Below are positions 1 through 64,000 of a DNA stretch of 64,000 nt, piece after piece. How positions within the stretch are numbered: position 1 is the stretch's first letter; each line of letters begins with the position of its first letter. The notes beneath the pieces are model-generated. The model did no database searches, was not told the origin of the DNA, and saw only the letters and a list, made by a program, of their open reading frames with translations. The stretch lies in NCBI RefSeq assembly GCF_054482595.1, contig NZ_CM137008.1. The stretch is one strand, 5' to 3'. The position numbers were made by a program, and so were the translations under genes.

Positions 1-10724: not shown

Positions 10725-12206
10725 CTACGCTAATCCCAGGCGCTGAAACTGCTCTGGCGGCGCATCATTATCTTTCATCAACTGAATCAGCAACGCGATC
10801 ATCCGGGACTCGATCACATCATCATGAATCGGATGTAGCTGCTGCGGATCGTTTTGCAGATCAAACAGCAAATGACCAAACTGATTCAACCCCTTATATT
10901 TTTCCTGTGCCGGGATGCGTAATACCTGTAACCCTTTGGTAAAACGAAACGGTGGGGCCAGCGATAAAGCCCGCATCTCATCCACCGGATAGCGGCTGTT
11001 CATTTTGCAGGACATCAACGTGTAGTTGGCAATATCATCCTCACGCCCCGGCAGCGCTGCACGCATATAGACAAAACGCCCATCGGTTACGTTAACATGA
11101 CCACTGAAGACACCAAACATCGCCGAGCTGCGTACTGGTTCATCGTGACTGACCGTTTTCGCCAGCGGTTGCCCCTGCACATCGGGCGGCACTGGCTGTT
11201 GAAAAAAGTCATACAACGTTGGCGCCCAGTCGATCATTTGTACCAGTGCCTGTCGCCGCTCTCCTTTTACACCACTGCGCGGGTCCCAGATAAACAACGG
11301 ATTATTGGCAACTTCGTTGTAATAAGGCATCTGGTTTTTCGCCCACCAGCCATGCTCACCGAGTAAAAAGCCGTGGTCAGTGCCGACAATCAGCATGGTA
11401 TCTCGCCACAGATCGTGCTCATCCATCAGGTCGAGAATGCGCCCCAGGTTGCGATCGCACATCGACACCAACGAACGATACCGGCAACGGATGTGCTCCA
11501 CGGCCTCGTCGCTTTCCTGCACCCGGCCACGCGGCCAGTCATAATGCGGTCCATCCCAGTTATCTTCATACAAGGAAAGATACTCTTCCGTTGTGTGAAA
11601 CGGCTCGTGCGGATCAAACGTTTCGACCTGCAATAACCAGTTATCTTCCGCGTGATTTTTGTGGATAAAGGCACAGCCTGCATCAAACACTTTAGTTTGT
11701 GGAAAATCCGCTTCCTGCTGAATATATTCCCGGTTTGCCCAGTCATGGCGCCACAGACCAGAAACACCGCCACCGGTCTGCTTTTGCGGCACCCGTAGCA
11801 CCTCGGGAATAGGCGGTTGCGCAACGCTTGCATGCCAGTGATCGCCTTCCTGTCCGCGCACAATCTCCCACGAACTGTAGCGATTATGATAATTCCCGCC
11901 GCCATCTTCCCAGTAATGCAAATGATCGCTTATCAGGTGGGTATAGATCCCCGCCTTTTTAAGCAGCTCCGGCATGGAATCGTCAAACGGTTCTAACGGC
12001 CCCCACTCCCGATGCAGGAAGTTACATCGCCCGGTATGCAACTCCCGCCGGGCAGGCATACACGGCATACTGCCGACGTAACTGTTTTCAAAGGTGGCGG
12101 CATGAGCCGCCAGACGTTGGAAATTAGGCGCTTTGGTTAACGCATCGCCATAAGGTGGCAGATAACGTTTATTCAGACTATCGAACAGCAGAATAATCGC
12201 TCTCAT
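10725..12206 (-). CDS. Cys-type sulfatase (arylsulfatase family), predicted cytoplasmic
   Basis: 493-aa ORF; signature C-M-P-A-R-R-E-L-H-T-G-R near N-terminus; no signal peptide (starts MRAIILLFDSLNKRY); not present between artJ and rlmC in K-12. Confidence 0.85.
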   Translation of the reverse strand: MRAIILLFDSLNKRYLPPYGDALTKAPNFQRLAAHAATFENSYVGSMPCMPARRELHTGRCNFLHREWGPLEPFDDSMPELLKKAGIYTHLISDHLHYWEDGGGNYHNRYSSWEIVRGQEGDHWHASVAQPPIPEVLRVPQKQTGGGVSGLWRHDWANREYIQQEADFPQTKVFDAGCAFIHKNHAEDNWLLQVETFDPHEPFHTTEEYLSLYEDNWDGPHYDWPRGRVQESDEAVEHIRCRYRSLVSMCDRNLGRILDLMDEHDLWRDTMLIVGTDHGFLLGEHGWWAKNQMPYYNEVANNPLFIWDPRSGVKGERRQALVQMIDWAPTLYDFFQQPVPPDVQGQPLAKTVSHDEPVRSSAMFGVFSGHVNVTDGRFVYMRAALPGREDDIANYTLMSCKMNSRYPVDEMRALSLAPPFRFTKGLQVLRIPAQEKYKGLNQFGHLLFDLQNDPQQLHPIHDDVIESRMIALLIQLMKDNDAPPEQFQRLGLA

Positions 12207-12217
12207 TACGCCCTACC

Positions 12218-12538
12218 TTATTGATTAATTAAATGCGGATAATGTTGCTGAACCACTTCATAAATTTGCTGACCAATAGTTTCACCGTCCATAATATTCT
12301 CTATCGGGATCAGATATTGCCCTTGTTTCGGGTCAAGACTAACCACATCGAGTAATTTTTTGGAAATTGCAAAAATATCCGCCCAGTCGGTAAATCCTCC
12401 TACTTCACCTGCGGCGGTATGTTCCATTTCAACTTTGAAATCATATTTGGTCAGCGCTTTTTTAACGACCGTTTGTAACATAACGCTACTGCCTACACCG
12501 TAACCACAGACAAACAGAATATTAATTGTATCTTTCAT
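12218..12538 (-). CDS. PTS EIIB component, ascorbate-family (UlaB-like)
   Basis: 106 aa, N-terminal ILFVCGYGVGSS phospho-cysteine loop like UlaB/SgaB; sits between EIIC and sulfatase. Confidence 0.75.
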   Translation of the reverse strand: MKDTINILFVCGYGVGSSVMLQTVVKKALTKYDFKVEMEHTAAGEVGGFTDWADIFAISKKLLDVVSLDPKQGQYLIPIENIMDGETIGQQIYEVVQQHYPHLINQ

Positions 12539-12559
12539 TTTTAAACCCTTAATATTTAA

Positions 12560-13903
12560 TTAACCCGCGTAAGGACCAAGATGGAATGTTGCAGCGATAA
12601 ATTTCAGAACTTCACAAATAGCAGGCCATACGGTTGCCCAGTCAAATATTCCTGTCCAGCCGACGCCATTTTCAGCAAGCCCGGTTAACGGAATAGCCCA
12701 CACCGTACCGAAGGTCTGAATAATACCCAGCAAGAACGTACAGATAATTACGGAACGGTATCCGCCCATGCGGTTTGCTAATACGCCAATTGGACCGCCA
12801 GAGAAAAACAGAGGTACAAAGCCAGGCAATACCATAATTGGGCTGTGAACCAGTAATAAGATCCCCATCGAAAAAATGGTGCCAAAAGTACAGAAGACGA
12901 AGCCTAACGTTGCGGCATTGGGTGAAAAAGGCAACAGCGCGGCGACATCGACGGCGGGAATGGCATTAGGAATAAAGCGATCCTGCCAGCCTTTAAACGA
13001 ACCGTTAATTTCGCCCACCATCATGCGCACACCCTGCAGCAGAATGACCATATACATGGAGAACTGTAAGCCAAGGTTGATGATATAGATGTACCAGGGC
13101 TTGCCTTTCGCCATTAACTGGACATTATCGATACCCGTTGATAGCAAGAAACCACCGACAAACAGCGTCATCACAATGGCGATAGCCGTTACGTTATGGT
13201 TAAAAATCGCCAGCCACCCGGGGAGTTTCAGGTTTTCAGCATCGTGCTTTTCGGGGTCACCAAATTTATGGGCGAATTTGGAGAAAAACCACAATCCCAA
13301 CATCTGGTTATGAGCAATGGTAAAACCAGCATCTTTGGTAACTTTGGCAATGGGCTTAACAATGAGCGTGGTGGAGAACGCCCAGAATACACCCGTTAAT
13401 ATTCCGGCAATAATAATGGATGTAGTCCAGCTAAAACCCAGCCAAAAGACAATCAACCATAATACCGCCTGAGAATGTGAAACACCGGTATTCCCTGTCA
13501 AAAATATCCCTTTGGCACCAGTATACCGACCAAATAATACCAGCAGCAGGTTGGTAAAAAACGCCAGTACAAATACATACCCGACATAACCAAAATTATC
13601 CCCCAATGCAATTTGCGTTGCCGCTTTCATTGCGTAGGAATCCATTAAATATCCGTGAACACCATAGGCTTTACTTACGGCTTCTGCTACCGGTTTAAAT
13701 GTTGCGGAAAACTGGAAACCACCAAATAACACCATCATTAATCCCACCATGGCGCTGACCATGCCGGTAATAATTTTTATTGGCGATTTCTTATCAAGGG
13801 CATAACCAATACCCACCAGCAAACCAATTAAAATTGCCGGTTCAGTTAAAAACGTTTGAATAACATCTATGAATTTGGCAAACATCGTCGGAACGCCCTC
13901 CAT
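12560..13903 (-). CDS. PTS EIIC component, ascorbate-family (UlaA/SgaT-like)
   Basis: 447-aa polytopic ORF; shared UlaA blocks KLPGW, GVRM, PGF.P.FFS; alternative start at 13885 (MFAKF). Confidence 0.8.
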   Translation of the reverse strand: MEGVPTMFAKFIDVIQTFLTEPAILIGLLVGIGYALDKKSPIKIITGMVSAMVGLMMVLFGGFQFSATFKPVAEAVSKAYGVHGYLMDSYAMKAATQIALGDNFGYVGYVFVLAFFTNLLLVLFGRYTGAKGIFLTGNTGVSHSQAVLWLIVFWLGFSWTTSIIIAGILTGVFWAFSTTLIVKPIAKVTKDAGFTIAHNQMLGLWFFSKFAHKFGDPEKHDAENLKLPGWLAIFNHNVTAIAIVMTLFVGGFLLSTGIDNVQLMAKGKPWYIYIINLGLQFSMYMVILLQGVRMMVGEINGSFKGWQDRFIPNAIPAVDVAALLPFSPNAATLGFVFCTFGTIFSMGILLLVHSPIMVLPGFVPLFFSGGPIGVLANRMGGYRSVIICTFLLGIIQTFGTVWAIPLTGLAENGVGWTGIFDWATVWPAICEVLKFIAATFHLGPYAG

Positions 13904-14090
13904 AAGCGTACATTTCCGTTGTCAATGCATGAACCTTCTGCTGACGTTAATAATGTCTCAGGAAATTTTGTGTTTCGCTAAGCAATGCCTCTGTATGTAT
14001 TCGGTAAGTGCACTGTAGTAATCAAAACAGTTCAATTAAAGATCTTATTTGATTATTTGTGATTTGATTTGCAAAAATAGAGCAATATAT

Positions 14091-14132
14091 AACCGTGATC
14101 GATCGGTTATTATTAATCGATCGATCACGATT
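14091..14132. promoter_or_regulatory. GATC-dense inverted repeat upstream of PTS-sulfatase operon
   Basis: cgtgatcgatcg (14094..14105) and its reverse complement cgatcgatcacg (14118..14129) separated by 12 bp; four GATC sites. Confidence 0.5.
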
Positions 14133-14182
14133 ATTATTTTGAGTGAATAGTTGTTGCCGAAAAATTTACTGCCGTGATGTAT

Positions 14183-15310
14183 TTAAATTTTTACCAGCAG
14201 CGTCAACACTTCATAATGCGCGGTGTGAGGGAACATATCGAAAAGCTGCACCCGTTCAATGCGATAACCAGGCAGTTCTCGGATATCTTTCGCCATAGTT
14301 TGGGCGTTACAGCTGGAGTAGATAATAAAACGCGGTGCCATCGTTGAGAGATAATCACACAGCGGTTTACCAATGCCGCGGCGCGGCGGGTTAACCAGCA
14401 CCAGCTCCGGCACCTCCCCCTGAGCGGTGGCAAACTGAGTGGAGTCCAGCGCCTGAAATTGCAAACGCGTTAAGCCCAGTTCAGCGGCTGACTGCTTTGC
14501 ACAGGCAATGGCCTCTGGCGCAATTTCGATCCCGGTTAACTGCATGTCAGGCGTCGCGCAGTGTAAACCAAAGCCACCCACACCGCAGAACAGATCCCAC
14601 ATATGTGTAACCGGCAGTTGTCGTACCCAGTCGCGCGCGGTAGCGTACAGCTGGCTGGCGACCGCCGGATTAGTCTGGAAGAAACTTTGCGGACGGATCC
14701 ACAGCGGTACGTCATTAAAACGCTCTACCAGTGCCTGTTGTTCGGTCAGGTAGATCTCCGTCTCCCCTTCCATAATCGCCATATGTACCGGCTGAATATT
14801 GACGGTAATAACTTTCAGCTGCGGTAGTTGTTCGTGTAACCACGGCAACGCCTTACGCAGTTGCGCCAGCTTGGTATCAGAACGCAGTACAAAGCGCAGC
14901 ATCATGCCGCCATCACTCTGGCTTTCAGTCAGCAGAATGTATTTCAGTTCGCCACGCTTACGCGCCACGTTGTAGGGCGTTAACCCCGCTCGGGCGATAA
15001 ACGGTTTTAGCGCCGCAAAAACGGGCGCAAATGAGGCAGGATAAAGCGGGCAGTCACAAAGGTCTTCTGGTGTGCCGTCGCGATGCAGCATACCGAGCAG
15101 TGGTTTTTCAACGCTACCACTCACCACCATTTTGGCTTTATTACGAAACCCTTGTTCCGGGCCTGACACTGGCGCGCACCATTCCTCAACCGGAAAGTCG
15201 GCGAGCAGATTTTTAAGATCGGCGGTTTTAGCGGAGAGTTGCTCTGGAATCGGCTGCGTTATCCACTGACAGGAACGACAGCGACCCGCGTCGTAAAGTG
15301 CGCACTGCAT
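14183..15310 (-). CDS. rlmC: 23S rRNA (uracil747-C5)-methyltransferase
   Basis: 375-aa ORF starting [16 protein letters not shown] (Fe-S cysteines); synteny with ybjO/potI. Confidence 0.9.
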
Positions 15311-15350
15311 ACATTGACCTTCACATCATCAAGGGCGACGATTATACACA

Positions 15351-15839
15351 TTATTGCAACTGGAAGAACCGCCGACTGGTCGAGGGAACGAACAGCAGCA
15401 TCAGGATGAGCATATCCGGCAGCTTCTGCAGCATCAGGCTATGGAAGATTTCACGTTTTGATTCACCGGGAATGCTGAACAGCTCCGGATAACCATACCC
15501 CAGCGAAGCTGCCCACAAGTAACTTGCGGCGGTGATTTGTGTCAGCAGATATAGCCATCGAGCCCAGCGACGCCCTTTCACCAGTGAAAACGCACACCAG
15601 ATCTCAATGAAAACCAGCACCAGACTGCTTAAAAAGACCAGCGTTAAACTCCAGGTTTGTACGCTGCGATGAATGAACTCGCCAATACCGCGCACGCCCA
15701 GCGTATTGAAAATCATCAGCACGTCGAGGCCACGGATCATAATAATGGCGAGCGCCGCCACCTGCACCAGTGCAGGCACATTCAGGCGAGCATGAGATGA
15801 AGATGTTTTCTTAAAAAATCCCAACGTTTCGTCTTCCAT
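15351..15839 (-). CDS. ybjO: Inner membrane protein YbjO
   Basis: 162-aa hydrophobic ORF; synteny. Confidence 0.8.
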   Translation of the reverse strand: MEDETLGFFKKTSSSHARLNVPALVQVAALAIIMIRGLDVLMIFNTLGVRGIGEFIHRSVQTWSLTLVFLSSLVLVFIEIWCAFSLVKGRRWARWLYLLTQITAASYLWAASLGYGYPELFSIPGESKREIFHSLMLQKLPDMLILMLLFVPSTSRRFFQLQ

Positions 15840-15898
15840 GAAAACAATGCCGCGACATGCGCGGCATTATGTAGCCAGGTTGGCAAATTTTAGTGTCT

Positions 15899-16744
15899 TC
15901 AGCCACGTCTTGCACGCTGGATGTCGCGTATCCGCTGTTTTTCTGCGCGAGCCATCAGATACCAGGCGATAAATCCGACAATTCCGACCGCACCAAGGAT
16001 CAATGTTGCCAGGGCGTTGATTTCCGGATTCACCCCCATCCGCACGCTGGAAAAGACCAGCATCGGTAACGTGGTGGCTCCCGGCCCGGATACAAAGCTG
16101 GCGATCACCAGATCATCAAGCGACAAAGTAAAAGCCAGTAACCAGCCAGAAATGATCGCGGGCATGATCATCGGTAGCGTAATGACGAAAAACACTTTCA
16201 GCGGCGTCGCACCGAGATCCATCGCTGCTTCTTCTATCGAGCGATCCAGTTCCCGCAATCTTGAAGAAATAACGACCGCCACATAAGCCGTACAAAAAGT
16301 GACATGCGCCAGCCAGATGGTGAGCATACCGCGGTCCGCAGGCCAGCCAATGGCATGAGCAAGCGCGACGAATAATAACAACAGCGACAAGCCCGTGATG
16401 ACATCTGGCATTACCAGCGGCGCGGTGATCATAAAGGCAAAGCCATTTGATCCGCGAAACCTGCCAAAGCGCACCAGCACCACCGCCGCAATAGTCCCGA
16501 GGATCGCCGCCGCCGTTGCCGCACAGGCAGCAATTGTCAGGCTTAAACCAACCGCACTCATCATCGCGTCATCGCGCAATAACTCACCATACCAGCGCGT
16601 TGACCAGCCGGCCCACACCGTCACCAGCTTCGAGCTGTTAAACGAATAGATAACCAGCATCAGCATTGGCGCGTAGAGAAAGGTAAAGCCCAGCAGCAAA
16701 ATCACAATCCGCCAGGGCGAACGAACTACCGGTAAATTATTCAT
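15899..16744 (-). CDS. potI: Putrescine ABC transporter permease
   Basis: ORF 15899..16786; start at MNNLPVV gives 281 aa and 4-nt overlap with potH stop. Confidence 0.9.
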   Translation of the reverse strand: MNNLPVVRSPWRIVILLLGFTFLYAPMLMLVIYSFNSSKLVTVWAGWSTRWYGELLRDDAMMSAVGLSLTIAACAATAAAILGTIAAVVLVRFGRFRGSNGFAFMITAPLVMPDVITGLSLLLLFVALAHAIGWPADRGMLTIWLAHVTFCTAYVAVVISSRLRELDRSIEEAAMDLGATPLKVFFVITLPMIMPAIISGWLLAFTLSLDDLVIASFVSGPGATTLPMLVFSSVRMGVNPEINALATLILGAVGIVGFIAWYLMARAEKQRIRDIQRARRG

Positions 16745-17694
16745 CCGTGTTCTCCCACGCTTTTTTGCTGGTGTTTGTGGAACCACATTATCGGCACAAT
16801 TAGCAGCAGCAACATGATGATCGCTACCGCCGAGGCCACCGGCCAGTCGCGGTTGTTAAAGAACTCCTGCCACAGCACGCGCCCGATCATGATGCTGTCC
16901 GGGCCACCGAGCAGTTCCGGGATCACAAACTCGCCCACAGCCGGGATAAACACCAGCATCGATCCGGCAATAATCCCACCTTTAGTCAGCGGCACGATCA
17001 CAGTAAAGAACGTTTTCAGCGGTCGTGCACCGAGATCCAGCGCTGCTTCCACCAGCGAATAATCAATACGAATCAACGCAGTATAAATCGGCAGTACCAT
17101 AAACGGCACGTAAGCGTAAACAATGCCAATATAAACTGCCAGATTGGTATGAAGAATGGTCAGCGGTTGATCGATAACCCCCAGCCACAGCAGAAAATTA
17201 TTCAGCACACCGTTGTTTTTTAATATTCCCATCCAGGCGTAGACACGAATCAGAAACGAGGTCCACGACGGCAGGATCACCAGTAGTAATAAGATATTAC
17301 GGGTCGAAGGCTTACTGTGCGCCACCGCCCACGCCAGCGGATAGCCGATCAGTAAACAGCAAATAGTCGAAATCGCCGCCACCTGTAACGACTGGAGATA
17401 AGCATCAAAATAGAGCGGATCGTCGGTCAGTTGCAGAAAATTACCGAGATTAAGAGTGATGGAAAGTTGCCCCTCAGCCCACTCCATCAGTTCGGTATAA
17501 GGTGGAATAGCGCGCGCCATCTCTGCCAGGCTTATTTTAAAGACAATCAGAAATGGCAGCAGAAACAGCAAGATCAACCAGATATACGGCAACGCAATGA
17601 CCAGTTTGCGCCCATGCTTCATTTGCAACTGCGACAACCACAGCTTAAATCCGCCCGGCGGTTTCGACTGGGCAGCAGGTTCAAGTGTACTCAT
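16741..17694 (-). CDS. potH: Putrescine ABC transporter permease
   Basis: 317-aa ORF; synteny. Confidence 0.9.
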   Translation of the reverse strand: MSTLEPAAQSKPPGGFKLWLSQLQMKHGRKLVIALPYIWLILLFLLPFLIVFKISLAEMARAIPPYTELMEWAEGQLSITLNLGNFLQLTDDPLYFDAYLQSLQVAAISTICCLLIGYPLAWAVAHSKPSTRNILLLLVILPSWTSFLIRVYAWMGILKNNGVLNNFLLWLGVIDQPLTILHTNLAVYIGIVYAYVPFMVLPIYTALIRIDYSLVEAALDLGARPLKTFFTVIVPLTKGGIIAGSMLVFIPAVGEFVIPELLGGPDSIMIGRVLWQEFFNNRDWPVASAVAIIMLLLLIVPIMWFHKHQQKSVGEHG

Positions 17695-17703
17695 CTTTGC
17701 TCC

Positions 17704-18837
17704 TTAAACCGTAAGCACCACACAGCTGTCCACTTCCCAGCACAAGCGCACTTCGTCGCCCCAGGTCGGTAACCCTTTACGATGACGATGGGCGTTTTGT
17801 AGCTGGGCGCTGATCATCTGCCCACTTTTCAGACGAACGTGATACACCGAAAGATCGCCGAGATAGGCAATGTGTATCACCTCCCCCACCGCGAAGTTAC
17901 AACCATTGGCGGGCGGCTCTTCGCAAAGCATGATTTTTTCCGGACGCAGCGCTACGTGTACCGGCACGTTATCGACTACTGAAGCATCCGCATCGACTTT
18001 CAGTGGATGCACCAGCCCCGGCGAATAAAGCACCAGACCATCTTCCTGACGCTCTTTGAGTACACCTTCAAAGACATTAACCGAACCGATAAATTCAGCG
18101 CTATAGCGGGTGGTCGGATGCTCGTAGATCTCTTCTGGTTCGCCAATCTGGACAAATTTCCCACGATTCATAATGGCGATGCGCCCCGCCATGGTCATCG
18201 CCTCTTCCTGATCGTGGGTGACCATCACACAAGTCACACCGACGCGCTCCAGAATATCCACCACTTCAAGCTGCATCCGGTCACGCAGCTTTTTATCCAG
18301 CGCGCCCATCGGCTCGTCGAGCAGTAATAGTTTCGGGCGCTTGGCAAGGCTTCGGGCCAGTGCCACACGCTGTCGCTGACCACCGGAAAGCTGATGCGGT
18401 TTGCGTTTGGCGAACTCCTGCATATGCACCAGGCCGAGCATCTCATTGACCCGACTGGCAATTTCCGCTTTCGGTAGTTTGTCCTGTTTCAGGCCAAAAG
18501 CGATGTTCTGTTCCACGGTCATATGCGGAAACAGCGCGTAAGACTGAAACATCATATTGATGGGGCGCAGGTAAGGCGGAACCTGTGACAAATCGACGCC
18601 ATCAAGCATTATCTGTCCGGCAGAAGGTTGTTCGAAACCTGCCAGCATACGCAGCAGCGTGGACTTGCCACAGCCGGATGCGCCCAGCAGCGCGAAGATT
18701 TCACCTTTGTAGATGGTCAGGCTGACATCATCCACCGCATGTTGACCATCGTAGGATTTGGTCAGGTTGCGGATTTCTAATAGCGGCGTCAGCGCCTTAC
18801 GGGTTTTCGCCTGCGGGCGAGGGATAGCGTCATTCAC
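17704..18837 (-). CDS. potG: Putrescine ABC transporter ATP-binding protein
   Basis: ORF 17704..18918; GTG start at 18837 gives 377 aa; Walker A GASGCGKST. Confidence 0.85.
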   Translation of the reverse strand: MNDAIPRPQAKTRKALTPLLEIRNLTKSYDGQHAVDDVSLTIYKGEIFALLGASGCGKSTLLRMLAGFEQPSAGQIMLDGVDLSQVPPYLRPINMMFQSYALFPHMTVEQNIAFGLKQDKLPKAEIASRVNEMLGLVHMQEFAKRKPHQLSGGQRQRVALARSLAKRPKLLLLDEPMGALDKKLRDRMQLEVVDILERVGVTCVMVTHDQEEAMTMAGRIAIMNRGKFVQIGEPEEIYEHPTTRYSAEFIGSVNVFEGVLKERQEDGLVLYSPGLVHPLKVDADASVVDNVPVHVALRPEKIMLCEEPPANGCNFAVGEVIHIAYLGDLSVYHVRLKSGQMISAQLQNAHRHRKGLPTWGDEVRLCWEVDSCVVLTV

Positions 18838-18931
18838 GGCTGCTCTCCGGCATTGAATGTGTGCAAGCGCACCATGATGGTGCGAATTGCCGGCGGGTGT
18901 GGTGCGCCCGTCCGGCATCTACGACTGCGGA

Positions 18932-20044
18932 TTATTTTCCGCTCTTCACTTTGGTCCACGCGCGGGTGCGCACACGGTCGATTTTCGGATCCTGTACTTT
19001 CAGAGTGAACAACTTCGCGCGGACATCCGCAGGCGGATAAATACCCGGGTTATCACGGACTTCCGCACTTACCAGCGGCGTGGCTGCTTTATTGGCGTTA
19101 GCATAGAACACATGGTCAGAGATATGTGCCACCACATCAGGACGCAGCAGGTAATTCAGGAACTGATAGGCTTCGTCTTTATTTTTGGCATCCGCAGGCA
19201 TGGCGAATACATCAAAGAACGCCATCGCCCCTTCTTTTGGAATCGAGAACGAGACATTCACGCCATTCTTCGCTTCCTTCGCGCGGTTTGACGCCTGCCA
19301 GACATCACCTGCCCAGCCGATAGCGACGCAAATATCGCCGTTTGCCAGGTCGTTAATGTATTGAGATGAATGGAAATAACGAATGTTCGGGCGCAGCTTT
19401 AACAGCAGATCGGTAGCCGGTCCGGTGTAATCATCCGCTTTAGTGCTGTTGGGATCTTTGCCGAGATAATTCAGCACGGTAGCAAAAACTTCTTCTGGCG
19501 CATCGAGGAAAGATACACCGCAGCTTTTCAGTTTTTCCAGATTTTCAGGCTTGAGGATCAAGTCCCAGCTATCGACGGGCGCGTTTTCGCCCAGCACCGC
19601 TTTGACTTTATCGACGTTATAGCCAATCCCGGTCGTCGCCCACATATAGGGCATAGCAAATTTATTGTCGGGATCGTGTTTGGCGACCAACTTCAGCAGT
19701 TCCGGGTCGAGATTCTTCCACTCCGGCAATTTGCTTTTATCCAGCGGCTGGAAAACTCCCGCTGTCAGCTGGCGTTCAAGAAAGCTTGCTGACGGCACCA
19801 CCAGGTCAAAGCCGGTGCTCCCGGCCATTAATTTGCCTTCCAGTACTTCGTTAGAGTCGAAAACATCGTAGACGACTTTAATACCGGTTTCTTTTTCAAA
19901 GTTAGCCACCGTGTCGGGGGCGATATAATCAGACCAGTTATAAATGTGGAGTGTTTTTTGTTCAGCCGCGAGCGTGCCGACAGAGACGGCCATCAGAGCA
20001 CCCGCAACCAGACCCGAAAGCCATTTTTTATTTAAGGCGGTCAT
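18932..20044 (-). CDS. potF: Putrescine-binding periplasmic protein
   Basis: ORF 18932..20194; start at MTALNKKWLSGLVAGALMAVS signal peptide gives 370 aa. Confidence 0.9.
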   Translation of the reverse strand: MTALNKKWLSGLVAGALMAVSVGTLAAEQKTLHIYNWSDYIAPDTVANFEKETGIKVVYDVFDSNEVLEGKLMAGSTGFDLVVPSASFLERQLTAGVFQPLDKSKLPEWKNLDPELLKLVAKHDPDNKFAMPYMWATTGIGYNVDKVKAVLGENAPVDSWDLILKPENLEKLKSCGVSFLDAPEEVFATVLNYLGKDPNSTKADDYTGPATDLLLKLRPNIRYFHSSQYINDLANGDICVAIGWAGDVWQASNRAKEAKNGVNVSFSIPKEGAMAFFDVFAMPADAKNKDEAYQFLNYLLRPDVVAHISDHVFYANANKAATPLVSAEVRDNPGIYPPADVRAKLFTLKVQDPKIDRVRTRAWTKVKSGK

Positions 20045-20394
20045 ATCTCTTTCCTTCTGAAAGTTCGTTAACAAACGAACAAAAGTTGTCACACTGAAAG
20101 ATATGCAATAAACGTGCATATTTTTTATCGGCGCGGTGTAAGAAAAGAGAACTCTCTCCCGGCCAGCACTGCTCGCTATATAAAAGCATCGCAAGAATAA
20201 CTTTAGCCAGGGTTTGAGACTATAGCTCGGATTAAAAAACGGTATTTAACAAATTTTTATGCGTATTTGCTCTATGTGATAAAGCCAAATCGACACAAGA
20301 TAAGTGAAATAATCTTTAAGAAAAGGTTAAAAACAGCAGATAATTTTGCAGCGCGCAGTCACTGCGGCAGCGACTGCGTGCTCGAAAGGAGTTA

Positions 20395-20871
20395 TCAGTG
20401 GAGGAAATAGTTTTCAGTAACGTTGTTTTGCCCTTCATCGTCAGTCGGTAACAGCAGTTGATGGGCATTAGCTTCAAGAATGACCATCGAAATCTGCTCT
20501 TCGCTCTGACGCACGAACCATGCAAACTGCTCATAGGTTACGCCCTGCATAACGGATAAAGACTGGCAAACCACCAGCTTTGGCAGATTATCATCCTGCA
20601 TATCAAGAAATGCCTTCACGGTCAGCGAACTGGCATTGATGGCAGATAAATCCGCCGCCAGCGGCAATACGGCTGAAGGTCGGACTTCCGCCATGGCAGA
20701 AAACAGGATCGTGTTATCGATCAGATCGATTTTGGCATCAAAGACACCGTCGAAATTCTGCATATGGGGCAGATGCAGAGCCTGACAGTTATCACATTCA
20801 AAAAAACTCATCCCCAGGTCATCGAGCCATTGACGCAGCGTATCCAGACCAGGAACGACCAGCGATGTCAT
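20395..20871 (-). CDS. ybjN: YbjN, putative sensory transduction regulator
   Basis: ORF 20395..20919; start at MTSLVVPGL gives 158 aa; synteny. Confidence 0.85.
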   Translation of the reverse strand: MTSLVVPGLDTLRQWLDDLGMSFFECDNCQALHLPHMQNFDGVFDAKIDLIDNTILFSAMAEVRPSAVLPLAADLSAINASSLTVKAFLDMQDDNLPKLVVCQSLSVMQGVTYEQFAWFVRQSEEQISMVILEANAHQLLLPTDDEGQNNVTENYFLH

Positions 20872-20958
20872 AATTTTGTACAACCTCTTTCGATAAAAAG
20901 ACCGACACAGCTTACGCAAAAAGCGCAGGCAAAACTATGATCAGTAATGTGATTGCGA

Positions 20959-21861
20959 CTAACCACCCGTTTTCAGGCAATATTCCGTCGTAGCGTGGCG
21001 TTCGATCCAGCGGATCATTTTACCCGCGATGTCGATACCGGTGGTTTTTTCTATTCCTTCCAGTCCCGGCGACGCATTCACCTCCATCACCAATGGCCCG
21101 CGATTAGCACGCAAAATATCCACACCAGCAACGTCCAGCGCCATCGTTCGCGCGGCTTTTATCGCGATTTCACGCTCCTGTGGTGTGATACTGGCGACGC
21201 TTGCCGCGCCGCCACGATGCAAATTGGAACGAAAATCGCCCTCTTTCGCCCGCCGTTCAATCGCAGCGACCACTTCATCGCCAACAACCAGACAGCGGAT
21301 ATCGCACCCTTGCGCCTCTTTGATATATTCCTGCACCAGAATATGCGCGTTCAGACCGCGGAAAGCGTCAATCACGCTTTCCGCCGCCTGACGCGTCTCC
21401 GCCAGCACGACGCCAATTCCCTGCGTGCCTTCAACCAACTTGACCACCAGCGGCGCACCACCGACCATGTCGATTAAATCGCTGGTATCATCCGGCGAAT
21501 GCGCAATGCCCGTGACAGGCAGGTCGATGCCCTGACGCGCCAGCAGTTGCATGGAACGCAATTTGTCACGCGCCCGGGCAATGGCGACCGACTCATTGAG
21601 CGGATAGCTCCCCAGCATCTCGAACTGGCGCAGTGCCGCCGTCCCATAAAAGGTAATGGCGGTGCCAATACGCGGGATCACTGCGTCAAAATGGGGTAAC
21701 TTGCGGCCTTTGTAGTGAATAGAAGACGCCGCAGGATTTATGTTCATGTAGCAAGAAAGCGGATCAAGAATTTCAACCAGGTGACCGCGCTGTATAGCGG
21801 CTTCACGCAGCCGCTTACACGAATAGAGCGTTCCATCCCGGGACAATATGGCAATTTTCAC
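20959..21861 (-). CDS. rimK: Ribosomal protein S6 glutamate ligase (ATP-grasp)
   Basis: 300-aa ORF starting [18 protein letters not shown]; synteny. Confidence 0.9.
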
Positions 21862-21921
21862 CCTGCACCTCTCTGTCAGACCTGGTCAAAAGCCCGCGTA
21901 TCATACATCGACGTGGCGGTT

Positions 21922-22644
21922 TTAGCGCGTCGCCCAACCCTGTTTGTGCAAATAATCCAGAATAAATGGGCGGCTTTCTTTAATGATTGTTCGGCGGATA
22001 TGATCGCTCCAGGTATCCCGGCGATTATTGCTGCCACGGGTGAGGTAATATTCCGCCAGTTGCTCGTCATACTGCGCCAGTGCGTCTTTATCCAGCGGTT
22101 GATAGCTGTTTTCATGCACCAAAATGGAGGCCGGTAAACGCGGCTTGAGATCCGGATTATCCGCAGGCCAGCCAAGGCACAGCCCAAACAGCGGCAGAAC
22201 ATGCTGCGGTAATTTCAGCAGTTTCGTCACCGCTTCAATATTATTGCGCAGGCCGCCGATATATACGCCGCCCAATCCCAGCGATTCCGCTGCGGTTAAT
22301 GCATTCTGCGCCATCATTGCCGTATCAACGACACCGAGCAACAGCTGTTCCGCCAGGCCGAGCTGAGCATCCGGACAGATCTGTAAATGGCGGTTAAAGT
22401 CGGCACAGAACACCCAGAACTCCGCCGCTTGCGCTACGTGTTTTTGCCCGCCGGTCAGCGTCACCAGTTCTTCACGTAATGCTTTGTCGGTAATGCGAAT
22501 AATGCTACTACACTGCAAAAAACTGGAACTGGACGTCGCACGGGCGCTGTTAATAATCGCCTCACGCTGCGCTTCGGAAATGGGTTCATCAGTGAAATGG
22601 CGAATGGAGCGATGGCCACAAATAAGTTCAATGGTTGGCGTCAT
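21922..22644 (-). CDS. nfsA: Oxygen-insensitive NADPH nitroreductase
   Basis: 240-aa ORF starting MTPTIELICGHRSIRHF; synteny. Confidence 0.9.
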   Translation of the reverse strand: MTPTIELICGHRSIRHFTDEPISEAQREAIINSARATSSSSFLQCSSIIRITDKALREELVTLTGGQKHVAQAAEFWVFCADFNRHLQICPDAQLGLAEQLLLGVVDTAMMAQNALTAAESLGLGGVYIGGLRNNIEAVTKLLKLPQHVLPLFGLCLGWPADNPDLKPRLPASILVHENSYQPLDKDALAQYDEQLAEYYLTRGSNNRRDTWSDHIRRTIIKESRPFILDYLHKQGWATR

Positions 22645-22897
22645 TATCTTTTTCTCTTTCTGAACGTGAATATTGCGGTGGACGGTTCATCAGCTGTGGG
22701 GCAAGACGTTTTGCCACCTGAAGAATAACCACCACCGCAGCGGGAAGCATGAGCAAAACACCGAGAAAAATCATCAGAATCTGCACTTCTGGCCGAGAAA
22801 ATGGCTCAGGCAGCGACAGCAGCGCCACCGCCAGCAACATCATTCCGATAAATTCCAGTATCAACACGCTTTTAGGCAATTTACCGATCGCGCGCAT
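22628..22897 (-). CDS. ybjC: Small membrane protein YbjC
   Basis: 89-aa hydrophobic ORF overlapping nfsA start; ybjC-nfsA-rimK-ybjN arrangement. Confidence 0.75.
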   Translation of the reverse strand: MRAIGKLPKSVLILEFIGMMLLAVALLSLPEPFSRPEVQILMIFLGVLLMLPAAVVVILQVAKRLAPQLMNRPPQYSRSEREKDNDANH

Positions 22898-23056
22898 ACG
22901 CTTCCCTCTGCAAAGTGAGCCTTCAGTCTAAAACTTTTCACTGTATTGTGTTTAACAGTTATAGCTTTTAGCAATTAATGCAACAGGTTAAACCTACTTT
23001 CAGCGAATACATTTTAGCGTGATCATTACAGGCATAAATCTATGAGGAGAGAAATA

Positions 23057-23314
23057 ATGCAAACCGTTATTTTTGGTCGTCCGGGTTGCCCTTACTGTGT
23101 GCGTGCAAAAGATCTGGCTGAGAAATTGAGCAATGAACGCGATGATTTTCAGTATCAGTATGTAGATATTCGTGCGGAAGGGATCACTAAAGAAGATCTA
23201 CAACAAAAGGCAGGTAAACCCGTAGAAACCGTGCCGCAGATTTTTGTCGATCAGCAACATATCGGCGGCTATACCGATTTTGCTGCATGGGTGAAAGAAA
23301 ATCTGGACGCCTGA
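23057..23314 (+). CDS. grxA: Glutaredoxin 1
   Basis: ORF 23042..23314; start at MQTVIFGRPGCPYC (CPYC active site) gives 85 aa. Confidence 0.9.
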   Translation: MQTVIFGRPGCPYCVRAKDLAEKLSNERDDFQYQYVDIRAEGITKEDLQQKAGKPVETVPQIFVDQQHIGGYTDFAAWVKENLDA

Positions 23315-23323
23315 TCGTCTGAC

Positions 23324-23350
23324 AAGCCCTCGCGTTGAGGGCTTTACTGA
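23324..23350. terminator. Bidirectional terminator between grxA and ybjM
   Basis: aagccctcgcgttgagggctt hairpin followed by T-run. Confidence 0.65.
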
Positions 23351-23721
23351 TTTTTTCTGTGCTGTGGTTTAAACAAACTACTGATAAATAAGAAACACAG
23401 TGCCCCCAGCGCACACCAGAACACCGCGCTTAGTAACCATGCCAGCTCTTGCCAGAATGAGCGGGTCGGTGAAAAAAACAGCCGCATAATAAGCATTGAA
23501 CAGGGTGCCGCCAGCATTGCGCCAAATAGAGGTTTCAGGACTTCTCTACGCTGTGAAAAGAAACTGGCAACTGCTCCAGGAAGAATGAAAAACAGCAAGC
23601 CGATTTCAGGATGCCCGGCAGCCCGAAAAGCGCCTTTCATGTGCGTCGCCAGAAAAAGGCACACCACAATGAAGAGGACAAAACAGCAGATTGCCCCCGC
23701 CCAACGTTGTTTATGTTTCAC
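23344..23721 (-). CDS. ybjM: Inner membrane protein YbjM
   Basis: 125-aa hydrophobic ORF; synteny. Confidence 0.8.
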   Translation of the reverse strand: MKHKQRWAGAICCFVLFIVVCLFLATHMKGAFRAAGHPEIGLLFFILPGAVASFFSQRREVLKPLFGAMLAAPCSMLIMRLFFSPTRSFWQELAWLLSAVFWCALGALCFLFISSLFKPQHRKNQ

Positions 23722-23990
23722 TCGTTCCTCCTGACACTGCGTCTATCGAACACATTTTTCGCCAGTGTGGCGTTCAGTAAGATAAAGCCGCTTCGCATTC
23801 CATGCTAATATAGGCCAACGCAATTCATATAGCCGTTGATACCTAATGTGATTACACTAGTAAAATATATTGTTACTTTACTATCGTTTAGGTGCGCTGA
23901 ATGAATCTGCGCCCTGAATTCTGGTAAAAAACATTATCGTAAATTACCATTTCTTTCAACAGCTTACTAGTAAACAAGAAGTTAGCCTCC

Positions 23991-25676
23991 GTGAATATAA
24001 ACGTCGCCGAATTGTTAAATGGGAATTACATTCTGTTATTATTTGTGGTCCTCGCGCTTGGGCTATGTCTCGGAAAGTTACGACTTGGTTCGATCCAACT
24101 GGGTAATTCCATTGGCGTTTTAGTCGTATCGCTGTTATTAGGCCAACAACATTTCAGCATTAACACCGATGCGCTTAATCTTGGCTTTATGCTGTTTATT
24201 TTCTGCGTCGGGGTCGAAGCCGGACCGAACTTTTTTTCCATTTTTTTTCGCGATGGGAAAAATTACCTAATGTTAGCACTGGTGATGGTTGGCAGTGCGC
24301 TGGTGATCGCCTTAGGGTTAGGTAAGCTGTTTGGCTGGGATATTGGCCTGACGGCCGGTATGTTAGCAGGCTCTATGACGTCGACACCGGTTCTGGTCGG
24401 TGCTGGCGATACACTGCGTCATTCCGGCATGGAAAGCAGGCAGCTCTCACTGGCACTGGATAATCTGAGCCTCGGATATGCCTTAACCTATTTAATCGGT
24501 CTGGTGAGTTTGATTGTTGGTGCGCGTTACTTGCCGAAATTGCAGCATCAGGACTTACAGACCAGCGCCCAGCAAATCGCCCGCGAACGTGGCCTGGACA
24601 CTGATGCCAACCGTAAGGTTTATTTACCGGTGATCCGCGCCTATCGCGTCGGCCCGGAGCTGGTGGCCTGGACCGACGGCAAAAATCTGCGTGAACTGGG
24701 TATTTATCGACAAACCGGCTGCTACATTGAACGTATTCGACGTAACGGGATTCTGGCAAATCCAGACGGTGATGCCGTGCTACAAATGGGCGATGAAATA
24801 GCGTTGGTAGGCTATCCCGACGCCCATGCCCGACTCGATCCCAGCTTCCGTAACGGCAAAGAAGTTTTCGATCGTGACCTTCTCGACATGCGTATCGTCA
24901 CTGAAGAAGTGGTCGTTAAAAACCATAACGCCGTTGGCAAACGTCTCGCACAACTGAAGTTGACCGATCACGGTTGCTTCCTTAACCGCGTTATTCGTAG
25001 CCAGATTGAGATGCCGATAGATGACAACGTCGTGCTTAACAAAGGTGACGTTTTACAAGTCAGCGGCGATGCCCGCCGCGTAAAAACCATCGCCGATCGC
25101 ATCGGCTTTATCTCGATTCACAGCCAGGTCACTGACTTGCTGGCATTCTGCGCCTTCTTTGTTATTGGGCTGATGATCGGGATGATCACATTCCAGTTCA
25201 GCACATTCAGTTTCGGCATGGGGAACGCTGCCGGGTTGTTATTCGCCGGAATTATGCTGGGCTTTATGCGTGCTAACCACCCGACCTTCGGTTACATTCC
25301 GCAGGGTGCATTAAGCATGGTGAAAGAGTTCGGCTTAATGGTGTTTATGGCAGGCGTTGGTCTGAGCGCCGGTAGCGGTATTAATAACGGTCTGGGCGCG
25401 ATTGGCGGTCAGATGTTGATTGCCGGATTGATTGTCAGTCTTGTGCCCGTGGTTATCTGTTTCTTGTTCGGTGCTTATGTATTGCGAATGAACCGCGCAC
25501 TGTTGTTCGGCGCAATGATGGGCGCACGCACCTGCGCGCCGGCAATGGAGATCATCAGTGATACAGCTCGCAGTAACATCCCGGCGCTGGGCTATGCGGG
25601 CACCTACGCAATCGCCAACGTCCTGCTGACGCTGGCAGGGACAATCATCGTCATGGTATGGCCAGGATTAGGATAA
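23991..25676 (+). CDS. ybjL: Putative transporter YbjL (AAE family, two TrkA-C domains)
   Basis: 561-aa polytopic ORF; synteny. Confidence 0.9.
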
Positions 25677-25717
25677 AACTGAAGTTGCCCTGAAAATGAA
25701 ATTTTTTTGCACAACCG

Positions 25718-25750
25718 CAGAACTTTTCCGCAGGGCATCAGTCTTAATTA
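25718..25750 (+). promoter_or_regulatory. Candidate sigma-E promoter of rybB
   Basis: GAACTT (-35, 25720..25725) and GTCTTA (-10, 25741..25746) ending about 7 nt upstream of the rybB 5' end. Confidence 0.5.
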
Positions 25751-25752
25751 GT

Positions 25753-25831
25753 GCCACTGCTTTTCTTTGATGTCCCCATTTTGTGGAGCCCATCAACCCC
25801 GCCATTTCGGTTCAAGGTTGGTGGGTTTTTT
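25753..25831 (+). ncRNA. rybB: RybB small RNA (sigma-E-dependent, Hfq-binding)
   Basis: Matches the RybB sequence as I recall it (GCCACTGCTTTTCTTTGATGTCCCC...) ending in a GC-stem plus T-run intrinsic terminator; lies downstream of ybjL as in K-12. Confidence 0.85.
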
Positions 25832-26008
25832 GTTATCTAAATCCCCAAAATCTCCATTCTCTCCCCTGTCCAAAGCCTTATCTGACTGTCCTCTCTTCCA
25901 GAAAATCATTCTTTTTCGTACAAAGAACAAATAGTTATTGAGAAGCTTATTTAAAAACCTGAACAAAATCGGTAATATTCCTGGCTTTGCAATACACAGA
26001 TTTTTTAT

Positions 26009-26560
26009 ATGGATATTAACGAGCTAAAAGAGTGCCTTCATCTGGAAGTCATTGGTAAAAGTAGGAAATTCACATGGCGTAAAGTCATTGTAAGGGCGAT
26101 GAAACATCGGCGCGTTCGTTACTTATTCTGGTGGCGTATCGCTAAATACGGCCATGAGAAAGGTGGTTACTGGCGGAAAATTGCTGGCAAAATTGAGCGA
26201 AAAATCCTTGATAGTTATGACGTTAAAATCCCATTAGTCGTTGATATAGGCAAAGGGTTGGATATTTCATACTTAACGGGAGTTGTTATCGGTCATAACG
26301 TAAAAATTGGTGAGAATTGTTCCATCAAACCCGGCGTAACCATCGGCCTACGTGGCCATTTTGACGAAATGGATATACAGATTGGCAACAATGTCACCAT
26401 TGGTTGCAACGCCTCCATTCTGGGCGGCAAAGTCTATATTGGAGATAACGTCACGATAGGTGCACATGCATTGGTTTTGCATGATATCCCAGAAAACTCC
26501 ATTTTTATCAATAAAATAGAATACGAGATTATCCCGAAAAAAGTTATAGCCGAAATGTGA
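26009..26560 (+). CDS. Hexapeptide-repeat (LbH) O-acetyltransferase, WcaB/WbbJ/CysE-like; strain-specific
   Basis: 183-aa ORF with tandem [LIV]-G-x-x-x-x hexapeptide repeats (VVIGHNVKIGENCSIKPGVTIG...); AT-rich; absent from K-12 rybB-rcdA region. Confidence 0.75.
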   Translation: MDINELKECLHLEVIGKSRKFTWRKVIVRAMKHRRVRYLFWWRIAKYGHEKGGYWRKIAGKIERKILDSYDVKIPLVVDIGKGLDISYLTGVVIGHNVKIGENCSIKPGVTIGLRGHFDEMDIQIGNNVTIGCNASILGGKVYIGDNVTIGAHALVLHDIPENSIFINKIEYEIIPKKVIAEM

Positions 26561-26619
26561 TCGCCAGTGAGATGATTAGCGCTATCGAGGGAGGTGTTGC
26601 GTCTTATCGACCTCTGTAG

Positions 26620-27156
26620 CTACCCAGCAACCCTCTCAACCATCCTCAAAATCTCCTCGCGCGATAGCGGCTTACGGTCGGTGACAAAATGCAGCGTCAT
26701 CCCCTCAATAAACGCATCAAGCGCGCGGGCGGTTCCGGGTTCAAACCATTGTTCGAGCGTTTGCTGACTGCGCTGCATCCAGTTTTGCATTACCGTTTTT
26801 AATAGCGGTTTTCGGCTAGCCAGCGCGTAGAGCTGGTACATCAGCTCCATGTTATCCGGCGTTGCCACCTGTGAGCTGTAGATCATATCGGTGATAGCCT
26901 GGCATGCGCCTTGAGCATCACTAACATCGCTAAAAAATGCCTGATATTGCCGGGACATGATCTCAGTAAAACTGCTGAACGCCTCCAGCAACAACTCATC
27001 AATTCCTGAAAAATAGTAGGTCATCGATCCCAACGGTACCCCGGCAAGGGTAGCAATTTTGCGGTGCGTAACAGCATGTATTCCGTAAAGTTTCACCGCC
27101 TCCAGCGTGGCCTGGATAATTTTTTCTCGCCGTTGCGGATCGTTAGCGCGACGCAT
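26620..27156 (-). CDS. rcdA: TetR-family transcriptional regulator RcdA
   Basis: ORF 26620..27186; start at [15 protein letters not shown] gives 178 aa; TetR helix-turn-helix. Confidence 0.85.
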
Positions 27157-27239
27157 GTCATTTCCTCTGTCTGCAATTGTGTACAAATGTACACAACCTT
27201 GCTAATGTTGTCTTCCCTCTTCTTATTTTGACGTGATCT

Positions 27240-28448
27240 ATGACCGTAAATTCTTCACGTAATGCATTGAAACGCCGAACCTGGGCGCTGTTTATGTTCT
27301 TCTTTTTGCCGGGCCTGTTAATGGCGTCCTGGGCAACCCGTACGCCTGCTATCCGCGATATTCTCTCTGTCTCGATCGCTGAAATGGGCGGTGTTCTCTT
27401 TGGTCTGTCGATCGGTTCGATGAGCGGTATTCTCTGCTCGGCGTGGTTAGTGAAACGCTTTGGGACACGTAATGTCATCCTGGTCACCATGTCCTGCGCA
27501 TTGGTCGGGATGATGATATTAAGTCTGGCACTCTGGCTGACATCGCCCCTGCTCTTTGCCGTTGGTCTCGGCGTCTTTGGGGCAAGTTTTGGTTCTGCGG
27601 AAGTGGCGATAAACGTTGAAGGTGCCGCCGTTGAGCGAGAAATGAATAAAACGGTTTTGCCGATGATGCACGGTTTTTATAGCCTGGGCACGCTGGCAGG
27701 CGCTGGTGTCGGGATGGCACTGACGGCCTTTGGCGTTCCGGCAACGGTGCACATTTTATTGGCGGCGCTGGTGGGCATCGCGCCTATATATATCGCCATT
27801 CAGGCAATCCCTGACGGTACGGGCAAAAATGCTGCCGATGGCACCCAGCATGGCGAAAAAGGCGTACCTTTTTATCGCGATATCCAGTTGCTGCTGATTG
27901 GTGTTGTGGTGCTGGCGATGGCCTTTGCCGAAGGTTCTGCCAACGACTGGTTACCCTTATTAATGGTTGACGGTCACGGTTTTAGCCCCACTTCCGGCTC
28001 GCTGATTTATGCCGGTTTTACCCTGGGGATGACCGTTGGACGCTTCACTGGCGGTTGGTTCATCGACCGTTACAGTCGCGTTGCCGTGGTTCGGGCCAGT
28101 GCGCTAATGGGGGCGTTGGGTATTGGGCTGATTATTTTTGTCGATAGCGCCTGGGTCGCTGGGGTGTCTGTTGTACTCTGGGGACTGGGTGCCTCGCTGG
28201 GCTTCCCGCTGACCATTTCTGCTGCCAGCGATACCGGCCCCGATGCACCAACCCGCGTCAGTGTGGTAGCAACGACCGGTTATCTGGCTTTCCTCGTCGG
28301 GCCGCCGCTGCTGGGCTATCTCGGCGAACATTATGGATTACGTAGTGCAATGCTGGTTGTACTGGCGCTGGTTATTCTCGCGGCTATTGTCGCGAAAGCC
28401 GTCGCCAAACCCGATACCAAAACGCAGACGGCGATGGAGAATAGTTGA
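27240..28448 (+). CDS. ybjJ: MFS transporter YbjJ
   Basis: 402-aa polytopic ORF; synteny. Confidence 0.85.
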
Positions 28449-29260
28449 TGAGCATTAAATTAATTGCGGTAGACATGGATGGTACTTTCTTAAGCGATCA
28501 AAAAACCTATAACCGTGAGCGGTTTATGGCTCAGTATCAGCAAATGAAAGCACAAGGCATTCGCTTTGTGGTCGCCAGCGGGAATCAATATTATCAGTTG
28601 ATCTCTTTCTTCCCTGAAATTGCTAATGAAATTGCCTTTGTGGCTGAAAACGGCGGCTGGGTAGTGAGTGAAGGCAAAGATGTTTTTAATGGCGAGCTGT
28701 CGAAGGATGCGTTTACTACTGTCGTGGAACATTTGCTGACGCGCCCGGAAGTGGAAATTATTGCCTGCGGAATAAATAGCGCCTATACGCTCAAAAAATA
28801 TGACGATGCCATGAAAACGGTGGCGGAAATGTATTATCACCGTCTGGAATACGTCGATAACTTTGACAACTTAGAAGATATCTTCTTTAAGTTTGGCCTG
28901 AATCTTTCCGATGAACTAATTCCACAAGTACAAAAAGCATTACATGAGGCCATCGGCGATATTATGGTGCCGGTCCACACCGGCAACGGCAGTATCGATC
29001 TGATTATCCCCGGCGTACATAAAGCCAATGGCCTTCGCCAACTGCAGAAATTATGGGGAATAGACGACAGCGAAGTGGTGGTCTTTGGCGATGGCGGTAA
29101 CGATATTGAGATGCTGCGTCAGGCAGGCTTTAGTTTTGCAATGGAAAATGCCGGCAGCGCGGTCGTCGCAGCGGCAAAATACCGCGCAGGCTCCAATAAC
29201 CGTGAAGGCGTACTGGATGTGATCGATAAAGTGCTTAAACACGAAGCGCCATTTAACTAA
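28445..29260 (+). CDS. ybjI: HAD-family (Cof-type) sugar phosphatase
   Basis: 271-aa ORF with DMDGTF motif; 4-nt overlap with ybjJ. Confidence 0.85.
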
Positions 29261-29347
29261 TAAAACGGCAGCACGCCCGGCAACACAATACCTGAATGAA
29301 GGCTGCATAATTCGCGGAAATTAACCCGCTGCATTATTTCAGGCGAA

Positions 29348-29632
29348 ATGTTTATGAAAAATTGTCTACTGTTGGGCGCGCTTTTAATGGGCTTTACTGG
29401 TGTGGCGATGGCGCAAAGTGTCACCGTCGATGTGCCGAGTGGATACAAAGTGGTTGTGGTTCCTGATTCAGTCAGCGTTCCACAAGCGGTCAGCGTAGCG
29501 ACTGTGCCGCAAACCGTCTATGTGGCTCCTGCGCCAGCTCCGGCTTACCGCCCGCATCCTTATGTTCGCCATCTTGCCAGCGTAGGTGAAGGGATGGTTA
29601 TCGAACACCAGATTGACGACCATCACCATTAA
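29348..29632 (+). CDS. ybjH: Secreted small protein YbjH
   Basis: 94-aa ORF with signal peptide; synteny. Confidence 0.75.
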   Translation: MFMKNCLLLGALLMGFTGVAMAQSVTVDVPSGYKVVVVPDSVSVPQAVSVATVPQTVYVAPAPAPAYRPHPYVRHLASVGEGMVIEHQIDDHHH

Positions 29633-29638
29633 TTCGAG

Positions 29639-29676
29639 AATGCCTGATCGCACAAAGCAATCAGGCATTTTTTTAC
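29639..29676. terminator. Bidirectional terminator between ybjH and mdfA
   Basis: aatgcctgatcg...caatcaggcatt hairpin followed by TTTTTTT. Confidence 0.7.
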
Positions 29677-30905
29677 CCTTCGTGAGAATTTCCCATCTGT
29701 TTATCTTTTAAAAAGATAACCATCAGCGACAGCCACAAAATTCCGTTGACAAGGTTGAAGAGATTAAACAGTCCGTTGCCCCCGTTCAGCCAGGCATGTT
29801 TGCTGATTTCAATACCGACAGTAAAGATCAGCATTTGCAGCATTCCCATCGCCGCAGAAACCGTACCTTTACTCATATCGCTGGCAAACAGGGTTAATCG
29901 CACCAGTCCCGCATTCGCCAGACCAATACCGAAAGCATAAATACTTAACCCGGCAGTCATCCATAAATACGCGTGCGATGAGATAACCGTTGCCGCAGCA
30001 GCGACCAACAGACCAATCATAATCGGCCAGCCGCCCATAATAATCAGCGAACGTACGGTGCGGCGCGAGGTCAGACGCGCTAACAGCAAGTTACCCGCAA
30101 TTAACGCCCCGAAAATAGGCACTTGCAGCAAACCATATTCATAGCTGCTCAACTGCTCGCCGGTAATGATGATAATCGGCGACTGGGCGATCCACGCCAG
30201 CAACGGCAGGCTAACGAATCCCAGCGCCAGCGCCCCCGCCACAAAGCGACCGTTCTTCAGCACCAGCTTATAGTCACGACCGAGTTCTTTCAGCGACAGT
30301 TTCTCGCCTATACGCGTGGCGGTTTCAGGCATGGCTCGTTGCAGACCGAAAAAGGAGATCGCTGCCAATGCGGCAAACAAGATAAACATCCCTTCCCAGG
30401 GCAGCACATGGATCCACGCCGCGCCCACCAGTGGACCAAGTAGCGGAGCAATCAGCGCCACGTTCGCCATCAGCGCGGTGATCTTGATACAAACCGCCTC
30501 TTCGAAGGATTCCTGAATTGCGGCGTATCCCACAGCGCCAATGAAACAGAGGCTTATGCCCTGCAAGAAGCGCAACAGGGTGAATTGTTCAATGTTTTGC
30601 GCCAGTAATATTGCCAGACAGGTGACAATAAACCACACCACACCCGCCAGCATCACCGGACGGCGACCAATACGATCCGACAACGGCCCCAGAAGCCATT
30701 GTAAAAACATCCCGCCCGCCAGATATGCGGTCATCGAAGTAGGAACCCAATCAATGCCCGCCTGATATTGTTCCACCACGGCCAACATACCGGGTTGAAT
30801 CATATCGTTGCCGATATAGGTTGAAAATTCGTAAAGCACCAGACAGAGAGGGAAAAGTAACGCCTGACGTCCAAGCCTGGCACCGGAAGCTAATTTATTT
30901 TGCAT
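29673..30905 (-). CDS. mdfA: Multidrug efflux MFS transporter MdfA (Cmr)
   Basis: ORF 29673..30935; start at [30 protein letters not shown] gives 410 aa. Confidence 0.9.
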
Positions 30906-31189
30906 GCAATTTCTTCGCCAATAATAATCGCGCAAAGTTTAATAAAAGCGCAGCTAACGAGAAAGCGAATTTTGTAGCTGAAACCGCGGTTAAGCACATT
31001 ATTACATTATTGCGAGTATAGCTACGCTTTCTTTAAGTTTTATTTAACCTATGCCCGTTACAATCACCCACCGTAAACAGGCCGCTTGAGGGAAATAAGA
31101 CGATGCCGCTTTACCCAGTTTAACCTGCACTTTATTCTCAACGACTTGCCTGTATTGGCTCCCTTTTAATCACTTTGCGTCGGGAAGTT

Positions 31190-31786
31190 ATGCTGGAAAA
31201 TTTGAATCTCTCTCTATTCTCTCTTATTAACGCGACGCCAGACTCGGCTCCGTGGATGATCTCGTTGGCGATTTTTATTGCTAAAGATTTGATTACCGTG
31301 GTGCCGTTGCTGGCCGCGGTACTTTGGTTGTGGGGGCTTACAGCACAACGGCAACTGGTGATAAAAATCGCTATCGCGCTGGCGGTCAGCCTGTTTGTGT
31401 CCTGGACGATGGGACATCTTTTTCCGCACGACCGACCATTTGTCGAAAATATCGGCTATAACTTCCTGCATCATGCGGCGGATGACTCATTCCCGAGCGA
31501 TCACGGTACGGTGATTTTCACCTTTGCACTGGCATTTTTATGCTGGCATCGCCTGTGGTCCGGCTCACTTTTAATGGTGCTGGCCGTCGTCATTGCCTGG
31601 TCGCGCGTTTATCTTGGCGTCCACTGGCCGCTGGATATGCTCGGTGGATTGCTGGCAGGTATGATTGGCTGCCTTAGTGCCCAGATTATCTGGCAAGCGA
31701 TGGGGCATAAACTCTATCAACGTCTGCAATCGTGGTATCGCGTCTGTTTTGCATTACCGATCCGCAAAGGCTGGGTGCGTGACTGA
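31190..31786 (+). CDS. ybjG: Undecaprenyl-pyrophosphate phosphatase (PAP2 family)
   Basis: ORF 31175..31786; start at MLENLNLSLF gives 198 aa; PAP2 motifs PSDHGT and SRVYLGVHWPLD. Confidence 0.85.
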   Translation: MLENLNLSLFSLINATPDSAPWMISLAIFIAKDLITVVPLLAAVLWLWGLTAQRQLVIKIAIALAVSLFVSWTMGHLFPHDRPFVENIGYNFLHHAADDSFPSDHGTVIFTFALAFLCWHRLWSGSLLMVLAVVIAWSRVYLGVHWPLDMLGGLLAGMIGCLSAQIIWQAMGHKLYQRLQSWYRVCFALPIRKGWVRD

Positions 31787-31843
31787 TCTCTGCTAAAAAG
31801 TGTAGTATTGAGCGGCTCGCTTCAATAACTATTCAGAGGGATT

Positions 31844-32602
31844 ATGGAAACACGTCGCGAAGAGCGTATCGGGCAGCTGCTGCAAGAATTAAAACGCAGC
31901 GATAAGTTACATCTTAAAGACGCCGCCGCGCTGCTTGGGGTTTCGGAGATGACGATTCGTCGCGATCTGAACAACCACAGTGCGCCCGTCGTTTTGCTCG
32001 GCGGCTATATTGTTCTGGAACCGCGCAGTGCCAGCCATTACCTGTTAAGCGATCAAAAATCCCGCCTTGTGGAAGAAAAACGCCGGGCGGCAAAACTGGC
32101 TGCGACGCTGGTAGAACCCGATCAGACCCTCTTTTTTGACTGTGGCACCACCACGCCGTGGATTATTGAAGCGATTGATAATGAAATACCTTTCACCGCC
32201 GTTTGTTATTCGCTAAATACCTTTCTGGCGCTGAAAGAGAAACCCCATTGCCGCGCGTTTCTTTGCGGTGGTGAATTTCACGCCAGCAACGCCATTTTCA
32301 AACCCATCGATTTTCAGCAAACGCTGAATAATTTTTGCCCGGATATCGCTTTTTATTCTGCGGCGGGAGTGCATGTCAGTAAAGGCGCTACCTGTTTTAA
32401 TCTTGAAGAGTTGCCGGTAAAACACTGGGCCATGTCGATGGCGCAAAAGCATGTGCTGGTTGTCGACCACAGTAAATTTGGCAAGGTGCGTCCGGCGCGC
32501 ATGGGTGACCTGAAACGCTTTGATATTGTGGTGAGCGATTGTTGCCCGGAAGATGAGTATGTGAAGTACGCGCAGACGCAGCGTATTAAGTTGATGTATT
32601 AA
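31844..32602 (+). CDS. deoR: Deoxyribose operon repressor
   Basis: 252-aa ORF starting METRREERIGQLLQELKRSDKLHLKDAAALLGVSEMTIRRDL. Confidence 0.9.
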   Translation: METRREERIGQLLQELKRSDKLHLKDAAALLGVSEMTIRRDLNNHSAPVVLLGGYIVLEPRSASHYLLSDQKSRLVEEKRRAAKLAATLVEPDQTLFFDCGTTTPWIIEAIDNEIPFTAVCYSLNTFLALKEKPHCRAFLCGGEFHASNAIFKPIDFQQTLNNFCPDIAFYSAAGVHVSKGATCFNLEELPVKHWAMSMAQKHVLVVDHSKFGKVRPARMGDLKRFDIVVSDCCPEDEYVKYAQTQRIKLMY

Positions 32603-32608
32603 TGACGT

Positions 32609-32640
32609 ATAACCGGATGACGTTTCGCGCCATCCGGTTA
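32609..32640. terminator. Bidirectional terminator between deoR and dacC
   Basis: ataaccggatg-acgtttcgcgc-catccggttat hairpin. Confidence 0.55.
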
Positions 32641-32648
32641 TCAGAAGA

Positions 32649-33851
32649 TTAAGAGAACCAGCTGCCGAACCACTGATGGAATTTCATCATCACGAAATCC
32701 CACATCCGACCAAAGAATCCGCCCTCTTCCACATTTTCCATCACGATCAGCGGACGCTGCTCAATGGATTTACCGTTAAGCTGGAAATCAATGGTGCCGA
32801 CAACCTGACCTTTTTTCAGCGGTGCGGTAAGCTGCGGTTCCGTTAACGTGTAGCTCGCCTTCAGGTTTTTCAGCTGCCCACGCGGTATGGTCACTGAGCC
32901 CGCTTCGCCTGCCCCGAGATTCACTTCGCTCTTATCACCAAACCAGACGCGCTGAGTCACAAAGGTGGCATCAGGTTTAATTGGCGTCACGGTTTCAAAG
33001 AAGCGGAAACCCCAGGTCAATAATTTCTCAGACTCATTAAAACGGATACGGTCGGTTTTCGCCCCCAGCACTACGGAGATTAAACGCATATCGCCCTGGG
33101 TAGCCGAAGCAACCAGATTATATCCCGCGCCTGCCGTGGTTCCTGTCTTCATGCCATCAACATTCAGATTGCTGCTCCACAGCAGACGGTTACGGTTAGG
33201 CTGACGAATTTTGTTGAAGGTGAACTCTTTCTCTTTATGAATGGCGTACTCTTCCGGCACATCGTGGATCAATGCTTTACCCAGCAATGCCATATCGCGC
33301 GCGGTACTGAACTGCCCCGGCGCATCCAGACCGTGCACCGTCTGGAAGGTAGTGTTGGTCAGACCCAGTTTTTTGGCATAACCATTCATCAAACCAATAA
33401 ATGACTCCTGGCTCCCGGCAACGTAATCGGCCAGCGCAATACAGGCGTCATTACCGGACTGGATAATCACACCTTTGTTCAAGTCTGCCACCGAAACCTG
33501 ATCGCCCGGTTTGAGGAACATTACCGATGAACCACGCAGTGCCGGATTTCCCGTCGCCCAGGCATCTTTACCGACCGTCACCATATCGGTGAGTTTAATC
33601 TTATCGGCCTTAAGCGCCTGCCCAACCACATAGCTGGTCATGATTTTAGTCAGGCTCGCGGGATCCAGTTTCTCATCCGCATTGCCTTCTGCCAGCACTT
33701 TACCGCTGGCGTAATCCATTAAAATCCATGCACGCGCATCCACGCTCGGCGCTTCAACGGTTTGTTCCGCCGCGAATGCCGTTGGGGCAAAAAGGAATAA
33801 AAATGCAGAACCCGCTGCAAGACCACGAAGGAGAGAGGAGTATTGCGTCAT
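32649..33851 (-). CDS. dacC: D-alanyl-D-alanine carboxypeptidase PBP6
   Basis: ORF 32649..33872; start at [14 protein letters not shown] gives 400 aa; SxxK motif SLTK. Confidence 0.9.
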
Positions 33852-34097
33852 AAATGCCACCCGAGTATCCATTCAAAAAAAATACGTTATATCGCCGTAT
33901 GATAAGTTCGGTGATTAATAACGCACACACAAACTTAAAGAAACCGTAAGTTGGTAAAGTTTTTAAAGTTTATGCAATATCCTGCCGCTTCGCTGCTTCT
34001 GGTGTCATTTTTTTGCCAGCTGTTGCTTAAAAGTTAACTTTACTTCACCATCGGAGTCCTGTTCAGCCTGTGGCTGCCTGTCGGAAAAGGGGTGAGT

Positions 34098-34724
34098 ATG
34101 ATTACGCTGTGGGGTCGGAATAATTCAACCAACGTAAAAAAAGTATTGCTGACGCTCGAAGAACTGGAACTACCTTATGAGCAAATTCTCGCGGGCCGTG
34201 AGTTTGGGATAAATCACGATGCTGATTTTCTGGCGATGAACCCTAACGGGCTGGTGCCGTTGTTGCGTGACGACGAAAGTGATCTCATTCTTTGGGAATC
34301 AAACGCCATTGTCCGCTATCTGGCGGCACAGTACGGGCAAAAACGCCTGTGGATAGACTCACCGGCACGTCGTGCGGAAGCAGAAAAATGGATGGACTGG
34401 GCAAACCAGACACTCAGTAATGCTCATCGCGGGATCCTGATGGGATTAGTCAGAACACCACCCGAAGAGCGCGATCAGGCCGCCATTGATGCCAGTTGCA
34501 AAGAGTGCGACGCCCTGTTTGCCCTGCTCGATGCGGAACTGGCAAAAGTAAAATGGTTCTCTGGCGACGAGTTTGGTGTGGGCGATATTGCTATCGCACC
34601 GTTCATCTACAATTTGTTTAACGTTGGCCTGACCTGGACACCGCGTCCAAATCTGCAACGCTGGTATCAGCAACTCACTGAACGCCCCGCAGTGCGCAAA
34701 GTGGTGATGATTCCCGTTAGCTAA
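34098..34724 (+). CDS. gstB: Glutathione S-transferase GstB
   Basis: ORF 34092..34724; start at [16 protein letters not shown] gives 208 aa. Confidence 0.85.
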
Positions 34725-35836
34725 TTGCGTGGGCTAACTTTAAGTAATTCCCCACTGGACTCGTCGGTGAGAACATATAAATAACCGTCGGGTCCAGTGC
34801 GAACATCACGAATTCGCTGCCCTCTGTCCGTTAAAATACGGCCATCTTCTGTCACTTTGTCGCCGTTGACGCTCATCACAATGACATCTTTATCTTTCAG
34901 CGCGCCAATAAATAATTTTTGCTGCCACTGGGAGAATTTATCGCTGTTATAGAAGGCCATGCCGCTCACGGCGGGCGAATCTTTCCAGTAAAAAACAGGT
35001 TGCTCAGTCCCGGCGACGATCTCCCCTTTCGCTTCCGGTATCTTAAAGCCTGAATAGTTGATTCCCCAGGTTGCCAGCGGCCAGCCGTAGTTTTTGCCTT
35101 TTTGCGGGATATTAATTTCATCACCACCGCGCGGGCCATGTTCATTCAGCCACAGTGCATTACTCCACGGATTCATCGCCATTCCTTGCGGATTACGAAT
35201 GCCATAAGACCAGATCTCGGCGCGCGCACCGGATTCCTTTATAAAAGGATTATCATCCGGGATTTCGCCCTGGTCGGTCAGACGCACCAGTTTGCCCTGT
35301 AATTTATCCAGATCCTGCGCCGTCGGGCGCTGATTGTTTTCGCCCAGAGCAACAAAAAGATAACCTTTACCGTCGAATACCAGCCGCCCGCCAAAATGGT
35401 TGCCGGTAGACAGTTTTGGCATCTGGCGAAAGACGGTGCGGAAGTCGGTCACTTTTGAGAGATCATCACTTAAGCGGCCATACCCCACAGCAGTTCCGGC
35501 TTTGCCATCATCGCCAACTTCGGAATAACTTAACCAGATGCGGCGAGACTGAGCAAAATCAGGCGCTAAAACCACGTCCAGCAGGCCGCCCTGCCCGTGC
35601 GCCCAAACGTCTGGAACTCCGGAAAGCGGCGCAGATAATCCTTTTCCTGCTTGCCAGTGACGCAACTCGCCGCCGCGCAGAGTGATTAACATACCGTGAT
35701 TATCGGGTAAAAAGGCCAGTGCCCAGGGATGGTCGAGTTTGTCTTGCAGTACTTCGACATTTACCGTTGCAGGAGCCGCCCAGAGAGCGGAAGAAAGACA
35801 AATAAGGGGCACAAGGAAAAAGAATTGTCGATGCAT
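34721..35836 (-). CDS. yliI: PQQ-dependent aldose sugar dehydrogenase
   Basis: 371-aa ORF with signal peptide; beta-propeller-like; 4-nt overlap with gstB. Confidence 0.85.
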
Positions 35837-35946
35837 AACGCCTCCGGATTGACTCTGGCTTAAAGCGTAGTCAGTGGAGGAGATAACAAATTCATTTTTA
35901 CAAAAACTTAAACATGAAGGGGGAGACGCTTTCTCCCCCTTAGTTT

Positions 35947-36330
35947 TCAGGCCTTCTCAAGCATGGCGTGCTTCTGCAGGCTCTGGATACTCAGCGTTAA
36001 GCTCATCAGACAATTTTCAAGCTTATCGGCGTTGACGGTAATAACAGTCGGGCAATCATGGTGCCCACTCATCAAACATACTGCGGCTGTCGCTAATGCT
36101 TCTTCAGCATGATGAAGAGCACTCCACTCTTCCTGATCCAGATGAAGATTCAACCGCAGCGATTTATCGTGCAGTTCGCGATTCAGTTTAAAAAAGTTAT
36201 CTCGTAGATGATTGCTTTCGCTGACGGACATGTATCCTTTTGCCTTCCTCAGTTGCACGTATGCAGCGAGGTCAACGCGTGCGTCGATCAACCGGTTCAG
36301 CAGATCGATTCGCTGTCTGTCAACGAACAT
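35947..36330 (-). CDS. bssR: Biofilm regulator BssR
   Basis: ORF 35947..36363; start at MFVDRQRIDLLNRLIDAR gives 127 aa. Confidence 0.8.
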   Translation of the reverse strand: MFVDRQRIDLLNRLIDARVDLAAYVQLRKAKGYMSVSESNHLRDNFFKLNRELHDKSLRLNLHLDQEEWSALHHAEEALATAAVCLMSGHHDCPTVITVNADKLENCLMSLTLSIQSLQKHAMLEKA

Positions 36331-36542
36331 ACTTCGATCCTCCTCTTTCCAGCCTTGTTGCAATTAAATAGTATGGCTATTTTTTGAGCAAAATGCTGTC
36401 CAGGATCAATTCTTCACGCCGAATTAACAAAATTTACATTTCCTTCGCCTCCGCCAGCGAATGAGATTGCGATACAAATTTTATCCAGAACTCTGTAGAA
36501 TCCCTGCCCTGACCTTTCCTGTAACTGAATATTTTTTAAGCT

Positions 36543-37868
36543 ATGAGCAAAGTAACTCCCCAGCCGAAAATCGGCTTTGTTTCCCTTGGCTGTCCGAAAA
36601 ACCTTGTCGATTCAGAGCGTATTCTCACCGAACTACGCACTGAAGGTTATGACGTGGTACCGAGCTATGACGATGCGGACATGGTGATCGTCAACACCTG
36701 CGGCTTTATTGACAGCGCGGTACAAGAATCACTGGAAGCCATTGGTGAAGCGTTGAATGAAAACGGCAAGGTAATTGTGACCGGTTGTCTGGGGGCAAAA
36801 GAAGATCAGATCCGCGAAGTCCACCCGAAAGTGCTGGAAATCACCGGGCCTCATAGCTATGAGCAGGTTCTGGAGCACGTTCATCACTACGTGCCAAAAC
36901 CGAAACACAACCCATTCCTGAGCCTGGTGCCAGAACAAGGTGTCAAACTGACGCCGCGTCATTATGCCTATCTGAAAATTTCTGAAGGCTGTAATCACCG
37001 CTGCACCTTCTGCATTATTCCGTCTATGCGCGGCGACCTGGTGAGCCGTCCGATTGGCGAAGTGTTAAGTGAAGCGAAACGTCTGGTAGATGCGGGCGTT
37101 AAAGAGATTCTGGTGATCTCGCAGGATACTTCCGCCTATGGCGTTGATGTTAAACATCGTACTGGCTTCCACAACGGCGAGCCGGTAAAAACCAGCATGG
37201 TCAGCCTGTGCGAACAGTTATCGAAACTGGGGATCTGGACACGTCTGCACTACGTTTACCCTTATCCGCATGTGGACGACGTCATCCCACTGATGGCAGA
37301 AGGCAAAATCCTGCCGTATCTGGACATTCCGTTGCAGCACGCCAGCCCGCGCATTCTCAAACTGATGAAGCGTCCGGGTTCTGTAGATCGCCAACTGGCG
37401 CGCATCAAACAGTGGCGCGAAATCTGCCCGGAACTGACCCTACGCTCAACCTTTATTGTCGGCTTCCCTGGCGAGACGGAAGAAGATTTCCAGATGCTAC
37501 TCGACTTCCTGAAAGAAGCGCGTCTGGATCGCGTTGGCTGCTTTAAATACAGCCCGGTTGAAGGTGCAGACGCCAATGCCCTGCCTGACCAGGTTCCGGA
37601 AGAAGTGAAAGAAGAACGCTGGAACCGTTTCATGCAGTTGCAGCAGCAGATTTCCGCCGAGCGCCTGCAAGAGAAAGTGGGCCGTGAAATTCTGGTGATT
37701 ATCGACGAAGTGGACGAAGAAGGCGCGATTGGTCGCAGCATGGCAGATGCACCGGAAATCGACGGCGCGGTTTATCTCAATGGTGAAACCAACGTTAAGC
37801 CGGGTGATATCCTGCGTGTGAAAATCGAGCACGCCGATGAGTACGATTTGTGGGGTAGCCGGGTTTAA
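36543..37868 (+). CDS. rimO: Ribosomal protein S12 methylthiotransferase (radical SAM)
   Basis: 441-aa ORF; radical-[11 protein letters not shown] cluster; synteny. Confidence 0.9.
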
Positions 37869-37914
37869 TTATTTCAGGCCGGGCAAAATCATTTGTCCGG
37901 CCTGCGAATAATGA

Positions 37915-39243
37915 TTACTGCCAGCTAATCTGTGCCCTGCCGTTTTTCTTACTCTTATACAGCCGCTCATCCGCCAGCATTTTCAAGCGTTCGACGGTAG
38001 GACATTCATTTGAATGCGCTACACCGATACTGGTGCTTAAATTAATGCTTCCCACCTGGAAATGAACGATTTCTTTTAGAATCGATAGCAACTCTTCCAG
38101 CGTTCCACCCGTATAAATCACCGCAAATTCGTCACCGCCGAAGCGGTAGACTTTACCTTTATCTACCGGGATCTGTGATTTAAGGATTTTCACCACTTTC
38201 ATCAACACTTCATCACCCAGCAAATGACCGAAGGTGTCGTTAATGTTTTTGAATTTATCGACGTCAAACAGGCACAAATAACCGCCTTTTTCCGGCAGCG
38301 CTTTTAAATCTTCGTCAAAGGATTTTCTGCCCATTGCTTTGGTCAGGTCGTCCAGGAACGCCGAGTTATACATACTGTAGAGTTTTTTGACATCGGCAGC
38401 CGAAAAGAAAAGCCCGCCATCCAGTACGCGTTCAAAATGGTTATTAATAATGGCTTCTTTCTCCACAATACCACGATTAATCACTCTGCGTACCAGATAG
38501 AGGCAACTGGTACCCGATATCACTGCCACCAATGCGGCAAAGAAAATAATCAATGTACAAACCCGCAAATAAACATCTTTTTTATACGCAAATACGTACA
38601 ATCCGGTCGGCAAATAGGCGAAGTGCTCCATCGCTTCCGAAACGGTGAAGATGGCGTTTTTAGCATTATATTCATCACCGGTCACCGGTTTACCGTTCTT
38701 AAACAGAGAGAACATCAGGTTCTCGCTATCCATCGCCAGAGATTTTGACAGTAAAGAAAAACGCTCCAGACCAAGCAAAAATATCAGACTACGATTGTGA
38801 GTTACCGGATAGAGGTAATAGACGAAGGTTTTACCGTCAAAAGAGATAAACCCTGTATTTTTGACATGTCGATACTTCACAACCTGCATAATATCTGCAC
38901 AATAATTTTTCTCGAACTCCTTTACCTGAATACATTCGTCACTGGAAATCAGATAAGGACCGACATCGTACAAATAAGAGGGTGAAACCGAGTCGGCGTA
39001 AGCTGTGCGTAAGCCAACCAACAGCTGTTCCTCCGTGGGATTTAGCGTGTTGATAAGATCAATTGCCACGCTACGCCGATATTCAGCAATATTTGCCACC
39101 GCAAAAGCAGTATCAATAACGGACTGTTTCAGGCTATACACCCGTTCCTTTACCATTTGAGTGTAGATCCCGCAGGCAACTGCTGAAATCATGATAAAAA
39201 TCAGCAGACTGACTGTAAGTACGAACTTATTGATTCTGGACAT
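37915..39243 (-). CDS. dgcI: Diguanylate cyclase (GGDEF)
   Basis: 442-aa ORF with N-terminal membrane region and GGDEF motif RFGGDEF. Confidence 0.85.
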
Positions 39244-39250
39244 ACGTAAA

Positions 39251-41599
39251 CTACTCTTTTACTAATTTTCCACTTTTATCCCAGGCGGAGAATGGCATGG
39301 GTTTCTGGTACAGATACCCCTGAGCCTGAACACATCCTAATTTGATTAATTCGCGCGCAACGTCTTCGCTCTCTACGCCTTCCGCAATCACCGGGATCCG
39401 GTTATAGCGTGCCAGGTCGAAAATAATGCGCACAATTTTTCCCGCAGTACCGAAAATATCGCCGGTAAATTGCGAGTCCACCTTTATGCTGTCTGGATTA
39501 ATTTCATAAAAACGTTTCAGGTTTGACAAACCGGTGCCAAAGTCATCAATCGATATCCGTACCCCTTGTTTACGCAATTGTTCAATATTGAGATAAAAAT
39601 GTTCATTAATTCGTTCGATTACGGTTTCAGTGATCTCAACACAGAGGCTGTTCGCCTTCAGGCCATTTTCTTTCATAATGGTGGTAAAACGCTCATGAAA
39701 GTGTGGTTCGTTTAACTGCCAGGGCGAAACATTAATATGCAGTAAGAAATCATCCTTCAGCGACGCACGCTGACTAAAATGTCTGAATTCACCCATTGCC
39801 GTTTTAATAATCTGATAACCCAGCTCATTGATAAACCCGATATCTTCAGCAATGGTAATGAACTTCAGCGGTGAAATGATCCCCCGCTCCGCAGACACCC
39901 AACGGCACAACGCCTCCGCGCCCAGAATGGCGCGGGTGTTAATATCAACGATCGGTTGATAGACGAGGAATAGTTCGCCAATTTCCATTGCATGGCGAAT
40001 ATTACGCGCAATCCAGATATTCTCTTCTATTTCGTTGAGTTTCGCGTCATCACAGAAAATAAACTCGGAGAACATATGGTCACGGATACTGGAAATCGCC
40101 AGTTTCAGTTTTTCTGCGTAACTCCAGGCGTTTTCCCCCTGCAAAGGTTCACAAATGGCAGACTTATGGATGCGCAGATTGCGGTAGCCAAAGCTGCTGT
40201 CAAAATCGTTTACCATCGCTATTTTACGGGTAAATGTCTGTACATTTTCCCGACACAGAAGTAAATAGAGATCGGCATTGAATGTCACGATATCGCAGCA
40301 TTGTGCATATTTCTCGGCAATTCGCTGACACAATTTCCTGACGATTTTATTGCGTTCATCAACACCAAACACCGCTTCCACGGCTTCCAGACCACACAGT
40401 TTGATGATCCCCACAGCCAGATACTGATTATTGTTGGACTCAATAATCGCCATATTTTTAATAAACCCACTTTCCTGATCGTAAGAGATCAGTGAGAGCA
40501 ATTTATTTGACCGTTCAATTTCGGCATCTTTCATTTCCGCGATCGAATTTTTGATGCTGATAATCTCTTTCGCATCGCCTTCGCGAATTTTCAGAGCCTC
40601 GATCTGATCCGTTGAGTCAGGCAAAAACGCCAGCGTATTAACCAGCTCTGTCATTTCAGAAAATTGCCGACGGAACACACGAGTGGTCAGTAAATAAACC
40701 ACCAGCAATACGATAATAATGAACGCAAACGGCAGATAAAAAAGTTTATCTGATGCGTTCAATAAATTACCGCCCGGATAATAAAAATAGATTTCGAATA
40801 ATGCGTTATTTGGCACCGCTGATGTTTTTTCGATATATTCAGTATCGACAGAATCAATAATATTATAATTACCTTCGCTATTATAAATAATCAGTTTTTC
40901 ACGAGCGAGTTGATTCTTGGCAATGATCTCATGGCCTTGTTTCAAAAATAGAACTTCATCATTAGCGCTGATTTGATCAAGATACTCGTTCAGATATCGC
41001 CAGTTTAAATCGACATGAATTTTATCCACCGCTAACAAATCGTGATCTTTGCCGTTGATGCGTAGCGTAAAAGAGATACATTTTTTACCCGGACGATCAA
41101 AGCAATTGTATGCCGGATTCCAGCTGTTGTTAGAGTCATCTGAAGCCACCGACCACGGTCGTTTCGATGGGTTAAAATCGGCAAAAATAACCCGCCCTGA
41201 CTCGTCGACAAGCGGTCCATTTACTTGTTCCTGATGATAAACAACGATTTTATCGTTCGCCCTCCGCGAAAAGAGATAATATTTATTATCATCAAGTACC
41301 AGTCCCACCGAGTCTAAAAATGGCATCATTTCCATTTTCAGGATCACAGCGCGTTGAATCTCCTCTGTATTTTTTAATAAATACAGTGAGTCCTTTAATG
41401 TCAGGGCCGAACGTTCAATATCTTTAAAGAAATAGCCAACGTTTTTCTGAATAAGTTCAAAGCGGCTATCGGCACGTTTTACCGCGCGTTCCGATACCAG
41501 TTGATAGTTAATGATGAAAAAAAGGCCAATAAATGACAGTGCTGCCAATAAAAATAAAATTATCAGCCTTATCTTTATCTTTTCGTATAAACTCAGCAT
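39251..41599 (-). CDS. pdeI: c-di-GMP phosphodiesterase (EAL, periplasmic sensor domain)
   Basis: 782-aa ORF, two transmembrane segments, C-terminal EAL domain; adjacent to dgcI. Confidence 0.85.
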
Positions 41600-41775
41600 G
41601 TTAATACATTTAACAAAATAACTGTCTGAACGCTGTGCCGCTGCAAAAACAGTCCCTTGCTGCGGCTTTTAACCAAATTACCCGATTCTACAAAATCAGC
41701 AGAAAGTTACAACACTTGCTTAGGGCAATAATTTCCTGTGAGGTGATTACTCTTTCAAGCAATATTCAAACGTAA

Positions 41776-42687
41776 CTATCCTTTAATTTTCGGATCCAGC
41801 GCATCGCGTAAACCATCGCCCAACAAATTGAACGCCAGTACAGTCAGAAAAATAGCCAGGGCCGGAAAAACAGCGACATGCGGCGCGATAACCATATCCG
41901 CTCGAGCCTCATTGAGCATTGCTCCCCACTCTGGTGTCGGCGGCTGCGCACCGAGGCCGAGAAATGACAGGCTGGCGGCAGAGATAATCGAAGTGCCAAT
42001 GCGCATGGTGAAAAACACCACGATAGACGAGACGGTCCCAGGCAAGATATGACGCAATAAAATGGTCATATCGCTGGCACCAATACTGCGTGCTGACTCA
42101 ATAAAGGTTTGCTGTTTCAACACCAGCGTGTTGCCGCGCACCAGGCGGGCAAACGCGGGGATGGAAAAAATGGCGACTGCAATAATCACGTTAGCAATGC
42201 CGCTTCCCAACACCGCAACAACAGCGATCGCCAGTAAAATACCCGGGAAGGCAAACAGCACATCGCAAATGCGCATGATCAGCCGATCCCACCAGCCTTC
42301 ATAATATCCAGCCAGCAAGCCCAGCAACGTCCCTATCGCCGCACCGATAAACACGGCAAACACGCCCGCAGCCAGCGAGATTTGCGCACCAACCAGGACA
42401 CGGCTGAAAATGTCGCGCCCCAGTGAATCGACGCCAAACCAGTGCTGCAAAGAAGGTCCGTTATTCAGATTGTCATAATCAAAATAATTTTCGGCGTCAT
42501 AGGGAGCGATCCAGCGTGCAAAAATGGCCACCATAATCAATAAAATAACGAATAATGCGGCGGTCATCGCCATATGCTGACGGCGAAATCGTCGCCAGAA
42601 TTCATGCCACGGTGTACGTACCTGGTCAGGTTTGACCAGTGGCATGGCGTTTAACACCGCCTGACGTCGCCAGTTAAATAGTCGCAT
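41776..42687 (-). CDS. gsiD: Glutathione ABC transporter permease
   Basis: 303-aa permease ORF; synteny. Confidence 0.9.
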
Positions 42688-42689
42688 CC

Positions 42690-43610
42690 TTACTTGTACC
42701 TGATAGCCGGGTTAATGGCGGCGTAAAGCACATCCACCACTAAGTTGATAAGAATAAATTCCAGCGAGAAAAGCAGAATTTCCGCCTGAATCACCGGGTA
42801 ATCGCGCATTTCTACGGAGTCAACGAGTAAGCGTCCAAGTCCGGGCCAGTTGAAAACTTTCTCCACCACGATAGAACCACCGAGCAAAAAGCCAAACTGT
42901 AAGCCCATCATGGTCACTACCGGGATCATCGCGTTACGTAGCCCGTGTTTGAGGACAACCCAGGTTTCGCTCACCCCTTTCGCCCTCGCGGTACGCATAT
43001 AATCTTCGCTTAAAACGTCGACAAACGACGCGCGGGTAAAGCGCGCCATCACGGCGGCCACTGCCGCGCCGAGCGTCAGGGAGGGTAAAATGTAGTGCTG
43101 CCAACTGTCTGCTCCCACGGTAGGCAGCCAGCCCAGTTCAACGGAGAATACCTGAATTAAAAGCATCCCCAGAGCAAATGCCGGAAACGAGATCCCCGAC
43201 ACCGCAATGGTCATACTCAATCGATCCGGCCAACGATTACGCCAGACGGCGGCGATAATTCCCGCCGCCATACCAAATATCACCGCCCAGACCATACTGG
43301 TTATGGTCAGCCACAGCGTTGGCATAAAGCGGCTGGCAATCTCATCGGCAACCGGACGACGCGACACCATCGACAGGCCAAAATCCCCCTGCACAGCATT
43401 GCTGATATAGTGCCAGAACTGGTGATACAGCGGCTGATCCAACCCCAGCTGCTGACGCACCAGTTCTATAACCTGCGCATCAGCTTCGGGCCCGGCAATC
43501 AATCGCGCCGGATCGCCGGGCAGCATATGCACAAATAAAAACACCAGCACCGAGACGATAAACAGCGTCGGAATCAACCCCAGTAATCGTTTGATAACGT
43601 AATTAAGCAT
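42690..43610 (-). CDS. gsiC: Glutathione ABC transporter permease
   Basis: 306-aa permease ORF; synteny. Confidence 0.9.
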
Positions 43611-43627
43611 TCCACTCCCTGCGTTGC

Positions 43628-45166
43628 TTATTGCAAATCCGCGTCTTCAAAGCTGAAGCCGGTGTCTGGCATGATCCAAAAACCGGTCAGGTTTTTACTG
43701 TGTGCCGACACCAGTTTTTCTACCACCAGCGGGATCCACGGCGACTCTTGCCAGATGATATCCTGCGCCGCCTTATACAAGCGGGTCTTTTCCGCCGGAT
43801 CATTAGTTTTCAGTGCCTGAGCCAGGAAGTCATCCACCTGTTTATTGCTGTAAAACGCGGTATTAAACAGCGTCGGTGGCCAGTTCTGCGAGGCAAACAG
43901 CGGCGATAGTGCCCAGTCCGCTTCGCCGGTTGAAGCCGACCAGCCAGTGTAGAACATCCGCACGCCGCTCTCTTTTTGCCCTTTACCTTCAACTTCTGCC
44001 GCCCGCTGTCCGGCATCCATCGCAGTCACCTGGGCTTTAATCCCGACCTGCGCTAACTGCTGCTGGGTAAATTGCAGCACTTTCTGCGCGGTGCTGTGGT
44101 TATGTGACGACCACAGCGTGGTATTGAAACCATTGGGATATCCCGCCTCTTTCAGTAATTCGCGCGCTTTCACTGGATCGTAAGGCCACGGTTTATAACT
44201 TTGCGCGTAGGCGATACTCGGCGGTACCACACCAGTAGCTGGCGTTGCATAGCCCGCGAAGGCCACTTTCACCAGCGCCGGACGGTTAATGGCGTAATTC
44301 AGCGCCTCACGGACCTTCGGGTTATCGAATGGCTTTTGCGTCACGTTCATACTGATATAACGCTGCATAATTGACGGACTGGCCATCAACTCGATATTTT
44401 TGTTTTTCTCCAGCAGTGCGGCCTGCTCGTAAGGAATGGGGAAAGCAAACTGCGCTTCACCGGTTTGCAGCATTGCCGCGCGGGTGTTGTTATCCGCCAC
44501 CGGACGCCAGGTTATGCTGTCCAGTTTGGGCAATCCTGGCTGCCAGTAACCCGCGAATTTTTTCACCTTCACAAAATCAGTCTGATTCCAGGTATCCAGT
44601 TCATACGGTCCGGTTCCCACCGGATGAAAACCAATCTCCTTGCCATATTTTTCCAGCGCTGCCGGTGAAATCATCGCGGTCGCCGGATGGGCAAGAATAT
44701 TAATAAACGCTGAGAACGGCTGTTTGAGGGTAATCTTTACCGTTGTCGGATCGATCGCTTCCGTTTTAGCAATATTCTTATACAGGTTATAGCGTTTAAG
44801 ATGATTTGCCGGATCGCTGGCCCGGTCCAGATTCGCTTTCACCGCTGCGGCGTTGAAATCGGTGCCATCCTGGAATTTAATGCCTTCCCGCAATTTCACG
44901 GTGTAAGTAATGCCGTCATCGGAAACGGTATAACTCTCCGCCAGCACGTTTTTCAGTTTCATCTCTTTATCCAGACCGAACAGCCCCTGGTAAAACGATT
45001 TCGCTACGGCCTGAGATAACGTGTCATTCGCGTCATACGGATCGAGCGTGGTGAAATTCGATCCTACCGCCACCACCACATCTTTGGCAGCGAATGCACA
45101 AGATGCCATCAACGCTGTCGCAATGCCCAGCGCCACTAACCCACTACGGTGTACAGCTCTTGCCAT
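43628..45166 (-). CDS. gsiB: Glutathione-binding periplasmic protein
   Basis: ORF 43628..45433; start at [26 protein letters not shown] signal peptide gives 512 aa. Confidence 0.9.
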
Positions 45167-45185
45167 TTTATTCTCCGCCTGAATG

Positions 45186-47057
45186 TTATCTACGCATGAA
45201 TGCGTATTCTGATTGTGGTTGTGCGACGTAATGCCCCGGCCCGACGCATTGCAACGAGACGGGTGCAACCTCTTCGCCACGCAGATGAATATTGCTGGGA
45301 AGATCGTCCGACAGCAGTACACGCTGCGGTCGTTGTCGGGACGGTTCAGCGACCGGAACTGCCGCCAGTAATTTACGCGTATAAGGATGCTGCGGGTTTT
45401 CGAAGACCGCGCGCCGTGGACCAATTTCAACAATTTGCCCGAGATACATCACCGCCACACGATGACTAATCCGCTCTACCACAGCCATATCGTGGGAGAT
45501 AAACAGATACGCAATGCCGAAATCACGCTGGAGATCGAGCAACAAGTTGATAATCTGCCCGCGAATAGAAACATCCAGCGCCGAAACGGCTTCGTCGGCA
45601 ATGATCACTTTTGGATTCAATGCCAACGCGCGAGCAATGCAGATGCGCTGGCGCTGACCGCCGGAAAACTCATGCGGGTAACGCCAGGCATGTTCAGGTA
45701 ACAGGCCCACGCGCTCCAGCAACCACGCAACGCGTGCAACCGCTTCTTTACCTGGCAATAAACCGTGTACACGCAACGGTTCGATAATCGAATCACCGAT
45801 GGTCTGACGTGGGTCCAGCGAAGCGTAAGGGTCCTGAAAAATAAACTGAATATCGCGGCGCAATACCTGAAGTTTGCCGGGTGACAAGGTATCGATTCGC
45901 TGACCGTTAAAGATAATTTCGCCGCCCTGCGATTCGACCAGGCGCAGCAACGCCCGCCCGGTAGTGGATTTACCGCTGCCAGACTCGCCCACCAGCGATA
46001 GCGTTTCGCCAGGCCAGAGATCAAAACTGACTTTCTCAACGGCATGCACTTCCCGCGTTACGCGATTCAACAAACCGCTGCGCAAAGGGAAACGGGTGAC
46101 CAGATTACGCACCCGTAAAACAGGTTCGCCATCCACCACCGTTTTCTGCTCGATGGGGGGTTCCTGTTTCGCTGGATGTTCAAGCGATATCAACGGGAAA
46201 CGTCGGGGATAATCTAACCCTTTCATCGCACCAAGTTGCGGAACAGCAGCTAACAGCGCACGGGTGTAAGGATGTTGCGGTGCATGAAAAATCTGTTCGA
46301 CGGTACCCGTTTCCACCGCCTCGCCCTGATACATCACCAGTACCCGATCGGCAATCTCTGCCACCACGCCCATATCGTGAGTGATAAAGATAACGCCCAT
46401 CGACATCTCTTTTTGCAATACTTTGATTAATTGCAGGATCTGCGCCTGAATAGTGACATCCAGCGCGGTGGTTGGCTCATCGGCAATCAGCACCGCCGGG
46501 CGGCATGACAGCGCCATCGCAATCATCACTCGCTGGCGCATCCCGCCAGAGAGTTGATGCGGATAACGTGAAAGAATGGTTTGTGCCTCCGGAATGCGTA
46601 CCTGATCCAGCATCCGCTTCGCCTCGACCATCGCTTCTTCACGACTGGCGTTTTGATGCAGACGAATTGATTCGGCAATCTGTTCACCCACAGTAAATAC
46701 CGGGTTCAGCGATGTCATCGGCTCCTGAAATATCATCGCCATATCCGCACCGCGCACATGACGCATTTGTGCAGCGCTCTGCTCGCTAAGTTCAATCACT
46801 TCACGACTGCGCCGCCGCAACAGCATTTTATCGCACTGTACTAAACCGCCCGCCTGTTCCAACAGACGCATCAATGCCAGCGCAGTCACTGACTTACCGG
46901 AGCCGGATTCGCCAACAATTGCCAGCGTCTCACCGCGTTGCAGGCTAAAAGAGAGATTGCGGACCGCAGCTATTTTCTGCTGGTCCTGCATAAAGGCAAT
47001 ATTAAGATTTTCAACCGCCAGCACATTACCGGCATCAAGTTCATCACTGTGTGGCAA
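45186..47057 (-). CDS. gsiA: Glutathione ABC transporter ATP-binding protein (two ABC domains)
   Basis: ORF 45186..47165; TTG start at 47057 gives 623 aa beginning (M)PHSDELDAG; two Walker A motifs GESGSGKS. Confidence 0.8.
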
Positions 47058-48009
47058 CGGCGTCCCCTTTTTCACGGTAGATACCGGTGGTTGGCGTATC
47101 GCCTGCGTAGCCCCAGGCGCGATACATTCCTTCGGTGTTAAACGGTAGCGCGACATTCCCTTCATGGTCGATAGCGATTAAGCCACCGCTACCGCCAAGC
47201 GCAGGGAGTTTTTCCATTACTACCCGCTCGCAGGCTTCCGCGAGACTTAATCCGCCGTAATCCATTAACGCGGCGATGTCATATGCCGCCAGCGCGCGGA
47301 TGAAGACTTCGCCCGTGCCGGTACAAGAAACCGCCACACTGGCGTTATTGGCGTAGCATCCGGCACCCACTAAGGGGCTATCGCCAACTCGTCCGGGTAA
47401 TTTATTGGTCATTCCGCCCGTGGACGTGGCTGCCGCCAGATTGCCGTCTAAATCCAACGCCACGGCCCCCACGGTGCCCATTTTCTGTTTTTCATCCAGT
47501 GGCGCACCGCTATGGTCGAGGACTGTTGCCCCTTCCTCGCGCGCTGCCATTAGTTGTTCATAACGCAAAGGCGTGGAGAAAATCTCCGGTGAGACGCGCT
47601 CCATGCCATGAGCAAACGCAAAATTTTCTGCCCCTTCGCCAATCATCATCACATGCGAGCTTTGCTCCATCACCAGCCGGGCGGCAAGAACCGGATTACG
47701 CAGATGACTAACGCCCGCCACCGCACCGGCTTTCAGGGTGTTACCATCCATCACACAGGCGTCCAGTTCATGCGTTTCATCACGCGTAAAGACGGCGCCA
47801 ATTCCGGCGTTAAACAGTGGACACTCTTCCAGCAGACGCACCGCTTCCGTCACCACATCCAGCGCACTTTCGCCCGCTTCCAGCATTTTCTGCCCGGTTT
47901 CAACAATGGCAGACAACGCCTCGATGTAGCGTAATTCCTGTTGCAGACTCATCTGCGCGCGGCTAATTGCACCTGCGCCACCATGAATTGCAATGACTGC
48001 TTTGCCCAT
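47044..48009 (-). CDS. iaaA: Isoaspartyl peptidase / L-asparaginase (Ntn hydrolase)
   Basis: 321-aa ORF starting [15 protein letters not shown]; 14-nt overlap with gsiA start. Confidence 0.9.
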
Positions 48010-48212
48010 AGTATTCGTCCATTAAGGGTGGCTCGCCACTTTTGCTATAAATATCAGAATTTTTATGAATTACTCATTCAATTTTTGAATATAGAAAGAT
48101 GGATATGGCATGTAAAGGCAGGACCCAGCGCTACGCCCGAGGTGGCATACAGTCTGTGGCGTTTTTCTGACATAATAGGCAAATTCGATTTTGCCTCCGC
48201 AGGAGTGTTTTC

Positions 48213-49448
48213 ATGGAATTTACCACCGGATTGATGTCGCTCGACACCGCGCTTAATGAGATGCTTTCTCGCGTCACCCCACTGACCGCCCAGGAAACGC
48301 TGCCACTGGTACAGTGTTTTGGTCGTATTCTGGCGAGCGATGTCGTTTCGCCGCTTGATGTTCCGGGGTTTGATAACTCCGCAATGGACGGCTACGCGGT
48401 GCGTTTAGCCGATATTGCCTCCGGGCAACCGCTGCCCGTTGCCGGTAAATCCTTTGCCGGTCAGCCGTACCATGGTGAATGGCCTGCGGGTACCTGCATT
48501 CGTATTATGACCGGTGCGCCGGTGCCGGAAGGCTGCGAAGCGGTGGTGATGCAGGAGCAGACTGAACAAACGGACAATGGCGTGCGTTTTACTGCTGAAG
48601 TGCGTAGCGGGCAAAATATTCGCCGTCGCGGTGAAGATATCTCTGCAGGTGCGGTTGTTTTCCCGGCGGGGACTCGCCTGACTACCGCAGAGCTGCCAGT
48701 AATTGCTTCACTGGGGATTGCCGAAGTTCCGGTGATTCGTAAAGTGCGAGTGGCGCTTTTTTCTACCGGTGATGAACTCCAGTTGCCCGGTCAGCCGCTG
48801 GGCGACGGCCAAATCTACGATACCAACCGTCTCGCCGTACACCTGATGTTAGAACAGTTGGGATGCGAGGTAATCAACTTAGGGATTATCCGCGACGATC
48901 CCCATGCCCTGCGCGCCGCATTTATTGAAGCCGACAGCCAGGCGGATGTGGTGATCAGTTCCGGCGGTGTTTCAGTGGGTGAAGCGGATTACACCAAAAC
49001 GATTCTTGAAGAGCTGGGGGAGATCGCCTTCTGGAAGCTGGCGATTAAACCAGGTAAACCGTTCGCGTTCGGTAAACTCAGCAATAGCTGGTTCTGCGGC
49101 CTGCCGGGCAACCCGGTTTCAGCGACGCTGACCTTCTATCAACTGGTACAGCCTTTGCTGGCAAAACTAAGCGGCAACACCGCCAGCGGCCTGCCCGCGC
49201 GCCAGCGCGTACGCACAGCGTCCCGCCTGAAAAAAACGCCAGGTCGCCTTGATTTCCAGCGCGGCGTGCTGCAACGCAACGCCGATGGCGAACTGGAAGT
49301 GACGACCACCGGACATCAGGGTTCACATATATTTAGCTCCTTTAGCCTCGGCAACTGCTTTATCGTACTGGAACGCGATCGCGGCAATGTGGAAGTGGGC
49401 GAATGGGTGGAAGTAGAACCGTTTAACGCGTTGTTCGGAGGCCTGTAA
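48213..49448 (+). CDS. moeA: Molybdopterin molybdenumtransferase
   Basis: 411-aa ORF; synteny with moeB. Confidence 0.9.
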
Positions 49449-50197
49449 TGGCGGAACTCAGCGATCAGGAGATGCTGCGCTACAACCGGCAAATCATTCT
49501 GCGCGGTTTTGATTTTGACGGTCAGGAGGCGCTAAAAGATTCTCGTGTGCTGGTAGTCGGCCTCGGTGGACTCGGCTGCGCAGCCTCGCAGTATCTGGCA
49601 AGCGCCGGTGTCGGCAACCTGACGCTGCTCGACTTCGACACGGTTTCGCTCTCGAATCTGCAACGCCAGACGCTGCACAGTGATGCTACGGTCGGGCAAC
49701 CGAAGGTGGAATCCGCCCGTGACGCCCTGGCGCGGATCAACCCACATATCGCGATTACGCCAGTCAATGCACTGCTGGATGACGCAGAACTTGCAGCATT
49801 GATTGCTGAACACGATCTGGTGCTCGACTGTACGGATAACGTTGCGGTACGTAATCAACTGAACGCAGGCTGTTTTGCCGCGAAGGTGCCGCTGGTTTCC
49901 GGCGCGGCAATTCGTATGGAAGGTCAAATCACGGTCTTCACTTATCAGGACGGCGAGCCTTGCTATCGCTGCCTTAGCCGTTTGTTTGGCGAGAACGCGT
50001 TAACCTGCGTTGAAGCAGGCGTGATGGCACCGTTGATCGGCGTGATTGGTTCGTTGCAGGCAATGGAAGCGATCAAACTGCTGGCAGGTTATGGCAAACC
50101 GGCCAGCGGCAAAATCGTCATGTACGATGCGATGACCTGTCAGTTTCGCGAAATGAAACTGATGAGTAATCCGGGGTGTGAGGTGTGCGGGCAGTAA
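49448..50197 (+). CDS. moeB: Molybdopterin-synthase adenylyltransferase
   Basis: 249-aa ORF; ThiF/MoeB fold motif GLGGLGC; start overlaps moeA stop. Confidence 0.9.
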   Translation: MAELSDQEMLRYNRQIILRGFDFDGQEALKDSRVLVVGLGGLGCAASQYLASAGVGNLTLLDFDTVSLSNLQRQTLHSDATVGQPKVESARDALARINPHIAITPVNALLDDAELAALIAEHDLVLDCTDNVAVRNQLNAGCFAAKVPLVSGAAIRMEGQITVFTYQDGEPCYRCLSRLFGENALTCVEAGVMAPLIGVIGSLQAMEAIKLLAGYGKPASGKIVMYDAMTCQFREMKLMSNPGCEVCGQ

Positions 50198-50272
50198 TTG
50201 CCACCTTCAGGCCTGATAAGACGCGGCACTCCGCCACGTCATCAGCAATTTATGAGGATGCAGAACGTCCGG

Positions 50273-50935
50273 TTAAATCGACGTTCTGCCAAACGCTCCC
50301 TGCCAGTCCTGCTCAAACTTCGCCACAGCGGCATCTACCGCCGGATAGCTAATCATCTGTTGTGCCACATCCAGTGGCAGAGTAATTGATTCACATCCTG
50401 CCAGTAAGCAGTCCAGCGCCTGACGCGGGGTTTTGAAACTCGCTGCCAGCACTTTCGCCTGCGGCGCATGCATTTTCAATAACTGGTGTAAGTCGGTCAC
50501 AGTCTGAATGCCGCTACCGCCCTGAGCATCAATACGATTAACGTAAGGCGCAACATATTCCGCACCTGCCAGCGCCGACAGCAACCCTTGTGCCGCGCCA
50601 TATACCGCGGTTCCCAGCGTCGGAATCCCTTCCGCTTTTAACATCTTAATCGCTGCCAGCCCCTCGGCGGTCACCGGAACTTTCACCACGATATCCGCAA
50701 TAATAGAACGCAATTTACGTGCGTCATTCACCATCCCTTCAGCAGTGATAGCCATTACCTGGGCAAACAGACGCCCCTGACCGCCCATCGCTTCATGAAG
50801 TTCCGGAAGCACAACCTCCAGCGGTTTTTTACCCGCGGCGATAATGCTTGGGTTAGTGGTCACGCCCGCCAGCGGAAAAATACGTGACAGCGCCTTCACC
50901 GCAACAACGTCTGAAGTATCCAGATACAGTTCCAT
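50273..50935 (-). CDS. fsaA: Fructose-6-phosphate aldolase 1
   Basis: ORF 50273..51007; start at [13 protein letters not shown] gives 220 aa. Confidence 0.9.
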
Positions 50936-51066
50936 AACCATCCTCAAAATGTACTTTTTGTCTGAATGTAGACTATCACGGGAAAACTCTCTGAACAGTT
51001 GACGCACATCAATCTAACTTTCATTCGAAAGTATTTTAATGTTTGAACGAAACAGAGAGGCAACTA

Positions 51067-51965
51067 TGATTTTCAATATTCAGCGCTACTCGACCCATGA
51101 TGGCCCCGGTATCCGCACGGTCGTATTTCTTAAAGGCTGTTCGCTGGGCTGCCGCTGGTGTCAGAACCCGGAAAGCCGCGCCCGCACGCAGGATCTGCTG
51201 TATGACGCACGACTGTGTCTGGAAGGCTGCGAGCTGTGCGCTAAGGCAGCGCCGGAAGTGATTGAGCGCGCGCTGAATGGTTTGCTTATTCATCGGGAAA
51301 AGTTAACCCCGGAGCATCTGACGGCGTTAACCGACTGCTGCCCGACACAGGCATTAACCGTGTGTGGTGAAGTGAAAAGCGTTGAGGAGATCATGGCGAC
51401 CGTTTTGCGCGATAAACCGTTTTACGATCGCAGCGGCGGAGGCTTAACGCTTTCGGGTGGTGAACCCTTTATGCAGCCGGAAATGGCGACGGCGCTGCTG
51501 CAAGCCAGCCACGAGGCCGGCATTCATACTGCGGTAGAAACCTGTCTGCATGTGCCGTGGAAATATATCGCCCCTTCTCTGCCCTATATCGATCTGTTTC
51601 TTGCCGATTTAAAACACGTTGCCGACGCGCCGTTTAAACAGTGGACCGACGGTAACGCCGCCAGGGTGCTGGATAATCTGAAAAAACTCGCCGCAGCGGG
51701 CAAAAAAATCATTATCCGCGTGCCACTGATTCAGGGCTTTAATGCCGACGAAACCTCTGTAAAAGCCATTACCGATTTTGTCGCCGACGAGCTGCACGTT
51801 GGCGAAATCCATTTCCTGCCCTACCACACGCTGGGCATCAACAAATATCACTTACTTAATCTGCCCTATGACGCCCCGGAAAAACCGCTTGATGCGCCAG
51901 AACTGCTCGACTTTGCCCAGCAGTATGCCTGCCAGAAAGGGTTAACCGCGACCTTACGAGGATAA
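51067..51965 (+). CDS. ybiY: Glycyl-radical enzyme activating protein (PFL-activase family)
   Basis: ORF 51039..51965; start at [36 protein letters not shown] preceded by AGAGAGG; radical-SAM plus ferredoxin-like Cys clusters. Confidence 0.85.
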
Positions 51966-51970
51966 CAACC

Positions 51971-54403
51971 ATGACCACATTGAAACTGGACACGCTCAGC
52001 GACCGCATTAAAGCGCACAAAAATGCACTGGTGCATATTGTGAAACCGCCGGTTTGTACCGAGCGCGCGCAGCACTATACCGAGATGTATCAACAACATC
52101 TCGATAAGCCGATCCCTGTACGTCGCGCGCTGGCGCTGGCACATCACCTGGCGAATCGCACTATCTGGATCAAGCACGATGAGTTGATCATCGGCAACCA
52201 GGCAAGCGAAGTTCGCGCCGCGCCGATCTTCCCGGAATATACTGTCTCGTGGATCGAAAAAGAGATTGATGATCTGGCAGATCGTCCCGGTGCTGGCTTT
52301 GCGGTGAGCGAAGAGAACAAACGCGTTCTGCATGAAGTGTGCCCGTGGTGGCGCGGTCAGACCGTACAGGATCGCTGCTACGGCATGTTTACCGATGAGC
52401 AAAAAGGTCTGCTGGCGACCGGCATCATTAAAGCGGAAGGCAATATGACCTCCGGCGATGCGCACCTGGCGGTCAATTTCCCGCTGCTGCTGGAAAAAGG
52501 GCTTGATGGTCTGCGCGAGAAAGTAGCGGAACGTCGCTCGCGCATCAACCTGACGGTGCTGGAAGATTTACACGGTGAGCAATTCCTGAAAGCGATTGAT
52601 ATCGTGCTGGTGGCAGTCAGTGAACATATTGAACGTTTCGCTGCCCTGGCGCGTGAAATGGCCGCGACCGAAACCCGCGAAAGCCGTCGCGATGAACTGC
52701 TGGCGATGGCAGAAAACTGCGATCTTATCGCCCACCAGCCGCCGCAGACTTTCTGGCAGGCGCTGCAACTGTGTTACTTCATCCAGTTGATTTTGCAGAT
52801 CGAATCTAACGGTCACTCAGTATCGTTTGGTCGTATGGACCAGTATCTCTACCCGTACTATCGCCGCGACGTTGAACTCAACCAGACACTGGATCGCGAA
52901 CACGCCATCGAATTGCTGCATAGCTGCTGGCTGAAACTGCTGGAAGTGAACAAAATCCGCTCAGGCTCACACTCAAAAGCCTCTGCGGGAAGTCCGCTGT
53001 ATCAGAACGTCACCATTGGCGGGCAAAATCTGGTTGATGGTCAACCAATGGATGCGGTGAATCCACTCTCTTACGCGATCCTCGAATCCTGCGGTCGCCT
53101 GCGTTCGACTCAGCCTAACCTCAGCGTGCGTTACCATGCGGGTATGAGTAACGATTTCCTCGACGCCTGTGTGCAGGTGATCCGCTGCGGCTTCGGGATG
53201 CCGGCGTTCAACAACGATGAAATAGTCATCCCGGAATTTATTAAACTCGGTATTGAACCGCAGGATGCTTACGACTATGCAGCGATTGGTTGTATCGAAA
53301 CCGCCGTCGGTGGCAAATGGGGCTATCGCTGTACCGGCATGAGCTTTATCAACTTCGCCCGCGTGATGCTGGCGGCGCTGGAAGGCGGGCGTGATGCCAC
53401 CAGCGGCAAAGTGTTCCTGCCACAAGAAAAAGCGTTGTCGGCAGGTAACTTCAACAACTTCGATGAAGTGATGGACGCGTGGGATACGCAAATCCGTTAC
53501 TACACGCGTAAATCAATCGAAATCGAATATGTCGTCGACACCATGCTGGAAGAGAACGTGCACGATATTCTCTGCTCGGCGCTGGTGGATGACTGTATTG
53601 AGCGAACGAAAAGCATCAAGCAAGGCGGCGCGAAATATGACTGGGTTTCTGGCCTGCAGGTTGGCATTGCCAACCTCGGCAACAGCCTGGCGGCCGTGAA
53701 GAAACTGGTATTTGAACAGGGCGCGATTGGTCAGCAACAGCTTGCTGCCGCACTGGCAGATGACTTCGACGGCCTGACTCACGAGCAGCTGCGTCAGCGG
53801 CTGATTAACGGTGCGCCGAAGTACGGCAACGACGATGATACTGTCGATACGCTGCTGGCTCGCGCTTATCAGACCTATATCGACGAACTGAAACAGTACC
53901 ATAACCCACGCTACGGTCGTGGTCCGGTTGGCGGCAACTATTACGCGGGTACGTCGTCTATCTCCGCTAACGTACCGTTTGGCGCGCAGACTATGGCAAC
54001 GCCGGACGGACGTAAAGCGCATACCCCGCTGGCAGAAGGCGCAAGCCCGGCTTCCGGTACTGATCATCTTGGCCCTACTGCGGTCATTGGCTCGGTGGGT
54101 AAACTGCCTACGGCAGCGATTCTCGGCGGCGTGTTGCTCAACCAGAAACTGAATCCAGCCACACTGGAGAACGAATCTGATAAGCAGAAGCTGATGATCC
54201 TGCTGCGCACCTTCTTTGAAGTGCATAAAGGCTGGCATATTCAGTACAACATCGTTTCCCGCGAAACATTGCTGGAGGCGAAAAAACATCCGGATCAATA
54301 CCGGGATCTGGTGGTGCGTGTCGCGGGCTATTCCGCCTTCTTCACCGCCCTGTCACCGGAAGCTCAGGACGATATCATCGCCCGTACCGAACATATGCTG
54401 TAA
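51971..54403 (+). CDS. ybiW: Pyruvate formate-lyase-like glycyl radical enzyme
   Basis: 810-aa ORF with C-terminal glycyl radical motif RVAGYSA. Confidence 0.9.
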   Translation: MTTLKLDTLSDRIKAHKNALVHIVKPPVCTERAQHYTEMYQQHLDKPIPVRRALALAHHLANRTIWIKHDELIIGNQASEVRAAPIFPEYTVSWIEKEIDDLADRPGAGFAVSEENKRVLHEVCPWWRGQTVQDRCYGMFTDEQKGLLATGIIKAEGNMTSGDAHLAVNFPLLLEKGLDGLREKVAERRSRINLTVLEDLHGEQFLKAIDIVLVAVSEHIERFAALAREMAATETRESRRDELLAMAENCDLIAHQPPQTFWQALQLCYFIQLILQIESNGHSVSFGRMDQYLYPYYRRDVELNQTLDREHAIELLHSCWLKLLEVNKIRSGSHSKASAGSPLYQNVTIGGQNLVDGQPMDAVNPLSYAILESCGRLRSTQPNLSVRYHAGMSNDFLDACVQVIRCGFGMPAFNNDEIVIPEFIKLGIEPQDAYDYAAIGCIETAVGGKWGYRCTGMSFINFARVMLAALEGGRDATSGKVFLPQEKALSAGNFNNFDEVMDAWDTQIRYYTRKSIEIEYVVDTMLEENVHDILCSALVDDCIERTKSIKQGGAKYDWVSGLQVGIANLGNSLAAVKKLVFEQGAIGQQQLAAALADDFDGLTHEQLRQRLINGAPKYGNDDDTVDTLLARAYQTYIDELKQYHNPRYGRGPVGGNYYAGTSSISANVPFGAQTMATPDGRKAHTPLAEGASPASGTDHLGPTAVIGSVGKLPTAAILGGVLLNQKLNPATLENESDKQKLMILLRTFFEVHKGWHIQYNIVSRETLLEAKKHPDQYRDLVVRVAGYSAFFTALSPEAQDDIIARTEHML

Positions 54404-54548
54404 TCTTCTCAGCCCGGCGGCGTCGCCGCCGGGCTAAATCATTCACATCATCAATTTCATCCTTACTTTCATTCGAAATATAATTTGTGCTCTACGTCAC
54501 ATTGTTATTACACTGTTACGGTTTCATTTTCGAGCCAGGAGCACACCT

Positions 54549-55364
54549 ATGAGCGTAAAAGTTATCGTCACAGACATGGACGGTACTTTTCTTAACGACG
54601 CCAAAACGTACAACCAACCACGTTTTATGGCGCAATATCAGGAACTGAAAAAGCGCGGCATTGAGTTCGTTGTCGCCAGCGGTAATCAGTATTACCAGCT
54701 TATTTCGTTCTTTCCTGAGCTAAAGGATGAGATCTCTTTTGTCGCGGAAAACGGCGCACTGGTTTACGAACATGGCAAGCAGTTGTTCCACGGCGAACTG
54801 ACCCGACATGAATCGCGGATTGTGATTGGCGAGTTGCTAAAAGATAAGCAACTCAATTTTGTCGCCTGCGGTCTGCAAAGTGCATATGTCAGCGAAAACG
54901 CCCCCGAAGCATTCGTCGCACTGATGGCAAAACACTACCATCGCCTGAAACCTGTAAAAGATTATCAGGAGATTGACGACGTACTGTTCAAGTTTTCGCT
55001 CAACCTGCCGGATGAACAAATCCCGTTAGTGATCGACAAACTGCACATAGCGCTGGATGGCATTATGAAACCCGTCACCAGTGGTTTTGGCTTTATCGAC
55101 CTGATTATTCCCGGTCTACATAAAGCAAACGGTATTTCGCGGTTACTGAAACGCTGGGATCTGTCACCGCAAAATGTGGTAGCGATTGGCGACAGCGGTA
55201 ACGATGCGGAGATGCTGAAAATGGCGCGTTATTCCTTTGCGATGGGCAATGCTGCGGAAAACATTAAACAAATCGCCCGTTACGCTACCGATGATAATAA
55301 TCATGAAGGCGCGCTGAATGTGATTCAGGCTGTACTGGATAACACATCCCCTTTTAACAGCTGA
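54549..55364 (+). CDS. ybiV: HAD-family sugar phosphatase
   Basis: 271-aa ORF with DMDGTF motif; paralogous to ybjI in this window. Confidence 0.85.
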
Positions 55365-55515
55365 CCTCTCTACCGGAGCCATGCGCTCCGGTTATCCCTT
55401 CTTTTTACATCCTGTACATCACATCAAATCATTAAACTTGCATTAACTTATTTATAACTTATATTGTCACATGCAAATCAGCATAGTTTCGAATGAAAGT
55501 TAATGCGAGGTGGTT

Positions 55516-56781
55516 ATGGCTTCTACTTTTACCAGCGACACATTGCCTGCCGATCACAAAGCAGCTATCCGTCAGATGAAGCACGCGCTGCGGGCGCAGC
55601 TTGGCGACGTCCAGCAGATCTTTAATCAGCTAAGCGATGACATTGCCACGCGAGTGGCTGAAATCAACGCACTCAAAGCACAGGGCGATGCCGTCTGGCC
55701 GGTGCTGTCTTATGCCGATATCAAAGCAGGTCATGTTACTGCAGAGCAGCGCGAACAGATTAAACGTCGCGGTTGTGCGGTGATAAAAGGCCATTTCCCC
55801 CGCGAACAAGCGCTAGGCTGGGATCAGTCGATGCTGGACTATCTGGACCGCAACCGCTTTGACGAGGTCTACAAAGGCCCCGGCGATAATTTCTTCGGGA
55901 CGCTCAGCGCTTCACGTCCCGAGATTTACCCCATCTACTGGTCGCAGGCGCAAATGCAGGCTCGCCAGAGTGAAGAAATGGCGAATGCGCAGTCGTTTCT
56001 CAATCGTCTGTGGACATTTGAAAGTGATGGAAAGCAATGGTTTAACCCGGATGTGAGCGTCATCTACCCTGACCGTATCCGCCGCCGTCCGCCCGGAACG
56101 ACCTCCAAAGGTCTTGGAGCGCATACCGACTCCGGGGCACTGGAACGCTGGCTGCTTCCAGCGTATCAGCGCGTTTTCGCCAACGTCTTTAATGGCAATC
56201 TGGCGCAATATGATCCCTGGCATGCGGCACATCGTACGGAAGTTGAAGAGTACACGGTGGACAACACCACCAAATGTTCCGTGTTTCGGACATTCCAGGG
56301 CTGGACAGCGCTCTCTGATATGCTGCCTGGTCAGGGGCTGCTGCACGTCGTGCCCATTCCTGAAGCCATGGCGTACGTACTGTTACGTCCGCTGCTTGAT
56401 GATGTGCCGGAGGATGAACTGTGCGGCGTAGCGCCCGGAAGAGTATTGCCGGTATCAGAGCAATGGCATCCACTGTTAATTGAGGCGTTAACCAGCATTC
56501 CAAAACTCGAAGCCGGAGACTCCGTCTGGTGGCACTGCGACGTCATCCATTCCGTTGCCCCCGTTGAAAATCAACAGGGTTGGGGCAACGTGATGTATAT
56601 CCCTGCTGCGCCAATGTGCGAGAAAAATCGGGCTTATGCACACAAAGTCAAAATGGCGCTGGAAAAAGGCGCATCGCCGGGCGACTTCCCGCGCGAGGAC
56701 TATGAAACAAACTGGGAAGGACGCTTTACGCTTGCCGACCTCAACATTCACGGTAAGCGCGCACTGGGCATGGATGTTTGA
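55516..56781 (+). CDS. ybiU: DUF1479 family protein YbiU
   Basis: ORF 55510..56781; start at MASTFTSDT preceded by GAGGTGG. Confidence 0.8.
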   Translation: MASTFTSDTLPADHKAAIRQMKHALRAQLGDVQQIFNQLSDDIATRVAEINALKAQGDAVWPVLSYADIKAGHVTAEQREQIKRRGCAVIKGHFPREQALGWDQSMLDYLDRNRFDEVYKGPGDNFFGTLSASRPEIYPIYWSQAQMQARQSEEMANAQSFLNRLWTFESDGKQWFNPDVSVIYPDRIRRRPPGTTSKGLGAHTDSGALERWLLPAYQRVFANVFNGNLAQYDPWHAAHRTEVEEYTVDNTTKCSVFRTFQGWTALSDMLPGQGLLHVVPIPEAMAYVLLRPLLDDVPEDELCGVAPGRVLPVSEQWHPLLIEALTSIPKLEAGDSVWWHCDVIHSVAPVENQQGWGNVMYIPAAPMCEKNRAYAHKVKMALEKGASPGDFPREDYETNWEGRFTLADLNIHGKRALGMDV

Positions 56782-56862
56782 GAATTAATGGAAGTGAATT
56801 GATGTGGGATTAAGAAAATCGATTCGACGTTACTCAGATTGCTGACAAGTGCGCTTTCTTAA

Positions 56863-56962
56863 TGCCTGATGCGGCGTTAACGCCTTATCTGGCCTACAAA
56901 GTCCTGCAGATTCAATATATTACAGGTACTGCGTAGGCCTGATAAGCGTAGCGCATCAGGCT
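56863..56962. repeat. REP-type palindromic repeats
   Basis: gcctgatgcggcgttaacgccttatctggcctac and gtaggcctgataagcgtagcgcatcaggc. Confidence 0.6.
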
Positions 56963-56984
56963 ATTTTGCATTTGTCATCAGCCG

Positions 56985-57013
56985 CCGTCACCCCGACAGT
57001 ATCGGGGTGACGG
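56985..57013. terminator. Hairpin between convergent ybiU and ybiT
   Basis: ccgtcaccccga-cagt-atcggggtgacgg. Confidence 0.55.
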
Positions 57014-57021
57014 ATAATAAC

Positions 57022-64000: not shown

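Follow-up and report, generated by a model that had tools for sequence, protein, structure and literature searches.

A predicted ascorbate-family PTS permease and a cytoplasmic Cys-type sulfatase form an Escherichia coli island that may plug into the Ula regulon

How could a formylglycine-dependent sulfatase serve E. coli from the cytoplasm, when the island that encodes it carries no maturase, no PTS EIIA and no regulator? To define this locus, we compared the K-12 rlmC-artJ junction by blastn with the 64-kb window, that is, the whole stretch of DNA analyzed here. The comparison delimited an accessory island of 3.5 kb (10675..14189) that takes the place of a 205-bp REP-containing spacer of K-12. 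The island holds genes for EIIC, EIIB, and a sulfatase only, and all three open reading frames are full length. Reference sequences for EIIA, DeoR, SorC, anSME, and TauE gave no tblastn match in the 64-kb window except for a core DeoR-family gene ~18 kb from the island; when FGE was added, in a search of a set that included the window, the window again returned EIIC and EIIB only. Remnants of an EIIA, a regulator, or a maturase were found neither in the island spacers nor elsewhere in the 64-kb window. The gene content is thus established, and an earlier note that had reported the island to lack these three helpers was upheld by both the K-12 comparison and the tblastn search.

The sulfatase gene (10725..12206, minus strand), taken from the maximal-ORF list, encodes a 493-aa protein with Pfam matches to Sulfatase PF00884 (1.2e-28) and SGSH_C. 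Together with an AF2 fold and invariant residues, these matches suggest a cytoplasmic Cys-type S1 (formylglycine-dependent) sulfatase. The canonical C-x-P-x-R-x(4)-T-G-R signature that had been claimed is present at residues 49–60 as C49-M-P-A-R53-R-E-L-H-T58-G59-R60 (12027..12062, minus strand). Among aligned sulfatase homologues, C49, P51, R53, and G59 show no variation, and T58 is kept in 24 of 25; the signature Cys occurs in 114/114 N-intact homologues and at 91/91 loci. D9, C49, R53, H95, H200, D277, H278, and K290 are likewise invariant in the homologue alignment, and D9, D277, H278, and K290 align with catalytic positions of 7p24 and 5g2v. The alignment thus spoke against a dead motif, as C49, R53, and the residues at the catalytic positions are intact. 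Two deviations are family-wide: Ser10 replaces the second Asp, and Asp94 stands where many sulfatases have Lys.

The AF2 model (pLDDT 85) adopts an S1 sulfatase fold, with a TM score of 0.66 to 4upl, 7p24, and 7oz8 at no more than 20% identity. A Foldseek search with this model returned 471 PDB matches at E ≤ 0.001. The 50 of these 471 matches that were listed all belong to the S1 sulfatases or to the related FGly phosphonate monoester hydrolases; the nearest solved structures among them, carbohydrate sulfatases and phosphonate monoester hydrolases, share only 14–20% identity with the island protein. By signature and fold, the island protein would be an S1 formylglycine-dependent sulfatase, hydrolysis itself being predicted. 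More than 500 species have relatives of the protein, and the subfamily is very conserved; members of its PTS-linked branch live in gut Firmicutes, Salmonella, Enterobacter, and E. coli O157:H7 genomes.

The protein has no export signal, as the earlier note had stated. An in-frame TAG lies 9 nt 5' of the sulfatase ATG, hence an N-terminal extension bearing a signal peptide is impossible. In the AF2 model, residues 2–8 are already beta-strand 1 of the sulfatase core (pLDDT block 92); this strand ends in the invariant metal ligand Asp9, whose counterpart in BT3177/7p24 lies in the DD motif. Direct reading of the N-terminus revealed no twin-arginine motif, and the hydrophobic run there is only six residues. 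Moreover, in all but one of 112 full-length homologues (111), the signature Cys lies at a distance of 49–50 residues from Met1. A cytoplasmic location is therefore established. The same note had presented a Cys-type sulfatase without an export signal as an oddity, a view that did not survive the comparison: since the entire family is cytoplasmic, and both anSME and FGE genes adjoin members of it, the combination is no paradox.

Upstream of the sulfatase gene, with 11 nt between EIIB and the sulfatase ATG, lie the genes for a 106-aa PTS EIIB (12218..12538, minus strand; PF02302, 8e-11) and a 447-aa PTS EIIC of the L-ascorbate/galactitol family (12560..13903, minus strand; PF03611, 4e-97; NF009550, 964 bits, full length). 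The active-site Cys11 of EIIB (ILFVCGYGVGSS) sits in a VCGxGxGSS context common to UlaB, to which EIIB is 28% identical; EIIC is 39% identical to UlaA. On sequence grounds, EIIC (EIIC-GAT) and the thiol-phosphorylated-type EIIB would be components of the PTS L-ascorbate family (TC 4.A.7), with the island EIIC scoring below the curated cut-offs of ascorbate IIC models. When the vitamin-C contact residues of UlaA (PMC6048161) were compared, 10 of 15 were identical or conservatively replaced in the island EIIC, and S59G, H135N, I136T, Q139S, and Q195N were changed. The sulfatase-linked EIICs as a group likewise retain 10 of the 15 contacts, and all 18 carry changes at these positions (S59G, H135N, I136A/T/S, Q139A/S, Q195N; one has H135Q), and all five go toward smaller side chains. 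A literature search by locus tag brought up LT2 STM0884, which carries the label 'ulaA' and an intragenic sigma-54 ChIP site; this search turned up no functional study.

Of 5426 complete E. coli genomes, 566 (~10%) carry the island. In 39 of 40 sampled E. coli genomes the match spans the full gene, annotated 'sulfatase', and in the remaining one it spans 83%; shortened sulfatase alleles with products of 323–378 aa (P0031, P0036, P0079) are also on record. Among E. coli, Salmonella, and Enterobacter, dN/dS was 0.02–0.06 for all three island genes with dS saturated, a range also seen for the flanking core genes, hence the island genes are under strong purifying selection. The Enterobacter module occupies another locus than that of E. 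coli. Despite this, and despite the saturated dS in the genes, about 65 bp of promoter are kept as a conserved promoter/operator block with runs invariant in the three genera (14016..14080, minus strand). Because the genes evolve like their core neighbors and this block is conserved, function appears to be kept without linked helpers.

Regulation of the island may be approached through this block. It contains a candidate CRP-like site, TGCAA-N6-TCACA (14058-14073, minus strand), whose half-sites are conserved in the three genera and whose spacer varies; the window contains 17 sites with two mismatches where chance predicts 26, so that the site alone is not above chance and is a candidate only. 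The island promoter and the K-12 ulaG-ulaA region share AATCAyAAATAATC and TTTTGATTA, but in 500 dinucleotide shuffles this resemblance to a UlaR operator was not significant (p = 0.09 for the 14-mer, 0.16–0.49 for longer windows). For an upstream riboswitch or leader RNA, a match to STnc550 was sub-threshold (19.6 bits vs a gathering score of 48). A terminator-like hairpin of ~16–17 bp directly 3' of the rlmC stop (14094..14129, minus strand; –25.7 kcal/mol, z = –6.6) is kept in Salmonella with a compensatory change, and is probably the rlmC terminator or insulator at the upstream edge of the island. Folding of both strands placed a bidirectional terminator hairpin where the sulfatase and artJ genes converge (10682..10715; –27.7 kcal/mol with z = –8.5 on one strand, –29.2 kcal/mol with z = –7.5 on the other).

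Next, we considered the same cassette in other taxa. All 18 sulfatases that are 60–87% identical to the E. coli protein directly follow an EIIC and an EIIB of the ascorbate family, as do none of the 72 that are 52–58% identical, and a genome scan set the PTS-linked and non-PTS sulfatase clades cleanly apart. We counted helper genes at 15 PTS-clade loci, all outside Enterobacteria. A UlaC-like EIIA was found at 12 of these, two of them as sulfatase::EIIA fusions, whereas the island and the 64-kb window have no cognate EIIA (PF00359). The cassette EIIAs score best with the ascorbate IIA (UlaC) family NF007694 and are 35–40% identical to UlaC. A DeoR or SorC regulator accompanies 14 of the 15 loci, a maturase lies within 10 kb at five (anSME at three, FGE at two), and a TauE exporter occurs at two, within complete cassettes; arylsulfotransferase genes adjoin in two lineages. 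Of the 72 non-PTS loci, 28 have an anSME or FGE gene no more than 10 kb away. The architecture of the cassette in other taxa is thereby established.

The neighborhoods also point to ascorbate. Orthologues of UlaG/E/F lie within 10 kb at six of the 15 PTS-clade loci, three of which also have UlaD, and at 0/72 non-PTS loci; the other nine PTS-clade loci have no ula genes within that distance. The six ula-linked loci are independent and are spread over Bacilli, Clostridia, and Actinobacteria; in one of them the module is part of a single ula operon. In Neobacillus niacini, one strand reads EIIA-EIIC-EIIB-sulfatase-ulaG-(EIIB)-ulaD-ulaE-ulaF, with spacers of 6–100 nt or overlaps, and an FGE gene lies divergently upstream of the operon. 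Bacillus sp. SD088 has a divergent ulaR-ulaC-ulaG-D-E-F operon without an EIIC or EIIB of its own, and its Ula enzymes are 48–66% identical to their E. coli counterparts. Our search of the literature on bacterial ascorbate-sulfate use, or on sulfatases in ula operons, found nothing beyond one brief mention of a sulfatase gene 'inserted' into the ula regulon of Sebaldella (PMC3219644); neither a paper on this PTS-sulfatase system nor a description of a bacterial consumer of ascorbate-2-sulfate was found.

We postulate that the island is a working three-gene operon, a plug-in of the Ula regulon for uptake and cytoplasmic desulfation of sulfated ascorbate with helpers in trans, a reading to which we give an even chance. 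EIIC and EIIB would form an L-ascorbate-PTS-family permease that brings in and phosphorylates a sulfated ascorbate-like compound; by guilt by association, this is most likely L-ascorbate-2-sulfate, a known animal metabolite reported from plasma, serum, urine, and tissue metabolomes. The cytoplasmic formylglycine sulfatase would then cleave off the sulfate ester, and the product, L-ascorbate-6-phosphate, would enter the chromosomal UlaG/D/E/F pathway as its substrate and would also, as inducer, release UlaR. Phosphotransfer would come in trans from EI/HPr and the EIIA UlaC, formylglycine formation from the anSME homologues AslB/YdeM or the elusive Cys-type system of E. coli, and transcriptional control from transcription factors of the host that act at the conserved promoter block. 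The helper genes that relatives carry would have been lost from the E. coli island, their roles probably borrowed from the chromosomal ascorbate regulon. Points against this reading are the nine PTS-clade loci that have no ula genes nearby, the low identity to the nearest solved structures, the chance-level UlaR-operator and CRP-like matches, and the family-wide Ser10 and Asp94.

The earlier note had proposed such a dependence on chromosomal factors. It fits all computed data and stands on firmer ground with the cassettes of relatives, their UlaC-like EIIAs, the near-universal ulaC, and purifying selection. The presence of the host factors is established: ulaC occurs in 5421/5426 complete E. 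coli genomes, and the core genome has two anSME homologues, AslB (5425/5426) and YdeM (5334/5426), the latter 34–37% identical over its full length to anSMEs inside complete cassettes. The Cys-type maturation activity of E. coli named by that note stays a candidate but, given AslB and YdeM, it is not the sole one. Against supply by UlaC, UlaC is itself repressed by UlaR, hence start-up would rest on basal expression. In a passage citing Benjdia 2007, the E. coli machinery for Cys-type sulfatases was called 'elusive', and the choline sulfatase of E. meliloti (6fny) remained unmodified in E. coli (PMC6189696), therefore maturation of the island enzyme is not to be assumed.

The same architecture and trans dependencies could serve another sulfated substrate, a carbohydrate or a polyol (such as a sulfated monosaccharide released from host glycans), whose desulfated phosphate ester would enter central metabolism and bypass Ula. 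The best matches in sequence and structure are indeed S1_11 carbohydrate sulfatases (the GlcNAc-6-sulfatases 7p24 and 5g2v), five UlaA contact residues are altered, the nine of 15 PTS-clade cassettes without catabolic genes are as expected with a central-metabolite product, and the coupling of a cellobiose-type PTS to a sulfatase, a maturase, and TauE in S. pneumoniae is a precedent (PMC3283741). Nevertheless, six independent loci tie the module to ulaG/E/F, once within an operon, and the EIIC is of the ascorbate branch and retains most vitamin-C contacts. 6-O-sulfated hexoses would, moreover, be excluded by PTS phosphorylation at O6. We regard this alternative as rather unlikely. It is clearly less probable that the sulfate ester is imported as a source of sulfur, under sulfate-starvation regulators, instead of carbon. 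The E. coli island has no carbon-catabolic gene, and sulfate starvation induces many bacterial cytoplasmic Cys-type sulfatases, for example, Pseudomonas AtsA. However, relatives of the module sit in ula operons, the regulators of complete cassettes are of the sugar-phosphate DeoR/SorC type, and TauE in these cassettes implies that surplus sulfate is expelled rather than hoarded.

Two further readings question the activity itself. In vivo, the enzyme might use its formylglycine as a phosphatase or as a phosphonate/phosphodiester hydrolase, with the phosphorylated PTS product as substrate, given its matches to phosphonate monoester hydrolases (4upk, 2vqr, 2w8s, PehA), a weak Phosphodiest match, the shared Asp-His metal pair, and Asp94 in place of Lys. 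We consider this very unlikely: the TauE/SafE (sulfite-sulfate exporter family) gene within two complete cassettes argues for cytoplasmic sulfate release, arylsulfotransferase genes adjoin in two lineages, and dephosphorylation of a PTS product would squander the phosphoenolpyruvate spent on uptake. Least credible, and in our view highly improbable, is an inert remnant that has lost EIIA, regulator, and maturase, neither transports nor hydrolyzes, and is drifting to loss, which would explain its presence in just 10% of E. coli. Purifying selection equal to that on flanking core genes (dN/dS 0.02–0.06 in three genes and three genera), three full-length reading frames, the full-gene match in 39 of 40 sampled genomes, and a promoter block kept even at a different module locus all run counter to this, although every helper gene is missing, occurrence is patchy (566/5426), and some alleles are truncated (P0031, P0036, and P0079, 323–378 aa).

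Returning to the plug-in reading, the island EIIC and EIIB share their PTS family with the E. coli Ula system, and relatives of the module lie within ula operons. Unlike Ula, the island has no EIIA, regulator, or catabolic genes, adds a sulfatase, has five smaller pocket residues, and its promoter gave no significant UlaR-operator match to the K-12 ulaG-ulaA region. An accessory island of S. pneumoniae with a ROK regulator, a cellobiose-type PTS, a sulfatase, a sulfatase-modifying factor, and TauE (substrate unknown; PMC3283741) also couples a PTS to a sulfatase and, in its maturase and TauE-family exporter, shares the architecture of the complete cassettes L097 and L099. By contrast, its PTS is of the lactose/cellobiose and not the ascorbate type, its regulator is of another type, and the E. 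coli island lacks a regulator, maturase, TauE, and EIIA. The E. meliloti choline sulfatase (6fny) and phosphonate monoester hydrolases (2vqr, 4upk) share with the island enzyme the AP-superfamily fold, C-x-P-x-R, the Asp-His pair and, when made in E. coli, dependence on that host for formylglycine, but are only 14–20% identical to it and have no PTS linkage. The putative sulfatases AslA and YdeN, generally regarded as exported, are of the same superfamily; the gene of each adjoins that of a candidate maturase native to E. coli (AslB and YdeM, respectively), whereas the island sulfatase is cytoplasmic with no maturase linked.

These findings provide a concrete candidate substrate and pathway for an uncharacterized, very conserved sulfatase subfamily. 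More broadly, and more tentatively, it is possible that an ascorbate-family PTS and a dedicated, widespread cytoplasmic sulfatase subfamily make up an undescribed route of sulfated-vitamin-C catabolism, present in Enterobacteria, including O157:H7, as a three-gene plug-in that uses UlaC, UlaG/D/E/F, and host maturation. On the plug-in reading, the accessory module is stripped to its specific parts, and the core regulon would supply EIIA, downstream enzymes, maturase, and regulators. The Cys-type formylglycine system of E. coli has been sought since 2007 (PMC6189696). If our proposal is true, growth on sulfated ascorbate would be a native genetic selection for this elusive formylglycine-generating activity, and a direct genetic screen for it would become possible through a native cytoplasmic Cys-type sulfatase on which growth depends.

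The window has the E. coli chromosomal order artPIQMJ, three added genes, rlmC-ybjO-potIHGF, and alignment of the K-12 rlmC-artJ junction placed the island borders at 14189 and 10675, with 3.5 kb of island in place of a 205-bp REP spacer. The three closely spaced genes, all on the minus strand, encode an EIIC (13903..12560; 447 aa; Pfam EIIC-GAT, 4e-97; NCBIfam NF009550, 964 bits, full length), an EIIB (12538..12218; 106 aa; PTS_IIB, with Cys11 within ILFVCGYGVGSS), and a sulfatase (12206..10725; 493 aa; Pfam Sulfatase, 1.2e-28, plus SGSH_C), that is, members of the known S1 sulfatase and ascorbate PTS families. Non-coding features include a promoter region, a bidirectional terminator common to the sulfatase gene and artJ (10682–10715), and an upstream hairpin of ~16–17 bp directly 3' of the rlmC stop codon (14094–14129; –25.7 kcal/mol, z –6.6). 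The hairpin recurs in Salmonella, where a compensatory change has turned a G:C pair into A:T, and is missing at the Enterobacter module's other locus. It is probably an rlmC terminator supplied by the island; a palindromic protein-binding site is a possible alternative.

The island was said in the earlier note to lack a maturase, an EIIA, and a regulator, and our searches bear this out. By tblastn, EIIA, DeoR, SorC, anSME, and TauE references had no match inside the island, and their sole match in the whole 64-kb window was a core DeoR-family gene ~18 kb off; with FGE added, only EIIC and EIIB were matched around the sulfatase. The island is carried by 566 of 5426 complete E. coli genomes, O157:H7 and O145:H28 included, as two allele groups (at least 99% identity in 411 genomes, ~91% in 155). 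Truncated sulfatase products have also been recorded in a few cases (323–378 aa, one labelled as from an EHEC strain), hence some E. coli lineages may be losing the enzyme. Separately, a 599-aa pentapeptide-repeat protein (PF13599, PF00805; 3628–5427, minus strand) is encoded beside ybjP/artP in a low-GC stretch (~3000–6000); this 32–33% GC segment between core genes of ~50% GC looks like a separate horizontal acquisition.

Residues 49–60 of the sulfatase are CMPARRELHTGR, exactly the Cys-type signature read earlier. The enzyme had also been singled out for lacking an export signal. The absence itself stands: with ORFs taken at maximal length, an in-frame TAG 9 nt 5' of the ATG leaves no possible N-terminal extension, and in an AlphaFold model of good confidence (mean pLDDT 85, pTM 0.90, first block pLDDT 92) residues 2–8 already form strand beta1 of the catalytic core. 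Strand beta1 ends in the invariant Asp9, aligned to the metal-binding DD motif of 7p24, a solved S1_11 sulfatase. What does not stand is the anomaly, since such a start is the norm across the family. The formylglycine position is Cys in 114/114 N-intact homologues and 91/91 genomic loci, and of 112 full-length homologues 111 have this Cys 49–50 residues from Met1. Together with the N-terminal start, this makes the whole family cytoplasmic and Cys-type. No solved structure was closer than 20% identity to the sulfatase. Ser10 (codon 12179–12177; conserved in the family, Thr in 3/25 sequences, Asp in 7p24) and Asp94 (codon 11927–11925; invariant in the family, Lys in the aligned 7p24) stand where many sulfatases have Asp and Lys. 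Since both are kept throughout the family, a role in the subfamily's specificity is more probable than damage.

Relatives at 52–66% identity occur in more than 513 species, and this large, unusually conserved family splits cleanly into two clades. In the PTS clade (60–87% identity to the E. coli protein), EIIC-GAT and EIIB genes lie immediately 5' of the sulfatase gene in 18/18 loci, whereas PTS genes were found in 0/72 loci of the non-PTS clade (52–58% identity; Paenibacillus, Actinobacteria, Chloroflexi, and others), 28 of which have a maturase gene (9 anSME, 19 FGE) no more than 10 kb away. Among the 15 PTS-clade loci outside Enterobacteria, 14 carry a DeoR or SorC regulator, 12 an EIIA (PF00359), five a maturase, and two (L097, L099) a TauE/SafE exporter, L099 having the fullest cassette (EIIA-EIIC-EIIB-sulfatase-SorC-anSME-TauE). 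The genes listed as missing from the island are thus genuine cassette members in other taxa. All three enterobacterial versions of the module lack EIIA, regulator, maturase, and TauE; the module sits at rlmC/artJ in both E. coli and Salmonella and elsewhere in Enterobacter. Two natural fusion proteins, P0082 (L003 8001–9908) and P0044 (635 and 643 aa), carry EIIA as a C-terminal domain of the sulfatase and so tie the enzyme to the phosphotransfer chain in Rosetta-stone fashion. Maturases are FGE-type in aerobic Bacilli (L015, L019) and anSME in MAG cassettes (L014, L097, L099), so the subfamily is served by either maturation system. PF05935 arylsulfate sulfotransferase genes adjoin the module in two unrelated lineages, Enterobacter (L008 2466–3881) and Lachnospiraceae (L011 12515–14383; same contig as L016), the latter locus also holding a second EIIC/EIIB/EIIA set and additional regulators; such neighbours hint at a broader theme around sulfate esters.

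Orthologues of ula catabolic genes lie within 10 kb in 6/15 PTS-clade loci vs 0/72 non-PTS loci. Each of the six encodes UlaG, UlaE, and UlaF; three also encode UlaD. Neobacillus niacini has, on one strand and with spacers of 6–100 nt or overlaps, EIIA-EIIC-EIIB-sulfatase-ulaG-(second EIIB)-ulaD-ulaE-ulaF, and a divergent FGE gene upstream (L015 6682–7629; 7e-80). In a Clostridium MAG (L021) the order is ulaG-EIIA-EIIC-EIIB-sulfatase-x-ulaF-ulaE, where x denotes a protein of 345 aa without a Pfam match (6290–7327); no UlaD was detected in this operon, and x may catalyse the UlaD step instead. Bacillus sp. SD088 has a divergent ulaR-ulaC-ulaG-ulaD-ulaE-ulaF operon without its own EIIC or EIIB, whose enzymes are 48–66% identical to E. 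coli UlaF, UlaE, UlaD, and UlaG.

The transporter points the same way. Island EIIC and EIIB are 39% and 28% identical to UlaA and UlaB, and cassette EIIAs are 35–40% identical to UlaC, with ascorbate IIA as the best-scoring model. Fifteen UlaA positions are described as contacting vitamin C or its O3 (PMC6048161), and we compared them across 18 sulfatase-linked EIICs. G58, S/T86, Y87, H194, G286, R288, D314, I/V358, F362, and M/I410 are kept; S59G, H135N (Q in one), I136A/T/S, Q139A/S, and Q195N are changed in 18/18, each to a smaller side chain. Replacing contact residues of UlaA by alanine or serine cripples its ascorbate binding (PMC6048161). With these contacts kept and every change to a smaller side chain, the pocket looks like an ascorbate pocket widened on one side.

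Candidate host factors are core E. coli genes: among 5426 complete genomes, ulaC is present in 5421, aslB in 5425, and ydeM in 5334, and YdeM is 34–37% identical, over its full length, to anSMEs inside complete cassettes. E. coli modifies Cys-type sulfatases only, by machinery that has stayed elusive (PMC6189696, citing Benjdia et al. 2007). When a choline sulfatase of this type from another organism was made in E. coli, it was left unmodified (PMC6189696), so maturation of the island enzyme is not to be presumed. In pairwise comparisons of E. coli, Salmonella, and Enterobacter, at saturated dS (1.5–2.8) and with the E. coli-Salmonella EIIB pair not computable, dN/dS was 0.019–0.032 for EIIC, 0.038–0.057 for EIIB, and 0.044–0.059 for the sulfatase, vs 0.019–0.090 for the core genes that flank the island (rlmC, artJ, and ybjO). 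The ~65 bp 5' of EIIC (14016–14080) share long invariant runs across the three genera, despite the different locus in Enterobacter. From these sequence comparisons, the module and its own cis-regulatory region have evidently long been kept functional without linked EIIA, regulator, or maturase. Within this block, neither a resemblance to UlaR operators nor a CRP-like site was above chance on its own; Rfam gave no family match. We consider it very likely that the island encodes a functional PTS-coupled cytoplasmic sulfatase dependent on factors in trans.

The PTS adds its phosphate at O6, and in the naturally occurring sulfate ester of ascorbate the sulfate is at position 2. On this chemistry, the most economical reading is that L-ascorbate-2-sulfate would be taken up as its 6-phosphate via EIIC/EIIB and then desulfated by the cytoplasmic sulfatase to L-ascorbate-6-phosphate. 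The TauE genes of complete cassettes are compatible with sulfate release in the cytoplasm. As ascorbate-6-phosphate is the UlaR inducer (PMC5934670, PMC3219644), the island would induce its own EIIA and downstream pathway. We give the full mechanism an even chance, and ascorbate-2-sulfate as the substrate is a tentative assignment, rated slightly below even.

A precedent exists in S. pneumoniae, where a PTS of a different family accompanies an intracellular sulfatase, a maturase, and TauE, substrate unknown (PMC3283741), and a 2011 survey shows, uncommented, a sulfatase 'inserted' in one ula regulon (PMC3219644). Our literature search found no account in which this subfamily is coupled to an ascorbate-type PTS or sits within ula operons, and none of the reduced enterobacterial module. 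The raw observation is ordinary annotation. The follow-up leads to a specific pathway that can be tested and might offer genetic access to the elusive formylglycine system of E. coli.

Follow-up and report, generated by a model that had tools for sequence, protein, structure and literature searches.

A GATC-rich inverted repeat downstream of rlmC in Escherichia coli is probably a conserved transcript-end hairpin rather than a methylation switch

The inverted repeat between rlmC and a PTS-sulfatase operon of Escherichia coli is best explained as an RNA hairpin serving to terminate, protect or insulate the transcript of rlmC, its GATC sites being incidental; we give this reading a probability of about 0.6. 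The pairing has been kept while GATC has been lost in Salmonella enterica subsp. enterica, and the element is therefore most likely an ordinary hairpin and not a methylation switch. We infer that it acts at the level of RNA, through termination or 3'-end protection.

The window (the whole stretch of 64,000 nt that was analyzed, from contig NZ_CM137008.1) is E. coli DNA, and the 401 bp around the repeat are 100% identical to O145:H28 and other strains. Its features are listed in Table 1. An earlier note on this DNA had described a near-perfect inverted repeat with 12-bp arms, and these core arms (cgtgatcgatcg and cgatcgatcacg) are indeed perfectly complementary, but the element is larger than claimed: the full repeat spans 46 bp, with 21-nt arms (14089-14109 and 14114-14134) that are 90% complementary and enclose a loop of 4 nt. 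The 12-bp spacer between the core arms, said to be AT-only, contains one G (gttattattaat). Read as sense RNA, the repeat is AUAAUCGUGAUCGAUCG-A-UUA-AUAA-UAA-C-CGAUCGAUCACGGUUAU, with an outer helix of 17 bp and an inner helix of 3 bp. The position given before, about 190 bp upstream of the EIIC start, agrees with the 191 bp that separate the repeat from the annotated start at 13903.

Table 1. Coordinates of the repeat and of neighboring features in the window. Sequences are given in the sense of rlmC transcription.
Feature	Position	Strand	Remarks
rlmC, 23S rRNA m5U747 methyltransferase	14183..15310	-	co-directional upstream gene
rlmC 3' untranslated stretch, stop codon to hairpin	14135..14182	-	hypervariable among alleles
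Full hairpin-forming inverted repeat	14089..14134	-	folding and repeat search; 17-bp helix conserved with covariation
5' core arm, CGTGATCGATCG	14118..14129	-	two GATC, at 14119 and 14123
Spacer/loop, ATTAATAATAAC	14106..14117	-	sequence and length vary among lineages (12, 11, 9 nt)
3' core arm, CGATCGATCACG	14094..14105	-	two GATC, at 14097 and 14101
A/U-rich tail 3' of hairpin, AUAUUGCUCUAUUUUUGCA	14070..14088	-	weak U-tract
ulaA-like promoter/operator block of the PTS-sulfatase operon	14009..14078	-	gapless alignment to K-12 ulaA promoter
PTS EIIC, UlaA/SgaT family (PF03611)	12560..13903	-	
PTS EIIB (PF02302)	12218..12538	-	
Cys-type sulfatase, CMPAR motif, without signal peptide	10725..12206	-	

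Four GATC sites within about 40 bp had been reported for the repeat, and they in fact fit into 30 bp, with a fifth starting nearby at 14041. Comparison of this density with expectation bore out that it is unusual. The window holds 297 GATC (about one per 215 bp), its maximum of four per 40 bp is at the repeat, and this value was attained in only 3 of 100 first-order Markov simulations. The four sites are not independent events, however, because the palindrome mirrors a single 8-mer, GATCGATC. Five sites in the window hold perfect 12-bp inverted repeats whose arms are no more than 20 bp apart, versus ~0.1 per simulated window, and the four besides this one are GC-rich and terminator-like. The sense-strand RNA of the repeat has a predicted folding energy of -28.1 kcal/mol (z = -7.9; none of 200 shuffles folded as well), and it is the sole strong structure of the 279-bp rlmC-EIIC intergenic region.

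The genes rlmC, EIIC, EIIB and sulfatase all lie on the minus strand, and the next gene, artJ, is convergent. Of 5426 complete E. coli genomes, 566 carry the three-gene island (UlaA-type PTS EIIC, EIIB and cytoplasmic sulfatase); it is found in O157:H7 Sakai (ECs_0940 to ECs_0942), O145:H28, many B2 strains and Salmonella, and is lacking in K-12. Its junction falls within the last codons of rlmC, which encode LLVKI* here versus LLVKQ* in K-12, and the repeat is placed at the island edge, 48 nt past the rlmC stop codon in the direction of transcription. The annotated, longest-ORF start of EIIC is probably wrong, and the true start would be the ATG at 13885, which has GGAGG 9 nt upstream and agrees with the start in other genera and in the Sakai annotation (441 aa). 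Orthologous cassettes occur in other Escherichia species, Salmonella, Silvania, Leclercia and Yokenella, and in none of the genera examined do they include a regulator gene. A literature search found nothing on the regulation of Z1087-1089, ECs0940-0942 or STM0884-0886 and nothing on the function of the island, and the locus goes unmentioned in the ST131 methylome paper; STM0884 of S. enterica LT2 is annotated as 'ulaA' (PMC3844500).

Several other features of the neighborhood were recorded. The sulfatase and artJ genes are convergent, and the gap between them (10676-10724) holds a perfect, GC-rich hairpin (TTTGCCGGAGTGGG...CCCACTCCGGCAAA, 10682-10715) that looks like a shared bidirectional terminator at the opposite edge of the island. 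Upstream of rlmC, potH is annotated as a frameshifted pseudogene in O145 strain RM9872 (8892-9865 of locus L001), and its counterpart in the window is an intact ORF of 317 aa (16741-17694).

The repeat is single-copy, with one locus per genome across the 566 genomes; the two places counted per record represent the palindrome matching both strands. A blastn search with the 71-bp element gave no match in E. coli genomes beyond the rlmC-island locus, no copies were found in phages, and plasmids yielded no true match. A REP/BIME element, a dispersed repeat or the end of a mobile element were rejected on these grounds. The best Rfam match, STnc550, scored 19.6 bits against a gathering score of 48 and was judged spurious, so that with no match near the gathering score a known RNA family was also rejected. 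Searches for a small ORF or leader peptide at the repeat region returned just short, unconvincing ORFs.

The strongest evidence for a functional structure comes from the comparison of alleles. Among 16 alleles from Escherichia, S. arizonae and S. diarizonae, the arms are conserved and the loop is 12 or 11 nt long, while the 35 to 50 bp that separate the repeat from the rlmC stop codon have diverged beyond alignment. The few changes seen in the arms preserve pairing (U.G / C-G / U-A at one pair; G-C to G.U to A-U at another), and the (GATC)2 / CGATCGATCG stem sequence occurs in Escherichia and in S. enterica subsp. arizonae and diarizonae, the repeat of S. diarizonae having three GATC. A count restricted to alleles of E. 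coli and S. arizonae/diarizonae gave no significant covariation (43 of 500 shuffles), and significance was reached only once alleles of S. enterica subsp. enterica were added. The latter have the same rlmC-to-cassette gene order and carry a hairpin (AAATACAATCAATTGA-TTATTTAAT-TCAATTGGTTGTATTT) at the identical position and register, with no GATC at all and with 7 of the 17 stem pairs altered on both sides compared to E. coli; these alleles (L050, L054, L047) fold equally well (z = -5.6, -5.1). In a gapless alignment of nine alleles, 99.3% of the cells of the 17-bp helix are paired and seven pairs differ on both sides. Covariation scored 0.382 versus 0.193 +/- 0.027 in shuffles, of which 0 of 500 reached the observed score, and sliding the 3' partner by one to three columns reduced it to 0.114 or less. 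The helix is thus conserved by way of compensatory changes, most of which come from a single lineage split, and in principle such a pattern could also originate free of selection, by template-switch correction of a quasi-palindrome.

Wobble pairs on the sense strand include passage through G.U at three stem positions and A.C at one, and this gives a weak lean toward sense-strand RNA. The loop varies freely in sequence and, among lineages, in length (12, 11 or 9 nt). The A-rich 5' flank, AAATAATAA, shows no variation. The orthologous cassettes of Silvania, Leclercia and Yokenella do not have the repeat. Two local 20-bp palindromes (TAAYC-N10-GRTTA) were considered as separate protein sites and discarded, since Salmonella does not preserve their inner halves and conservation is thus limited to the long-range pairing. 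A distal UlaR operator in the 5' flank was likewise discarded: its AATC varies to AACC and covaries with the pairing partner, and it thus behaves like a stem base rather than a half-site.

Two kinds of variation were noted within E. coli. A 4-bp deletion that removes one GATC unit of the 5' arm (alleles L006, L042 and L043; approximately window positions 14119-14126) is present in 6 of 566 genomes, and this change from (GATC)2 to (GATC)1 arose independently on O145-type and B2-type alleles and leaves the stem asymmetric. The stretch between the rlmC stop codon and the hairpin exists as two haplotypes, the O145/E. whittamii type and the O157/B2 type, whose mutual similarity is only ~50%, with nearly identical flanks on both sides; the split may mark a boundary of recombination, or else a spacer that is relaxed, rich in C and poor in G.

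The orientation of the gene upstream of the cassette also varies. The hairpin is present downstream of the co-directional rlmC in Escherichia and Salmonella. In Yokenella the cassette follows a co-directional histidine kinase gene, the stop codon of which is overlapped by an unrelated, GC-rich hairpin. Beside the divergent arylsulfotransferase gene found in Silvania, Leclercia and one metagenome-assembled genome, no significant structure was detected (z ~0). Judged from these sequences, this is the pattern that an insulating terminator would show, with few independent cases. In the island-free K-12, a separate hairpin and REP-like palindromes come after rlmC.

The suggestion that the repeat could double as the rlmC terminator is favored by its position, covariation and orientation, and is weakened by the sense U-tract. 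At 48 nt, the stem-loop is well within ~100 nt of a co-directional stop codon, as applied to intrinsic terminators. The sense tail, UUAUAUAUUGCUCUAUUUUU, consists entirely of A/U over its first 9 nt, with no U-run. Tail scores are modest, at -2.5 to -3.7 over both directions and -2.6 to -3.7 for the sense tail, compared to -3.1 for the rlmC hairpin of K-12 and -7.15 for a perfect T15, and a terminator scan calls the repeat on the plus strand only. The length of the stem, and its AU-rich composition in S. enterica, are atypical for an intrinsic terminator.

The repeat shares with the intrinsic and bidirectional terminators of E. coli, and with 3'-protecting hairpins downstream of Rho-dependent sites, a stem-loop soon after a co-directional stop codon. 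An A-rich 5' side, an A/U-rich 3' side, conservation of structure over sequence and a position between two independently regulated transcription units add to the likeness to terminators. It differs from E. coli intrinsic terminators in its stem of 17 to 21 bp, which is moderately GC-rich (AU-rich in S. enterica), and in its interrupted sense U-tract. The REP/BIME sequences after K-12 rlmC resemble it in being palindromes in the same intergenic position that could stabilize the upstream mRNA, and the repeat takes the place of the K-12 hairpin and REP stretch in island-carrying strains; unlike them, it is single-copy in each genome and is without the REP consensus.

Under the preferred reading, transcripts leaving rlmC would form a stem of 17 to 21 bp, and this hairpin would either end them or mark and protect their 3' end. 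Read-through would be kept off the CRP-dependent, ulaA-like promoter ~20 bp further on, and antisense transcription arriving from the opposite direction may be blocked as well. The element would then be a hairpin selected for its structure, at the left edge of a three-gene cassette acquired horizontally, and its GATC sites a by-product of the self-complementary stem and not a functional determinant. Three variants can be pictured: a bidirectional intrinsic terminator of modest strength; a hairpin that protects the 3' end behind a Rho-dependent site, for which the excess of C over G in the preceding stretch (C/G ratio of 2.2 to 7.5 in every allele type) would be suitable; or a duplex of a length suited to RNase III.

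It is unlikely, though worth serious consideration, that the palindrome is neutral or acts at the DNA level, as a leftover of the island junction that is maintained by template switching and possibly forms a cruciform, with no role at transcript 3' ends. The edge of the Escherichia-Salmonella conserved block falls exactly at the repeat, the flanks of the repeat are AT-rich, the U-tract in the sense direction is weak, and a 4-bp unit has been lost at least twice independently. Template switching can transfer changes between the arms and thereby mimic compensatory evolution. Against this, the pairing has outlasted the split between Escherichia and Salmonella while the loop and the adjacent 35 to 50 bp diverged beyond alignment, G.U intermediates occur at three sense-strand positions, and Yokenella has an independent, unrelated hairpin in the equivalent functional position. 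Being single-copy and absent from phages and plasmids, the repeat is also not the end of a mobile element.

We consider it improbable that the hairpin is mainly a plus-strand terminator, stopping antisense transcription that runs from the AT-rich regulatory region of the cassette towards rlmC. The corresponding region drives the divergent ulaG in ula, and faces the divergent arylsulfotransferase gene in other genera. The plus-strand call of the terminator scan comprises 16 pairs, a loop of 4 and the tail ATTATTATTT, the plus-strand tail is U-rich in every lineage (AUUAUUAUUUUGAG in E. coli, AUUAUUUUUAUG in S. enterica), and the invariant 5' flank is A-rich. However, no convincing plus-strand promoter was found from the CRP-like site to the hairpin, the best candidate starting inside the stem; there is no plus-strand gene or noteworthy small ORF, and the wobble pairs favor the sense strand by 3 to 1.

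The earlier note had placed the repeat in the promoter region of the PTS-sulfatase operon, but the promoter block lies further downstream and can be recognized by its similarity to the ulaA promoter of K-12. The two are identical at 42 of 70 positions without gaps, whereas shuffled versions of the block gave best values of 30 +/- 1.6, with a maximum of 37 in 2000. Within the block are a CRP-like site, TGCAAATCAAATCACA (14058-14073), repeats of AATCA/AATCTT/TGATT, and a putative -10 element, TACAGT (14012-14017). The gatt/attt direct repeats described before at 14041-14075 are present, but belong to this conserved promoter/operator block. It is conserved in six genera, including the Silvania, Leclercia and Yokenella cassettes that have no repeat, and the columns invariant in all seven block sequences are TTTGC-N6-TCACA (a CRP-type site centered at 14065.5), AATCA, AATCTT, TGA, TTTGA and TA-AGTG. 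A scan for sigma-70 promoters was uninformative, giving 2 sites versus 2.0 expected. If the operon starts near 14005, as the alignment would predict, the center of the repeat is at about -106 and its span about -129 to -84, and hence it lies upstream of the promoter and the CRP-like site, outside the operon's own transcript. The likeness to the K-12 ulaA promoter concerns this neighboring block and not the repeat, and the ula intergenic region of K-12 has no comparable GATC palindrome.

These relationships bear directly on the role originally proposed for the repeat, that of an operator for a dimeric regulator, or of a Dam-sensitive or phase-variable switch. Such an operator, or such a switch of the agn43, gtr, opvAB or pap type, would control the PTS-sulfatase operon. 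We regard either as highly improbable. The repeat is the densest GATC cluster of the window, its GATC pairs are spaced by 22 bp, or roughly two turns of the helix, and neither Escherichia nor S. enterica subsp. arizonae shows any variation in the GATC core; as in the Dam/OxyR switches of agn43/flu and of Salmonella gtr and opvAB, the GATC sites are clustered in AT-rich DNA and precede an operon acquired horizontally (opvAB architecture from PMC4856963). Unlike in those switches, the GATC sites are not retained in orthologous loci (none in subsp. enterica, three in S. diarizonae), and the repeat is a long-range palindrome, not tandem half-sites, that lies off the promoter. Since the hairpin of S. 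enterica subsp. enterica is without GATC, Dam sites cannot be the conserved determinant, and with 7 of 17 positions changed on both arms no one sequence-specific protein could recognize both of the divergent stem versions. The spacer length of 12, 11 or 9 nt, the 4-bp deletion alleles, the location of the repeat beyond the CRP-like site and its absence from three other genera in which the promoter is kept all speak against an operator, for which half-site and spacing should be preserved wherever the promoter is. Phase variation by slippage of (GATC)2 is unlikely because two repeat units are too few.

Matches to particular regulators were no better. The OxyR consensus is matched at 12 of 20 positions, which is background (130 window positions score at least 12), compared to 17 of 20 for the grxA promoter control and 14 of 20 for agn43, and the GATC sites of the repeat are not inside half-sites matching ATAGnTnnnAnCTAT-N7-ATAGnTnnnAnCTAT; an OxyR site was accordingly rejected. 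The agn43 regulatory region has two short strings, ATCGATCGAT and TAATAATAACC, in common with the repeat, but these are 4 bp out of register and homology to that switch was dismissed. The pap architecture has two GATC ~102 bp apart in sets of Lrp sites, together with PapI/PapB-like local regulators. The spacings here are 4 and 22 bp, and the island consists only of EIIC, EIIB and sulfatase, with no regulator, papI-like or papB-like gene, and a pap-type Lrp/Dam switch was rejected as well. The positive control is the 17/20 match in the ybjC-grxA intergenic region (window 22961-22997), which is presumably the known OxyR site of grxA. A second GATCGATC was seen in the window at 3418-3449, with a third GATC 24 bp on, directly upstream of the start of ORF 3094-3417 (ybjQ by synteny); only four places in the window, this one included, have three GATC in 40 bp.

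We give very little credence to a lineage-specific second role for the GATC DNA in Escherichia and S. enterica subsp. arizonae/diarizonae, such as SeqA binding when hemimethylated or shielding from Dam, which if true would make expression of the PTS-sulfatase operon replication-coupled or heterogeneous from cell to cell.

As a transcript-end hairpin, the repeat is an unannotated but ordinary inter-operon element, and the finding itself changes little. It does carry a lesson, in that a striking cluster of GATC sites within a palindrome can be the side effect of a self-complementary stem, and that one orthologue in which the pairing is kept and the motif lost settles the question of motif versus structure. 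The more interesting lead is the ula-like promoter on a PTS-sulfatase island that has no regulator of its own. The ulaA promoter is reportedly activated by CRP and repressed by UlaR (Campos et al. 2004), and the conserved block suggests that the operon may be controlled by CRP together with the core-genome repressor UlaR or a similar DeoR-family protein. The PTS of the island belongs to the ascorbate family and has EIIC and EIIB without EIIA, paired with a cytoplasmic Cys-type sulfatase, and in other genera an arylsulfate sulfotransferase gene adjoins the cassette. A sulfated, ascorbate-like substrate, for example L-ascorbate-2-sulfate, is a testable guess for what the island handles, and its ulaA-type promoter architecture makes both this and control by CRP and UlaR directly testable.

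Follow-up and report, generated by a model that had tools for sequence, protein, structure and literature searches.

An intact rybB gene at a P2-like phage attachment core, next to a single-gene islet of probable prophage origin, in an O145-like Escherichia coli chromosome

The segment 25753..25831 on the plus strand of the window (the whole 64-kb stretch of DNA that was analysed) is an intact rybB gene in its usual place on an O145-like E. coli chromosome. We hold with high confidence the overall reading of the locus, in which rybB retains its sigma-E promoter, its 3' end contributes to the attachment (att) core of P2-like phages, and an islet that is probably a prophage leftover follows this core. 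The gene is one already known, at an integration hotspot already known. An intact RybB in its usual position adds nothing new, and annotation built on ORFs or produced by PGAP leaves the gene unlabelled. The features of the locus are as follows.

23991..25676, plus strand: ybjL, a 561-aa ORF for an aspartate:alanine antiporter family transporter, named after the syntenic ybjL annotation in RM9872 and K-12
25719..25727, plus strand: predicted sigma-E -35 element AGAACTTTT, with 8 of 9 matches to GGAACTTTT (consensus from PMC1804206)
25741..25746, plus strand: predicted sigma-E -10 element GTCTTA, with 4 of 6 matches to GTCAAA, 6 nt before 25753
25753..25831, plus strand: rybB sRNA gene, 79 nt, with the boundaries of K-12 b4417 (the Rfam match spans 25756..25834)
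25753..25768, plus strand: RybB 5' end GCCACUGCUUUUCUUU, identical to K-12
25787..25831, plus strand: Rho-independent terminator, with a 12-pair stem (25787..25798 with 25816..25827) and a U6 tail (25826..25831), from the predicted fold and the Rfam structure line
25821..25841, plus strand: att core GTGGGTTTTTTGTTATCTAAA of P2-like (Peduoviridae) prophages, from comparison of attL, attR and attP and from a deposited att
25841/25842: edge between core and islet, with the junction sequence GTTATCTAAATCCCC
25842..26619, plus strand: AT-rich islet, 778 bp, 40.6% GC, in place of 9 bp (ACTTATCTA) of the K-12 rybB-rcdA spacer, delimited by the K-12 junctions
26009..26560, plus strand: 183-aa left-handed beta-helix (hexapeptide-repeat) acetyltransferase, annotated 'serine acetyltransferase' (Pfam Hexapep, E = 1.4e-14)
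26620..27156, minus strand: rcdA (ybjK), an intact transcriptional regulator gene and the usual downstream neighbour of rybB

An Rfam scan covered the entire window, with the gathering scores as cutoffs. The RybB model, RF00110, matched 25756..25834 on the plus strand over its full length (model positions 1-79 of 79) with a score of 104.1 bits (E = 2.5e-20) against a gathering score of 40, and no non-canonical pairs were flagged. The K-12 MG1655 record shows rybB (b4417) as a 79-nt ncRNA between rcdA and ybjL; the window matched it at 78 of 79 nucleotides, the lone mismatch lying at 25821, where K-12 has A and the window G, and positions 25623..25820, promoter region included, were identical to K-12 base for base. 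These identities, like the K-12 junctions, come from anchored comparisons; a global MAFFT alignment put the left flank wrongly across the insertion. An earlier note on this DNA had claimed a 79-nt RybB sequence downstream of ybjL, ending at 25831, and had proposed the Rfam model and an alignment to K-12 rybB as checks. Both bear the claim out, with ybjL ending at 25676 and the 3' end falling at the coordinate given. Its remark that the gene is invisible to an ORF track is true but trivial, rybB being non-coding; RefSeq (PGAP) records likewise list no feature under rybB.

The gene order ybjL-rybB-rcdA is retained, with rybB on the strand of ybjL and the islet interposed between rybB and rcdA, and RM9872, an E. 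coli O145 strain, is collinear with the window. A copy of rybB was present in 5,418 of 5,426 E. coli genomes. Of 5,420 E. coli records, 738 have the exact 82-nt allele of the window, and almost all of the remainder differ from it by one base. The sole other Rfam match in the window was naRNA4 (RF02564, nucleoid-associated ncRNA 4 / REP-type element) at 9685..9765 on the minus strand, with 72.4 bits against a gathering score of 59.5; MicA gave no match in the same whole-window scan. Elsewhere in the window, potH (16741..17694, minus strand) is an intact 317-aa ORF, whereas it is frameshifted in the otherwise identical RM9872 record. Either the window comes from a close relative of RM9872 or the RM9872 record contains a sequencing error.

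The region upstream of rybB carries a sigma-E-type promoter. The published sigma-E consensus consists of a -35 element GGAACTTTT and a -10 element GTCAAA (Papenfort et al. 2006, PMC1804206). The elements GAACTT and GTCTTA, which the earlier note had reported at -35/-10 spacing, were located at 25720..25725 and 25741..25746 and are identical to K-12. GAACTT is separated from TCTTA by 16 nt, and the -10 element lies 6 nt from the G at 25753, the first base of the annotated K-12 rybB; K-12 likewise agrees with the -10 consensus at 4 of 6 positions. By itself the motif is weakly significant, because GAACTT-N16-TCNNA occurs once in the 64-kb window where 0.37 occurrences are expected by chance, and 30 of 100 shuffles gave at least one match. 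The weight of the promoter derives instead from its base-for-base identity with the studied K-12 promoter, the 130 nt upstream of rybB (25623..25752) being 100% identical. Given this identity and the published consensus, rybB in the window strain is likely to depend on sigma-E. A simple promoter/terminator scanner applied to 25500..26100 reported nothing; its models are limited to sigma-70 promoters and to hairpins with loops of 3-8 nt.

At the other end of the gene, the terminal GC hairpin and T-run of the earlier note are predicted both by folding and by the Rfam structure line. The predicted hairpin (25787..25827) has a CCC/GGG core and a small branched apical part of 17 nt, and is followed by T6; the scanner missed it because the apical part exceeds its loop limit. 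The substitution at 25821 converts the U25793-A pair of the stem into a U-G wobble, at a predicted cost of approximately 0.6 kcal/mol (-21.8 kcal/mol for the window, -22.4 for K-12), and leaves the predicted structure unchanged. The terminator and Hfq-binding 3' module of RybB accordingly retains 12 pairs and U6, one of the pairs being a wobble.

Two readings would deny the window a working rybB. According to one, the resemblance to RybB arose by chance or the sequence is a relic that is not expressed, and there is no gene; the PGAP records without annotation at rybB would agree with this, but the E-value of the covariance model, the conservation at the same locus in nearly every E. coli genome searched, and a promoter identical to that of the experimentally studied K-12 gene effectively refute it, leaving it next to impossible. 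According to the other, rybB is impaired, the A to G change at 25821 weakening the terminator/Hfq-binding module and giving rise to unstable RNA or read-through. The change does lie within the terminator stem and a U-G pair is slightly weaker, by the 0.6 kcal/mol given above. We nonetheless regard impairment as highly unlikely: pairing is kept and the predicted structure unaltered, the U-tail is intact, Rfam flags no non-canonical pair and scores the gene well above its cutoff, and an allele present in 738 of 5,420 records is not a private lesion. Absence of an Rfam match, or mismatches disrupting the terminator, had been named beforehand as evidence against RybB; the match is there, the U-G pair is kept and the allele is common. 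The preferred reading of an intact gene is therefore retained.

The 5' end of RybB is the seed that pairs with omp mRNAs, and we take 25753..25768 (GCCACUGCUUUUCUUU) to be this target-pairing seed in the window. The earlier description of RybB as an envelope-stress regulator agrees with a well-characterised mechanism: envelope stress releases sigma-E, which switches on synthesis of the RNA, and the RNA binds Hfq, pairs with omp mRNAs and speeds their decay (PMC1804206). Judged by identity with the K-12 and Salmonella genes, the window RybB should function in the same way, and both Hfq binding and omp mRNA repression are expected of it. On this model, accumulation of unfolded outer-membrane proteins would lead sigma-E (RpoE) to drive the promoter, yielding an Hfq-dependent RybB of ~80 nt; its terminator and U-tail would bind Hfq, and its 5' end would pair with omp mRNAs and accelerate their decay. 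The resulting lower load of outer-membrane proteins would then damp sigma-E, closing a feedback loop.

The 3' end of rybB is also part of a phage attachment site. Beginning within the descending terminator stem, the att core consists of the final 11 nt of RybB and the 10 nt that follow. A shared core, (A/G)TGGGTTTTTTGTT followed by ATCTAAA or GCCTGAA, was found in the window, in attL and attR of STEC309, in attR of strain 100181, in attP of the phages ESSI2_ev129 and ev040, and in the att of Klebsiella phage 4LV2017, which its depositor annotated as AATGGGTTTTTTGTTGCCTG. A complete P2-like prophage separates rybB from rcdA in STEC309, its ogr end facing rybB and its int end facing rcdA, and ATGGGTTTTTTGTT is directly repeated on its two sides. 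The P2/186-like prophage of strain 100181, with genes for an integrase, CI, CII and Fil, terminates in ...CCCATTTAGATAA, continuing into GTGGGTTTTTTGTTATCTAAA and then TCCCC..., the order at this junction being the phage arm, a copy of the RybB terminator end and, directly, the islet. In both strains, the site holds a prophage with its tyrosine integrase next to one att copy, and in STEC309 it is a full prophage. The excised-form records of ev129 and ev040 (Peduoviridae) show attP as ...CCCATTTATATAA joined to ATGGGTTTTTTGTTGCCTG.... A related integrase and arm were detected in 1,139 genomes, a figure that counts the integrase and arm and not occupancy of rybB. In the passages on this site in two published studies, E. 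coli rybB is hotspot #29, used by Felsduovirus prophages (PMC10121019), and the Klebsiella pneumoniae prophage island Kpn38RybB is placed precisely within rybB (PMC4048246). Since the phages bring their own copy of the core, integration rebuilds a complete rybB. Use of the RybB terminator as an att core explains the variability of the locus among E. coli.

Several further observations concern the phage arms and the records that contain them. The phage arm together with the core folds as a hairpin of its own with a T-run; this hairpin, mimicking the RybB terminator, probably ends int transcription. Between int and the core, the motif AACTTATTGTTTTT recurs in the arm (L005 38428..39560; L004 5927..6021; L039 1354..1447), and these repeats may be arm-type binding sites. 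On the host side, the 16 nt after rybB exist as two alleles, which differ downstream of the GTT: a K-12 type, ATCTAAAACTTATCTA, and a Sakai type, GCCTGAAATTTATCTA (L003 6183..6200), the latter in 2,916 genomes. Over 27 bp, the Sakai type does not differ from the phage P' arm, which suggests repeated exchange of att sequences between phage and host. GCCTGAAATTTAT downstream of the core, as in Sakai, was considered as a phage scar and dropped; present in 2,916 genomes, it is a common host attB allele. The ev129 and ev040 records contain the Nextera adaptor CTGTCTCTTATACACATCT or its reverse complement (L007 ~3565..3600; L009 ~1690..1730), probably an assembly artefact at the ends or at the circular junction. 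The record NZ_JBRERE010000002.1, 'plasmid pE100181_149' (149.8 kb), carries rcdA, ybjJ, ybjI, ybjH, mdfA, ybjG and deoR as well as a P2-like prophage, and probably represents a piece of chromosome wrongly labelled as a plasmid.

The G/A polymorphism at 25821 sits at the first position of the att core (window 25821; L003 6170..6200; L005 4500..4520). G accounts for 13.6% of records overall and the distribution of G and A is non-random, in counts uncorrected for phylogeny; a GCCTG flank accompanies 629 of the 738 G-allele records, a count likewise uncorrected. Wherever the islet immediately followed rybB, the G allele was present (67 of 67 genomes) and, because of this linkage, the terminator variant and the islet constitute one haplotype. 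One phage arm has G at the position matching 25821; on these uncorrected counts, the G may have been donated by a phage.

Beyond the core, homology with K-12 stops at 25841 (...GTTATCTAAA), 10 nt past RybB, and restarts at the rcdA stop codon at 26620. The earlier note had RybB mark the exact edge of the acetyltransferase insertion; the edge does adjoin RybB, but it lies at 25841/25842, 10 nt beyond the 3' end at 25831. Foreign DNA starts at this distance because the 3' half of the RybB terminator is the phage att core and the islet begins where the core ends. The GC content of the islet is 40.6%, compared with ~51% in the flanks. The islet was found in 70 of 5,426 E. coli genomes (~1%), sequenced O145:H28 strains included, at no less than 99.7% identity. 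In a population search with the right edge, all genomes but the 70 islet carriers matched from 26620 only, and a synonymous SNP at 26626 within rcdA travels with the islet.

The protein encoded by the islet scored below cutoff with every specific NCBIfam model (EpsC, 81.5 against 150; CysE, 71.5 against 210.65; WcaB, 55 against ~195). The annotated function of serine acetyltransferase was consequently rejected, the generic hexapeptide-repeat fold alone being supported. If surface polysaccharide is its target, the enzyme could matter for serotyping or phage sensitivity. Homologs aligning over more than 90% of its length are encoded by phages, with amino acid identities of 76% (vB_EcoM-613R2), 55% (Hafnia phage yong2), 38-49% (ESSI2_ev015, ev129 and ev040) and 43% (Citrobacter phiNP). 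They are single accessory genes located at a prophage end or beside tail-fibre genes. The closest of them, that of vB_EcoM-613R2, lies beside tail-fibre genes and not at attP. In ev040 and ev015, the acetyltransferase family is found just past attP, and in ev129 the homolog (47% identity) is the first gene past the core on that arm, on the same strand and ~166 nt from the GTT, as against 175 nt in the window. The ev129 attP is identical to attB over 21 bp and then diverges, at the same position as the edge of the islet.

These comparisons argue, somewhat better than evenly, for the islet being the leftover rybB-proximal (P') arm of a P2-like prophage together with its accessory gene. A phage targeting rybB would have integrated to give the order rybB, core, acetyltransferase, and later deletion of the rest of the prophage would have left the islet. 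An edge exactly at the core end, the 40.6% GC content and the presence in ev129 of related cargo on the same strand at a like distance are what a remnant of this kind would display. Several searches came back negative within their scope. Outside its coding region, the islet resembled no phage of the searched collections at the DNA level. No donor phage was found for its 3' end in IMG/VR, where the protein relatives were only of the 76% tail-fibre-adjacent type, nor for the core-islet junction in species-representative genomes. The window gave only chance-level near-matches to a second core copy, and no residual phage gene fragments are left beside the acetyltransferase in the islet. The reading of the islet as a retained phage arm is the only mildly new element.

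The alternative that deserves most weight is that the islet has nothing to do with phage integration, being for example a spacer recombined from a different Escherichia lineage, and that its closeness to RybB is coincidental. Non-coding flanks that match no phage in the searched collections, and the failure of IMG/VR and the species-representative genomes to yield a donor phage, speak for it. The right edge is flush with the rcdA stop codon and linked to the synonymous SNP inside rcdA; such an arrangement is also compatible with import from another lineage through homologous recombination, and the movement of the SNP at 26626 with the islet is expected of a recombination tract. Identity of at least 99.7% across 70 genomes, O145:H28 and numerous strains of other hosts among them, suggests that homologous recombination has spread the islet. 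Recombination, however, explains how the islet moves between strains and not how it first originated. Coincidence also has to account for a left boundary located at the very base where ev129 attP and host attB, after 21 bp, cease to be identical, and for a gene family, strand and distance from the core that match the P'-arm cargo of phages using the rybB att site. We consider an origin unrelated to phages possible but distinctly less probable than the prophage leftover.

A more speculative proposal links the islet to envelope stress. The G-allele terminator and the islet would together be a phage-derived haplotype in which a low level of transcription started at the strong sigma-E promoter of rybB would pass the U-G terminator, itself slightly weakened, reach the same-strand acetyltransferase 175 nt downstream and place it under envelope-stress control. 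The simple scanner detected no sigma-70 promoter between rybB and the acetyltransferase (25500..26100). Were the proposal true, acetylation of surface polysaccharide would be linked to sigma-E in O145:H28 and its relatives, but we judge it very improbable.

Compared with known systems, the window is closest to K-12 RybB (b4417, RF00110), with which it shares the locus, the promoter (130 nt identical), the 5' seed and the architecture of the terminator. K-12 differs in having A at the equivalent of 25821, forming a U-A pair, and a 19-nt spacer to rcdA instead of the 778-bp islet. MicA resembles RybB in being a sigma-E-dependent, omp-repressing sRNA of the same regulon with the same promoter type (PMC1804206), but is unrelated in sequence and located at luxS-gshA. 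The published rybB hotspot, as described in its passages in PMC10121019 and PMC4048246, shares this core at the 3' end of RybB. In other E. coli, such as STEC309, the site is taken up by full prophages, whereas the window has a single-gene islet starting at the core end and no prophage; those hotspot passages do not mention the islet. Phage hexapeptide acetyltransferases, similarly, sit within phages, while the window copy stands without a surrounding phage. Phages that integrate at the 3' ends of tRNA, tmRNA and sRNA genes (e.g. ssrA) carry the 3' end of the gene, and the RNA gene is rebuilt, as at rybB. ESSI2_ev015 has a tRNA-type att with the same acetyltransferase cargo adjoining attP. Sites of the tRNA type use the acceptor or T-arm, whereas the rybB site uses the terminator of an Hfq-dependent sRNA.

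What the first reader, a model, noticed from the sequence alone, without database searches (positions are those of the whole stretch)
25832..26619. Orphan hexapeptide-repeat acetyltransferase inserted immediately downstream of rybB
In K-12 rybB is followed directly by rcdA as I recall; here an AT-rich ~0.8 kb segment with a 183-aa LbH acyltransferase (26009..26560) lies between them. The protein resembles sugar O-acetyltransferases (WcaB/WbbJ/CysE-like) that normally sit inside polysaccharide gene clusters, but this one is isolated. An accessory gene placed just 3' of a sigma-E-dependent sRNA terminator may receive envelope-stress read-through, and could modify a surface glycan or a xenobiotic.
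Basis: partly seen in the sequence, partly recalled or inferred. Interest (0 to 1): 0.55.

Follow-up and report, generated by a model that had tools for sequence, protein, structure and literature searches.

The report
Stranded phage acetyltransferase-like gene beside rybB
A 778-bp strain-specific insert between the small RNA gene rybB and rcdA carries an intact phage-family gene. The gene has a serine-acetyltransferase fold but lacks that enzyme's catalytic residues. It sits at the edge of a phage integration site, and its function is unknown.

Summary
The window has a 778-bp, low-GC insert (25842-26619) between rybB (25756-25834) and the rcdA stop codon. K-12 and O157:H7 have about 19 bp there. 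The insert carries one 183-aa ORF (26009-26560).

- **Distribution:** 70 of 5,426 complete E. coli genomes have it, all at least 99% identical.
- **Family:** the protein matches phage family phrog_2154 over its full length (E 5e-69, function unknown). Relatives lie in P2-like, Mu-like, lambdoid and P1-like (pro)phages, convergent with the tail-fibre-assembly gene (52 of 74 viral contigs).
- **Site:** the left junction lies inside the attachment core of P2-like prophages. That core overlaps the rybB terminator, and about a fifth of E. coli genomes have the site occupied.
- **Fold versus name:** the predicted fold is a shortened CysE (pLDDT 91). RefSeq's name "serine acetyltransferase" fails: every NCBIfam cutoff is missed, the Asp-His dyad is Lys73/Tyr88, and the serine-binding Arg-His is Met-Asp.
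- **Selection:** Tyr-type phage copies have dN/dS of 0.02-0.11.

Most likely this is a stranded phage accessory gene that alters an envelope glycan or phage receptor. That function is inferred. Read-through from the sigma-E-driven rybB is untested. Moderate-to-low interest.

The parts
25756..25834 (+). rybB small RNA gene, with its terminator hairpin and U-run. It carries one A->G change at 25821 relative to K-12, turning a U-A stem pair into U.G.
   Evidence: Rfam RF00110, 104.1 bits, full length. Fold: 12-bp stem then UUUUUU. The single-base change is seen in the alignment.
25821..25841 (.). Retained part (21 of about 26 nt) of the attB core used by P2-like prophages. The core, about ATGGGTTTTTTGTTRYCTRAAAYTTA, overlaps the rybB terminator tail. 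The insert starts where the core's last ~5 nt would be.
   Evidence: attL of KO11FL and attR of KO11FL and UPEC132, compared with K-12 and O157:H7 attB. The empty-site query is split at this point in about 1,195 of 5,422 genomes. A phage integrase lies next to rcdA in 7 of 7 loci inspected.
25842..26619 (+). The 778-bp strain-specific, low-GC insert that replaces K-12's 9 nt 'ACTTATCTA'. It has no target-site duplication, terminal inverted repeats, integrase or transposase.
   Evidence: Junction alignment, GC profile, repeat search. Found in 70 of 5,426 genomes, all at least 99% identical. The non-coding flanks (25842-26008 and 26536-26619) match nothing else in E. coli complete genomes, and a 27-mer from the left flank has 0 hits in IMG/VR.
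25950..25978 (+). Weak candidate sigma-70 promoter, TTTAAA-N17-TAATAT (8 of 12 matches). Read by eye and inferred only.
   Evidence: Read directly from the sequence. The consensus scan, which requires at least 9 of 12, found no promoter-like site in 25600-26800.
26009..26560 (+). CDS of the 183-aa CysE-fold hexapeptide-repeat protein (RefSeq WP_000353913.1, named 'serine acetyltransferase'). It is a member of phage family phrog_2154.
   Evidence: ORF, RefSeq annotation in O145 RM9872, Pfam Hexapep x2, phrog_2154 at E 5e-69 covering residues 2-177, AF2 model with pLDDT 91.3, Foldseek top 50 listed all serine acetyltransferases with TMq 0.59-0.75.
26009..26215 (+). N-terminal four-helix domain (residues 1-69) with the family-invariant motifs EV(I)G, F-x-W and FWWR-x-A.
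   Evidence: AF2 secondary structure: H3-15, H23-32, H34-51, H54-69. Invariant columns E13, V14, F21, W23, F40, W41, W42, R43, A45.
26216..26509 (+). Left-handed beta-helix domain (residues about 70-167).
   Evidence: Pfam Hexapep at residues 91-113 and 122-156, strand pattern in the AF2 model, HMMER alignments to CysE structures over residues 57-165.
26225..26227 (+). Codon for Lys73, at the position of the catalytic-dyad Asp of serine acetyltransferase (H. influenzae Asp139 / E. coli Asp143).
   Evidence: Ungapped HMMER alignment to 1ssm, query residue 57 = chain residue 123. In alignment A4 this column is D/E in 66 of 68 His-type sequences and K/T/V/I in 11 of 11 Tyr-type sequences.
26270..26272 (+). 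Codon for Tyr88, at the position of the catalytic His of serine acetyltransferase (H. influenzae His154 / E. coli His158).
   Evidence: Same alignment as for Lys73. The column is His in 68 and Tyr in 11 of 79 family members.
26620..27156 (-). rcdA, convergent with the insert gene. Its stop codon (26620-26622) forms the right junction, and the gene is intact.
   Evidence: ORF, RefSeq annotation, junction alignment.

Best explanation
The insert is a stranded phage accessory gene (a 'moron').

**What it encodes (shown).** The protein belongs to phage family phrog_2154 and has a shortened CysE-type architecture: four helices followed by a left-handed beta-helix. In phages the family occupies the variable slot just past the tail-fibre-assembly gene, transcribed convergently with it. 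In the P2-like examples this slot sits where P2 carries its Z/fun hotspot.

**Where it sits (shown).** Here the gene stands alone on 778 bp of foreign, low-GC DNA. The left end of that DNA lies within the attachment core that P2-like prophages use at the rybB terminator.

**How it got there (inferred).** It arrived through phage-associated recombination at this hotspot and remained without any phage. It then spread among E. coli lineages or was inherited by them.

**What it does (inferred).** It acts in the cytoplasm, probably as a trimer like other beta-helix transferases. It most likely modifies or binds a sugar-nucleotide or lipid-linked envelope-glycan precursor, changing a surface receptor. 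That would be lysogenic conversion or superinfection exclusion, the usual role of genes kept next to receptor-binding modules.

**Chemistry.** The canonical Asp-His dyad is replaced by Lys73/Tyr88. The chemistry therefore cannot be that of CysE. Either it is base-independent (as in some N-acetyltransferases, from my own knowledge) or uses Tyr, or catalysis has been lost and the protein works by binding.

**Expression.** Its own promoter is the likelier source, as for phage morons. Read-through from rybB is possible but unshown.
For: **Phage family**
- phrog_2154 matches at E 5e-69 over the full length.
- DNA copies 69-74% identical lie in about 240 further E. coli genomes.
- Contexts inspected: a P2-like prophage, a 47-kb plasmid carrying phage tail genes, a P1-like plasmid, a lambdoid prophage in H10407, a P2-like prophage in cryptic Escherichia and a Mu-like prophage in Salmonella. 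In each the gene is convergent with, and abutting or overlapping, the tfa gene.
- 52 of 74 evaluable IMG/VR loci show the same arrangement, including pairs only 37-44% identical to the window protein.
- The Z/fun slot is a documented mixed-cargo hotspot (bioRxiv 10.1101/2024.10.15.618418).

**Site**
- The attB core was reconstructed from attL, attR and attB.
- The empty-site query is split in about 1,195 of 5,422 genomes.
- An integrase lies next to rcdA in 7 of 7 loci inspected.
- Strain 100181 has prophage, int, core, this same insert and rcdA in that order.

**Protein under selection**
- dN/dS is 0.02-0.11 among Tyr-type phage copies. Window versus phage copies gives dN 0.2 with saturated dS.

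**Fold**
- pLDDT 91.3. All of the top 50 PDB matches listed are serine acetyltransferases.

**Not CysE chemistry**
- NCBIfam scores: EpsC 81.5 (cutoff 150), CysE 71.5 (cutoff 210.65), WcaB 55 (cutoff 195).
- Dyad and substrate residues are replaced.

**General precedent**
- Prophage-encoded putative acetyltransferases track capsule type in Klebsiella (PMC13123978).
Against: - No experiment or expression data bears on function. No enzymatic partner or glycan cluster is nearby.
- Loss of both dyad residues argues against ordinary O-acetyl transfer.
- The non-coding flanks of the insert match no phage or other sequence searched, so a phage donor is inferred from the gene family and the site, not demonstrated.
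- There is no second att core at the right end, so the route of insertion is unresolved.
- In strain 100181 the insert lies outside attR, so it is not cargo of that prophage.
- In other genera, His-type homologues occur as solitary chromosomal genes with no phage genes recognised nearby. The family is therefore not strictly phage-bound.
- No sigma-70 promoter passed the scan.
- PADLOC returned no defence-family match.
Confidence: 0.5

Rival explanations
1. It is a non-catalytic beta-helix protein (a pseudoenzyme). The Lys/Tyr subclade has lost acetyl transfer and works by binding a ligand, a glycan-assembly enzyme or a phage component, for example as an exclusion factor.
For: Both dyad residues are replaced together in 11 of 11 Tyr-type sequences. 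66 of 68 His-type sequences keep D/E at the partner position. The protein is nevertheless under strong purifying selection. The most conserved family motifs lie in the helical N-domain (EV(I)G, F-x-W, FWWR-x-A), not at the dyad.
Against: The beta-helix coils that bind acyl-CoA in relatives remain well conserved (near-invariant G and I positions). Base-independent beta-helix N-acetyltransferases exist (my own knowledge). No binding partner is indicated by the context in the window.
Confidence: 0.25
2. At this site the gene is a neutral, possibly silent remnant: hitch-hiking DNA left by recombination at the phage attachment hotspot, with no present function in the host.
For: It is rare (1.3% of genomes). 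No promoter passed the scan and no Shine-Dalgarno sequence is visible. The composition is AT-rich and foreign. All copies are at least 99% identical, so selection in situ cannot be measured.
Against: RefSeq annotates an intact gene under every match listed, and the copies sit on flank backgrounds that differ from the window by up to 0.6%. Intact solitary homologues also persist in other genera.
Confidence: 0.15
3. It is a true serine O-acetyltransferase (a CysE paralogue), as RefSeq names it, boosting O-acetylserine and cysteine supply.
For: The best sequence and structure matches are serine acetyltransferases.
Against: CysE scores 71.5 bits against a cutoff of 210.65, and PRK11132 scores 44.6 against 397. 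The dyad Asp-His is Lys-Tyr, the neighbouring Asp is Ser87, and the serine/cysteine-binding Arg-His is Met121-Asp122. About 70-90 N-terminal residues and the C-terminal tail of CysE have no counterpart (183 aa against 240-310 aa).
Confidence: 0.03
4. It is a xenobiotic or antibiotic acetyltransferase (XAT/Vat/CatB type).
For: Weak hexapeptide-repeat hits to Vat and CatB models.
Against: Vat scores 28.7 against 300 and CatB 24.4 against 350. The matches cover only residues about 121-166, the generic repeat region. The closest folds are serine acetyltransferases, not XAT enzymes.
Confidence: 0.02
5. One reading: the gene is expressed mainly by read-through of the rybB terminator and so belongs to the sigma-E envelope-stress response.
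For: It has the same orientation as rybB, 175 nt downstream, with no intervening ORF or detected terminator. The carrier allele has a U.G wobble in the terminator stem. No strong promoter of its own was found.
Against: The terminator remains a 12-bp stem plus U6. Phage copies of the gene share about 95 nt of conserved upstream sequence across three different phage backgrounds, which suggests the family brings its own promoter. There are no expression data.
Confidence: 0.1

Closest known systems
Serine O-acetyltransferase CysE and the short EpsC/WcaB-type relatives (TIGR01172, NF041874, TIGR04016)
   Same: The architecture is the same: helical N-domain plus left-handed beta-helix. The top 50 Foldseek PDB matches listed are all serine acetyltransferases (TMq 0.59-0.75, 22-28% identity). 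These are also the best HMM hits.
   Different: Scores are far below every curated cutoff. The Asp-His dyad is Lys73/Tyr88 and the substrate Arg-His is Met/Asp. The protein is shorter, lacking the first helices and the C-terminal tail. The genomic context is phage or an orphan site, not cysteine or exopolysaccharide operons.
PHROG family phrog_2154 (phage proteins of unknown function), annotated 'serine acetyltransferase', 'sat' or 'sacF' in phages such as vB_EcoM-613R2, Hafnia phage yong2, ESSI2 phages, Citrobacter phiNP and P1-like JL22
   Same: Full-length profile match at E 5e-69. Identity to phage-encoded members is 76% down to 38%. The conserved N-terminal motifs are shared.
   Different: In phages the gene is convergent with, and often overlapping, a tail-fibre-assembly gene. 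The window copy has a different C-terminal tail, no tfa gene and no phage genes around it. The JL22 paper states that the reason for the gene's presence is unknown (PMC9603915).
Z/fun-type cargo of the tail-fibre-proximal hotspot of P2-like phages
   Same: Relatives of the window gene sit just past the tail-fibre-assembly gene, as Z/fun does in P2. That hotspot is described as carrying mixed, including defence-like, cargo and as swapping tail-fibre/tfa modules (10.1101/2024.10.15.618418).
   Different: No sequence relationship to Z/fun was tested. The window copy is outside any prophage. PADLOC found no defence family.
NeuO, the polysialic-acid O-acetyltransferase of the K1 prophage CUS-3 (recalled from my own knowledge, not tested here)
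   Same: A prophage-borne hexapeptide-repeat acetyltransferase encoded next to the receptor-binding (tailspike) gene that modifies the phage's own surface-glycan receptor. This is the mechanism proposed here.
   Different: NeuO belongs to the LacA/Maa-like branch and uses a catalytic His. The window protein is CysE-like and lacks the His. No capsule link is known for the carrier strains.

Membership tests
Serine O-acetyltransferase (CysE, TIGR01172 / PRK11132; EpsC NF041874) | Whole-protein HMM score at or above NCBI's curated cutoff | tested here: not met
   CysE 71.5 bits against 210.65, PRK11132 44.6 against 397, EpsC 81.5 against 150.
Serine O-acetyltransferase (CysE) | Catalytic Asp-His dyad (H. 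influenzae Asp139/His154, equal to E. coli Asp143/His158) | tested here: not met
   The ungapped alignment to 1ssm puts Lys73 and Tyr88 at these positions. The pattern is confirmed across 79 family members. The published residue numbers are recalled from my own knowledge.
Serine O-acetyltransferase (CysE) | Serine/cysteine-binding Arg-His in the 'GDRHP' loop | tested here: not met
   The loop aligns to 'DEMDI', giving Met121/Asp122. It is R/H in only 20 of 79 aligned sequences.
Serine O-acetyltransferase (CysE) | Helical N-domain plus left-handed beta-helix fold | tested here: met
   AF2 pLDDT 91.3. Foldseek top 50 listed are all serine acetyltransferases, aligning 137-195 columns. The query lacks the first ~70-90 residues of CysE.
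Hexapeptide-repeat (left-handed beta-helix) acyltransferase superfamily | Tandem hexapeptide repeats forming a left-handed beta-helix | tested here: met
   Pfam PF00132 twice, E 7.6e-07 and 7.8e-07. Short-strand pattern in the model.
Hexapeptide-repeat (left-handed beta-helix) acyltransferase superfamily | Acyl-CoA-dependent acyl transfer by a trimer with active sites at subunit interfaces | not testable with these tools
   Only a monomer could be modelled and no biochemistry is available. Loss of the dyad makes activity uncertain.
Colanic acid acetyltransferase WcaB / O-antigen acetyltransferase WbbJ | Equivalog HMM score at or above the cutoff, and location in a polysaccharide gene cluster | tested here: not met
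   WcaB 55 against 194.65-196, WbbJ 39.2 against 243. The neighbours are rybB and rcdA.
XAT / Vat / CatB antibiotic acetyltransferases | Equivalog HMM score at or above the cutoff | tested here: not met
   Vat 28.7 against 300, CatB 24.4 against 350, covering only the repeat region.
phrog_2154 (phage accessory protein family) | Full-length profile match | tested here: met
   E 5e-69, residues 2-177 on profile positions 5-181 of 185.
phrog_2154 (phage accessory protein family) | Position convergent with a tail-fibre-assembly (Caudo_TAP) gene inside a phage or prophage (typical context, not a formal criterion) | tested here: not met
   Met for relatives (52 of 74 viral loci). The window copy has no tfa or phage gene, and homology ends at the CDS.
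Known anti-phage defence systems (PADLOC-DB 2.0) | Match to any defence-protein model | tested here: not met
   0 families at E <= 1.

The most novel reading that the evidence does not exclude
The Lys73/Tyr88 subclade may be a rewired or catalytically dead CysE-fold protein that phages keep next to their receptor-binding module. In that case it would act as a previously unrecognised exclusion or receptor-masking factor. It would work either by base-independent acylation of an envelope precursor or by binding alone. The rybB-site copy would then be a host-captured version that protects about 1% of E. coli lineages (including STEC O145:H28) from phages using that receptor.
Probability: 0.2. Interest if true: 0.6.

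Novelty: new variant of a known kind. Interest (0 to 1): 0.35.

Why it matters
- **Annotation.** RefSeq propagates the name 'serine acetyltransferase' for this protein and for hundreds of prophage copies. The residues that define that enzyme are absent, so the name misleads metabolic and pangenome analyses.
- **Phage biology.** The family is widespread, stays linked to tail-fibre-assembly genes in four phage types, and has no known function. Showing that it masks a receptor or excludes phages would add a cargo class to the Z/fun-type hotspot, and would matter for phage host-range prediction and therapy.
- **Locus.** The result shows that the rybB terminator is part of a heavily used P2-like attachment site. 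It also shows that a phage-family gene can sit at the edge of such a site with no phage around it.

If the gene proves silent or neutral, the finding is an ordinary accessory-genome indel.

Tried and rejected
- **Serine acetyltransferase, WcaB/WbbJ, XAT/Vat/CatB.** Rejected on curated HMM cutoffs and on catalytic and substrate residues.
- **Known defence system.** PADLOC gave no hit.
- **Transposon or IS-type insertion.** There is no target-site duplication, terminal inverted repeat or transposase. The 18-nt repeat ATCCCCAAAATCTCCATT (25841, 26486, 26642) and the 15-nt inverted repeat spanning the right junction look like chance matches and do not fit a deletion or insertion model.
- **Remnant of a tfa gene downstream of the ORF.** Homology to phage copies ends inside the CDS at about 26515. 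The C-terminal tail differs and nothing in 26516-26619 aligns to tfa.
- **Cargo of the resident P2-like prophage.** In strain 100181 the insert lies outside attR. No homology was found to the int-attR regions of KO11FL or UPEC132.
- **Search for a donor.** The insert flanks occur only in the 70 carriers. A 27-mer from the left flank has 0 hits in IMG/VR. Plasmids hold only 60-80% identical copies.
- **First AF2 run.** With a 21-sequence alignment it gave pLDDT 69.7, with the beta-helix poorly resolved. It was superseded by the 79-sequence run.
- **Monophyly of the Tyr-type group.** An NJ tree shows the group is paraphyletic, with a nested His-type group. There are no support values, so the number of His/Tyr switches is unresolved.
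- **Literature.** Searches for a described function, or for rybB as a phage attachment site, found only a remark that the gene's role in a P1-like phage-plasmid is unknown. Nilsson et al. 2011 (PMC3448106) list a 'PhiECO1-type' integration site in E. coli HS and CFT073 at coordinates consistent with this locus. I could not verify that it is the same site.
Full report
**1. Observation**

- The window contains ybjL (23991-25676, +), rybB (25756-25834, +; Rfam 104 bits), a 183-aa ORF (26009-26560, +) and the convergent rcdA (26620-27156, -).
- In K-12 MG1655 and O157:H7 F6294 the rybB terminator is followed by about 19 bp and then the rcdA stop codon.
- The alignment places the junctions at 25841|25842 and 26619|26620. 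The result is a 778-bp insert that replaces K-12's 'ACTTATCTA'.
- GC falls to 0.33-0.45 inside the insert, against 0.48-0.57 in the flanks.

**2. Distribution**

- The insert is present in 70 of 5,426 complete E. coli genomes, always at least 99% identical.
- In 67 of those genomes a 3-kb query spanning ybjL to ybjJ aligns as one piece with the same four genes under it.
- Over that 3-kb span carriers are 99.4-100% identical to the window, so the insert sits on several flank backgrounds.
- Fourteen genomes, including XH990 and O157:H16 Santai, are identical to the window. O145:H28 STEC strains are 99.6% identical.
- RefSeq calls the product 'serine acetyltransferase' (WP_000353913.1).

**3. What the protein is**

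- Pfam finds two hexapeptide-repeat segments.
- NCBIfam ranks EpsC (81.5 bits, cutoff 150), CysE (71.5, cutoff 210.65) and WcaB (55, cutoff 195) first. All are well below threshold. Vat and CatB score 24-29 bits against cutoffs of 300-350.
- With a 79-sequence alignment AlphaFold gives a confident model (pLDDT 91.3): four helices followed by a left-handed beta-helix.
- The top 50 Foldseek PDB matches listed are all serine acetyltransferases (TMq 0.59-0.75, 22-28% identity). The fold is a shortened CysE.
- The chemistry of CysE is not conserved. The ungapped HMMER alignment to H. influenzae SAT gives these substitutions:

| CysE residue (H. influenzae / E. coli) | Role | Window protein |
|---|---|---|
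| Asp139 / Asp143 | catalytic dyad | Lys73 |
| His154 / His158 | catalytic dyad | Tyr88 |
| Asp next to the His | neighbour of the catalytic His | Ser87 |
| Arg-His of 'GDRHP' | serine/cysteine binding | Met121-Asp122 |

- Across 79 family members the His position is His in 68 and Tyr in 11. The Asp position is D/E in 66 of the 68 His-type sequences and K/T/V/I in all 11 Tyr-type sequences. The two dyad residues are therefore kept or lost together.
- An NJ tree puts the Tyr-type sequences in a grade with a nested His-type group. There are no support values, so the number of switches is unresolved.
- The Tyr-type proteins are not decaying. dN/dS among four phage-borne Tyr-type copies is 0.02-0.11. 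The window gene differs from them by dN of about 0.2 with saturated dS.

**4. Where the family lives**

- The protein matches phage family phrog_2154 over its full length (E 5e-69, function unknown).
- Copies 69-74% identical in DNA occur in about 240 further E. coli genomes and 58 plasmids.
- Contexts inspected (all show the gene convergent with, and abutting or overlapping by up to 37 nt, a tail-fibre-assembly gene):
  - a P2-like prophage
  - a 47-kb plasmid carrying phage tail genes
  - a P1-like 99-kb plasmid
  - a lambdoid prophage of ETEC H10407
  - a P2-like prophage of a cryptic Escherichia clade, His-type and 54% identical
  - a Mu-like Salmonella prophage, 43% identical
- In IMG/VR, 52 of 74 evaluable loci have a convergent tfa homologue at the 3' end. 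These include pairs in which both proteins are highly diverged. The linkage is old.
- In the P2-like examples this slot sits where P2 carries its Z/fun hotspot. That hotspot is described as swapping tail-fibre/tfa modules and carrying mixed, partly defence-like cargo (bioRxiv 10.1101/2024.10.15.618418).
- A paper on P1-like phage-plasmids noticed the gene ('sacF') beside tfa and stated that its role is unknown (PMC9603915).
- Solitary homologues also exist. One lies between copA and cueR in a Citrobacter-like contig. One lies at a prophage edge next to mntR in E. coli. Others lie in non-phage surroundings in Rosenbergiella, Pantoea, Hafnia, Rahnella and Erwinia.

**5. Why this site**

- A K-12 empty-site query is contiguous in 4,227 of 5,422 genomes and splits inside the rybB terminator in about 1,195.
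- Every split locus I opened has a phage integrase next to rcdA: KO11FL, UPEC132, BE2-5, M00057, AF6, SX23 and strain 100181.
- In KO11FL a ~37-kb P2-like prophage lies between rybB and rcdA.
- Comparing attL, attR and attB gives a core of about ATGGGTTTTTTGTTRYCTRAAAYTTA. It covers the tail of the rybB terminator and nearly the whole rybB-rcdA spacer.
- The insert begins after ...CTAAA, which is inside this core about 5 nt before its end.
- Strain 100181 has prophage, int, core, this same insert and rcdA in that order. The site remains usable, and the insert is not cargo of that prophage.
- Homology between the insert and phage copies is confined to the CDS plus a weak ~70 nt upstream.
- The insert's non-coding flanks occur nowhere else in complete E. 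coli genomes, and a 27-mer from the left flank is absent from IMG/VR.
- There is no duplicated core, target-site duplication, inverted repeat or mobility gene.
- A phage-associated origin is therefore inferred from the gene family and the position. The actual route is unknown.

**6. Expression**

- The rybB promoter region and RNA match K-12 over 25700-25841 apart from one A->G change, which creates a U.G pair in the terminator stem.
- The terminator still folds as a 12-bp stem followed by U6.
- The consensus scan found no sigma-70 promoter in 25600-26800.
- By eye, TTTAAA-N17-TAATAT at 25950-25978 is a weak candidate, and no Shine-Dalgarno sequence is obvious.
- Three of the four phage copies aligned share about 95 nt of conserved upstream sequence, which suggests the family normally brings its own promoter.
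- Sigma-E read-through remains an untested possibility.

**7. Interpretation**

- Shown:
  - a real, intact gene of a phage accessory family with a CysE-type fold
  - absence of CysE's catalytic and substrate residues
  - location at the edge of a heavily used P2-like attachment site
- Inferred: that it is a stranded moron, and that it alters an envelope glycan or receptor. The second inference rests on the usual logic for genes kept next to receptor-binding modules. NeuO of prophage CUS-3 (from my own knowledge) and capsule-associated prophage acetyltransferases in Klebsiella (PMC13123978) are general precedents.
- The loss of the dyad leaves two live options. One is altered chemistry: base-independent N-acylation or a Tyr base. 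The other is a non-catalytic binding protein.
- A neutral remnant cannot be excluded for this particular copy.
- The RefSeq name, antibiotic acetylation and known defence systems are rejected by the tests above.

**8. Verdict**

This is an accessory gene of an uncharacterised but widespread phage family. It is mis-named in RefSeq and shows an unusual paired loss of the catalytic dyad. It is best described as a new variant of a known kind.

Noticed in passing
window 25821-25841; loci L092-L099: The 3' end of rybB and the rybB-rcdA spacer form the attB core of P2-like prophages. The K-12 empty-site query is split there in about 1,195 of 5,422 complete E. coli genomes. An integrase lies next to rcdA in 7 of 7 loci opened. 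This may be the 'PhiECO1-type' site of Nilsson et al. 2011 (PMC3448106), judged by coordinates only.
   Followed up: partly
L096 1158-2386; L093 8611-8880; L099 2111-2380; L092 6342-7793; L093 5761-7437: The P2-like prophages at this site carry variable cargo. Between int and attR there is a Panacea-domain protein plus a hypothetical in BE2-5, and a 270-nt ORF in UPEC132 and SX23. Between cI and int there is a KAP-family NTPase in KO11FL and a DUF4041 protein in UPEC132.
   Followed up: no
window 25821: An A->G change relative to K-12 and O157:H7 in the 3' arm of the rybB terminator stem turns a U-A pair into U.G. Some strains without the insert share it (strain 5283 matched 192 of 192 nt).
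   Followed up: no
window 3488-6032: A 2.5-kb segment absent from K-12 lies between the ybjQ and ybjP homologues. It holds a 599-aa ORF (3628..5427, -) whose C-terminal part looks like pentapeptide repeats.
   Followed up: no
window 10682-14192: A 3.5-kb segment absent from K-12 lies between artJ and rlmC. It encodes a 493-aa sulfatase-like protein (10725..12206, -), a 106-aa PTS IIB-like protein (12218..12538, -) and a 447-aa PTS EIIC-like permease (12560..13903, -). These are judged from the translations only.
   Followed up: no
L095 (NZ_JBRERE010000002.1, 'plasmid pE100181_149'): This 149-kb record labelled as a plasmid carries chromosomal genes (rimO, bssR, dacC, mdfA, ybjJ, rcdA) and a P2-like prophage. 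It looks like a mislabelled piece of chromosome.
   Followed up: no
window 9685-9765 (-): Rfam match to naRNA4 (RF02564), 72.4 bits against a gathering score of 59.5.
   Followed up: no
L004/L005/L006 about 5935-6000 (alignment A2, columns about 135-225): Three phage copies of the gene (P2-like, 47-kb plasmid, P1-like) share a conserved ~95-nt upstream region. It contains the palindrome CTGGATAGCCAG and a TAGAAA-N18-TACAAT promoter-like pair. The lambdoid copy and the window copy are diverged there.
   Followed up: no
L012 3977-5914 (Rosenbergiella epipactidis): A His-type homologue lies next to a 645-aa ORF whose N-terminus looks like a membrane acyltransferase-3 (OafA-like) protein. This could hint at glycan acetylation. 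Judged from the translation only.
   Followed up: no

Follow-up and report, generated by a model that had tools for sequence, protein, structure and literature searches.

The pdeI and dgcI genes, adjacent on one strand of a 64,000-nucleotide stretch of Escherichia coli DNA (referred to here as the window; contig NZ_CM137008.1 of RefSeq assembly GCF_054482595.1), probably form a two-gene cassette for two membrane enzymes of c-di-GMP metabolism, the phosphodiesterase (PDE) PdeI and the diguanylate cyclase (DGC) DgcI. In the model that we favour both are inner-membrane proteins with unrelated periplasmic sensors, and the two periplasmic inputs would set the balance between the making and the breaking of c-di-GMP at the membrane. 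Furthermore, between its sensor and its EAL domain PdeI carries a dead GGDEF-fold domain that may have a LapD-like role in regulation or autoinhibition.

Identity and layout of the locus

The locus is E. coli pdeI-dgcI (yliE-yliF; b0833 and b0834 in K-12), real and intact, and the pair is already known, its genes having been named, annotated and studied. The region is 100% identical at the DNA level to several E. coli chromosomes annotated with pdeI and dgcI (e.g. XH990 and O157:H16 Santai). Of the 5426 complete E. coli genomes, 5425 matched the region and carry annotations for both genes, and at least 80% of a 4.5-kb query was matched in one piece in 5380, a figure that describes nucleotide match and not the integrity of the reading frames. 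The window differs from K-12 in three residues only (H180R and M304L in PdeI, A245T in DgcI), and the 7-bp junction as well as the flanking gsiD and rimO genes are identical in K-12.

39251-41599, minus strand: pdeI (yliE) coding sequence, 782 aa (ORF list, RefSeq annotation, Pfam CHASE9 and EAL, AF2 model, fold searches)
39244-39250, minus strand: intercistronic gap TTTACGT, 7 bp (sequence; same in K-12; no stable structure)
37915-39243, minus strand: dgcI (yliF) coding sequence, 442 aa, downstream of pdeI (ORF list, annotation, Pfam, AF2 model)
36543-37868, plus strand: rimO, convergent to dgcI, between dgcI and bssR
35947-36330, minus strand: bssR (Pfam YliH, E 2.5e-82), about 1.6 kb from the pair

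The gene identities, coordinates, shared strand and 7-bp separation given in an earlier sequence-only reading of this DNA proved exact against the ORF list, the junction sequence and Pfam. To its layout it can be added that the shared strand is the minus strand and that pdeI is the upstream gene, the stretch from its stop to the dgcI start reading GAG TAG tttacgt ATG. The same reading had mentioned bssR as nearby; a link to it is not supported, as bssR lies beyond the convergent rimO and outside the unit. No known RNA family was matched at the locus, the only Rfam matches of the window, RybB and naRNA4, being elsewhere.

Probable transcription unit

Co-transcription of pdeI and dgcI, which had been proposed from the 7-bp spacing, is strongly suggested in silico by the shared strand, the short gap, the hairpin pattern and the conserved tight junction. 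The junction folds with just -6 kcal/mol, leaving no stable hairpin between the genes, a strong hairpin follows dgcI, and the two genes are equally close together in E. albertii (gap of 7 bp) and nearly so in E. fergusonii (9 bp). The single transcript would most likely start in the gsiD-pdeI spacer and end at the hairpin before rimO.

41685-41712, minus strand: candidate sigma-70 promoter TTGTAA, 16-nt spacer, TAGAAT (consensus scan 9/12; predicted)
37868-37912, no strand assigned: strong hairpin within the 46 bp that separate the stop codons of the convergent genes dgcI and rimO

The candidate promoter is situated in the 176-bp spacer between gsiD and pdeI, and E. albertii and E. fergusonii share the block that holds it, with TAGAAT invariant. 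Folded on the dgcI strand the hairpin has a calculated energy of -21.3 kcal/mol (z -4.7), and folded on the rimO strand one of -27.4 kcal/mol (z -7.6), and none of 200 shuffles was as stable; no U-tract follows it. It is likely to be a bidirectional 3'-end or terminator structure. Terminator-like matches within the genes were no commoner than in shuffled sequence. A weak Shine-Dalgarno-like AAGAG is found inside the end of pdeI, 10 nt ahead of the dgcI ATG, and because of this weak ribosome-binding site and the 7-bp gap the translation of dgcI may be coupled to that of pdeI.

A putative sigma-54 promoter upstream of pdeI (41642-41657, AGGGACTGTTTTTGCA) was rejected, being not conserved in E. 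albertii and deleted in E. fergusonii; matches to the pattern over the whole window also fall short of the number expected from shuffles. A literature search for operon naming of the pair gave nothing relevant.

PdeI: sensor, dead GGDEF fold and EAL domain

In the AF2 model of PdeI (mean pLDDT 87) a first transmembrane (TM) helix is followed by a periplasmic dCache/CHASE9 sensor, a second TM helix, a helical HAMP-like linker, the dead GGDEF-fold domain and an active-type EAL domain. The hydropathy scan gave a periplasmic domain of about 255 aa between the two TM helices. The sequence-only reading had recognized the EAL domain and the large periplasmic sensor; its account of the domain content was incomplete, the dead GGDEF-fold domain having gone unseen.

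41510-41566, minus strand: PdeI TM helix 1, aa 12-30 (Kyte-Doolittle 3.1; within model helix 2-71)
40745-41503, minus strand: PdeI periplasmic sensor, aa 33-285, double-Cache fold (Pfam CHASE9 at aa 35-150)
40688-40744, minus strand: PdeI TM helix 2, aa 286-304 (hydropathy 2.89; opens model helix 282-324)
40487-40687, minus strand: PdeI cytoplasmic helical linker, aa 305-371, HAMP-like/signalling helix (model helices 282-324, 332-335 and 344-371)
40025-40486, minus strand: PdeI degenerate GGDEF-fold domain, aa 372-525 (fold searches, in-register BLAST alignment)
39299-40006, minus strand: PdeI EAL domain, aa 532-767 (Pfam EAL E 1.3e-69; full catalytic residue set)

The sensor has the dCache_1 layout, namely a long N-terminal helix and then two PAS-like modules, flanked by the two TM helices. 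All ten of the distant profile matches that were scanned are dCache_1 proteins, two of them with dCache-GGDEF-EAL architecture. At the curated threshold of Pfam dCache_1, E. coli PdeI was unmatched and gave CHASE9 only, and the paralog in cassette L006 reached 28.8 bits against a cut-off of 45. Seven residues of the sensor are invariant in the family (R147, W149, W160, Y164, C166, C174 and D197). A CSS-motif domain was absent from the periplasmic region by Pfam, which reported CHASE9 instead; PdeI does have an invariant periplasmic cysteine pair (C166/C174), but in a domain different from that of the CSS-domain redox-controlled PDEs (PdeB/C/D/G/N type). The linker had no match to Pfam HAMP, and it is labelled HAMP in a preprint (10.1101/2025.05.09.653004). 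Sequence searches for solved-structure relatives of the PdeI or the DgcI sensor gave no significant match, and kinship between the two periplasmic domains was rejected (hhalign probability 0.3%).

According to its predicted structure, the middle domain of PdeI is a catalytically dead GGDEF fold. This assignment is based on the fold evidence together with the in-register BLAST alignment; hhalign of the domain against GGDEF gave a probability of 0.6%, and Pfam returned nothing even at E 10. In the family alignment the position of the GGDEF motif is occupied by NADLY (441-445) in PdeI and by NADLY, SSDLY, STETY, NKNKY or SPYKY among the variants of the family, the metal- and GTP-binding positions are replaced, and the RxxD site is absent. 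An RxxD or GTP-binding function was rejected, since the residues are missing. G412, located at a one-residue break between two helices of this domain, is family-invariant, and dN/dS of the domain against E. albertii is 0.074; purifying selection and an invariant G412 together argue that the dead domain does something.

The EAL domain, judged by its residues, is the intact site of an active-type c-di-GMP phosphodiesterase. The catalytic set E562-A-L-C-R566, N623, E655/E658, D685/D686, K706, E740/E743 and Q760 is invariant across six members of the PdeI family, and a published residue table gives the full EAL consensus for YliE (PMC3484386). Loop 6 keeps the DFGTG core but has L for the Y and N for the second S of the canonical DFG(T/A)GYSS; this L691 is family-invariant.

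DgcI: GAPES2 sensor and cyclase domain

DgcI had been described as a cyclase with a membrane N-terminus, which understates its structure, since Pfam and the AF2 model give the order TM1, periplasmic GAPES2 domain, TM2, long helix and GGDEF domain, and the hydropathy scan places two TM helices around a periplasmic domain of about 200 aa.

38557-39168, minus strand: DgcI periplasmic GAPES2 domain, aa 26-229 (Pfam GAPES2 E 1.6e-143)
37933-38361, minus strand: DgcI GGDEF domain, aa 295-437 (Pfam E 7.9e-25; GGDEF at 369-373)

E54-Y55-R56-R57, P88, Y90, Y92, C104 and C115 of the GAPES2 domain are invariant in the DgcI family. The AF2 pLDDT over this domain is only 40-76, and in the PDB no relative of it was found by sequence and none was visible by fold.

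The alignment predicts a complete diguanylate cyclase active site, with D327, D329, K332, N335, D336, H340, D344, R367, GGDEF 369-373, K432 and R436 invariant in the family. The RxxD I site is common in GGDEF cyclases and not obligatory; five residues before the GGDEF of DgcI this product-inhibition site is absent, V-D-K-G standing in its place. The published residue table agrees with the intact motif and lists the I site of YliF as non-consensus (PMC3484386). Alignments with PDB entries likewise support the catalytic sites of the pair. In Shigella, dgcI gave the highest c-di-GMP of four DGCs in a GG-motif-dependent manner (PMC11327459). Degenerate catalytic motifs had been named beforehand as the observation that would speak against the pair; on alignment both the GGDEF of DgcI and the EAL of PdeI were intact.

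Relatives, origin and selection

Independent searches found relatives of the cassette in Escherichia and its plasmids only, the exceptions being a single paralog that bears the label Salmonella enterica and two contigs that are probably contaminants. The PDE-then-DGC order recurs in seven cassettes, 29-43% identical, whose junctions measure -11 to +9 bp; in the paralogs the extremes are an overlap of 11 bp and a gap of 9 bp. Identity of the plasmid and accessory cassettes to the window proteins is 29-39% for PdeI and 34-43% for DgcI, and the ranking of the paralogs by identity to the E. coli proteins is the same for both partners (L012 > L006 > L009 > L014). Since the adjacency is kept in E. 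albertii, E. fergusonii and the diverged paralogous pairs, it is not a matter of chance.

In L012 the cassette is directly followed by bcsA-bcsB-bcsC and in L017 by BcsA- and BcsB-sized ORFs, and on plasmid p40EC-3 bcsA starts about 0.8 kb downstream of it. The cassettes of L009 and L014 have no bcs neighbours, and their flanks hold plasmid, IS or sugar-use genes. Cellulose synthase genes are also missing beside the chromosomal copy, which has been reported as weakly expressed.

The GC content of the two genes is 41.7% and 43.3% versus 52-54% in the flanking genes, and that of the paralog cassettes is 33-35%. The cassette looks like an AT-rich acquisition of horizontal origin in the Escherichia lineage. 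It is plausible that the ancestral cassette served to control a PilZ-gated cellulose synthase locally, because some diverged copies are located directly upstream of accessory bcsABC operons. The PDE-then-DGC cassette would be a mobile unit, rich in AT and in some cases joined to an accessory operon for cellulose synthase, and this bcs link of the paralogs offers a concrete, testable output for the pdeI-dgcI pair.

Both genes are under purifying selection: dN/dS against E. albertii is 0.058 for pdeI and 0.047 for dgcI, and it stays below 0.11 in each domain.

Activity of PdeI and alternative readings of the pair

Overexpressed pdeI strongly blocks c-di-GMP-dependent infection by phage N4, as five other PDEs do (PMC7553319), which points to lower c-di-GMP, at least locally. 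Antagonism of the two enzymes, as proposed in the sequence-only reading, is plausible; the proposal is contested, however, by an eLife study in which PdeI overexpression increased c-di-GMP 11-fold and G412S abolished the rise (PMC11651652), a result that a simple PDE role does not predict. Since the GGDEF-fold domain of PdeI is devoid of every catalytic residue, the published claim of c-di-GMP synthesis by PdeI cannot hold as stated, and any rise must be indirect. An autoinhibitory dead GGDEF would explain the altered PdeI output in the published G412S change. On the side of DgcI, none of the protein could be detected in K-12 in standard conditions (PMC5635695), and laboratory cultures may therefore seldom show the balance model at work.

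GGDEF domains function as dimers, and this is in line with a reading, in our opinion unlikely, in which PdeI is not a net PDE in the cell but a sensor or trigger protein, c-di-GMP rising with its abundance through the activation of a cyclase (in the simplest case DgcI) via membrane or GGDEF-GGDEF contacts, so that the pair is cooperative. It accommodates the roughly 11-fold rise, the single-cell correlation of PdeI with c-di-GMP and the loss of the effect in G412S (PMC11651652), the selective retention of the dead GGDEF (dN/dS 0.074) with its invariant G412, and the co-inheritance of pdeI and dgcI in seven of seven cassettes; furthermore, GG-to-AA DgcI still altered Shigella invasion, a hint of protein-protein effects (PMC11327459). 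Against this, the GGDEF-like domain of PdeI, in which each of the catalytic and GTP-binding residues is missing, is not the 'synthetase' of PMC11651652, its EAL site is fully intact and invariant, N4 resistance arises as with five other PDEs (PMC7553319), and the presumed partner is undetectable in standard K-12 culture (PMC5635695). In a more speculative proposal, which we regard as distinctly improbable, PdeI and DgcI might constitute one heteromeric membrane sensor, the dead GGDEF or the membrane/periplasmic parts of PdeI docking on DgcI, with the cyclase turned on and the EAL autoinhibited, while the dCache pocket (R147, W149, D197) would sense a small ligand of amine/amino-acid type and the invariant periplasmic cysteine pairs of both proteins would add a redox input. 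If true, more PdeI could mean either more or less c-di-GMP, depending on the setting, which would reconcile the two contradictory published PdeI results.

Little credence can be given to independent regulation, in which dgcI would be driven from a promoter of its own (perhaps a sigma-54-dependent one) within the 3' end of pdeI and the enzymes would serve unrelated pathways. In vitro genomic SELEX did reveal an RpoN-holoenzyme binding peak near the junction, between yliE and yliF (PMC8743547), so dgcI could have its own promoter, and a TGGCAC-containing sigma-54-like site is found in pdeI at 39524-39539; at this site, however, the conserved -12 GC is missing, and the protein accounts for the sequence of the site, since the conserved DDFGTG motif is encoded there. 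Across the whole window the sigma-54 pattern was matched less often than expected (275 times against a shuffle mean of 335), and sigma-70-like matches in the genes equalled the shuffled expectation (9 versus 8.9). PdeI was not among the undetectable proteins, whereas DgcI was (PMC5635695), and Shigella flexneri reportedly retains an intact dgcI (PMC11327459), but a tight junction and gene order kept at 29-43% identity are hard to explain without functional coupling. We find it hardly credible that a cassette gained by horizontal transfer persists here as a cryptic and decaying remnant without present function in E. coli. The AT-rich composition, a dgcI expression in K-12 that is very low or below detection (PMC5635695), the truncated protein clusters present in databases and the loss from the chromosomal copy of the bcs neighbour of some paralogs would fit such a history. 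They have to be set against deletion and overexpression phenotypes (PMC3484386, PMC11327459, PMC7553319) and the raised expression reported in CFT073 at 37 C (PMC12890032). Moreover, the catalytic residues are all invariant, dN/dS is 0.05-0.08 for both genes across all domains, and the nucleotide match to at least 80% of the query (which is not ORF integrity) extends to 5380 of the 5426 complete genomes. Decay is largely refuted by the selection analysis.

Comparison with known systems

For the make-and-break pair that we favour, the established E. coli precedent is dosCP (dgcO-pdeO), where a DGC and a PDE are likewise encoded in one operon. PdeO/DosP, the top full-length Foldseek match to the PdeI model, resembles PdeI in having a degenerate GGDEF before an active EAL. 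In dosCP, however, the DGC gene comes first, and the sensors are cytoplasmic haem domains (globin, PAS) in contrast to membrane proteins with periplasmic dCache/GAPES2.

LapD-type receptors are built from a periplasmic domain, HAMP, S helix, degenerate GGDEF and EAL. Unlike PdeI they have no dCache sensor, and the EAL of LapD has no catalytic activity and serves as a receptor that binds c-di-GMP, whereas that of PdeI keeps every catalytic residue.

YliE/YliF-like cassettes have been described in a preprint beside accessory cellulose synthase clusters (bcsA2-4; 10.1101/2025.05.09.653004), and these share with the window copy the two-protein architecture, the PDE-then-DGC order, the tight junction, the catalytic residues and the AT-richness. 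Plasmids or chromosomal sites other than the present one carry these cassettes, some of which lie directly upstream of bcsABC, a neighbour that the window copy does not have. In the cdg1-3 operons of Komagataeibacter xylinus, as far as the work of Tal et al. 1998 is relayed in PMC6559022, pdeA stands upstream of dgc and the products control c-di-GMP for cellulose synthase. Their proteins differ, as described there, being cytoplasmic PAS-GGDEF-EAL isoenzymes of an alphaproteobacterium whose sequence relationship is shown for the catalytic domains only; the arrangement, to the extent covered by that account, parallels both the gene order of pdeI-dgcI and the bcs association of its paralogs.

Identity and layout of the locus

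The adjacent cyclase and phosphodiesterase (PDE) genes singled out by the sequence-only reading are real and were correctly identified, yet they are known already; the same locus is b0833-b0834 of K-12. Several E. coli chromosomes, in which the genes are annotated as pdeI and dgcI and are flanked by gsiD and rimO, matched a 4.5-kb query spanning the pair at 100% identity. The query was matched in 5425 of the 5426 complete E. coli genomes, and at least 80% of it lay inside one match in 5380 of them. Relative to K-12 MG1655, PdeI carries H180R and M304L and DgcI carries A245T, while the junction is identical.

Features of the locus
39251..41599 (-), pdeI ORF, 782 aa (ORF list)
37915..39243 (-), dgcI ORF, 442 aa (ORF list)
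pdeI-dgcI gap, 7 bp, GAG TAG tttacgt ATG (sequence across the junction)
37868-37912, both strands, hairpin in the 46-bp space between the convergent dgcI and rimO stops (fold energy)
35947..36363 (-), BssR/YliH ORF (Pfam)

The coordinates, the 7-bp gap and the domain calls of that reading (GGDEF cyclase, EAL phosphodiesterase) were right, because the ORF list (exactly), the junction sequence and Pfam agree with them: PdeI (782 aa) consists of CHASE9 and EAL, and DgcI (442 aa) of GAPES2 and GGDEF. The large periplasmic sensor attributed to PdeI was confirmed, being flanked by hydrophobic helices at aa 12-30 and 286-304, whereas DgcI, described as having a membrane N-terminus, also possesses two such helices (aa 8-26 and 224-242) around a large periplasmic segment. 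The gene order had to be mended, pdeI being the upstream gene, and bssR cannot be kept as an associated neighbour, as the convergent rimO intervenes. The interpretation as a co-transcribed antagonistic module is partly supported.

Sensor and degenerate GGDEF domain of PdeI

The PdeI sensor profile gave only 51 matches among 1.84 billion representative proteins. Pfam dCache_1 was present in all ten distant full-length matches scanned, two of which have the architecture dCache-GGDEF-EAL. R147-P-W149 and D197, which are invariant in the family, align with RPWY and D motifs in a dCache of solved structure, an alignment not significant by itself.

Residues 372-525 were detected neither by Pfam nor by hhalign, therefore the assignment of this region as a GGDEF fold rests on the predicted structure, according to which it is one. 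BLASTP against a PAS-GGDEF-EAL protein ran in register through 372-525, with NADLY opposite GGDEF; across the family this position reads NADLY, SSDLY, STETY, NKNKY or SPYKY. The metal and GTP positions, assigned by a manual register consistent with the BLASTP alignment, are K400, E405, E408, A409, V413 and N417, and RxxD is absent from the domain in the family alignment. So modelled, the domain is incapable of c-di-GMP synthesis and probably does not bind GTP. G412, the site of the published G412S allele, is invariant in the family and is the single residue separating helices 404-411 and 413-431 in the model.

Both periplasmic sensors contain a cysteine pair, C166 and C174 (8 residues apart) in PdeI (window 40745-41503) and C104 and C115 (11 residues apart) in DgcI (window 38557-39168), invariant even though identity among family members is only 24-36% over these domains. 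The pairs may form disulfides; if so, they would hint at a common periplasmic redox input resembling that of the CSS-domain PDEs, of which PdeI is not a member by Pfam.

Distribution, paralog cassettes and selection

Escherichia was the only genus to yield full-length PdeI orthologs (E. albertii 88%, E. fergusonii 70%, E. marmotae 92% over a partial sequence), and the order gsiD-pdeI-dgcI-rimO is kept in E. albertii (7-bp gap) and E. fergusonii (9-bp gap). In E. albertii an additional 237-aa gene with faint Pfam HEAT-repeat matches (locus L005, 9672-10385) lies between dgcI and rimO, convergent with dgcI and overlapping its end by 14 bp; it is absent from E. coli and E. fergusonii.

Full-length DgcI paralogs are 39-43% identical, and roughly 100 plasmids of E. 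coli carry one. All paralogs examined are immediately preceded by a PdeI-like gene (770-782 aa), the two genes ranging from overlapping by 11 bp to lying 9 bp apart.

Paralog cassettes (locus, source, junction, context)
L012, E. ruysiae, 4-bp gap, bcsA-bcsB-bcsC directly downstream
L017, E. coli E69, 3-bp gap, BcsA- and BcsB-sized ORFs downstream
L006/L013, plasmid p40EC-3, 11-bp overlap, bcsA ~0.8 kb downstream
L009, 9-bp gap, plasmid or IS context
L014, 4-bp overlap, plasmid or IS context
L019, 5.6-kb contig of a MAG labelled Sporosarcina psychrophila, PdeI-like and DgcI-like pair, longest ORFs overlap

A 2025 preprint (10.1101/2025.05.09.653004) had already reported the association with bcs and described the architecture as CHASE9-Cache-HAMP-xGGDEF-EAL. 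In E. ruysiae a GAPES3-GGDEF-EAL gene (L012 19208-21196) closes the cassette-bcsABC cluster, so that a single cellulose synthase is surrounded there by three proteins of c-di-GMP turnover.

By identity to the E. coli proteins the paralogs rank alike for both partners, as would be expected under inheritance as a unit. When one genome from each of 100,044 species was scanned with the GAPES2 profile, relatives appeared only in Escherichia and on two contigs, L019 and a 249-bp contig of a Nocardioides assembly (L020) whose sequence matches E. coli dgcI at 100% identity. Contamination with Escherichia DNA is the most likely source of both contigs.

The GC content of the pair (41.7% and 43.3%) changes sharply at its boundaries to the 52-54% of the flanking genes, and the paralog cassettes have 33-35%. 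Against E. albertii, dN/dS (Nei-Gojobori) was 0.058 for pdeI and 0.047 for dgcI, below 0.11 in every domain and 0.074 in the degenerate GGDEF, while the dN of the pair was two to fifteen times the gsiC, gsiD and rimO values. At these rates both genes evolve quickly but are clearly maintained.

Transcription signals and proposed mechanism

The sole Shine-Dalgarno-like sequence for dgcI, AAGAG, lies within pdeI, and no stable fold is predicted across the junction (-6 kcal/mol). Promoter-like and terminator-like matches within the two genes were no commoner than in shuffled sequence. The promoter-like match TTGTAA-16-TAGAAT in the 176-bp gsiD-pdeI spacer belongs to a block that E. albertii and E. 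fergusonii have conserved, whereas a sigma-54-like site in the same spacer was rejected as not conserved. The hairpin downstream of dgcI (-21.3 kcal/mol, z -4.7 on the dgcI strand; -27.4 kcal/mol, z -7.6 on the rimO strand) has no U-tract on either side and is a candidate bidirectional 3'-end structure.

Published work shows that Shigella dgcI gave the top c-di-GMP level among four cyclases, and that its GG-to-AA mutant lost synthesis but retained an invasion phenotype (PMC11327459). Deletion of yliF (dgcI) in CFT073 raised bladder-cell adherence (PMC3484386), expression of both genes in this strain was reported to be higher at 37 C (PMC12890032), and no DgcI protein could be detected in K-12 (PMC5635695). 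The evidence on PdeI conflicts: its overexpression, like that of five other PDEs, abolished plating of the c-di-GMP-dependent phage N4 (PMC7553319), whereas an eLife paper, which terms it a synthetase, reported that c-di-GMP rose 11-fold on overexpression (PMC11651652). Since the anatomy of PdeI excludes synthesis of its own, any such rise must be indirect.

The best supported reading, which we favour as probably correct, is that of a make-and-break cassette, its two genes co-transcribed and its two periplasmic sensors unrelated. Cooperation in a complex, with PdeI activating the cyclase, is considered rather unlikely. Independent regulation from an internal promoter is more doubtful still; such a promoter of dgcI may exist, because an in vitro RpoN-holoenzyme binding peak was published near the yliE/yliF (pdeI/dgcI) junction (PMC8743547). 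This peak may originate from a sigma-54-like site inside pdeI, TGGCACCGGTTTGTCA (window 39524-39539, -), some 290 bp ahead of the dgcI start codon, which has a perfect -24 element, lacks the -12 GC of sigma-54 promoters and codes for the conserved DDFGTGLS motif. That the locus is a decaying remnant is very improbable, being contradicted by the selection data.

In the make-and-break cassette the degenerate GGDEF of PdeI would serve as a regulatory module placed between sensor and EAL, and a PilZ-gated cellulose synthase is a plausible ancestral output. LapD has a similar domain order, but PdeI retains a catalytic EAL. The dosCP operon likewise pairs a diguanylate cyclase (DGC) with a PDE. In the cdg operons of K. 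xylinus pdeA lies upstream of dgc, the same PDE-before-DGC order, and the pair governs cellulose synthesis (PMC6559022). Unlike both systems, the pdeI-dgcI products sit in the membrane and carry dCache and GAPES2 sensors in the periplasm.

Other features of the window

In the mechanical ORF list bssR (35947-36363, -) and gsiB (43628-45433, -) begin at upstream TTG codons and measure 138 and 601 aa; the annotated proteins have 127 and 512 aa, therefore the longer ORFs are calling artefacts and not real extensions. Two RNAs unrelated to the pdeI-dgcI locus were matched by Rfam, the sRNA RybB (25756-25834, +, 104 bits) and naRNA4 (9685-9765, -, 72 bits).

Follow-up and report, generated by a model that had tools for sequence, protein, structure and literature searches.

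A TTG start of gsiA within the 3' end of iaaA and a 14-nt gene overlap that looks like a by-product of stop-codon loss

The window, a 64,000-nt stretch of contig NZ_CM137008.1 (assembly GCF_054482595.1), carries the genes iaaA and gsiA next to each other on the minus strand. The iaaA gene (47044..48009; b0828 in K-12) encodes an isoaspartyl peptidase/beta-aspartyl-peptidase of 321 aa plus stop, and its product matched the NCBIfam model NF007589 with 708 bits, positions 1-321 of the profile aligning to residues 1-321. The gsiA gene (45186..47057) encodes the ATP-binding subunit of a glutathione ABC transporter, with two ATPase domains. Directly downstream of gsiA lies the gsiB ORF. The gene order iaaA, gsiA, gsiB was the same in K-12 and in strain 88-3493, and is continued by gsiC and gsiD in K-12.

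At the junction, the iaaA frame reads ...GAA AAA GGG GAC GCC GTT GCC ACA CAG TGA on the minus strand, the stop codon TGA being located at 47046..47044. The gsiA frame is shifted by one base and reads ...ccg TTG CCA CAC AGT GAT GAA CTT GAT..., with the TTG at 47055..47057. The two frames thus share 14 nt (47044..47057), beginning with the T of this TTG and ending with the final base of the iaaA stop codon. Six nucleotides separate the TTG from a Shine-Dalgarno (SD) sequence, AAGGGG (47064..47069), which also lies inside iaaA codons. An earlier note on this DNA had placed the gsiA start at TTG 47057, 14 nt within iaaA, and both the sequence and the open reading frames agree with this placement. 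The ORF starting at the TTG comprises 623 aa and its stop is at 45186, also as claimed.

The TTG is not the first possible start in its frame. The longest ORF starts at an ATG (47163..47165), has 659 aa, and shares 122 nt with iaaA; the earlier note had given this overlap as about 120 nt and had correctly counted 36 additional residues. Further in-frame candidates, which the earlier note did not list, are ATG 47156 (656-aa form), GTG 47075 (47073..47075; 629-aa form), and GTG 47024 (47022..47024; codon 12, 612-aa form). We calculated the duplex of the SD region of each candidate with the 3' end of the 16S rRNA (ACCUCCUUA). The TTG had the best value of the five candidates (-7.8 kcal/mol), which was reached by no more than 1.9% of all 6020 NTG triplets of the window. 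The duplexes of ATG 47165 and ATG 47156 had -1.5 and -4.8 kcal/mol, and those of GTG 47075 and GTG 47024 had -3.0 kcal/mol each. SD complementarity, a spacing within 5-9 nt, and a conserved position of the NTG codon, as expected for canonical SD-led initiation at a UUG, were all found for the TTG.

A start at ATG 47165 (or 47156) would result in a GsiA protein of 659 (or 656) aa, the first 36 residues of the longer form being read from an alternative frame of the iaaA 3' end. This start would use the longest ORF and an ATG codon, but both ATGs lack an SD, their duplexes being weak, and the length of the open frame does not speak for it. Upstream of the TTG, the gsiA frame is open for 45 codons, and other open stretches in the same frame of iaaA have 31-35 codons; the open frame is thus ordinary in length. 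The NCBIfam equivalog model for GsiA, NF007613, scored 1373.8 bits (cut-off 1077), and positions 1-623 of the profile aligned to residues 37-659 of the long ORF. The first position of the family model is therefore exactly the residue encoded by the TTG, and the 36-residue extension lies outside the profile, although this agreement is partly circular because sequences of the E. coli type were probably used to seed the model.

The start in the window corresponds to that of E. coli K-12. In MG1655 (NC_000913.3), iaaA is annotated at 866568..867533 and gsiA at 867520..869391 (b0829, NP_415350.2), which gives the identical TTG and the identical 14-nt overlap. Gene, start codon, overlap, and 623-aa product are all the same, and there is no substantive difference between the K-12 gene and the gene studied here. 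The NCBI annotation pipeline PGAP gives the same TTG in strain 88-3493, which was 100% identical over a 601-nt query (window positions 46800-47400), and also in the most divergent E. coli sampled (96.7% identity). A distance of -14 is likewise listed for iaaA/gsiA in the catalogue of E. coli gene pairs in the supplement of Huber et al. (2023). The junction was found in 5425 of 5426 complete E. coli genomes. Its single difference to K-12 is at 47062, upstream of the start, where the window has a G (GAC GCC, Ala316 of IaaA) and K-12 has an A (Thr316). Since an exact match to all 56 nt of the junction was present in only 64 of the 5426 genomes, O145 RM9872 among them, the window carries a minority allele.

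Published data on initiating ribosomes are available for K-12. Nakahigashi et al. (2016; PMC4909307) used tetracycline-inhibited ribosome profiling (TetRP) to locate ribosomes at initiation. In row 8 of their Table S2, gsiA appears under its former name yliA and is given a new TTG start at -33 nt from the start annotated in 2006, and this new start does not differ from the re-annotation of 2014. The pre-2014 start corresponds to GTG 47024 in the window. The TTG had read depths of 46.3, 140.5, and 70.6 in the three samples, whereas the old start had 0, 0, and 3.0. The footprint of initiating ribosomes on the gsiA TTG is thus taken from the literature for K-12 rather than from the strain of the window, and with the annotated K-12 start it bears out the call of the earlier note. 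Two properties of the TetRP data affect how they can be read. The screen was confined to NTG codons within less than 60 nt on the upstream side of the start annotated in 2006, a range that includes GTG 47075 and leaves ATG 47165 and ATG 47156 outside. For starts located within an upstream gene, the authors caution that the signal may be confounded by the ribosomes of that gene (PMC4909307). A GsiA N-terminal peptide was found neither in the tables of the TetRP paper (PMC4909307) nor among the listed entries of the TRAINSPOTTER N-terminomics supplement; these entries include an N-terminal peptide of IaaA.

We compared the region in a scan with one genome per species, which yielded 80 loci with a GsiA relative; the Salmonella locus was not among the 80. 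The loci were anchored on the conserved VENL strand. An iaaA homolog was located directly upstream of gsiA in about 65 of the 80 species sampled, Betaproteobacteria included. In about 25 species of Enterobacteriaceae, the codon homologous to the E. coli TTG was TTG, GTG, or ATG, and nearly all members of the family had a start codon at this position. It was TTG in Escherichia, Citrobacter, Superficieibacter, and Pseudocitrobacter, GTG in Enterobacter, Lelliottia, Phytobacter, Kosakonia, Siccibacter, and Pluralibacter gergoviae, and ATG in Leclercia, Pluralibacter sp. UBA7423, Cedecea, and others. An AGGAG-type SD preceded the homologous start by 4-9 nt, the relatives having AAGGAG at the site of AAGGGG in the window.

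The same comparison bears on the upstream starts. In at least 15 species of Enterobacterales, the frame is closed by a stop no more than about 40 nt before the gsiA start, so that a longer form of GsiA is impossible there, and these species keep the homologous TTG, GTG, or ATG. Both ATGs are absent from E. albertii, and ATG 47156 is also missing in E. coli EC42405 and in one further locus (L004). Despite the position of ATG 47165 outside the range of the TetRP screen, we regard it as effectively excluded as the gsiA start, judging from the sequence comparison, and consider a GsiA of 659 or 656 aa to be improbable in the extreme. GTG 47075 was also rejected: it lacks an SD, E. albertii and L004 have GCG in its place, and it was not called by TetRP although it was within the range of the screen.

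Initiation at GTG 47024 would turn the TTG region into an untranslated spacer. This codon was the annotated K-12 start in 2006, and the first beta-strand would still be encoded, but the TetRP reads were nearly all at the TTG and the SD duplex of the GTG is weak. Several relatives have GTA, GTT, or GTC, and no NTG codon, at this position. In addition, codons 2-8 (PHSDELD) are conserved as amino acids. Among 18 species, pairwise differences in these codons numbered 304, 177, and 614 at codon positions 1, 2, and 3, respectively, and there were no frame-breaking indels. This pattern indicates that the region is coding in the gsiA frame and argues against GTG 47024, which we consider very unlikely to be the start.

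The 14 overlap bases and the codons just after them (TTGCCACACAGTGATGA) were invariant across Escherichia and Citrobacter (L004-L008). In genera without the overlap, third-position variation was seen at those codons (CCG, AGC, GAC). The invariance may reflect a constraint by dual coding or merely a short divergence.

The call of the TTG as the gsiA start is strongly supported by annotation, published profiling, conservation of start and SD, and the NCBIfam model. It is already known from the curated K-12 annotation and the published profiling, and its value here is small: as an annotation check, it indicates that the curated start is right and that a longest-ORF rule would add 36 spurious residues.

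Gene overlaps can arise when the upstream gene loses its stop codon and is extended at its 3' end. The comparison of the IaaA C-termini suggests that iaaA fits this general model. In most of about 60 species, IaaA ends in ...IYR or ...IYRE. In Escherichia (E. coli, E. albertii, and a third species) and in three Citrobacter species, it ends in ...IYREKGD(A/T/S)VATQ. In the window, the eight lineage-specific C-terminal codons (KGDAVATQ) occupy 47047..47070, and the first of them is AAA (47070..47068) where the relatives have the stop codon TAA. The aligned junctions read gaaTAAggag in the relatives (L010-L028) versus gaaAAAgggg or gaaAAAggag in Escherichia and Citrobacter (L004-L008). Accordingly, IaaA has 321 aa in the latter two genera versus 311-313 aa in the nearest relatives (312-313 aa when ending in ...IYRE). 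The IaaA protein of Salmonella presumably has 313 aa. In most Enterobacteriaceae, the iaaA TAA abuts the SD and gsiA starts 9-13 nt later.

Among the sampled genomes, the stop loss was restricted to Escherichia and Citrobacter. Since Superficieibacter and Pseudocitrobacter have the TTG without the overlap, the TTG start is older than the overlap. From these alignments, the 14-nt overlap looks like a derived state that originated from a lineage-specific loss of the iaaA stop codon, and it looks like a by-product of this loss rather than a conserved design. Compared to the general model, iaaA represents one specific and datable instance, in which a change of TAA to AAA would have added eight residues and carried the reading frame into the neighboring gene. 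The observation also has a small evolutionary value, in that one loss of a stop codon can account for the overlap and for the eight-residue tail of E. coli IaaA. Solved structures of IaaA exist, and in PDB entry 2zal the residues of chain B, the beta chain, are listed only up to 315. This would fit a disordered tail but is only a hint.

The distance between the iaaA stop and the gsiA start varied across genera, with values of -14, -8, -4, -1, and +9 to +19. Independent overlaps were observed at -1 (TGATG/TAATG; L011, L024-L026), at -4 (ATGA/GTGA; L021, L029, L030, L035), and at -8 (L065). Smaller extensions of IaaA occurred independently in Cedecea, Erwinia, Rahnella, and Pantoea. Spacers between the two genes are longer in Burkholderiales, where they mostly measure tens of nt and reach about 80 nt. 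The junction was repeatedly remodeled in Enterobacterales, yet it is still tight.

Annotation, profiling, and conservation show that initiation takes place at the UUG. From sequence and conservation, we propose that a 30S subunit would be set on UUG 47057..47055 by pairing of the SD AAGGGG with the 3' end of the 16S rRNA. UUG and SD are both located within the last eight iaaA codons, and ribosomes translating iaaA terminate at the UGA, which lies 11 nt beyond the first UUG base. The ancestral junction would have consisted of an iaaA end encoding IYR(E) followed by TAA, an AGGAG, and about 10 nt before the gsiA NTG. In the lineage of Escherichia and Citrobacter, TAA would then have changed to AAA, extending the iaaA frame across the SD and the gsiA start as far as the next stop and adding KGDAVATQ to IaaA. 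We judge that initiation of gsiA is mainly SD-directed. Ribosomes finishing iaaA probably add something, either because they keep the site unfolded or by occasional re-initiation. To the joint reading of a UUG start, a 30S subunit positioned by the SD, a derived overlap, and mainly SD-directed initiation we assign a probability of about 0.92.

The earlier note took the overlap as a sign of translational coupling between the peptidase and the transporter. Coupled gene pairs that have been described (Huber et al. 2019, 2023; PMC12548453) resemble iaaA/gsiA in being co-directional and in having the downstream start and its SD within the upstream gene. They differ in that the overlap of coupled pairs typically measures 4 or 1 nt (ATGA, TGATG) and their products are often subunits of one complex, whereas iaaA and gsiA overlap by 14 nt and no complex of their products is known; the pair is marked 'CMPLX not' in the supplement of Huber et al. 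(2023). According to the literature, including a review (PMC12548453), coupling is most efficient at distances of -4 to +3 and decreases faster with longer overlaps than with longer spacers. Huber et al. use a range of -8 to +6 for coupling. The distance of -14 lies outside both ranges. For phage genes, coupling was reported at overlaps of -38 and -50 nt. Coupling of iaaA and gsiA is therefore plausible, in that the geometry permits but does not favor it. A strong obligate coupling at -14 is not expected, and we put the chances that a substantial coupling would be present somewhat below even.

It is also conceivable, with odds that we put at even, that gsiA does start at the TTG but initiates independently of iaaA translation, the overlap being a neutral by-product of the stop loss without a regulatory role. 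The ancestral spacer of +9 to +13 nt with its own strong SD points in this direction, since Huber et al. deem this class of junctions likely to be independently initiated. The differing overlap lengths between genera, the faster loss of coupling efficiency with longer overlaps, and the mark 'CMPLX not' also argue for independence. On the other hand, the junction is tight throughout the Enterobacterales and overlaps have arisen several times independently, as selection for proximity would bring about as well. With a weak UUG and an SD weakened from AAGGAG to AAGGGG, gsiA could benefit from ribosomes arriving from iaaA, and in phage, coupling has been reported at even longer overlaps.

Independent initiation is also favored by the predicted RNA structure around the start, which is not significantly inhibitory. 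The minimum free energy at the gsiA start was -36.5 kcal/mol compared to -33.3 +/- 3.3 kcal/mol for shuffled sequences (z = -0.98), and the helix enclosing the start (CCGGUAUC/GAUGCCGG) was not conserved in Citrobacter. A coupling that acts by unfolding of RNA over the gsiA start was therefore rejected, as the fold is no more stable than those of shuffles and is not conserved.

The stop loss, which converted a spacer of +10 nt containing the SD into an overlap of -14, may have changed the degree to which GsiA synthesis depends on translation of IaaA, but we consider this rather unlikely. If it is true, the junctions at -1, -4, -8, and -14 form a natural series for the dependence of coupling on spacing within one orthologous gene pair. 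If the genes are coupled, synthesis of an isoaspartyl peptidase, which reportedly also acts on glutathione-derived peptides, would be linked to synthesis of the ATPase of a glutathione importer.

Other modes of joint or separate expression were considered. A scan of 46700..48300 on both strands for promoter consensus sequences resulted in one site, versus 1.5 expected in shuffled sequences. This promoter-like site (TTTACA, 17 nt, TATATT; 48088..48116, minus strand) lies upstream of iaaA, and it provides weak evidence consistent with co-transcription of iaaA and gsiA. An internal gsiA promoter inside iaaA was rejected, again on weak evidence, as no consensus match for it was present in 46700..48300. 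The same scan found three terminator-like sites versus 1.8 expected by chance, two weak ones being located inside iaaA. A programmed frameshift at GAAAAAGGGG leading to an IaaA-GsiA fusion was rejected as well: no canonical slippery heptamer was found in the iaaA frame, and the alternative open frame is of ordinary length.

In the neighborhood of the two genes, gsiB is another case in which the longest ORF is an overcall. This ORF (43628..45433, minus strand) has 601 aa and starts at an upstream TTG overlapping gsiA. The annotated GsiB protein has 512 aa (MARAVHRSG...); as in K-12, its start would lie at 45166, with a distance of 19 nt to the stop of gsiA. On the other side, moeA (48213..49448, plus strand) points away from iaaA. 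The K-12 annotation gives moeA and moeB a 1-nt overlap, which is a tight junction of the classic kind.

Follow-up and report, generated by a model that had tools for sequence, protein, structure and literature searches.

The closest described counterpart of the genes treated here is YbiW/YbiY of Escherichia coli K-12 (b0823/b0824), which is the same gene pair and differs from ours by strain-level substitutions only. The reaction of YbiW has been shown in published work: according to section 5.1 of PMC12441222, which cites Ma et al. (JACS 2024;146:26187), the enzyme converts 1,5-anhydroglucitol-6-phosphate by ring opening into 1-deoxy-fructose-6-phosphate, which its paralogue PflD also makes, from 1,5-anhydromannitol-6-phosphate; E. 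coli can thereby grow anaerobically on 1,5-anhydroglucitol. Hydroxyacetone serves as a donor substrate of the aldolase FSA, whose physiological role still counted as enigmatic in 2020 (PMC7767278).

The segment analysed here, positions 50,273 to 54,403 of a 64,000-nucleotide window (the whole stretch of DNA under study), is the ordinary E. coli fsaA/ybiY-ybiW cluster: a real finding, and one already known and explained. The stop codons of fsaA (minus strand) and ybiW bound it, with their final bases at 50,273 and 54,403, and of 5426 complete E. coli genomes 5425 contain it; the gene order fsaA-ybiY-ybiW-ybiV-ybiU, along with the neighbouring genes, is that of K-12. Annotation was taken from a 100%-identical strain (window position = locus position + 44272), and the features are collected in Table 1. 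The divergent fsaA and ybiY genes have a common intergenic region of 130 bp; ybiY ends 5 nt before ybiW, and the two adjoin in all 80 of the 80 related loci compared. The longest ybiY reading frame begins at 51039, but we prefer the annotated start at 51066, because it is preceded by a GAGAGG ribosome-binding site and because 51039 falls within the inferred promoter. The hairpin beyond ybiW, folded as RNA, reaches -25.2 kcal/mol (z = -6.1 versus shuffles); a consensus scan made no terminator call there, and the structure probably marks where the ybiYW transcript ends, or else stabilises it.

Table 1. Coordinates, in the window, of genes and of observed or putative signals at the fsaA/ybiY-ybiW cluster.
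Feature	Position	Strand	Description	Source
fsaA	50273-50935	-	fructose-6-phosphate aldolase 1, 220 aa	RefSeq annotation, 100%-identical strain
FNR-like box TTGAC-GCAC-ATCAA	50999-51012		9/10 consensus positions; centre 51005.5	
Operator 1 ACTTTCATTCGAAAGT	51017-51032		between FNR-like box and ybiY -10 hexamer; ~85 nt upstream of fsaA	
-10 hexamer TTTAAT (inferred)	51035-51040	+	highly conserved column block ATTTAAT	
ybiY	51066-51965	+	glycyl-radical enzyme activase, 299 aa	RefSeq annotation, 100%-identical strain
ybiW	51971-54403	+	glycyl radical enzyme, 810 aa	RefSeq annotation, 100%-identical strain
GC-rich hairpin, 11-bp stem	54411-54435	+	8 nt past ybiW stop, without U-tract	
Operator 2 ACTTTCATTCGAAATA	54465-54480		TATAAT hexamer directly after/overlapping; ~70 nt upstream of ybiV	
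ybiV	54549-55364	+	Cof-type HAD sugar phosphatase	RefSeq annotation
Operator 3, same palindrome, opposite orientation	55485-55500		15 nt upstream of ybiU start codon	
ybiU	55516-56781	+	DUF1479/Gig2-like protein, 421 aa	RefSeq annotation, Pfam PF07350

An earlier note on this DNA had described YbiW as a PFL-like enzyme with an RVAGYSA motif, and the description holds: the motif occupies residues 783-789, with the radical glycine at G786, Pfam recognizes PFL-like (PF02901) and Gly_radical domains (PF01228, E = 1.7e-32), and the glycine loop aligns with that of the glycerol dehydratase structure 1R8W. The motif GCIE at 440-443 (within AIGCIE) holds the catalytic cysteine C441 and the glutamate E443, which, together with H165, align with residues of 1R8W (GCIE with GCVE, H165 with the dehydratase histidine). 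The glycine and cysteine on which the earlier description depended, G786 and C441, are thus both kept in this alignment. The roles that we give to E443 and H165 are those generally known from glycyl-radical 1,2-eliminases. At family level YbiW scores 1407 bits with NCBIfam TIGR01774 (PFL2/glycerol dehydratase family; cut-off 678), and it matches the PDB entries 8ID7/8YJN, 'Probable dehydratase YbiW', at ~99% identity and 1852 bits over all 810 residues. About nine positions differ, with the catalytic residues all the same; three of these sit in a clustered SEENK-to-SAANA change that looks engineered.

Could YbiW instead be a third pyruvate formate-lyase isoenzyme (formate C-acetyltransferase)? 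Its RefSeq name in K-12 remains 'putative pyruvate formate lyase', with which many database records agree; PDB 6XS4, a close orthologue, is titled 'Formate C-acetyltransferase'; and the fold is indeed PFL-like. The models say otherwise: YbiW reaches 162 bits with the PflB-type TIGR01255 (cut-off 994) and 582 with NF007437 (cut-off 1109). Moreover, its G-C-I-E loop has a single cysteine and a glutamate, as in the eliminases, and no adjacent Cys-Cys pair, such as PflB carries. With a different reaction published for YbiW in the section of PMC12441222 cited above, the isoenzyme reading is already contradicted, and we give it next to no credence.

To judge from its sequence, the YbiW encoded here is the 1,5-anhydroglucitol-6-phosphate C-O lyase, the function being that given in PMC12441222 after Ma et al. 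2024. The earlier remark that the physiological substrate had not been established is outdated, for 1,5-anhydroglucitol-6-phosphate was published as such in 2024 (according to the same section of PMC12441222) and YbiW structures exist (8ID7, 8YJN); the accompanying hint of an anaerobic sugar-derivative pathway with the aldolase agrees well with the 1,5-anhydroglucitol route that section describes. A subtler reading makes YbiW a general diol or glycerol dehydratase, with 1,5-anhydroglucitol-6-phosphate as a side substrate and another small diol or deoxy-sugar phosphate as the real one. The best characterised relative, at 549 bits, is a B12-independent glycerol dehydratase in which the Cys/Glu/His set is identical, a PDB title speaks of a 'Probable dehydratase', and the cluster is without a dedicated transporter. 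However, YbiW falls below the NCBIfam equivalog cut-off of every characterised dehydratase, it is tightly linked to an aldolase that prefers the expected product fragment as donor, and the associated regulator is of the DeoR type, as commonly seen where sugar phosphates are sensed. That section of PMC12441222 also reports that E. coli grows on 1,5-anhydroglucitol by means of YbiW, which argues against a side activity, and we regard the general dehydratase as very improbable.

YbiY and FsaA fit the role of partners to the C-O lyase. YbiY had been called a radical-SAM activase; it has the CX3CX2C motif of that class (C25-x3-C29-x2-C32) and scores 370 bits with TIGR02494 (cut-off 174), and it carries an auxiliary Cys-rich insert (C51/C55/C58 and C91/C92/C100). 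The divergent placement of fsaA, likewise pointed out before, is confirmed by the annotation (fsaA minus, ybiY plus). Its product scores 452 bits with NF009296 (cut-off 306) and 283 bits with TIGR00875 (cut-off 246), and retains K85, within VVKVPVT, which we take to be the Schiff-base lysine of a class I aldolase. Of 78 related loci, 62 have an fsa gene divergent from ybiY, as do 13 of the 17 loci outside the moeB-ybiT neighbourhood; beside ybiY it is absent in 12 moeB-context loci (Klebsiella, Raoultella, Phytobacter and some Kosakonia). On the basis of hydroxyacetone donor use, the linkage of fsa and the parallel with pflDC-fsaB-gldA, we propose FsaA as the next enzyme after YbiW. Ma et al. 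(2024) reportedly also include FsaA and GldA steps.

Taken as a whole, we hold with considerable confidence that fsaA and ybiYW supply the enzymes for the two initial committed steps of the anaerobic 1,5-anhydroglucitol (1-deoxyglucose) route already published, under the proposed control of FNR and YciT. 1,5-Anhydroglucitol would be imported via the phosphotransferase system as 1,5-anhydroglucitol-6-phosphate; the ybi cluster itself holds no phosphotransferase genes. YbiY, using S-adenosylmethionine and a [4Fe-4S] cluster, would place a radical on G786 of YbiW, from where it would move to C441, the residue that would abstract hydrogen at the substrate's C2 carbinol. By analogy with glycyl-radical dehydratases, the C1-O5 ether would then be eliminated, E443 acting as the base and H165 as the acid, so that the ring opens and return of the hydrogen yields 1-deoxy-fructose-6-phosphate. 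FsaA would cleave this to glyceraldehyde-3-phosphate and hydroxyacetone. As for control, the ybiYW promoter would be of the class II FNR type and therefore, we propose, active only without oxygen; YciT would block it by sitting on ACTTTCATTCGAAAGT, with the FNR box on one side and the -10 hexamer on the other, and fsaA, ybiV and ybiU would come under the same operator.

Evidence for that operator comes from a single 14-base near-palindrome, ACTTTCATTCGAAA, which lies upstream of ybiY/fsaA, ybiV and ybiU. Its three exact copies in the window are a count that no shuffle reached, and the element recurs in related loci: 76 of 80 have it ahead of ybiY, 51 of 59 ahead of ybiV and 56 of 57 ahead of ybiU. 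When 1.58 Mb of related loci were searched with up to two mismatches, 184 of the 194 hits lay upstream of one of these three genes. In one Mangrovibacter locus (L078) the operator stands upstream of ybiU although ybiU is in a different context there. The identity of the regulator is suggested by synteny: among 17 rearranged loci, 11 carry a yciT-type gene inside the module, eight of them immediately after ybiW, and yciT adjoins ybiW in other Enterobacterales. The protein encoded in the module scores 415 bits with the NCBIfam YciT model (next family 154), and the sole E. coli match of its gene is yciT. We assign the palindrome as the putative operator of the DeoR-type repressor YciT, in agreement with published YciT binding at these genes, and we infer that it is the same as the published YciT motif. 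The cited reports show both binding and repression: ChIP-exo peaks and delta-yciT expression changes occur at ybiY, fsaA and ybiV (PMC8464067), and a pull-down recovered YciT with the ybiY promoter, where it overlaps the RNA polymerase footprint (bioRxiv 10.1101/2025.05.13.653802). According to the latter report, the site of Gao et al. at ybiY lies ~100 nt further upstream than its own, and RegulonDB has YciT entered as an activator. The co-expression check that the earlier note called for has thereby been done in the literature, with fsaA, ybiY and ybiV regulated by YciT (PMC8464067) and a ybiYW promoter that fires anaerobically (bioRxiv 10.1101/2025.05.13.653802).

That anaerobic activity, shown in the same reporter study, was accompanied by signs of an activator, not identified there, just upstream of the YciT site. 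We find in this position an FNR-like box, to be compared with the FNR consensus TTGAT-N4-ATCAA. Among 78 distinct orthologous promoters, 74 have it, with up to two mismatches and always 5 nt away from the operator, while its four central bases vary freely. With a ybiYW transcription start near 51047, which we infer along with the FNR assignment and the effector of YciT, the box would lie at -41.5, the position of a class II activator site. This value depends on that start, from which the numbering of the reporter study (YciT near -5, activator near -20) differs by ~17 nt. To judge by this arrangement, the box probably explains the published anaerobic activator. The competing view is that the anaerobic switch is YciT derepression alone and that TTGAC-N4-ATCAA is not an FNR site. 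The reporter study's own motif scan gave no candidate activator, and its authors proposed relief from YciT as simplest (bioRxiv 10.1101/2025.05.13.653802); our literature search, too, returned no paper connecting ybiY with FNR. Yet that study itself recorded an activator-like footprint directly upstream of the YciT site. The box, for its part, meets nine of ten FNR consensus positions, is kept while its central bases drift, has its centre exactly 41.5 nt before the start that the conserved TTTAAT hexamer implies, and is absent at the ybiV and ybiU operators. We consider derepression alone unlikely, if by no means negligible.

An FNR and YciT arrangement may also bear upon the orthologous pflE promoter of Salmonella Typhimurium, described by Leschner et al. 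(2012) as tumour-specific and hypoxia-induced, with a 150-fold induction by hypoxia. This promoter has the same TTGAC-gcac-ATCAA box, CTTTCATTCGAAAG palindrome and TTTAAT hexamer as that of ybiYW. Leschner et al. credited its specificity to a 21-bp 'tusp' motif without known binding factor, and expression was abolished by changing TTTAAT to TGTCAT (PMC3326293). From the shared elements, the result can be reinterpreted: the inactivating 'tusp' mutation would have hit the -10 hexamer, and FNR and YciT sites may explain the behaviour of the promoter.

The operators show that ybiV and ybiU belong to the same regulon as ybiYW. YbiV has an N-terminal DMDGT motif. YbiU matches Pfam PF07350 and contains H-T-D, an H-x-D motif that hints at iron/2-oxoglutarate oxygenases; the PDB structures 2DBI and 2CSG bear no functional name, and our literature search found no function for it. 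One may speculate that YciT governs two branches of 1,5-anhydroglucitol-6-phosphate metabolism: the FNR-dependent, oxygen-sensitive ybiYW and fsaA, and ybiV/ybiU, with the operator but no FNR box, in which YbiV would dephosphorylate and YbiU would oxidise the analogue, for example by hydroxylating C1 and so regenerating glucose-6-phosphate. If true, the ybiV/ybiU branch would be the aerobic anhydroglucitol-degrading enzyme that a clinical review calls missing, but we think this two-branch scheme improbable.

The cluster accounts for three long-standing puzzles of E. coli, those of YbiW and FsaA and, by extension, of GldA and PflD. It also provides gut bacteria with a means to consume 1,5-anhydroglucitol, a clinical marker of glycaemia; in patients with GSD Ib or G6PC3 deficiency, the phosphate of this compound causes neutropenia. 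Since the role of YbiW and its clinical relevance have already been published, the finding of the cluster adds nothing new. The additions made here are modest: an operator pinned to three promoters, a link between regulator and structural genes by synteny, FNR as the likely activator, 'tusp' as reinterpretable, and ybiU and ybiV flagged as co-regulated.

Comparison with known systems places the cluster among its relatives. Within E. coli the nearest is the PflD/PflC cluster, in which a paralogous radical enzyme and activase are divergent to the aldolase paralogue fsaB; a search there for the YciT operator found none. Whereas that cluster has its own phosphotransferase genes (frwCBD, ptsA) and gldA, the ybi cluster has ybiV and ybiU in their place. 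Further afield, the B12-independent glycerol dehydratase of Clostridium butyricum (1R8W) shares with YbiW the fold, the RVAGYSA loop, the G-C-x-E loop and the conserved histidine. YbiW likely follows the scheme of the glycyl-radical 1,2-eliminases – propanediol dehydratase, hydroxyproline dehydratase and choline TMA-lyase – in which a radical is formed beside the leaving group and elimination follows. In those enzymes the leaving group is a hydroxyl or an amine, whereas in YbiW it is the ring ether oxygen, and therefore the ring of the phosphorylated sugar analogue opens.

The window is chromosomal DNA of E. coli, and its fsaA–ybiY–ybiW locus (50273-54403) is well conserved in that species: it is present in 5425 of 5426 complete genomes and is 100% identical in several strains. 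The literature already covers its function, its structure and its main regulator. What remains of value here is a proposed FNR site, the synteny with yciT, and ybiU and ybiV as regulon genes without an assigned role. The cluster is flanked by moeA-moeB upstream and ybiT downstream, and follows the order of K-12 b0820-b0827 in reversed reading direction. Gene coordinates were taken from the RefSeq annotation of an identical strain (window position = locus position + 44272); this annotation, together with the sequence, bears out an earlier note on its coordinates and gene names, on the divergent orientation of fsaA and on the RVAGYSA motif.

Genes and operators of the fsaA–ybiU region (window positions)
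Feature	Position	Strand	Remark
fsa	50273-50935	-	RefSeq annotation, identical strain
ybiY	51066-51965	+	RefSeq annotation, identical strain
ybiW	51971-54403	+	RefSeq annotation, identical strain
ybiV	54549-55364	+	RefSeq annotation, identical strain
ybiU	55516-56781	+	RefSeq annotation, identical strain
Operator 1	14-mer 51017-51030; near-palindrome 51017-51032		between fsaA and ybiY
Operator 2	14-mer 54465-54478; near-palindrome 54465-54480		before ybiV
Operator 3	14-mer 55487-55500; near-palindrome 55485-55500	-	15 nt before ybiU

YbiW (810 aa) matches the Pfam PFL-like and Gly_radical families and scores 1407 bits against NCBIfam TIGR01774 (cut-off 678); it falls under the cut-off of every NCBIfam equivalog model tried, that for true pyruvate formate-lyase included (162 vs 994 bits). 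Loss of the catalytic glycine or cysteine, which the earlier note had named as the observation that would count against it, is not seen: the radical glycine is G786, and C441 sits intact in the loop G440-C441-I442-E443. In a HMMER alignment with the B12-independent glycerol dehydratase 1R8W, GCIE pairs with GCVE and the histidine of SGDAH165LAV with the dehydratase histidine, from which it follows that YbiW shares its Cys/Glu/His set with the glycyl-radical eliminases and lacks the Cys-Cys pair of PflB. YbiY (299 aa; TIGR02494, 370 bits, cut-off 174) contains the radical-SAM motif C25-x3-C29-x2-C32 and a Cys-rich insert (C51/55/58, C91/92/100), while FsaA lies above the FSA family cut-offs and keeps K85. 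The PDB holds YbiW itself (8ID7, 8YJN), from which the window protein differs at about nine positions, all non-catalytic, and its paralogue PflD (8YJO). Database product names trail the 2024 literature: in K-12 RefSeq, ybiW (L084, the ybi locus, NC_000913.3 860174-863511) is still a 'putative pyruvate formate lyase' and pflD (L083, the pflD cluster) a 'putative formate acetyltransferase 2'.

The earlier note held the substrate of YbiW to be not established, a view overtaken by a reaction published in 2024 (Ma et al., J Am Chem Soc 2024;146:26187). As summarised in section 5.1 of PMC12441222, YbiW cleaves 1,5-anhydroglucitol-6-phosphate, formed by phosphotransferase-system uptake and phosphorylation, and PflD cleaves 1,5-anhydromannitol-6-phosphate; the common product is 1-deoxy-fructose-6-phosphate, the glycyl radical is required, and anaerobic growth on 1,5-anhydroglucitol is thereby enabled in E. 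coli and many gut bacteria. If YbiW works as the eliminase subclass does, the reaction would begin with hydrogen abstraction at C2 of 1,5-anhydroglucitol-6-phosphate and deprotonation of the C2 hydroxyl by E443; the C1-O5 ether would then be eliminated with H165 as the acid, and return of the hydrogen to C1 would yield the 1-deoxy-2-ketose. Such an elimination through a C2 radical would explain how gluco and manno epimers give a single product. FsaA and FsaB reportedly split this product into glyceraldehyde-3-phosphate and hydroxyacetone, and GldA is said to reduce hydroxyacetone to 1,2-propanediol. The aldolase step fits what is known of FSA, which prefers hydroxyacetone as its donor and whose physiological role was still described as 'enigmatic' in 2020 (PMC7767278).

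The association of the three genes extends beyond E. coli. Across 80 loci from one scan of species-representative genomes (YbiW identity 84-99%), ybiY adjoins ybiW without exception (80/80), and in 62 of the 78 loci that could be assessed, fsa is divergent from ybiY and no more than 400 nt away. The module lies outside the moeB-ybiT neighbourhood in 17 loci, and in 13 of these fsa-ybiY-ybiW are still together. In twelve loci (Klebsiella, Raoultella, Phytobacter and some Kosakonia) the moeB context is preserved and fsa is missing beside ybiY; these loci retain moeB-ybiY-ybiW-ybiV-ybiU with no fsa between moeB and ybiY (L014, L026, L028, L032, L035, L036, L038, L040, L041, L059, L068, L069).

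The region also carries a repeated operator. The window contains three exact copies of a 14-mer, ACTTTCATTCGAAA, all of them intergenic; the 14-mer forms the core of a near-palindrome, ACTTTC-ATTC-GAAAGT, whose full form ACTTTCATTCGAAAGT is likewise present three times, the core being exact. With up to two mismatches, 184 of 194 matches in 1.58 Mb (the 80 loci) lie upstream of ybiY, ybiV or ybiU, the operator preceding ybiY in 76/80 loci, ybiV in 51/59 and ybiU in 56/57. Operators of Cra, NagC/Mlc, KdgR, GlpR, LacI-type, ArgR, IclR-type and other regulators were compared with the palindrome, and none matched.

Assignment of the operator to YciT came firstly from synteny, and then from the literature. 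Of the 17 rearranged loci, 11 have a DeoR-type gene inside the module, which in eight of them lies directly 3' of ybiW; its product scores 415 bits against the NCBIfam YciT model (next family, 154), and its sole E. coli match is yciT. The position occupied by the module in Serratia, Buttiauxella and relatives is exactly that of the E. coli yciT locus, and the genes there run rnb ... fsa-ybiY-ybiW-yciT-yciH-pyrF. The loci tied to this linkage are L071-L074 and L077 (about 12430-13250), L055, L058 and L079, and L066, L067 and L078. ChIP-exo places YciT peaks at ybiV, ybiY and fsaA, with expression altered in delta-yciT (PMC8464067), and a reporter and mass-spectrometry study found the ybiYW promoter active only anaerobically and repressed by YciT, which binds over the polymerase footprint (bioRxiv 10.1101/2025.05.13.653802). 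The three near-palindromes, which are conserved in the 80 loci, all of them from Enterobacterales, are consistent with these published targets.

In E. coli yciT itself (L082, the yciT locus, 4950-5699) lies about 0.5 Mb from its targets. No operator was found at L082 beyond one match with three mismatches, and thus there is no sign of autoregulation. This weak palindrome, CTTTCGTTTGAAAA (L082 2405-2418, rnb-pdeR intergenic), is at chance level (69/200 shuffles) and has no FNR box alongside; its position is that at which other genera have the fsa-ybiYW module.

A second element of the ybiY promoter is an FNR-like box, TTGAC-GCAC-ATCAA (50999-51012), which agrees with the FNR consensus at 9 of 10 positions and ends 5 nt upstream of the operator. 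Among 78 distinct orthologous promoters aligned by anchoring on the operator, 74 had a box with at most two mismatches at this fixed gap, the four central bases of the box carrying almost no information; the next conserved block after the operator was ATTTAAT. We infer from the sequence that TTTAAT (51035-51040) is the -10 hexamer, with a start near 51047. This would centre the box at -41.5, the geometry of a class II FNR site, and the operator would span -30 to -15. The reporter study describes the footprint of an activator, the factor unnamed, just upstream of the YciT site (bioRxiv 10.1101/2025.05.13.653802), and the FNR-like box is probably the site of this anaerobic activator. In the literature searched we found no link between ybiY and FNR, and nothing useful on pflE/pflF with FNR. 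A consensus scan performed at chance level (five promoter-like sites vs 4.2 expected, seven terminator-like vs 6.5), and its promoter candidate at 51043-51070 was set aside since it overlaps the ybiY start codon. The ybiW stop is followed after 8 nt by a GC-rich hairpin with a perfect stem of 11 bp (54411-54435; -25.2 kcal/mol, z = -6.1); it has no U-tract, and the terminator scan gave no call there.

The promoter has a counterpart in Salmonella. Fragment 212b of pflE (PMC3326293), the orthologue of window 50970-51065, has the FNR-like box, the YciT palindrome and TTTAAT; it is tumour-specific and 150-fold induced by hypoxia, and is inactivated by the 'tusp' mutation Mut2/4, TTTAAT to TGTCAT (PMC3326293). 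The 'tusp' motif overlaps the putative -10 hexamer, and this inactivation is consistent with loss of the hexamer. The box and palindrome in fragment 212b went unremarked by its authors (PMC3326293).

Both ybiV, a HAD phosphatase, and ybiU, a DUF1479/Gig2-like protein, carry the operator without the FNR box. YbiU has a GAHTDSG motif of the H-x-D type; its structures (2DBI, 2CSG) have no functional name attached, and the literature searched gave no function for DUF1479/YbiU. In Rouxiella (L066) and Mangrovibacter (L078) ybiU adjoins yciT. A reasonable idea is that ybiV and ybiU may serve to detoxify or salvage the glucose analogue in a branch compatible with oxygen.

A final comparison is with the paralogous K-12 cluster, in which gldA-fsaB-ptsA is divergent from frwCB-pflDC-frwD. 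The operator was not found in this pflD-frw-fsaB-gldA cluster. With fsaA beside ybiYW and fsaB beside pflDC, both radical enzymes adjoin an FSA paralogue.
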